A stretch of 13,371 bases of DNA. Origin: Candidatus Woesearchaeota archaeon. Lineage in GTDB: Archaea > Nanobdellota > Nanobdellia > SCGC-AAA011-G17 > JACPIM01. Numbering within the stretch: position 1 is the first letter of the stretch; each line of letters opens with the position of its first letter. Of the stretch, positions 1 through 13,371 are shown piece after piece. Location: the NCBI GenBank assembly GCA_964584825.1, contig CAZPBI010000003.1:1-13371 (forward strand). The letters run 5' to 3'. A program made the position numbers and the translations under genes. The notes under the pieces are model-generated. The model made no database searches. It had not been told where the DNA came from and saw nothing but the letters and a program-made list of their open reading frames with translations.

Positions 1-207
1 TTTATCAAGAAAATCTTTTGAAATCCATATCCCTTCTTTATCTTGGGCAACAGACTTCATGCTATCATTGCCACATTTGCTCCAATAATTGTTAAAATAA
101 TTAGGGCTTGCTTTAAGCAGCTCTATCATTCTTTTATATGTCTTTGCACATACAAAAGCGTGCATTTGTTTATTCCCAATCATCAGCATCCCATTTGCAT
201 ATTTCAT
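1..207 (-). CDS. hypothetical protein (N-terminal 69 codons; ORF continues past the left edge)
   Basis: ATG 207-205 overlaps the TGA (206-204) of family member A as ATGA, with an SD-like GGCGGAGAG run just upstream. The frame is open for all 69 codons to nt 1 (MKYANGMLMIGNKQMHAFVCAKTYKRMIELLKASPNYFNNYWSKCGND...). It is absent from the track only because its stop lies outside the window. Confidence 0.6.
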   Translation of the reverse strand, partial: MKYANGMLMIGNKQMHAFVCAKTYKRMIELLKASPNYFNNYWSKCGNDSMKSVAQDKEGIWISKDFLDK

Positions 208-539
208 TCTCTCCGCCTCTTTTCCTTCCATTCTTTCAGGAATTGCTTTATATCTACATCATTCCATTCTGGAACATCATTTTGAATAAGGAGTTTTCTG
301 CCATACTTTTTAAGTATCTTTTCAAGTTCCCTGTCGGAGAGGATGTTGAAGCCTGCTCTTTTTAAATCATCTATTTTAATTAATTCTGATTTCAATATTT
401 TTCTTTTATTTTCTTCCAAATGCTTCTGGAATTCATTATGTATTTTTGTTTTTTCTAATTCATAGCCTTCTAATCCATAATCTACAAGAATTAGCCCTAT
501 TTCTTCACAAAGTTTCTCAAAATCTGATTTTTGATTCAT
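204..539 (-). CDS. hypothetical protein, member A of a three-copy family in this window
   Basis: 111 aa track ORF with ATGA overlaps at both ends. It shares the N-terminus MNQKSDFEKLCEE, the central GFNILSD(R/S)E and the C-terminal KQFLK.WKE.RRRE with ORFs 9658-9957 and 11707-11970. Confidence 0.85.
   Translation of the reverse strand: MNQKSDFEKLCEEIGLILVDYGLEGYELEKTKIHNEFQKHLEENKRKILKSELIKIDDLKRAGFNILSDRELEKILKKYGRKLLIQNDVPEWNDVDIKQFLKEWKEKRRRE
331..353 (-). repeat. conserved 23-nt GC-rich block inside family member A
   Basis: The + strand reads ctgtcggagaggatgttgaagcc. It is identical at 11834-11856 and matches 21/23 at 9803-9825. It encodes GFNILSD with uniformly C-ending codons (GGC TTC AAC ATC CTC TCC GAC), unlike the A/T-ending codons used around it. 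Confidence 0.9.
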
Positions 540-739
540 TCTTTTACCTCATGTTCTTCTATTTCAAAGTATGGTTTATGTAAATAATGTTTTTTCGTTA
601 ACTCATTGTCAGAAAGTTTTTCAAGGTCATTAATCTTTCTATCTGCATCTGCCTCATTTGCAAAAACTCCTTCAATTCTATAAACATCATTACACTCATA
701 ACATCCTTTCATTCTACCAGTTATAATATACACCTTCAT
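536..739 (-). CDS. hypothetical protein
   Basis: 67 aa track ORF with ATGA overlaps at both ends (739/736 and 539/536). AGGTGAT SD upstream; one CxxC pair (CYEC). No family recognised. Confidence 0.75.
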   Translation of the reverse strand: MKVYIITGRMKGCYECNDVYRIEGVFANEADADRKINDLEKLSDNELTKKHYLHKPYFEIEEHEVKE

Positions 740-903
740 TTTACATCACCTCTTTTATCATTTACTATATTTTCTTGCCCCATTTCTTCAAAACATTTCT
801 TGCAATAAGTTTTACCATATCCAACCTCTCTTGTTAATTTACCACAATTCTCACAAGTGAACATTGTAAGGTCTTTTCTTATTTTTGCAAATCTTGTTTC
901 CAT
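736..903 (-). CDS. zinc-ribbon mini-protein (55 aa)
   Basis: Hand translation: METRFAKIRKDLTMFTCENCGKLTREVGYGKTYCKKCFEEMGQENIVNDKRGDVK. Two CxxC pairs. A GGAGAT SD lies 6 nt before ATG 903, and the TGA overlaps the next ATG (ATGA). This is the first gene downstream of the promoter-like unit at 947-965. Confidence 0.7.
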   Translation of the reverse strand: METRFAKIRKDLTMFTCENCGKLTREVGYGKTYCKKCFEEMGQENIVNDKRGDVK

Positions 904-1140
904 TTTCTCATCTCCTATTTACATCCTCTATAACGAGGCGCACCACTTATATATAAACCTTTTGTTGGCTTTTCCTCCTATATAATATAAACCCAAACTC
1001 CACAGGTTATATATAAAGGTTTTGTTTGGATTTAATTTTACATTATTTTATATTCTCCTCCTAATTTTGTGTATATAGAGTAGCGAGCGCTATTTATAAA
1101 CCTTTTTGTTGCCGAAACATTTATAAACACCATTCTACAC
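904..1140 (-). promoter_or_regulatory. only sizeable non-coding gap: three tandem promoter/leader-like units
   Basis: Read on the minus strand there are three units: CCAACAAAAGGTTTATATATAA (968-947), CCAAACAAAACCTTTATATATAA (1029-1007) and GGCAACAAAAAGGTTTATAAATA (1113-1091). Each is followed 35-39 nt downstream by an SD-like TAGGAG(G/A) (about 911-918, 974-981, 1055-1064). A weaker fourth TTTATAAA lies at 1120-1127. Confidence 0.6.
947..965 (-). promoter_or_regulatory. archaeal-type promoter (BRE + TATA box) for the operon starting at 903
   Basis: Minus-strand AAAAGG-TTTATATA matches the methanogen box-A consensus AAANNTTTATATA (TATA = + strand 950-957). The expected TSS, 22-27 nt downstream, falls near 925. 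That leaves a leader of about 20 nt containing the GGAGAT SD before ATG 903. Confidence 0.45.
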
Positions 1141-1326
1141 CTATTTCTTACCTATTTGGATAGGGGTATTACCTAATCCATGCCTCTTCACATATTTTCT
1201 CATCATATAACCTGCGAATAAATTATTAGTCATGTGAGAACCTAATCGCCCATAAATTCCTTTAAAAACATAATAATAAACTCTAATACCAAAAGGTAGT
1301 TTATGTGGATGTTGCTTCATTTCCAT
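1141..1326 (-). CDS. small basic hypothetical protein
   Basis: 61 aa track ORF. ATG 1326 abuts the upstream TGA (TGAATG) after a GGGGAAG purine run. It is the last gene before the non-coding gap and ends in TAG. Confidence 0.55.
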   Translation of the reverse strand: MEMKQHPHKLPFGIRVYYYVFKGIYGRLGSHMTNNLFAGYMMRKYVKRHGLGNTPIQIGKK

Positions 1327-1635
1327 TCACTTCCCCTTCCCACATGCATAACAAACATACTCTACAAACTTTCCAATAATCCTTACTTCGGGAAGTAATT
1401 TCAACTCCTCATAATCCTTCTTACTTAAAACATATCCTTTATTACATTTTGGGCATCTGTTGTAGTAGTGTTTAGTATCCCATTTATCCTGCTTAAAATT
1501 AATCCTTGGTTGTGTTATGCTATCTTCTTTTGGGACAATCTCAGCACTATTAAATTCTTTATCTGTCATTTCTGATGTTAAAAACTCTTTGCCTTTACTT
1601 TTTATCTCTTCCCATAAATCTTCATCTTTTCCCAT
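1327..1635 (-). CDS. hypothetical protein with C-terminal zinc ribbon
   Basis: 102 aa track ORF with an acidic N-terminal half and C-terminal CPKC...CYAC. TAGGAGATGAGATGA SD region upstream of ATG 1635. Confidence 0.8.
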   Translation of the reverse strand: MGKDEDLWEEIKSKGKEFLTSEMTDKEFNSAEIVPKEDSITQPRINFKQDKWDTKHYYNRCPKCNKGYVLSKKDYEELKLLPEVRIIGKFVEYVCYACGKGK

Positions 1636-1647
1636 TCATCTCATCTC

Positions 1648-2148
1648 CTATTCATAATTCTCTTGTATGTGTTTAATATCCTTCAAATTGAAACTTTTTA
1701 AATCAACATATCTTATTGAATATCCATTTTTCATAGCATAATAATTCAATACCATTAATGAATAAATATCAGCAATTGAAACTAAAACTCCAAACAACAA
1801 TCCCATATATCCTAATACTAATCCTCCATAAACAACCCCAAACAAAATTCCCAACAACAATACAACAATAAATTGCTTTAACTTCATCTGCTGGAGGCTA
1901 AACCCAGCAATTTGAAATCCAAGAAAGTAAAAATTTTTTAATCTTCCTTTATGCCCAAACATTCTAACTCCAACCCAATGCCCAATCTCATGGACAAAAA
2001 TTATTGAAAGAATTAACCCAACATAAAATAGTGTATTTAAATCTGATATTGTAGAAAGAAGAACAATTCCTACAACAAACATTACAATAATGTAAATCAA
2101 TTTTAGAATTCTTTTATTCATATTTTCACTTACCATACCAAAAATCAT
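1648..2148 (-). CDS. small polytopic membrane protein with HExxH motif (M50/site-2-protease-like metallopeptidase candidate)
   Basis: 166 aa track ORF. A start at ATG 2121 (MNKRILKL...), just after the upstream TGA, is at least as likely. It has four to five hydrophobic segments. VHEIGHWVGVRMFGH resembles the HExGHxxxAxxxG zinc site of M50 proteases (RseP-type HEFGHFWVARRCG). Ends in TAG. Confidence 0.75.
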   Translation of the reverse strand: MIFGMVSENMNKRILKLIYIIVMFVVGIVLLSTISDLNTLFYVGLILSIIFVHEIGHWVGVRMFGHKGRLKNFYFLGFQIAGFSLQQMKLKQFIVVLLLGILFGVVYGGLVLGYMGLLFGVLVSIADIYSLMVLNYYAMKNGYSIRYVDLKSFNLKDIKHIQENYE

Positions 2149-2401
2149 TAAGTTTCTTTTCCAATTTAAATTTCCAATTTAAATAATCCAGCCAAACTAT
2201 ATTGATAATAACAGTAATAATCAAAAGTACAATAAGATTTAAACCTTCTATACCTTTAGTAAATACAAGATAGAGTAAATATAACACTGGTGCAAACAAT
2301 AGAATAACTCCTCCTATAATAACTCCTATCGCTAATAATATGAGTAATATTCCTGGAACAAATCTATCAGCAAAATAATCCTTCTTTAATTTTTTATTCA
2401 T
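2126..2401 (-). CDS. small membrane protein (2 predicted TM segments)
   Basis: 91 aa track ORF with two long hydrophobic stretches (ILLILLAIGVIIGGVILLFAPVLYLLYLVF; LIVLLIITVIINIVWL). GAAGGAATAAACATG start context. Confidence 0.75.
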   Translation of the reverse strand: MNKKLKKDYFADRFVPGILLILLAIGVIIGGVILLFAPVLYLLYLVFTKGIEGLNLIVLLIITVIINIVWLDYLNWKFKLEKKLNDFWYGK

Positions 2402-2403
2402 GT

Positions 2404-2619
2404 TTATTCCTTCTCTTTGTAAACAATCTTATTTCCTATCTTATCAACAATTAAATGTAATGCACCTAAAATAATTATATATACATTAAGAGTAAAGATA
2501 CAAAATGCAAATCCATACCAATGAAAATAATGTTTCCATTCTTTAAAACTTTCCTCAGTTTTAAATAAAGATTTAAAAATCCAAACCCAATCAAATAACA
2601 ACAGTCCAAAAATAAACAT
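2404..2619 (-). CDS. small membrane protein, possibly the C-terminal part of a TAG-interrupted gene
   Basis: 71 aa hydrophobic track ORF. ATG 2619 has no SD-like purine run and no stop/start overlap. It lies in frame 9 nt downstream of the TAG that ends ORF 2629-2787. Confidence 0.6.
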   Translation of the reverse strand: MFIFGLLLFDWVWIFKSLFKTEESFKEWKHYFHWYGFAFCIFTLNVYIIILGALHLIVDKIGNKIVYKEKE

Positions 2620-2628
2620 AACAAGAAG

Positions 2629-2787
2629 CTAACTAAATAATACCCAAGTAAAACTCTGCAAGTTCCATGTAAAGAATTTTGGAGTGCCAAACACTATTGT
2701 AGCAATTATTCCAAAAACTATTGCTAATGCTATATGAACAAAAAACTCAATCCAATCCCACTTGCTTACATTTTCAAAAGTTTTCAT
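2629..2787 (-). CDS. small membrane protein, possibly the N-terminal part of a TAG-interrupted gene
   Basis: Hand translation (52 aa): MKTFENVSKWDWIEFFVHIALAIVFGIIATIVFGTPKFFTWNLQSFTWVLFS. ATG 2787 overlaps the upstream TGA (ATGA). The ORF ends at TAG 2631-2629 in the middle of a hydrophobic stretch. Confidence 0.6.
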   Translation of the reverse strand: MKTFENVSKWDWIEFFVHIALAIVFGIIATIVFGTPKFFTWNLQSFTWVLFS

Positions 2788-3005
2788 GTTTTATATCTCC
2801 AACAATATCTTTTATAAAAAGTATCATCTATCAAAATTGAATTTGAACACTTAATACAAAGACTATTATTATCTGCAAGTTCTGTATTACATTCATTAAA
2901 TTCTTTATTAATCTTTGCTATTTCTATTGTTGTCTGTGCTATAGTCAATACTATAAATATTATCAAAACAAAAGCAAGAATGCCAAAACTAATTTTTAAT
3001 TTCAT
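2784..3005 (-). CDS. membrane-anchored or secreted Cys-containing small protein
   Basis: 73 aa track ORF with an N-terminal hydrophobic anchor (ISFGILAFVLIIFIVLTIA) followed by a tail with 4 Cys. ATGA overlaps at both ends. Confidence 0.8.
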   Translation of the reverse strand: MKLKISFGILAFVLIIFIVLTIAQTTIEIAKINKEFNECNTELADNNSLCIKCSNSILIDDTFYKRYCWRYKT

Positions 3006-3178
3006 TTTCTTTTCTCCTTATAATCAATAAAATAATGTCCTTCACATTTTGAACATTTATAAGAATCATAAACCACTTTATTCCCCCACATATCTTCTCC
3101 TCTTTTATTCTTTTCTATTAATTTCATTTTTGTTTTTTTATGCCATATACAAAAAGGAATTTTTATTTTTTCCATCAT
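3002..3178 (-). CDS. zinc-finger mini-protein (58 aa)
   Basis: Hand translation: MMEKIKIPFCIWHKKTKMKLIEKNKRGEDMWGNKVVYDSYKCSKCEGHYFIDYKEKRK. CxxH...CxxC pattern; ATGA overlaps at both ends. Confidence 0.65.
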   Translation of the reverse strand: MMEKIKIPFCIWHKKTKMKLIEKNKRGEDMWGNKVVYDSYKCSKCEGHYFIDYKEKRK

Positions 3179-3636
3179 CTCTCTCCTATCATTTCAACTT
3201 CTCTAATTTTCTTATCTACACTTACTTTATAATAACTCCTTTTACCACTACTTAAAGAAGTATAAAGACTACATTTTACTATCCAGATTTTGCCTTTTTG
3301 TTTTACTTGTTCTAATCTAAAATTTAATAACCCCATTCCATTTTGAGCAGTTTCAAAATATTCTCTCACTCTTTTTACAACAGTCTCTGAATCTACTTTC
3401 ATACTTCTAACTCTTTCATTAATTACATCAATAATTTTCTTAACATAATAAACACTTTCAATTAAAATCAAAAATCCTATAGCAAAAATAAAATTTATAA
3501 GTAATGTTACAACTATTGCTATTATTACTGGAATTTTATATACATAAGAGTTAGCAATTCCCGAAAATATAGAAATAATAACAATGGCTATGATTAAAAG
3601 AATAAATGTGTTATCCAAATTTGCAATTTCAGTCAT
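3175..3636 (-). CDS. membrane protein with C-terminal soluble domain
   Basis: 153 aa track ORF. The N-terminal ~70 aa are strongly hydrophobic (2-3 TM segments) and the C-terminal ~80 aa are mixed-charge. ATGA overlaps at both ends. Confidence 0.85.
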   Translation of the reverse strand: MTEIANLDNTFILLIIAIVIISIFSGIANSYVYKIPVIIAIVVTLLINFIFAIGFLILIESVYYVKKIIDVINERVRSMKVDSETVVKRVREYFETAQNGMGLLNFRLEQVKQKGKIWIVKCSLYTSLSSGKRSYYKVSVDKKIREVEMIGER

Positions 3637-3830
3637 ATTTTCAGTCCTTTATACTTTTCAGGATGCTCTTTTATAATTTCTTCTAACATTTTATCACATA
3701 TTTTCTTCATCATTTTCATGTGATTTTTATCTTTTTCTAAAATTTTAATTGCCTCAGTGATTTTATCTTGAATTTCTTTTGCTTCTTCTGGATGTTTTCT
3801 TTCATAATCCGAAATTATCTTTTTATTCAT
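3633..3830 (-). CDS. hypothetical charged small protein
   Basis: The track ORF is 3633-3845. I prefer ATG 3830 (MNKKIISDYERKHPEE...) because it forms the ATGA overlap with the upstream stop at 3827-3829. 65 aa. Confidence 0.75.
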   Translation of the reverse strand: MNKKIISDYERKHPEEAKEIQDKITEAIKILEKDKNHMKMMKKICDKMLEEIIKEHPEKYKGLKI

Positions 3831-4201
3831 CTTAATGCTTTCCATAACTCTTTCCCCTTTTTTACTCCCTTTTTTATATGTTCAATCCAATTCTTCTTCT
3901 CAAATTTATCTAAATACTTTCTCGCTGTATTCCAACTAATTTTGCATTCTTTTGCTATCTGTGTTGTTGATTTATATCCAGCATAACTTAACAAACATTC
4001 TAAAATTAATTTTTCTGTTGGGTTTAATCTATACTCCCACTCTTTCAATAATTGTATAGAGAATTTTGTTAATCCTCCTCCAAAACATTCTAAACAAAAT
4101 TCTTTTCCCCACTTATTACAACTTCGTCTGTGCGATAAAACACCTCTATATGTTTTACTATGCCATACAAAATCTTGAATTTCTTCTTCATGCATATTCA
4201 T
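3827..4201 (-). CDS. winged-helix/HTH DNA-binding protein with N-terminal Cys/His-rich region
   Basis: 124 aa track ORF. The N-terminal cluster reads H...H...C-x7-C-x2-C. The C-terminal stretch STTQIAKECKISWNTARKYLDKFEKKNWIE looks like a helix-turn-helix plus wing. Confidence 0.8.
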   Translation of the reverse strand: MNMHEEEIQDFVWHSKTYRGVLSHRRSCNKWGKEFCLECFGGGLTKFSIQLLKEWEYRLNPTEKLILECLLSYAGYKSTTQIAKECKISWNTARKYLDKFEKKNWIEHIKKGVKKGKELWKALR

Positions 4202-4207
4202 CTTTTC

Positions 4208-4528
4208 TCACTCTTCAAAATCACCTTTCAACTTAAAAAACATTTTATTCATTTTCACATTTATATCTTCTTTTTTTGGAAGAATAATTTTCTTTCCAAC
4301 AATTTTGCCTTTTCCAACATTTCTAAAATACACATACTCTATTTCTTTATCAATTGGAAGTATAAATGAACAATGAATCCAAAAAGTATTGTCTTTGTTT
4401 ATTTTCTCAACAAACACCCTTTCTCCAATCCTCCAATGCAATTCTCTATTTACATCCATTAATTTGTTATATTTTACTTTCTTCATGCCTTTAGTAATTT
4501 CTTTAAAATTGTCTTTTTTGCTTTTCAT
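4208..4528 (-). CDS. hypothetical protein
   Basis: 106 aa track ORF. ATG 4528 overlaps the upstream TGA (ATGA). No motif recognised. Confidence 0.8.
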   Translation of the reverse strand: MKSKKDNFKEITKGMKKVKYNKLMDVNRELHWRIGERVFVEKINKDNTFWIHCSFILPIDKEIEYVYFRNVGKGKIVGKKIILPKKEDINVKMNKMFFKLKGDFEE

Positions 4529-5010
4529 CTTTTATCACTCTCTTTCATTTTTAAATTTTTTTCTTTCCTTGCTTCTCTTCTTTTTTTATTTTCTTGTTCT
4601 TTATACAACTTAACTTTGTCAGGATTTCTTTTTCGCCAGTCTTTAATTACTTGCAATATTCTCTTTTTGTTTTTTAAGTAATAATTTCTATAATATTGCA
4701 ATTTTTGATTTCTATGCTCTTTGTAAAATAATTTTGCTTTATATCGTATTTGTTTTCTATATTTTTTATAGTATTCTCTTCTATCATATTTATCTGTGCA
4801 TTCTTTATTGCAAAACTTTTTTCTTCTAATTTTTCTATGACTATCTATAAATGAAAACCAAAACGGCTTACCACATTCTTTACAATATCCATCTGGTGTA
4901 TTGTCTTTTAAAAGTTCAGCTAATGTCATTCTTTCTTTACTTTTATTCATGTGCTCCATAATATCTCCCCAATTATGATATTCATCCCATGCTATCATGA
5001 GTTTTTTCAT
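4525..5010 (-). CDS. zinc-ribbon protein with very basic K/R/Y-rich tail (likely nucleic-acid binding)
   Basis: 161 aa track ORF. CKECGKPF...FCNKEC is followed by YYKKYRKQIRYKAKLFYKEHRNQKLQYYRNYYLKNKKR... ATGA overlaps at both ends. Confidence 0.85.
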   Translation of the reverse strand: MKKLMIAWDEYHNWGDIMEHMNKSKERMTLAELLKDNTPDGYCKECGKPFWFSFIDSHRKIRRKKFCNKECTDKYDRREYYKKYRKQIRYKAKLFYKEHRNQKLQYYRNYYLKNKKRILQVIKDWRKRNPDKVKLYKEQENKKRREARKEKNLKMKESDKR

Positions 5011-5105
5011 CTTTTCTCACCACATTTATCACATTCATGATTTGCACCTCTATTCTTATTCCCACATTCAACACATTTCCAAAATCTTTTTTTGTAAGTT
5101 TTCAT
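5007..5105 (-). CDS. 32-aa RanBP2-type zinc-finger mini-protein
   Basis: Hand translation: MKTYKKRFWKCVECGNKNRGANHECDKCGEKR. It fits W-x-C-x2-C-x3-N-x6-C-x2-C exactly. ATGA overlaps at both ends. Confidence 0.6.
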   Translation of the reverse strand: MKTYKKRFWKCVECGNKNRGANHECDKCGEKR

Positions 5106-5245
5106 ATATTCTCATATTTCCATTCAATTACTTCTCCACACCTTCTACAAAAAACCATCACATCTATTTTTGGTTTATCAATCCAGTTGCTAATATAATC
5201 ATCTCTAATATGCCAAAACAATTTACAGCATAAATTTTCAAGCAT
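5102..5245 (-). CDS. Cys/His mini-protein (47 aa)
   Basis: Hand translation: MLENLCCKLFWHIRDDYISNWIDKPKIDVMVFCRRCGEVIEWKYENI. CC-x4-H...CxxC pattern. ATG 5245 overlaps the end of the upstream gene by 8 nt, and the TGA overlaps the next ATG. Confidence 0.55.
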   Translation of the reverse strand: MLENLCCKLFWHIRDDYISNWIDKPKIDVMVFCRRCGEVIEWKYENI

Positions 5246-5429
5246 TTTCTAACTTTAATTCTCCTTGTAACCATTCATAGAAATCAAAATATGCATCTAA
5301 AGCTTTTTTCATTGCTTCTTCATGATTTAGTTTTAATACTTCTCTATAAGAATTATAGAATTCTATCATTTGCTTTAATGTAGCAAAAACTCCTTCTTTA
5401 CTTCTTATTAATTTCTTTTTAGTTTTCAT
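5238..5429 (-). CDS. hypothetical protein
   Basis: 63 aa track ORF, helical-looking. ATG 5429 overlaps the upstream TGA (ATGA). Confidence 0.75.
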   Translation of the reverse strand: MKTKKKLIRSKEGVFATLKQMIEFYNSYREVLKLNHEEAMKKALDAYFDFYEWLQGELKLENA

Positions 5430-5734
5430 TTCTTCACCCCATGTGAAACCATTGGGTCTATTATTTGAATGAAATCTTCTGAATAATTTAAATCAATCTT
5501 GTCTGTAAGACAACCTATTGCAAGAGCATAAGTTATAGCTTGTTTTTGTTCTGCTTTAATAAGATTATCTTCACAAGACTGGTATAGTTCTAAATTTGAA
5601 TTTGCACCTTCTACACAATATCCTATAAAATCAGAATAAGATTTATCAGCAAATCCCCATCCTAATGTTATACCTGCTGTAAGCAAAATACTGTATGCAA
5701 GAAACATCCAAATTACCTTCAAATCCTTTTTCAT
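5426..5734 (-). CDS. membrane-anchored or secreted protein
   Basis: 102 aa track ORF with an N-terminal hydrophobic anchor (VIWMFLAYSILLTAGITLGWGF) and 3 Cys in the remainder. ATGA overlaps at both ends. Confidence 0.8.
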   Translation of the reverse strand: MKKDLKVIWMFLAYSILLTAGITLGWGFADKSYSDFIGYCVEGANSNLELYQSCEDNLIKAEQKQAITYALAIGCLTDKIDLNYSEDFIQIIDPMVSHGVKK

Positions 5735-5907
5735 TTTCTCACCTTCTTTAAAAATACTCTTTTAAAACAATCATCACAAACACAAAACTCATAACTATTT
5801 CTATCATACCTGCTTCCATACCCAAATGTAATTTCAAATTCCGCACCTTCAATAAAATTCATTCCTGAATAATCACTAATATCTTTTTTACACCAATTAC
5901 ATTTCAT
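5731..5907 (-). CDS. zinc-ribbon mini-protein (58 aa)
   Basis: Hand translation: MKCNWCKKDISDYSGMNFIEGAEFEITFGYGSRYDRNSYEFCVCDDCFKRVFLKKVRK. CxxC...CxCxxC pattern. GGGGGGATGAGAAA SD region upstream; the TGA overlaps the next ATG. Confidence 0.65.
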   Translation of the reverse strand: MKCNWCKKDISDYSGMNFIEGAEFEITFGYGSRYDRNSYEFCVCDDCFKRVFLKKVRK

Positions 5908-5911
5908 TTTC

Positions 5912-6073
5912 TCATCCCCCCATTATTTCATAAATTTTCTTTTCTATTCTTTGTTTTGATTCATCTAAACACTTCCTACAATAAGCATAACTTGGAATAT
6001 CTGGGTCACATACAGGAAAGAAAGCCACAGCCCTTTTTCCACACTTAATGCATTTGCAATTTTTTGCTAACAT
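5912..6073 (-). CDS. zinc-ribbon mini-protein (53 aa)
   Basis: Hand translation: MLAKNCKCIKCGKRAVAFFPVCDPDIPSYAYCRKCLDESKQRIEKKIYEIMGG. CxCxxC...C...CxxC pattern. GGTGGGATAAATAATG start context. Confidence 0.65.
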   Translation of the reverse strand: MLAKNCKCIKCGKRAVAFFPVCDPDIPSYAYCRKCLDESKQRIEKKIYEIMGG

Positions 6074-6076
6074 TAT

Positions 6077-6343
6077 TTATCCCACCTTCTTATTGTAAAA
6101 TCTGTGAAAATTATATAATGCGCATAATCCTTTTTCTGTCAAGTCATACTTCTTCTCTGGCAATTTATGAGCAATTTTCTGGCTTATCATCTTTCTCAAT
6201 AAAACAGTTATTTCTTTTTTTGGAATTTCTAACTCTTCTGATATGGTGTTTATGCCTAAAGGATTATCTAATTTTGCCATACAATACATTATTCTAATAC
6301 TACTTACATCGGTAAATAATTCCATTAATTTATAAGGTTTCAT
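6077..6343 (-). CDS. winged-helix transcription regulator-like protein
   Basis: The track ORF 6077-6364 starts at a TTG. I prefer ATG 6343, which is preceded by AAAGGAGCAAGGAAA. The 88-aa protein MKPYKLMELFTDVSSIRIMYCMAKLDNPLGINTISEELEIPKKEITVLLRKMISQKIAHKL... has the layout of an ArsR/MarR-like wHTH. Confidence 0.85.
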   Translation of the reverse strand: MKPYKLMELFTDVSSIRIMYCMAKLDNPLGINTISEELEIPKKEITVLLRKMISQKIAHKLPEKKYDLTEKGLCALYNFHRFYNKKVG

Positions 6344-6367
6344 TTTCCTTGCTCCTTTTTTCAATTT

Positions 6368-6652
6368 TCAAAACGCATCTTTAACATAACTTTCAAATAA
6401 AATTTCGCACATAAAATCCCAGAACTCTTTAGTAATTGAAAGTCCTGAAGCTCCTCCTTCAATAAATTTTTCTTCTTTCCATTTCTTTAATATTGCTCTT
6501 TCTTCAACACTTATTTTAATTGGTTCAATTACTTGATTATTTACCATTACATATTGTATATAGGGAATTAATCTTAGTTCTCTAATGCTTATTTCCCTTC
6601 CAATTCTACTTTTTGCTATTTCTTGGATTTTATCAGTTAATGCCCCTCTCAT
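6368..6652 (-). CDS. hypothetical protein
   Basis: The track ORF 6368-6661 starts at a GTG. ATG 6652 (MRGALTDKIQ...) follows TAAGGTGTGGAAA. 94 aa. Confidence 0.8.
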   Translation of the reverse strand: MRGALTDKIQEIAKSRIGREISIRELRLIPYIQYVMVNNQVIEPIKISVEERAILKKWKEEKFIEGGASGLSITKEFWDFMCEILFESYVKDAF

Positions 6653-6662
6653 TTTCCACACC

Positions 6663-7016
6663 TTAATTCCTTATTGGAATATTTGTCTTTCCAACACTTA
6701 TTGAAACACATCCAGAATTATTTCTAATTCTTGGTTTTGGTTTTTCAAGTTCCTTCTTAACTTCCAACAATTCACTTACAGGCAAATCCATTAGTGCCTG
6801 TTTGATTATTTCTTTTATGTTTGTCTTTTTTGATATTTTTTCTGCTGCCTGTTCAACAAGTTTTTTATAATTCCCAATATCAAATTCTCTGAATGTTATA
6901 ATTTTATCTGTTTCTTTATTGCCATCTGCAAGAAAAGTTTTGCCATCAACTTCTATATATTTTAGATTTTTATGTATGTTGCCCTTAATGAAAACTTTAT
7001 TTATTTTCTTTTCCAT
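6663..7016 (-). CDS. hypothetical protein
   Basis: 117 aa track ORF. AAAGGAGAAAAAAATT precedes ATG 7016. It overlaps the upstream gene by 20 nt. Confidence 0.8.
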   Translation of the reverse strand: MEKKINKVFIKGNIHKNLKYIEVDGKTFLADGNKETDKIITFREFDIGNYKKLVEQAAEKISKKTNIKEIIKQALMDLPVSELLEVKKELEKPKPRIRNNSGCVSISVGKTNIPIRN

Positions 7017-7194
7017 AATTTTTTTCTCCTTTTACAATCTCCCTTTCTTTTTGGTGATAACCTAATAAAAATGCTCCTAAAATTCCAAGAATTATTATGA
7101 AAAGCAAACTTTCAGGAGCAAATACATTTCCTCTAATAACATTTGCAATTCCTGCAAGAATAGAAGCTGATACAAAAACCAATTCCAAAATCAT
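6997..7194 (-). CDS. small membrane protein (2 TM segments)
   Basis: 65 aa track ORF with hydrophobic segments LVFVSASILAGIANVI and LLFIIILGILGAFLLGY, then a charged tail. Confidence 0.75.
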   Translation of the reverse strand: MILELVFVSASILAGIANVIRGNVFAPESLLFIIILGILGAFLLGYHQKEREIVKGEKNYGKENK

Positions 7195-7202
7195 ATCTCT
7201 AA

Positions 7203-7367
7203 CTATTTTCTCACCTTCCTACTTTTTACAATCTTACCACAAAACAAACAACTTCTAACTTCTTTATCTGTATAATGTCCAGGTGCCCAACAATATGCAA
7301 TCCAATCTCCTAATTTTTTATGAACACAATTTTCTCTAACTTCTTTAACAAATTCTTGGAGATTCAT
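7203..7367 (-). CDS. Cys/His zinc-finger mini-protein (54 aa)
   Basis: Hand translation: MNLQEFVKEVRENCVHKKLGDWIAYCWAPGHYTDKEVRSCLFCGKIVKSRKVRK. GAGTGATAAAA precedes ATG 7367. Ends in TAG 7205-7203. Confidence 0.6.
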   Translation of the reverse strand: MNLQEFVKEVRENCVHKKLGDWIAYCWAPGHYTDKEVRSCLFCGKIVKSRKVRK

Positions 7368-7372
7368 TTTTA

Positions 7373-7582
7373 TCACTCTACTTTCAATATTATAAAAGTT
7401 CCAAATCCGCCTCTTTTAACATACCAATCTCTTGTTTTTTCTGCATCTTTTTTATTTTTATATCTTGAAGCATAAGAGAAAGGAAAAGGCTCGTATTCAG
7501 ATGATGGAACTGAATATGAATTGTTATAAGATACAAATCCTCTATTATTATCTTTTTCCCAATAAATTACATAATATGTCAT
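7373..7582 (-). CDS. hypothetical protein
   Basis: The track ORF 7373-7591 starts at a GTG that overlaps the upstream stop. ATG 7582 (MTYYVIYWEKDNN...) follows the CAGTGAGAAAA junction motif. 69 aa. Confidence 0.75.
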   Translation of the reverse strand: MTYYVIYWEKDNNRGFVSYNNSYSVPSSEYEPFPFSYASRYKNKKDAEKTRDWYVKRGGFGTFIILKVE

Positions 7583-7587
7583 TTTTC

Positions 7588-7830
7588 TCACTGCCTTATA
7601 TATTTTTTCCTCAAATTTCTTATGCCCTCTTTCCAGTAATTATTCAGGAATTTTTCTCCCGCCTTTATTGTGAATGTTTTATCAATCTTATCCAATACAT
7701 ATGCTGGAATAATTATGTGCATTTCATCCAAATACCAATCAATATCTATTTGAATTTGCCCATCTACATGTTTATGATGTTCATCCTTAATTAATTTGCA
7801 GAATTTTCCCAAATCTTTTATGAATTTCAT
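7588..7830 (-). CDS. hypothetical protein
   Basis: 80 aa track ORF. ATG 7830 overlaps the upstream TGA (ATGA). Confidence 0.8.
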   Translation of the reverse strand: MKFIKDLGKFCKLIKDEHHKHVDGQIQIDIDWYLDEMHIIIPAYVLDKIDKTFTIKAGEKFLNNYWKEGIRNLRKKYIRQ

Positions 7831-7982
7831 TTTCCAGTCTTCCCAAATTTTTCCATTTGATAATCCACAAACAGCCCTTCATCCATAACCCTTAATATCC
7901 TTTCCAAAACGCAGCGTATGCAGCGCAACTCCTCATATGTTTTCTTTTCAAGAGATGTGTTTTTAGGATATGTGTTTGTCAT
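7827..7982 (-). CDS. hypothetical mini-protein (51 aa)
   Basis: Hand translation: MTNTYPKNTSLEKKTYEELRCIRCVLERILRVMDEGLFVDYQMEKFGKTGK. The TGTGAGAAAATG junction motif lies at the start, and the TGA overlaps the next ATG. Confidence 0.6.
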   Translation of the reverse strand: MTNTYPKNTSLEKKTYEELRCIRCVLERILRVMDEGLFVDYQMEKFGKTGK

Positions 7983-7986
7983 TTTC

Positions 7987-8283
7987 TCACATTATCATTA
8001 ATTGCAATCCTTTCGGCATACACTCACATCTCCAGATATATTTTGATTTCTTTCCTGTTGTACTATCAATTTGCATTTTCATTGGCTTGAAGCACATAGG
8101 GCAATGAAGTTTTCCTGTTCTTTTATTCAAATTATGCAGTTCTTCTATCTGATTTTTTAAAACTTTATATTCTTTTAATTCTTCAAGTTCCTCAAGTAAT
8201 TTGTCTGTTTTGTTTGGTTTTTTGTAATTATTTCTTTCCATCCTCTTAAGAAATTTCACTGCTTCTTTACCTCTGATAATCAT
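7987..8283 (-). CDS. coiled-coil protein with C-terminal zinc ribbon
   Basis: The track ORF is 7987-8322. I prefer ATG 8283 (MIIRGKEAVKF...), which forms an ATGA overlap with ORF 8280-8459 and follows GAAGGGGAAGGGAAA. C-terminal CPMC...CEC. Confidence 0.8.
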   Translation of the reverse strand: MIIRGKEAVKFLKRMERNNYKKPNKTDKLLEELEELKEYKVLKNQIEELHNLNKRTGKLHCPMCFKPMKMQIDSTTGKKSKYIWRCECMPKGLQLMIM

Positions 8284-8459
8284 TTTCCCTTCCCCTTCTT
8301 TTCTTCTATCCACTTCACGCATTTCAGTAACTGCATAGTTTCGTCATCAAGCTTGCCTACTGTTTTCGGGGTTATGCCCCAATCATTGAAGTCCTTGCAG
8401 ATGCTTACAACATAGCTCCTGCATTCCTTGCCGTGCTGCTTGCATACCCAGACCATCAT
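8280..8459 (-). CDS. hypothetical mini-protein (59 aa) in a GC-richer patch
   Basis: Hand translation: MMVWVCKQHGKECRSYVVSICKDFNDWGITPKTVGKLDDETMQLLKCVKWIEEKKGKGK. ATGA overlaps at both ends. Codon usage is visibly more G/C-ending than in neighbouring genes. Confidence 0.65.
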   Translation of the reverse strand: MMVWVCKQHGKECRSYVVSICKDFNDWGITPKTVGKLDDETMQLLKCVKWIEEKKGKGK

Positions 8460-8734
8460 TTCAGCCCCAATTCTGTTAATATCTTTTTCAATCTTTTCCC
8501 AATTTTTTCTTTTTGTTTTTTATCCATGTATTTGATTAATTTCTTTGCAGATAACATATCCGTTCCACTAATGCAAAAATATCCTAATATAAGTTGCTCT
8601 GAAAATTTATCAATGTAGCAACCTAAATGTGCAAATCTTTTTCCACAACATCCATTTGTTTCCAACCACCAATTTCCACAAGTCATTAATGGCTTTTGTT
8701 TTCCTCTGCAAAAAATACAATCTTCATGCTTCAT
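8456..8734 (-). CDS. protein with N-terminal Cys/His-rich (treble-clef/PHD-like) domain
   Basis: 92 aa track ORF. The pattern is C-x2-C-x9-C-x9-CC-x5-H-x2-C (CIFCRGK...CGNWW...CCGKRFAHLGC), followed by a basic helical tail. ATGA overlaps at both ends. Confidence 0.8.
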   Translation of the reverse strand: MKHEDCIFCRGKQKPLMTCGNWWLETNGCCGKRFAHLGCYIDKFSEQLILGYFCISGTDMLSAKKLIKYMDKKQKEKIGKRLKKILTELGLK

Positions 8735-8952
8735 GGTTTCAGCCCCAAAGTGATAATCAAATACTCCTTTAATTCATCAGGAAACTTTTGTATCCTTTTC
8801 AGTATGTCCGCCTTCCGCACATAATCCCTCTCAACTTCGGAAGCGGGGATTGCGGGGAAGCATTTGTTTTTATAAATCTCATAAGATACACAAAAACTAT
8901 CCGCATCATCAGCATCCTTCACATTGAAGCCCAGAATTTTAGGTTTTTTCAT
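8731..8952 (-). CDS. hypothetical protein
   Basis: The track ORF 8731-8976 starts at a GTG. I prefer ATG 8952 (MKKPKILGFNV...). 73 aa, in a GC-richer patch. Confidence 0.75.
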   Translation of the reverse strand: MKKPKILGFNVKDADDADSFCVSYEIYKNKCFPAIPASEVERDYVRKADILKRIQKFPDELKEYLIITLGLKP

Positions 8953-9190
8953 GTTTTGCCTCTTCGTAATATGCACACCACATCCCCCGCTTAATTCCAG
9001 TTATTTCTCCAATTTGGAATTTATCAATTAAAAATCTACATTCATTACAATATCTTATTGGATGTCCAAACATTCCACTATATGTATTTATAAGATTGTC
9101 TGGAACACAGTGCAAATCAGGACATTCTTTTAAATGCTTGATAATAAATTCTTTTGCTTCTTCTACAGTTTTTATCTCTTCTTTTTTCAT
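8939..9190 (-). CDS. Cys/His zinc-binding small protein
   Basis: The track ORF is 8939-9199. ATG 9190 (MKKEEIKTVEE...) is better spaced from the GGGAGGG SD. C-x4-HC...CNEC pattern. 83 aa. Confidence 0.75.
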   Translation of the reverse strand: MKKEEIKTVEEAKEFIIKHLKECPDLHCVPDNLINTYSGMFGHPIRYCNECRFLIDKFQIGEITGIKRGMWCAYYEEAKHEKT

Positions 9191-9218
9191 TTCAACCATC
9201 CCTCCCGCTTGAGTATGC

Positions 9219-9482
9219 TCATGCTTTCACCTTTCTTAATCGTTCTTTTAGTTTGTTTATTGTATTAAATAACCTGAAATTTGCCTTGATAAAATGAAAA
9301 GACATTGAATCCAAAGCCACAATCTCCTCAATCATTGCCTTTTGCTCCAATGGCATCATGCTTGCGCCCTGCTCACACCTGTGCAGATATATCGGGCGCA
9401 TCCTGCCATTGAATTTCTTGTATTTCTGCTTCTCTATTGCTCCGCAGAATTTGCAGAAATTGGATTTAGGTCTGTCGGCCAT
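9219..9482 (-). CDS. zinc-finger small protein
   Basis: The track ORF 9219-9512 starts at a TTG. ATG 9482 (MADRPKSNFCKFCGAIEKQ...) follows AAGGAGAAGAAA. CxxC...HxC pattern. GC-richer patch. 87 aa. Confidence 0.75.
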   Translation of the reverse strand: MADRPKSNFCKFCGAIEKQKYKKFNGRMRPIYLHRCEQGASMMPLEQKAMIEEIVALDSMSFHFIKANFRLFNTINKLKERLRKVKA

Positions 9483-9661
9483 TTTCTTCTCCTTGTGTGT
9501 TTGCACCAACAATTTTTGCTACAAAAATGGAAAATTTCTTCATCACAAAACATTATTTGCATTTCTTCAATTGCTTTACTACATTCATCACAACAATATA
9601 CTTTATTATTACACTCTGGGCAAATTTTGCTTTTCAAATAATTTCTTCCACCCATTTTCAT
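9434..9661 (-). CDS. TRASH/FCS-like zinc-finger protein
   Basis: The track ORF is 9434-9685. I prefer ATG 9661 (MKMGGRNYLKSK...), which forms an ATGA overlap with family member B. CPEC...CCDECSKAIEEMQIMFCDEEIFHFCSKNCW resembles the C-x2-C...FCS-x2-C layout of TRASH/MYM-FCS domains. Its 3' end overlaps the next gene by 49 nt and ends in TAG. Confidence 0.7.
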   Translation of the reverse strand: MKMGGRNYLKSKICPECNNKVYCCDECSKAIEEMQIMFCDEEIFHFCSKNCWCKHTRRRKWPTDLNPISANSAEQ

Positions 9662-9957
9662 TCTCTCCGCCTCTCTTTTTTCCATCTTTTCATAAATCCT
9701 TCTACAAATTTATCTGATTCTTCAAAAGAAATTCTTTTTTCTCCAAACCTATAAACATTCACAAAACAATGCAGAAGACTACAAAATTCATCTGCCATTT
9801 CCCTGTCGGAGAGGACATTGAAGCCTGCACTTTCAAAATTTTCTTTAACTAATCTATAACTGAATAAATCATGTGGCGGTTGTGGAGCATTGTTCTTTTT
9901 TGCCCATTCTTTTTCTGCTTTTCCCCGCCATTTCTCAAAATCTGATTTTTGGTTCAT
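9658..9957 (-). CDS. hypothetical protein, member B of the three-copy family
   Basis: 99 aa track ORF with the pattern MNQKSDFEK...AGFNVLSDRE...KRWKKERRRE. ATGA overlaps at both ends. It is the most divergent of the three copies. Confidence 0.85.
   Translation of the reverse strand: MNQKSDFEKWRGKAEKEWAKKNNAPQPPHDLFSYRLVKENFESAGFNVLSDREMADEFCSLLHCFVNVYRFGEKRISFEESDKFVEGFMKRWKKERRRE
9803..9825 (-). repeat. conserved GC-rich block inside family member B
   Basis: The + strand reads ctgtcggagaggacattgaagcc, matching 21/23 to 331-353 and 11834-11856. Confidence 0.9.
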
Positions 9958-10106
9958 GCTTTCACCTTTCTTGGGTTTGCATTTGCCTTACATTCTGGAC
10001 AAGGTAGTGTATAATATCCTTCTTTAGCATCTAAATCACCCATTGGTGTGTGTTCTCCAAATTCCCATAATCCAAAACCATTACAGGTATTGCATTTTTT
10101 CTTCAT
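9954..10106 (-). CDS. zinc-ribbon mini-protein (50 aa)
   Basis: Hand translation: MKKKCNTCNGFGLWEFGEHTPMGDLDAKEGYYTLPCPECKANANPRKVKA. CxxCxGxG plus CxxC. The TGA overlaps the ATG of family member B. Confidence 0.65.
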   Translation of the reverse strand: MKKKCNTCNGFGLWEFGEHTPMGDLDAKEGYYTLPCPECKANANPRKVKA

Positions 10107-10107
10107 T

Positions 10108-10287
10108 TCAAATCCCCAATCTTTCTATGAACAATTTTAGATTTATCCCATGCTTCAATTCCTCTTTTGTCATTAACTTCTTGTCACCGGATTTTAGAAA
10201 AGTTTCACAATTATGGTTATCCAAAACAACTCTTCCCAGAGGAGTAAGCCATAATCCGCCTTCGCAACATTCTGTATTTTTCTTCAT
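10108..10287 (-). CDS. hypothetical mini-protein (59 aa)
   Basis: Hand translation: MKKNTECCEGGLWLTPLGRVVLDNHNCETFLKSGDKKLMTKEELKHGINLKLFIERLGI. ATG 10287 overlaps the upstream TGA. Its own TGA lies 1 nt before the next ATG. Confidence 0.6.
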   Translation of the reverse strand: MKKNTECCEGGLWLTPLGRVVLDNHNCETFLKSGDKKLMTKEELKHGINLKLFIERLGI

Positions 10288-10427
10288 TTCAAATATCCCT
10301 TCTGCTTGAGTTTCTGTTCTAAATCATAAAGTGTCTCACAAGTTTTACACTCCGAAACATTACAGCCCCTTTTCATTTCCGCAATAATCTTTTTCAGCTC
10401 CGCAATCGGGATGCTATCCTTTTTCAT
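10284..10427 (-). CDS. hypothetical Cys-containing mini-protein (47 aa)
   Basis: Hand translation: MKKDSIPIAELKKIIAEMKRGCNVSECKTCETLYDLEQKLKQKGYLK. ATGA overlaps at both ends. Confidence 0.55.
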   Translation of the reverse strand: MKKDSIPIAELKKIIAEMKRGCNVSECKTCETLYDLEQKLKQKGYLK

Positions 10428-10894
10428 TTCAAAAACTCCTGTGATTGTTTTTCAGTTGTCTGTTTTTCAGTTGTCTTTCCTTTATTAAATAATTCATTCA
10501 TTACAAATAAATTATGCTTTAATGCTGCACTATCCACTTCAATACACCCTATTATATCAACCCATTCATCAAAATTGTCTTTCTTGTTTATGTTTTTAAT
10601 ATACTTTTCTTCCTCATTTATTTCTTTAATTATTAGTTTATTTGCATATTCAATTCCTGCCAAAAGTTCTTTTGTTTTTCTTTTTATTTTAAAACAAATT
10701 GTTTCACCTGTTATTTCATCTATAGAATAGAACTCTCCTAAAAAATGCTTTGATTTATCAATCAATCTATCTTCGCTAGATTTTTTACATTTCTCGCAGA
10801 TTTCAAGTTCTGCTTCATCTTTTCTCATATCCTGCTTCTGATGTGAGTTCTTCCGCCTGACGGGAAGGGCAGTGGAGTGGGGGGTTGGGGTCAT
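10424..10894 (-). CDS. hypothetical protein
   Basis: 156 aa track ORF. ATG 10894 overlaps the upstream TGA. The first 22 codons are unusually GC-rich and Pro-rich, so an internal start at ATG 10828 (MRKDEAELEICEKC...) cannot be excluded. The C-terminus carries the duplicated TTEKQ. Confidence 0.8.
   Translation of the reverse strand: MTPTPHSTALPVRRKNSHQKQDMRKDEAELEICEKCKKSSEDRLIDKSKHFLGEFYSIDEITGETICFKIKRKTKELLAGIEYANKLIIKEINEEEKYIKNINKKDNFDEWVDIIGCIEVDSAALKHNLFVMNELFNKGKTTEKQTTEKQSQEFLK
10446..10475 (-). repeat. perfect 15-bp tandem duplication (2 units)
   Basis: The + strand reads tgtttttcagttgtc twice, head to tail (10446-10460 and 10461-10475). It is in frame and encodes TTEKQ-TTEKQ near the C-terminus of ORF 10424-10894. 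Confidence 0.95.
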
Positions 10895-11286
10895 GATTTC
10901 ACTTTTTTACTAATTTTCAGTATTTCTTGCATTGCAAAAAGTAATTTGTTTGCTCCTATAATAATTTTATTTTCTTCTTCATTTGTCCAAGTAGCTCTTC
11001 TCTTGTATGTATTAAAAGCAAAGTATAAACTCCATTTTTCGCCAAAGTTCTCATCAAATCCTTTATTAAATCGCAAATGTAGCCATTCACCGAAATTTGG
11101 TAATCCAAGATTAGTATATGGAATAGCCAAACCTCCCTGAGTTGAAAAACTCGGAATTACTCCAAACTTTTCTTGTAAATCTAAAATACTTAAATCACTA
11201 ATTTTTTTAGAACAAGATATAACTTCTTCTTTTGACAAAGAAAAAAACGTCTTGTTCATATCCTCAATTGATTCTATTTTTTCCAT
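10891..11286 (-). CDS. hypothetical protein
   Basis: 131 aa track ORF. AAGGAGATGAAAGA precedes ATG 11286. No motif recognised. Confidence 0.85.
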   Translation of the reverse strand: MEKIESIEDMNKTFFSLSKEEVISCSKKISDLSILDLQEKFGVIPSFSTQGGLAIPYTNLGLPNFGEWLHLRFNKGFDENFGEKWSLYFAFNTYKRRATWTNEEENKIIIGANKLLFAMQEILKISKKVKS

Positions 11287-11325
11287 TCTTTCATCTCCTT
11301 ATTTTCTTTTTTCTTTTGTAGCATA

Positions 11326-11523
11326 TTAACTCCTCAGAATAAGTATAAGGAAACCAACAATTACCATAACAAAGCCAGAAGCAATTTGTATTGGATTAAA
11401 ATATATAATTGAGTAGAAGAGCAATCCACTTCCAATCACAAAGAGAAGTGCGCCAAAAATACTAATGCTTGTTAGTATTCTCTGAACATCCAGCAATTTC
11501 TGCTTGTCAAGTTTGTCGGTCAT
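11326..11523 (-). CDS. small membrane protein (2 TM segments)
   Basis: 65 aa track ORF with hydrophobic segments ISIFGALLFVIGSGLLFYSII and IASGFVMVIVGFLILIL. Its start lies inside the last 17 nt of the upstream gene. Confidence 0.75.
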   Translation of the reverse strand: MTDKLDKQKLLDVQRILTSISIFGALLFVIGSGLLFYSIIYFNPIQIASGFVMVIVGFLILILRS

Positions 11524-11710
11524 TTTTCAGCCTTTTGTTTTCAATTTTAATTGCAGTAATTTTACCAACTCCAAGAAGAATACAAATATTGTCATAAGAA
11601 TACCCCATTTCTCTTAATTCCTTAATGGCTTGCGGCTTTAATTTATCAATTTCTCTTTGTATCTTTGTTTTTTCTTTCTTTAATAATATAATTTTACCAA
11701 ATGCAGTCAT
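11507..11710 (-). CDS. small helix-turn-helix protein
   Basis: 67 aa track ORF. ATG 11710 overlaps the TGA of family member C (ATGA). GYSYDNICILLGVGKITAIKIENK looks like a classical HTH. Confidence 0.8.
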   Translation of the reverse strand: MTAFGKIILLKKEKTKIQREIDKLKPQAIKELREMGYSYDNICILLGVGKITAIKIENKRLKNDRQT

Positions 11711-11970
11711 TCTCTCCGCCTCTCCTTCCAGTCTTTCAGGAATTGCTTAACATCATCCAAATTAATTTCACCTACCCACTTTTTACTTAAAATAAATTTC
11801 ATAAGCAAGTCAATGTCACGATTTTCAAGTTCACTGTCGGAGAGGATGTTGAAGCCTTTTAAATCATCTATTTTAATTAATTCTGATTCATTACCCTCTA
11901 ATGTATAATCTACAAGAAATAGCCTTTTTTCTTCGCAGAGTTTCTCAAAATCTGTTTTTTGCTTATTCAT
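11707..11970 (-). CDS. hypothetical protein, member C of the three-copy family
   Basis: 87 aa track ORF with the pattern MNKQKTDFEKLCEE...SELIKIDDLKGFNILSDSELE...VKQFLKDWKERRRE. ATGA overlaps at both ends. Confidence 0.85.
   Translation of the reverse strand: MNKQKTDFEKLCEEKRLFLVDYTLEGNESELIKIDDLKGFNILSDSELENRDIDLLMKFILSKKWVGEINLDDVKQFLKDWKERRRE
11834..11856 (-). repeat. conserved GC-rich block inside family member C
   Basis: Identical 23-mer to 331-353. It is followed directly by a 32-nt perfect match (11857-11888 = 360-391). Confidence 0.9.
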
Positions 11971-12128
11971 GTTTTCAATCCTTTTCCGATTTGTCTTGCA
12001 GATGCCCTTTTTTTCAAATCTTCAATTGTTCCACTTTCCATTTTCCCACTTTTAAATTCTTTGTATGCTTTCCAAAAATCAACACCATAAGCATCACAAA
12101 GTATTTCCCTTATTGATTTTTGCTTCAT
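11967..12128 (-). CDS. hypothetical mini-protein (53 aa)
   Basis: Hand translation: MKQKSIREILCDAYGVDFWKAYKEFKSGKMESGTIEDLKKRASARQIGKGLKT. ATGA overlaps at both ends. Confidence 0.6.
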   Translation of the reverse strand: MKQKSIREILCDAYGVDFWKAYKEFKSGKMESGTIEDLKKRASARQIGKGLKT

Positions 12129-12217
12129 TCCGCACACCCGCACCCTTCAATTATTTTCTCCTTCCGCTTCTTCCGCAATGGCTTTGCTGTTTCTCCTGAA
12201 ATGGTTTTCTGGTTCAT
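12125..12217 (-). CDS. possible basic 30-aa peptide
   Basis: Hand translation: MNQKTISGETAKPLRKKRKEKIIEGCGCAE. AGGAAGGCATAGAAA precedes ATG 12217, and the TGA overlaps the next ATG. It sits in a GC-richer patch. It is very short, so the call is tentative. Confidence 0.4.
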   Translation of the reverse strand: MNQKTISGETAKPLRKKRKEKIIEGCGCAE

Positions 12218-12220
12218 TTT

Positions 12221-12604
12221 CTATGCCTTCCTCACAAGCACTTCCTCAACGCAGTTTTTCTGGACTTTTTCGTAAGACCAAATTTTACAATAATTCAAAC
12301 TATCACAAATTCCTTTAACATAATGTTCTTTACACCAATAATCATATTCAGAATCAGGAGCATCAACTTTTCCTTCTTTTTCACACTGCACATTCTCAAT
12401 ATTCTTTCCTGTCGGCTCTGTTTCACTATATAATTTTTCCCTGCTGACTTCCTGCCATTCATTGCATTTCCATTCTGAACCAATAATTCCATAACCAAAC
12501 GAAACCACAATCAATGTAAGAATTATAGCAATACACACAGATGTAAAAATACCTCTTAAAAAATAAAACACATCTGCATTATCAGCATACTCTTTTGAAA
12601 CCAT
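12221..12604 (-). CDS. membrane-anchored Cys-rich protein
   Basis: The track ORF is 12221-12631. ATG 12604 (MVSKEYADN...) is better placed after the GGAGAGG SD. It has one TM segment (IFTSVCIAIILTLIVVSFGYGII) and then 6 Cys in the C-terminal domain. Ends in TAG. Confidence 0.8.
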   Translation of the reverse strand: MVSKEYADNADVFYFLRGIFTSVCIAIILTLIVVSFGYGIIGSEWKCNEWQEVSREKLYSETEPTGKNIENVQCEKEGKVDAPDSEYDYWCKEHYVKGICDSLNYCKIWSYEKVQKNCVEEVLVRKA

Positions 12605-12623
12605 TTTTTTATCCTCTCCTAAA

Positions 12624-12848
12624 CTAAGCATAAGCCAACAACTCCTTTTTCTTTTCTTTCTCTTTTGTCTTTTTATATAACCTATTCACTAACATAATCC
12701 CTTCTTCATTAATAATCTTTTCAATCAAATCTTTTTCATGCCCTACATCCTTTTCTACATCTTCTAAAATCTCTTTTGCTTGTTGAGGTGTAATTTTATT
12801 GTCTAACAACTTTCTGACTCTATTAACAAACATCATATAGCAGGTCAT
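12624..12848 (-). CDS. hypothetical protein
   Basis: 74 aa track ORF. The CGTGAGAAAATG junction motif lies at the start. Ends in TAG. Confidence 0.75.
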   Translation of the reverse strand: MTCYMMFVNRVRKLLDNKITPQQAKEILEDVEKDVGHEKDLIEKIINEEGIMLVNRLYKKTKEKEKKKELLAYA

Positions 12849-12861
12849 TTTCTCACGTCAT

Positions 12862-13041
12862 TTAATAATGTTCTTCAACACAAGCTAAAAATATATCAGA
12901 ACACTTTTTGTGTGCATATCCTTCAAGTCCTAATATTTTTGTTTTTTTGCTTCTTTTTTGTAATTTCATTTCACAAACGTTACATCTATTACCTTTGTTC
13001 ACTTCTGTATCAATAACATCTCTTCTTATATCTCTTTTCAT
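12862..13041 (-). CDS. zinc-finger mini-protein (59 aa)
   Basis: Hand translation: MKRDIRRDVIDTEVNKGNRCNVCEMKLQKRSKKTKILGLEGYAHKKCSDIFLACVEEHY. CxxC...HxxC pattern. ATG 13041 overlaps the upstream TGA. Confidence 0.6.
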   Translation of the reverse strand: MKRDIRRDVIDTEVNKGNRCNVCEMKLQKRSKKTKILGLEGYAHKKCSDIFLACVEEHY

Positions 13042-13371
13042 TGTTTCAACTCTTTCTTAAAAAATTCTTCAGGGTTAAACCATTCATCTCTAATTATATT
13101 TCCTATTTCATACACCTTACATCTATCTGCTTTAACTCTAACATATTTTCCTACTAATTCATTCCATTCATCTACTCCAACAATATTCAAAATTTGTATA
13201 ATAAATTCCATACCATGTGCTGTCCCTATTCTTGTTTTACTTTTTTCATCATAACTATCAAGAGCATAATCACCAAATCCTTGCGTTACATCTCCATAAT
13301 CTAATTGAAGATAACAAGTCAAAATCCCGTGGTCTTCATAACCAAGTCTTGCCTTTGTAATTCTTGCATTT
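13038..13371 (-). CDS. hypothetical protein (C-terminal part; ORF open to the right edge)
   Basis: The track starts this ORF at TTG 13322, but the frame stays open to nt 13371 (...NARITKARLGYEDHGILTCYLQLDYGDVTQGFGDYALD...). The real start is therefore probably outside the window. Confidence 0.8.
   Translation of the reverse strand, partial: NARITKARLGYEDHGILTCYLQLDYGDVTQGFGDYALDSYDEKSKTRIGTAHGMEFIIQILNIVGVDEWNELVGKYVRVKADRCKVYEIGNIIRDEWFNPEEFFKKELKQ

Follow-up and report, generated by a model that had tools for sequence, protein, structure and literature searches.

Three short nucleotide-conserved blocks within a family of small-protein genes from a phage-like element

Three small genes in one genome resemble each other mainly in short stretches of DNA, and their locus raises the question of whether such a pattern reflects recombination or gene conversion between the copies, selection on the nucleotide sequence itself, or both. 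The DNA that we analyzed (the window) comprises the first 13,371 nt of the 39,154-nt single-contig assembly GCA_964531575.1 (CAZHDJ010000001.1), and the genes belong to a region of small genes in a phage-like element from an uncultivated source. All the called genes lie on the minus strand, the GC content is about 29-30%, and the coding strand contains 8.8% C. Most of the genes span 45-160 codons; many encode Cys-rich proteins, and ATGA stop/start overlaps link many of them into chains. The three copies, designated A to C, are as follows.

204-539, minus strand: copy A, 111 aa, apparently a chimera with an N-terminal half like that of C and a C-terminal half like that of E, the orthologue on contig L006
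9658-9957, minus strand: copy B, 99 aa, which has diverged furthest among the paralogues
11707-11970, minus strand: copy C, 87 aa, the positional orthologue of D (on contig L002) and E (on L006)

The ORFs of 111, 99 and 87 aa were present as originally described, and the public annotation calls them as well. They are true paralogues, with E-values of 1e-8 for A-B and 7e-7 for B-C (BLASTP) and 3.6e-19 for A-C (tblastn). The proteins are only 28-50% identical and the copies have different neighbors, ruling out the possibility that they are assembly duplications of one locus. The perfect tracts described for A and C were found at 331-353 = 11834-11856 (23 nt) and 360-391 = 11857-11888 (32 nt), split by a 6-nt indel in A. 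The reported match of 26 out of 27 positions between the 5' ends of A and B (513-539 vs 9931-9957) and the 25-codon insertion in A relative to C were likewise confirmed, and at the shared 3' end the final 17 nt (AGAGGCGGAGAGAATGA) were identical in all three copies.

The family had not been recognized in the original prediction, and our searches led to the same result: Pfam, PHROGs, NCBIfam, PADLOC and PDB sequences yielded no match at threshold. The best matches were far below the cut-offs: Phi-29 GP3 scored 14.6 bits (cut-off 25), QatD scored 14-17 bits (cut-off 230), and phrog_32093 had an E-value of 0.005; PDB gave an E-value of 1.4. A profile search of about 5.8 billion protein clusters recovered a fourth member, D (P0004), which sits on three short ENA contigs (L002, L003 and L004). 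These contigs are mutually identical, and polymorphism in D is therefore uninformative. The fifth member, E, was found on L006 (L007 carries the same sequence) by peptide-pattern scans of JGI metagenomes. An exhaustive HMMER search of 1.84 billion representatives produced no additional true member, adding only P0005, P0006 and P0007. The first of these proved to be gene E cut by a scaffold gap in L011, and the other two seem, by inspection, to be spurious repeat proteins. IMG/VR contained no member by peptide or by DNA pattern, and a scan of GTDB genomes gave three matches, in bacteria of high GC content, a number compatible with the approximately one match that chance would produce.

The family thus consists of five genes in three metagenomic genomes, and is a lineage-restricted ORFan family of small, probably helical proteins; the AlphaFold2 model from four sequences was helical but unusable (pLDDT 51). 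C, D and E are positional orthologues, each preceded by a conserved 74-aa gene and a 30-aa mini-ORF and followed by a gene that begins with MTDKLDKQK, and A and B are additional copies in the genome of the window. The proteins are under purifying selection, with a dN/dS of 0.30 in the N-terminal module of A-C and 0.13 in the C-terminal half of A-E.

We analyzed the patchy conservation with a codon-aware alignment of the five genes, from which the identity and codon-pair values below were taken. The order of parts is shared by the five genes: the 5' block is followed by a variable N-half, the 30-nt central block by a variable C-half, and the 3' block comes last. Identity at the nucleotide level was 0.91 in the 5' block, 0.94 in the central block and 0.89 in the 3' block, compared to 0.50 outside, so that the patchiness claimed in the original prediction is real and divergence along the alignment is not uniform; nothing else that the prediction had named as evidence against itself was found. 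In the central block, 81 of the 84 same-amino-acid codon pairs used the identical codon, when 43 were expected from codon usage; the values outside the blocks were 93 of 140, with 75 expected. Between the blocks, the silent sites of A and E were saturated (pS 0.74), whereas the centre and the 3' block together showed no synonymous difference in about 10.7 synonymous sites, for which the chance is 0.26^10.7 (P about 5e-7, by our own arithmetic). Similarly, A and C had a dS of 0.35 in the N-terminal module and no difference in the 12.5 synonymous sites of the tract consisting of SELIKIDDLK and the centre. For comparison, a well-conserved control orthologue kept identical codons at 35 of 56 positions between the window and L006.

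The genomes of D and E have GC contents of 34% and 40%; their genes carry the same blocks with the same sharp edges, and the flanking synonymous sites are saturated. The block edges coincided across the five genes and three genomes in all pairs of the codon alignment except A-C. Within the window, the 15-nt sequence of the 3' block and the 14-nt core of the centre were confined to the three copies. Dinucleotide-preserving shuffles gave 0.45 and 0.28 expected matches, respectively, and none reached the observed count. The silent freeze of the blocks, in a family under purifying selection, indicates coding genes with three short islands of additional constraint at the DNA or RNA level. These findings, together with the use of the rarest codons in the centre (see below), support the earlier suggestion of selection on the nucleotide sequence.

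Two of the three blocks lie at the ends of the genes, where translation signals are found.

513-549, minus strand: 5' block of A, with the gene's own Shine-Dalgarno sequence (AGGTAAAAG), the overlap (ATGA) with the gene upstream and the first nine codons (MNQKSDFEK)
9931-9967, minus strand: 5' block of B
11941-11977, minus strand: 5' block of C
204-220, minus strand: 3' block of A (AGAGGCGGAGAGAATGA), encoding the C-terminal RRRE, with a purine-rich Shine-Dalgarno sequence and the ATGA stop/start overlap
9658-9674, minus strand: 3' block of B, identical in sequence to that of A
11707-11723, minus strand: 3' block of C, identical in sequence to that of A
1-207, minus strand: gene coupled behind A, cut by the contig start, with no family match
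9434-9661, minus strand: gene coupled behind B, encoding a 75-aa Cys-rich, zinc-finger-like protein
11507-11710, minus strand: gene coupled behind C, encoding 67 aa

The 5' block would correspond to the ribosome-binding and initiation region of the family gene itself. Its codons are the common A/T-rich ones, making its identity less surprising. In the 3' block, GAGG and GGAG are located 10 and 4 nt ahead of the stop-overlapping ATG (ATGA) in five of the five genes. A gene begins at each of these ATG codons, and the five downstream genes are mutually unrelated; the slot behind C is occupied by a 181-aa N6/N4 DNA methylase in L002 and by a 43-aa ORF in L006. The position of these motifs suggests that the 3' block acts as the ribosome-binding site of the downstream gene, and the block is presumably frozen because it serves at once as the C-terminus of one protein and as the Shine-Dalgarno sequence and start codon of the coupled gene.

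The central block lies in the middle of the protein.

327-356, minus strand: central block of A, 30 nt (GCAGGCTTCAACATCCTCTCCGACAGGGAA), encoding AGFNILSDRE with the rarest codons, identical to that of E at 30 of 30 positions
9799-9828, minus strand: central block of B, identical to that of A at 27 of 30 positions
11830-11856, minus strand: central block of C, without the GCA codon and with AGG changed to AGT

The central block of D was identical at 29 of 30 positions. The block contains a run of seven consecutive codons (GGC TTC AAC ATC CTC TCC GAC), each of which is the rarest synonymous choice in the other 47 genes of the window; under the codon usage of the window (GC3 0.25) the joint probability of this string is about 2e-9. 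The same rare codons are kept in genomes of 29%, 34% and 40% GC. The members were found via peptide patterns, so the codon choice of D and E was not pre-selected. Rare C-ending codons were also kept between two genomes by CFPAIPASEV (8830-8867), a control motif from a gene unrelated to the family, and part of the codon signal of the centre may therefore be general; three of the 10 codons of the control motif differed silently.

We considered several causes of the frozen centre. An overlapping ORF was rejected, as the antisense ORFs at 138-365 and 343-465 are not conserved in B, and by inspection the centre is not a C/D-box RNA, a tRNA fragment or a dyad-symmetric recombinase site. Selection at the level of codons is a further candidate. 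The invariant peptide GFNILSD might have to be decoded by C-ending codons for the sake of accuracy or as a programmed slow patch, the identity of the DNA being a by-product. G34 tRNAs pair by Watson-Crick with NNC codons, and every codon of the run is an NNC codon and the rarest of its set. In several genes, GC3 was higher at conserved than at variable residues (0.56 vs 0.39 and 0.55 vs 0.38); CFPAIPASEV keeps TTC, CCC, ATC and TCC in both genomes, and the element carries a tRNA-Thr(GGU) and so does adjust NNC/NNU decoding. However, the conserved I, N and D residues of the 74-aa orthologue use T-ending codons and silent change there is free. Codon selection is, moreover, normally weak, and would not also freeze GCA, AGG and GAA or give sharp 30-nt edges, which makes it a very improbable explanation of the block.

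The most concrete candidate is a long-range helix between the centre and the 3' block. The C-rich centre (CAUCCUCUCCG) could pair with the 3' block (CGGAGAGAAUG) about 120-140 nt downstream, and such an anti-Shine-Dalgarno clamp would hide the downstream Shine-Dalgarno sequence and AUG until ribosomes read through the family gene; both blocks would then be frozen as the two strands of one helix. The complementarity amounts to seven contiguous base pairs, or 10 out of 11 with one mismatch, spanning the Shine-Dalgarno sequence and the start codon. In A, B, C and E, no duplex partner of the centre within ±150 nt was better than the 3' block (-13.4 to -15 kcal/mol). The helix was present in the minimum free energy structure of A, B and C with a pairing probability of 0.9-1.0, and the two substitutions in the centre of B (C to U and A to G) preserve the pairing through G-U wobbles. 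A clamp would jointly account for the rare codons ATC CTC TCC and CGG, and under synonymous resampling with the genome codon usage the stability of the duplex was significant (p = 0.0002-0.001).

Several results weaken this model. With GC-matched synonymous recoding, p rose to 0.04-0.10. The pairing probability was 0.16 in D and 0.01 in E, where forcing the helix costs 3.4-3.9 kcal/mol, and the change of CGG to CTG in D breaks one pair without compensation, the core being otherwise invariant in the five members. The clamp accounts for about 11 of the 30 frozen nucleotides, and the 3' block was no outlier as a partner in a scan of the whole contig. Genome-wide, ribosome-binding sites showed no tendency to pair with their own upstream sequence, the duplex energies equaling those of mismatched controls, and anti-Shine-Dalgarno tracts about 125 nt upstream of coupled starts numbered 10, compared to about 6.4 expected. 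Apparent matches of Shine-Dalgarno variants were coincidental. In view of the pairing in D and E, the GC-matched p values and the negative genome-wide tests, we retain the predicted clamp as a candidate and not as a conclusion, and regard it as rather doubtful.

The centre could also be a binding site, as DNA or mRNA, for a sequence-specific protein or a guide RNA, such as an operator, a translational repressor site or a nuclease or recombinase target. The centre forms a discrete unit of 30 nt whose sharp boundaries are conserved across genomes, its length is typical of a protein footprint, and it occurs three times in one genome. By inspection, however, the sequence has no dyad symmetry; no recombinase or integrase was seen in 31 kb of the contig, a scan of 22 kb revealed no RNA complementary to the centre, and Rfam yielded no match at the blocks. 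We consider this possibility to be hardly credible.

We evaluated recombination by removing the blocks and scoring the N-halves and C-halves, in segments of 25-35 residues, separately against shuffles. In the N-half, A paired with C (24 of 28 residues identical, z=11.5) and was unrelated to E (z=-0.7); B, D and E formed a second type (z=2.9-5.1). In the C-half, A was nearest to E (z=8.0), followed by C (z=4.2). B retained the three blocks only, in addition to a weak likeness of its N-half to D and E. The incongruence of the two halves suggests that A is a chimera with a junction at or beside the central block, and the drop of A-C from 100% identity to unalignable sequence just past the centre fits such a junction. 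In addition, a perfect tract of 55 nt (23 + 32 nt) beside a module with a dS of 0.35 is common to A and C. Both the different nearest relatives of the two halves and this tract support the recombination or gene conversion between copies that had been proposed at the outset. The recombination reading, drawn from five members in three genomes and from short segments, is subject to a further reservation: three haplotype combinations are formally possible without recombination if the rates of the half-genes differ greatly.

Exchange may extend beyond the family genes. C, D and E are syntenic, but behind the 3' block each of the three genomes has a different, unrelated gene. An additional 53/58-aa gene, which starts with the family-like MKQKS, is inserted in the window at the 5' block, between C and the mini-ORF. 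The gene that comes next downstream had a start of 27-35 nt (ATGACCGACAAACTTGACAAGCAGAAAT) shared at 97-100% in the three genomes, and its body was non-homologous. This lineage thus seems to make a habit of short frozen blocks at the junctions of exchangeable sequence.

Recombination might in principle account for the blocks by itself. According to this explanation, short and possibly GC-biased conversion or recombination tracts between paralogues and co-infecting relatives keep the blocks alike and their nucleotides have no function. Recombination at the centre is demonstrable, the identity tract of A-C runs 32 nt past the universal centre, and other gene starts such as ATGACCGACAAACTTGACAAGCAGAAAT are common to non-homologous genes in the three genomes; GC-biased conversion would further explain the C-ending codons in the blocks and in CFPAIPASEV. 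Nevertheless, the block edges are identical in every pair but A-C, and the explanation needs independent 17-30-nt tracts at exactly the same spots in genomes 11% apart in GC, next to saturated neighbors. GC-biased conversion is, in addition, unproven in such elements. The blocks are equally frozen between genomes, so within-genome gene conversion is not the whole story, and we consider concerted evolution on its own to be decidedly unlikely.

Recombination and selection at the nucleotide level are therefore both supported. The explanation that we favor, at slightly better than even confidence, is a modular ORFan gene in which two fast-evolving half-modules are bounded by three nucleotide-frozen blocks acting as crossover points. 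As the sole remaining homology, the blocks would serve as the sites of crossover, and half-genes and downstream cargo would be exchanged there, both within a genome and among co-infecting relatives. This modular account, by itself, leaves the freeze of the central block unexplained. A more ambitious version combines the modular gene with the clamp: the family ORF would be a portable "coupler" whose frozen centre and 3' end form the clamp that gates the cargo plugged in behind it, the same blocks being the handles of exchange. This combination appears unlikely; if true, it would represent a cassette system, akin to that of PeSLs (see below) or integrons, located within coding sequence and acting on translation.

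We compared the locus to known mosaic systems. In T4-type phages, PeSL cassettes are repeated short motifs among small non-essential genes that provide homology for modular shuffling (PMC2839356, PMC4122927). Located between genes, PeSLs combine a sigma-70 promoter with a stem-loop terminator (Arbiol et al. 2010, PMC2839356; Comeau et al. 2014, PMC4122927). As in the PeSL system, the motifs flank variable small genes and mark junctions of replacement or insertion, as seen in the slot of the window, L002 and L006 and in the extra gene of the window. The blocks differ in that they lie in or at the ends of coding sequence, one of them mid-protein, and carry translation rather than transcription signals. 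The window had 67 promoter-like sites, compared to 67.8 expected, none of which coincided with the blocks, and the single terminator-like site (10796-10813) was away from them. Being coding and free of promoter and terminator signals, the blocks are not members of the PeSL class.

A second parallel concerns the predicted helix. In the coat-replicase (Min Jou) interaction of MS2, long-range occlusion of a Shine-Dalgarno sequence enforces translational coupling. Related work on long-range occlusion and coupling is available (PMC9894550, PMC2978339). The likeness lies in the complementarity between a segment of the upstream ORF and the ribosome-binding site of the following gene, over a distance of more than 100 nt, and in cistrons linked by stop and start, the ATGA overlap being found in five of the five genes. 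In contrast to MS2, the helix is only predicted here, in three of the five genes, and is marginal after GC matching.

Lambdoid phage mosaics provide a further comparison, as short conserved linkers at gene ends mark their junctions and phage recombinases use relaxed homology. Conserved short stretches at gene ends between unrelated sequence were likewise observed here, but one block is intragenic, the silent sites are frozen across differing GC and the rarest codons are used. In the pilE/pilS system of Neisseria and the vls system of Borrelia, one expressed locus is accompanied by silent, promoterless donor copies. The family resembles these systems in that paralogues alternate conserved blocks with variable segments reassorted by recombination, and differs in that the three copies are all full ORFs with a Shine-Dalgarno sequence, ATG and stop codon, in different operon contexts. 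A diversity-generating retroelement was rejected, as no reverse transcriptase domain was found among the genes called in 31 kb and the copies differ by indels and by changes of every base type. An integron-like array was also rejected; no integrase domain was found in the 31 kb of contig, and the blocks lie within ORFs. The family is new; what it displays is viral mosaicism with conserved junction motifs, a known phenomenon, in a variant that is set within coding sequence.

Of greatest interest is that the silent sites stay fixed on the rarest codons from one genome to another. Should the blocks have a function, a single 30-nt coding stretch would be a peptide motif, an RNA or DNA signal and a recombination handle at the same time, and the family would show how viruses with very small genes preserve expression signals while swapping gene halves and neighbors. 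The freeze, across an 11% span in GC, offers a test bed for distinguishing RNA structure from codon selection and biased conversion. The practical impact is limited by the size of the family, i.e., five genes in three metagenomic genomes.

With regard to the element itself, no deposited phage was similar and no virion genes were seen in 31 kb of the contig. The host may be an archaeon, as hinted by weak matches to DUF7xxx families of archaeal type and to a zinc ribbon of the TFIIB type. Larger features lie farther along on the contig, namely a gene for tRNA-Thr(GGU), a T4 endonuclease-V-like gene, an SNF2 helicase gene (phrog_62, E=4e-106), a DUF932 gene and a HATPase gene. A distant relative of the HATPase gene was found in a tailed-phage-like contig.

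A gene-start block encoding MTDKLDKQK was found downstream of the cassette that carries copy C, the third member of the small-protein family, at the following positions:

Window 11489-11523 (-): MTDKLDKQK gene-start block, downstream of the C cassette (L002 1301-1328; L006 9621-9655)

The 27-35-nt block, ATGACCGACAAACTTGACAAGCAGAAAT, uses rare GC-ending codons and is identical in three genomes, namely those of the window, the ENA contig L002 and the JGI metagenomic sequence L006. Beyond this start, the protein bodies are non-homologous; the window gene encodes a TM protein, the L002 gene a Cys-rich protein and the L006 gene a charged soluble protein.

Two small ORFs were analyzed upstream of copy C:

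Window 12125-12217 (-): mini-ORF of 30 aa, MNQKTISGETAKPLRKKRKEKIIEGCGCAE (L002 406-498)
Window 11967-12143 (-): ORF of 58 aa (53 aa counted from ATG)

The 30-aa mini-ORF, with 74% amino-acid identity between the window and L002, has an MNQKT-type start in common with the family. Its 3’ end is formed by the GC-rich block GGGTGCGGGTGTGCGGAATGA, with an ATGA overlap onto the following start. The 58-aa ORF begins with MRVCGMKQKS. In L002, the family gene (D, an orthologue of C) follows the mini-ORF directly, and the identical MRVCGMKQKS string precedes D; this arrangement suggests that the 58-aa ORF was inserted at the 5’ block of the family. Protein P0005 (57 aa; L011 660-760) resembles a truncated family member but is a database artefact: it is gene E, the orthologue of C in L006, broken off where the L011 scaffold contains a string of N.

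GC-rich islands were also located elsewhere in the window:

Window 8830-8867 (-): CFPAIPASEV motif, in a gene unrelated to the family
Window 10829-10898 (-): C-rich 60-nt stretch, ATGACCCCAACCCCCCACTCCACTGCCCTTCCCGTCAGGCGG

The CFPAIPASEV island consists of rare C-ending codons (TTC CCC ATC CCC TCC) that are kept in L006, where the remainder of the gene is ~75% identical. The C-rich stretch is placed between a gene end at 10891 and a called start at 10828, and represents the GC maximum of the window (18/24). All genes of the window lie on the (-) strand with extreme strand asymmetry, the coding strand being 41.7% A, 20.9% G and 8.8% C, and ATGA overlaps join ~20 gene pairs.

The remaining features were as follows:

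Window 536-739 (-): DUF7336 member, immediately upstream of copy A (30.3 bits, cut-off 25)
Window 1648-2148 (-): multi-pass membrane protein, 166 aa, HExxH motif (VHEIGHWVG)
Window 3827-4201 (-): winged-helix protein (HTH_24 and HTH_36)
L005 455-525, outside the window (record about 21446-21516): tRNA-Thr(GGU)

The 166-aa protein, which had no match among Pfam or PHROG families, may be a novel membrane metalloprotease. Besides the DUF7336 gene, the sole annotatable gene is the winged-helix gene, whose product is similar to domains at the N-terminus of phage replication initiators. Matches to DUF7xxx families and to a TFIIB ribbon are a hint of an archaeal host. The tRNA gene, in a further stretch of the same contig, is housed in a 430-nt non-coding gap, the only sizeable one in ~31 kb of one-directional small genes.

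Follow-up and report, generated by a model that had tools for sequence, protein, structure and literature searches.

Invariant codon islands and their complementarity at the junctions between a paralogous gene family and differing downstream genes

Family copies and the genes behind them

The window, which is the whole stretch of DNA analysed here (13,371 nucleotides, 13.4 kb), has a GC content of about 30% and a strongly purine-rich coding strand. It corresponds to the first 13.4 kb of a 39-kb contig at NCBI (CAZHDJ010000001.1, assembly GCA_964531575.1). It carries about 50 small genes on the minus strand, nearly all of which are ORFans. Taken together with the contig up to 23 kb (L149), there are more than 70 consecutive co-directional small ORFs of 30-210 aa with almost no Pfam hits. 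Many of them code for CxxC mini-proteins and several unrelated genes share M-(N/K)-Q-K-(S/T) starts. The only sizeable non-coding gap of the window lies at 904-1140, especially 947-1046 (plus strand), and contains a tandem 40-nt repeat, TTATATATAAA..TATATAAT, which on the coding strand is TATA-box-like or -10-like and by its sequence is likely the promoter region for the downstream gene block.

Three paralogs of one gene family are found on the minus strand, as are all features below unless stated otherwise: copy A (204-539, 111 aa, MNQKSDFEK...KEKRRRE), copy B (9658-9957, 99 aa) and copy C (11707-11970, 87 aa). The patches conserved at the nucleotide level among these three copies are the start, a block in the middle of the gene and the last 17 nt, the tail. 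The tail GAGGCGGAGAGAATGA is present at 204-219, 9658-9673 and 11707-11722 with 0 mismatches, where shuffled sequences lead us to expect 0.15 matches. The identical last 16 nt described in an earlier note on this DNA are therefore confirmed in all three copies, and the identity runs on to 17 nt (AGAGG...). The tail combines the codons for RRRE, SD-like purines and an ATGA stop/start overlap. In tail A (204-219) the family stop TGA is at 204-206, the ATG of the following gene at 205-207 and CGGAGAG, the 3' strand of the helix discussed below, at 209-215; GAGG at -12..-9 is the best-placed SD. Tail B (9658-9673) has CGGAGAG at 9663-9669 and the ATG at 9659-9661. Tail C (11707-11725) has a duplicated purine motif, GGAGAGGCGGAGAGAATGA, with the ATG at 11708-11710 and, at 11719-11725, a GGAGAGG that is the predicted pairing partner in this copy. 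Just upstream of the tail, at 225-246 in copy A and 11725-11746 in copy C, there is also a 22-nt stretch, GCAATTCCTGAAAGAATGGAAG on the mRNA, which is 86-91% complementary to 7145-7166 within the gene at 6997-7194; by a rough estimate this is near chance for an AT-rich 13 kb.

The block is a nucleotide-invariant island of 27 nt, GGCTTCAACATCCTCTCCGACAGGGAA at 327-353 in copy A, and lies at 9799-9825 in copy B (GGCTTCAATGTCCTCTCCGACAGGGAA) and at 11830-11856 in copy C. The pattern common to the three copies is GGCTTCA-NNN-TCCTCTCCGACAG. Within it, GGCTTCAACATCCTCTCCGACAG is found at 331-353 and 11834-11856 without mismatch and at 9803-9825 with two mismatches (CA to TG), where shuffles expect 0; the coordinates and sequences previously given for the block are correct. 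CUCUCCG, the 5' strand of the helix, is read from the complement of 335-341 in copy A, 9807-9813 in copy B and 11838-11844 in copy C (register 1); for register 2, copy C has CCUCUCC, read from the complement of 11839-11845. CTCTCC occurs three times on the mRNA strand of the window, each time within the block.

The genes directly behind the three copies, here called cargo genes, differ from each other. X_A (1-207) has at least 69 aa, starts with an ATGA overlap and runs off the contig end, X_B (9434-9661) codes for a Cys-rich, zinc-finger-like protein of 75 aa and X_C (11507-11710) for a weakly HTH-like protein of 67 aa. The ATGs at 207, 9661 and 11710 are true ORF starts, and an independent gene caller agrees on 9661 and 11710. 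Counting the two relatives from outside the window, the five cargo genes behind the tail are mutually unrelated, one being a DNA methyltransferase. All three window junctions and both outside relatives have the ATGA stop/start overlap; across the window it is found at 21 of 51 junctions (41%). Gene starts in the window are typically preceded by GGTGA, GGAG or GAGG with the 3' end at a modal -9..-6. The GAGG of the tail at -12..-9 (3' end of the 6-mer at -8) fits this modal range while lying inside the upstream ORF; GGAGAG at -7..-2 is merely 3 nt from the AUG, closer than the usual SD spacing. The tail can thus be read as RRRE codons, stop and AUG, as had been claimed; as an SD, the GGAGAG named there is less well placed than GAGG, which occupies the typical position.

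Only two family members were found outside the window, P0004, which comprises three identical ENA contigs, and the gene of L147. The latter represents the second relative, L147/L148, whose gene is also carried by the gapped scaffold L150. All five members are oriented alike. The related contigs originate from ENA and JGI metagenomes. No further homologs were detected by a profile search of 5.8 billion proteins, by exhaustive HMMER against 1.84 billion representative proteins or by protein-pattern scans of viral, metagenome and genome contigs. Exact DNA-pattern scans with the block, the tail and a neighbouring island returned, beyond the known members, chance matches in unrelated, mostly GC-rich sequence. 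Searches of Pfam-A and PHROGs with the family protein gave only sub-threshold hits (best PHROG E=0.005, Pfam E=0.024), below the curated cut-offs. The whole window had 0 matches to Rfam 15 at the gathering threshold and no megablast match to known phages, and the AlphaFold2 model of the family protein (pLDDT 51) was uninformative. The lineage is almost absent from public databases and therefore cannot yet be studied by comparative methods.

Nucleotide-level constraint and other invariant islands

Codons ending in C make up 6.8% of the codons in the window. The block contains seven of them in a row, GGC TTC AAC ATC CTC TCC GAC, each the rarest synonym for its amino acid, and the joint probability of these choices given the amino acids is 2.6e-10. 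CUC and UCC each account for 2.5% of their synonymous sets and the Arg codon CGG of the tail for 1.9%. At shared residues, codon identity is 75/78 in the block and 36/36 in the tail versus 108/162 elsewhere. Block and tail are almost invariant in the five members, and the proteins of the outside relatives are 40-50% identical to copy A. The P0004 block has a single change, which is nonsynonymous (AAC to AGC), and its tail differs in one base. The invariant block spans 27 nt, and 41 nt are 95% identical to L147. Outside any helix, the invariant synonymous sites number at least five (GGC, UUC, AUC, GAC, AGG). The proteins of copy A and L147 align throughout, so that the block lies in the middle of the gene between homologous, diverged flanks. 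Because the flanks are homologous but saturated, this invariance is attributed to purifying selection on the nucleotides and not to recent exchange. The suggestion that constraint acts on the nucleotides beyond the LSD amino-acid motif is strongly borne out by the rarest codons and the codon identities.

Besides the block and the tail, there are other short islands of this kind. What the window has in common with L001 and L147 is limited to islands of 20-68 nt (87-100% identity) at gene starts and ends, and the sequence between the islands is unalignable. One example is the next junction island, ATGACCGACAAACTTGACAAGCAGAAAT, found at 11496-11523 of the window, at 1297-1328 of L001 and at 3367-3398 of L147 and 100% identical in these two other viruses. 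It encodes the first 9-12 residues, MTDKLDKQK(LLD), of a membrane, a Cys-rich and a helical protein that are otherwise unrelated, which suggests a common N-terminal leader, or start module, in front of swapped gene bodies. The start-region complementarity of this island is weak (-6.8 kcal/mol at 11523) and it has no complementary partner; no such partner was found for the other nucleotide-identical islands in these genomes either. A 20-nt island, CAAAAGAAAAAAGAAAATAA, is 100% identical at 11299-11318 of the window, 3521-3540 of L147 and 1510-1529 of L001. It codes for a C-terminus (..KEKRK*) in L147 and is intergenic, past the stop codon, in the window; it is thus the nucleotides, not a protein, that are constrained. 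An unannotated ORF of 30 codons, MNQKTISGETAKPLRKKRKEKIIEGCGCAE, read from the aligned DNA at about 12124-12216 of the window and about 405-498 of L001, has 87% identity in 68 nt. Its end forms an ATGA overlap with the following gene, which is the family member in L001 and an unrelated 53-aa gene before copy C in the window. A tRNA or att-like origin of the islands was rejected since there are no tRNA genes in the window. The invariance of islands in this lineage thus has a general cause for which no helix is needed, and the inference from conservation to pairing is weakened by this. Even if the helix is incidental, nucleotide identity persists in these 20-40-nt islands, and the genes in between are exchanged or diverge to saturation.

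The hexamer CCGACA, which is part of each block, is found on the mRNA strand only, with six occurrences versus 0.43 expected (14-fold over-represented), at 332-337, 9473-9478, 9804-9809, 11514-11519, 11835-11840 and 12410-12415. By inspection of the reading frames, five of the six are in the codon phase xCC GAC A. Besides its place in each block, the hexamer recurs where the gene next after each cargo gene begins (MADRP..., MTDKL...), and these occurrences form direct repeats that bracket the C-terminal half of the family gene plus the cargo. It is absent from contig positions 13.4-23 kb.

Complementarity and predicted folding

On the mRNA, CAUCCUCUCCG of the block and CGGAGAGAAUG of the tail can pair at 10 of 11 positions, with a Watson-Crick core of 7 bp (CUCUCCG/CGGAGAG), a C.A mismatch and 3 bp onto the AUG. 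CGGAGAG occupies -8..-2 relative to the downstream start, in agreement with the pairing over the start region described earlier. As had also been pointed out, a C-G and an A-U pair are changed to U-G and G-U in copy B; these wobbles are thin evidence because they fall in the 3-bp AUG extension, which is weakly predicted (pair probabilities of 0.1-0.39, at most 0.39, and absent in copy B). When both islands were shuffled, complementarity of this extent had a chance probability of about 0.01, and when the purine tail alone was shuffled of 0.07; copies A, B and C count here as one evolutionary event and not as three. The complementarity is therefore moderately beyond chance. Among 50 gene starts, each compared with its upstream 300 nt, the three junctions form the strongest start-region duplexes (-15.0, -15.0 and -14.6 kcal/mol), with a small margin to the next-best gene start (-14.3 kcal/mol). 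Two registers are available to the block, at -8..-2 (plus weakly the AUG) or at -15..-9, at a block-tail distance of about 120-140 nt. There is no member that lacks both: homologs without complementarity, named in the earlier note as what would speak against pairing, did not turn up, and each of the five members keeps at least one register.

With ViennaRNA, both the MFE and the centroid structure of copies A and B contain the 7-bp helix (pair probabilities 0.81-0.999). In copy C the block pairs instead with the GGAGAGG 7 nt upstream (p 0.87), and in P0004 with GAGAGG plus UG (p about 0.9). For both, the predicted register lies 7 nt further upstream and joins CCUCUC(C) to (G)GAGAGG at -15..-9. 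In L147 the block goes into a local hairpin; the probability of the long-range helix is 0.005 there, and an open start region is predicted. Pairing of the start region with upstream-ORF sequence is thus predicted in four of the five members, in two registers, and not in L147. The fold proposed beforehand is therefore found as such in copies A and B, shifted in copy C and P0004 and replaced in L147 by the kind of stronger local structure that had been listed as speaking against it. RNAalifold, applied to the five family members, yields a single consensus structure, which is the proposed helix; in this fold the helix contributes about -9 kcal/mol, with a covariation term of -0.12 kcal/mol.

In the five-sequence alignment of the helix, 98% of the cells are paired, with two wobble changes, one broken core pair and no double-sided change. 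The suggested search for covariation between block and tail, made with the five members that are the only ones in the databases searched, found no pair changed on both sides, and one mismatch, in P0004, is uncompensated. There, CGG to CUG breaks one G-C pair of register 1, and the block carries no compensating change. The same G-to-U change creates an A-U pair that lengthens register 2, and the predicted masking stays at 5.9 kcal/mol. The flanks of the block, GGCUUCA and ACAGGGAA, have no conserved partner by folding, RNAalifold or inspection, and an extended helix that includes them was rejected for this reason.

In gene-length constructs, opening -15..+4 is predicted to cost 8.2 kcal/mol for copy A, 5.0 for copy B, 7.0 for copy C, 5.9 for P0004 and 0.6 for L147. 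In a uniform 300-nt context, the three window junctions have opening costs of 7.1, 6.2 and 5.0 kcal/mol and rank 5th, 10th and 15th of 50. By these predictions, start-site masking at the three junctions is not exceptional among the 50 genes. Whole genes fold no more stably than shuffled sequence (z -0.2 to +1.1).

Candidate explanations and known systems

As the best single mechanism we tentatively put forward, at a confidence somewhat short of probable, a clamp on the start site that would suppress independent initiation at the ATGA junction. The family gene of an uncultivated, AT-rich, virus-like element would lie directly upstream of differing cargo, its stop overlapping the cargo start (ATGA), and its R-R-R-E codons would double as the purine-rich start region of the cargo, with GAGG at -12..-9 followed by GGAGAG. 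Within the same translated ORF, CCUCUCCG, the only C-rich stretch of a purine-rich mRNA, would clamp this purine tract in either register. On untranslated mRNA the helix would make it less favourable for 30S subunits to bind independently at the cargo start, at a predicted opening cost of 5-8 kcal/mol, and either register would obstruct 30S binding whichever motif is the SD. Ribosomes on the family gene would melt the helix, and most cargo synthesis would be due to ribosomes that re-initiate after termination at the overlapping UGA. Alternatively, 30S subunits may load while a ribosome sits on the block. The formation of the helix in vivo and a lowered independent initiation are what we infer from the folding predictions, and the clamp would then be the presumed reason for the conservation of the block, explaining at best 7-10 of its 27 invariant nucleotides. 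The strict dependence of downstream translation that had been proposed finds partial support in the in-silico helix; strictness itself is unneeded to explain coupling because 21 of the 51 window junctions are ATGA overlaps.

A reading that we regard as rather unlikely, and the strongest competitor of the clamp, is that the complementarity is incidental. Tail and block would then be two of the short invariant islands that are found genome-wide and frame swappable, unrelated cargo in a mosaic virus lineage. The tail would be invariant since it accommodates four codes at once (RRRE codons, SD, ATG of the cargo and TGA of the family gene), and it would possibly be a homology arm for cassette exchange, the coupling being termination-reinitiation at the -4 overlap. 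The pattern seen in L001 and L147, where nothing but islands at gene starts and ends is shared, fits this well, as do the five unrelated cargo genes with a DNA methyltransferase among them, the identical 9-12 start codons on three unrelated proteins, the 20-nt island that is coding in one genome and intergenic in the other, the weak start-region complementarity of other islands, the frequency of ATGA junctions and a block-tail match with P of merely 0.01-0.07. The block itself is less easily accommodated. It lies mid-gene with both protein flanks homologous but diverged and therefore does not mark the boundary of a cassette, and 27 identical nt in saturated flanks are beyond what short-tract recombination can account for. 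Moreover, no reason is given why the block should be both the only C-rich run of the strand and an exact match to the tail, and the promoter-like or stem-loop element of T4 shuffling cassettes is absent.

It is also conceivable, but in our view unlikely, that the 27-nt block acts in cis in some other capacity, its pairing with the tail being a by-product. It could be an RNA or DNA binding site for a viral or host protein, or its C-ending codons could be selected for decoding at GFNILSD, the most conserved motif of the family protein. An invariance that spans the whole of GGCUUCA...UCCUCUCCGACAG.GAA, beyond the 7-10 paired bases, would be explained by this, as would the run of seven rarest synonyms and the over-represented CCGACA, which keeps its codon phase in five of six cases and recurs two genes downstream. 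A candidate binder or known motif was, however, not found in Rfam, Pfam or PHROGs. A promoter or terminator in the block was rejected, as no sigma-70-like site or terminator-like hairpin was found at block or tail and the promoter-like counts equal the shuffle expectation. General selection for codon accuracy is unlikely since common T-ending codons (GAT, TTT) are used for other invariant residues of this protein, in its N-terminal motif. The usual readers of C-ending codons are cognate G34 tRNAs, and slow decoding is not expected, which speaks against the decoding variant.

The idea that the family gene is a portable 'expression adaptor' goes further and we consider it improbable. The invariant SD plus ATGA junction would accept new cargo by recombination at islands, and the pyrimidine clamp would silence the cargo unless the adaptor is translated. 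If true, the three copies and those of other viruses would be one plug-in device for five unrelated cargos, and gene shuffling and translational gating would be linked in one element.

Least credible by far is a DNA or opposite-strand signal, either an antisense ORF from CGGAGAGGATG, which is present on the plus strand in copies A and C and starts a 40-aa ORF in copy A (343-465), or inverted repeats of an invertible or mobile segment of 120-140 bp, which block and tail resemble by construction: the antisense ORF was rejected as it is not conserved, the ATG being lost in copy B (GGACATTG) and the ORF in copy C having, by inspection, only about 20 codons, and the invertible segment was rejected because its arms of 7-11 nt are far shorter than known invertase sites and all five members have one orientation, while no called gene in the window is reported to have a recombinase domain.

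If the clamp on the start site is real, the locus would be a clear example from nature of a distant codon block, selected at synonymous sites, that gates any gene behind a conserved ATGA junction. It would be a useful, compact coupling device and would explain frozen synonymous sites in fast-evolving viral ORFans.

Several known systems can be compared with this locus. In phages, modules are shuffled by short boundary sequences such as the PeSL cassettes of T4-type phages and the boundary sequences of lambdoid phages, and the polymorphic internal proteins of T4 carry a conserved N-terminal capsid-targeting leader. Here, too, near-identical junction islands flank non-homologous cargo and unrelated proteins share an N-terminal leader. 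A short conserved sequence beside non-homologous cargo, as in a boundary element, is found for the tail and for the island at the start after the cargo, and not for the mid-gene block. The islands also differ from the phage boundaries in having no promoter or stem-loop and in being partly coding.

Translational coupling by RNA unfolding includes the long-distance pairing between coat and replicase in phage MS2, the 'Min Jou' interaction. The masking of the start of a coupled gene by sequence of the upstream ORF is an established class, with genes VII/IX of phage f1 (-4 overlap), MS2 coat-lysis and E. coli rpmI-rplT as examples of coupling by RNA unfolding (PMC12548453). If the clamp is real, it is plausible that the present locus joins this class of structure-silenced coupled genes. 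In these examples, and by prediction also here, a sequence within the translated upstream ORF pairs with the downstream start region and ribosomes on the upstream ORF would open the pairing. As in rpmI-rplT, the upstream strand is about 120 nt away, so that a ribosome there would not cover the downstream start. The present helix differs in being purely predicted, with 7 bp (plus 3 weak pairs), two registers and no covariation, and the gene pair also has the -4 overlap, which by itself supports re-initiation.

In ATGA gene pairs of E. coli, predicted structures have been proposed as a barrier against de novo initiation (Huber et al. 2019, PMC6728339). These pairs share with the present junctions the ATGA overlap, an SD within the C-terminal codons of the upstream gene and an RNA structure proposed to suppress independent initiation. 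The E. coli structures are local to the start region, whereas the partner here is a distant, invariant codon block, and this block is common to paralogs with unrelated genes behind them. If the clamp is real, its notable feature would be that the same combination of clamp and junction serves unrelated cargo genes.
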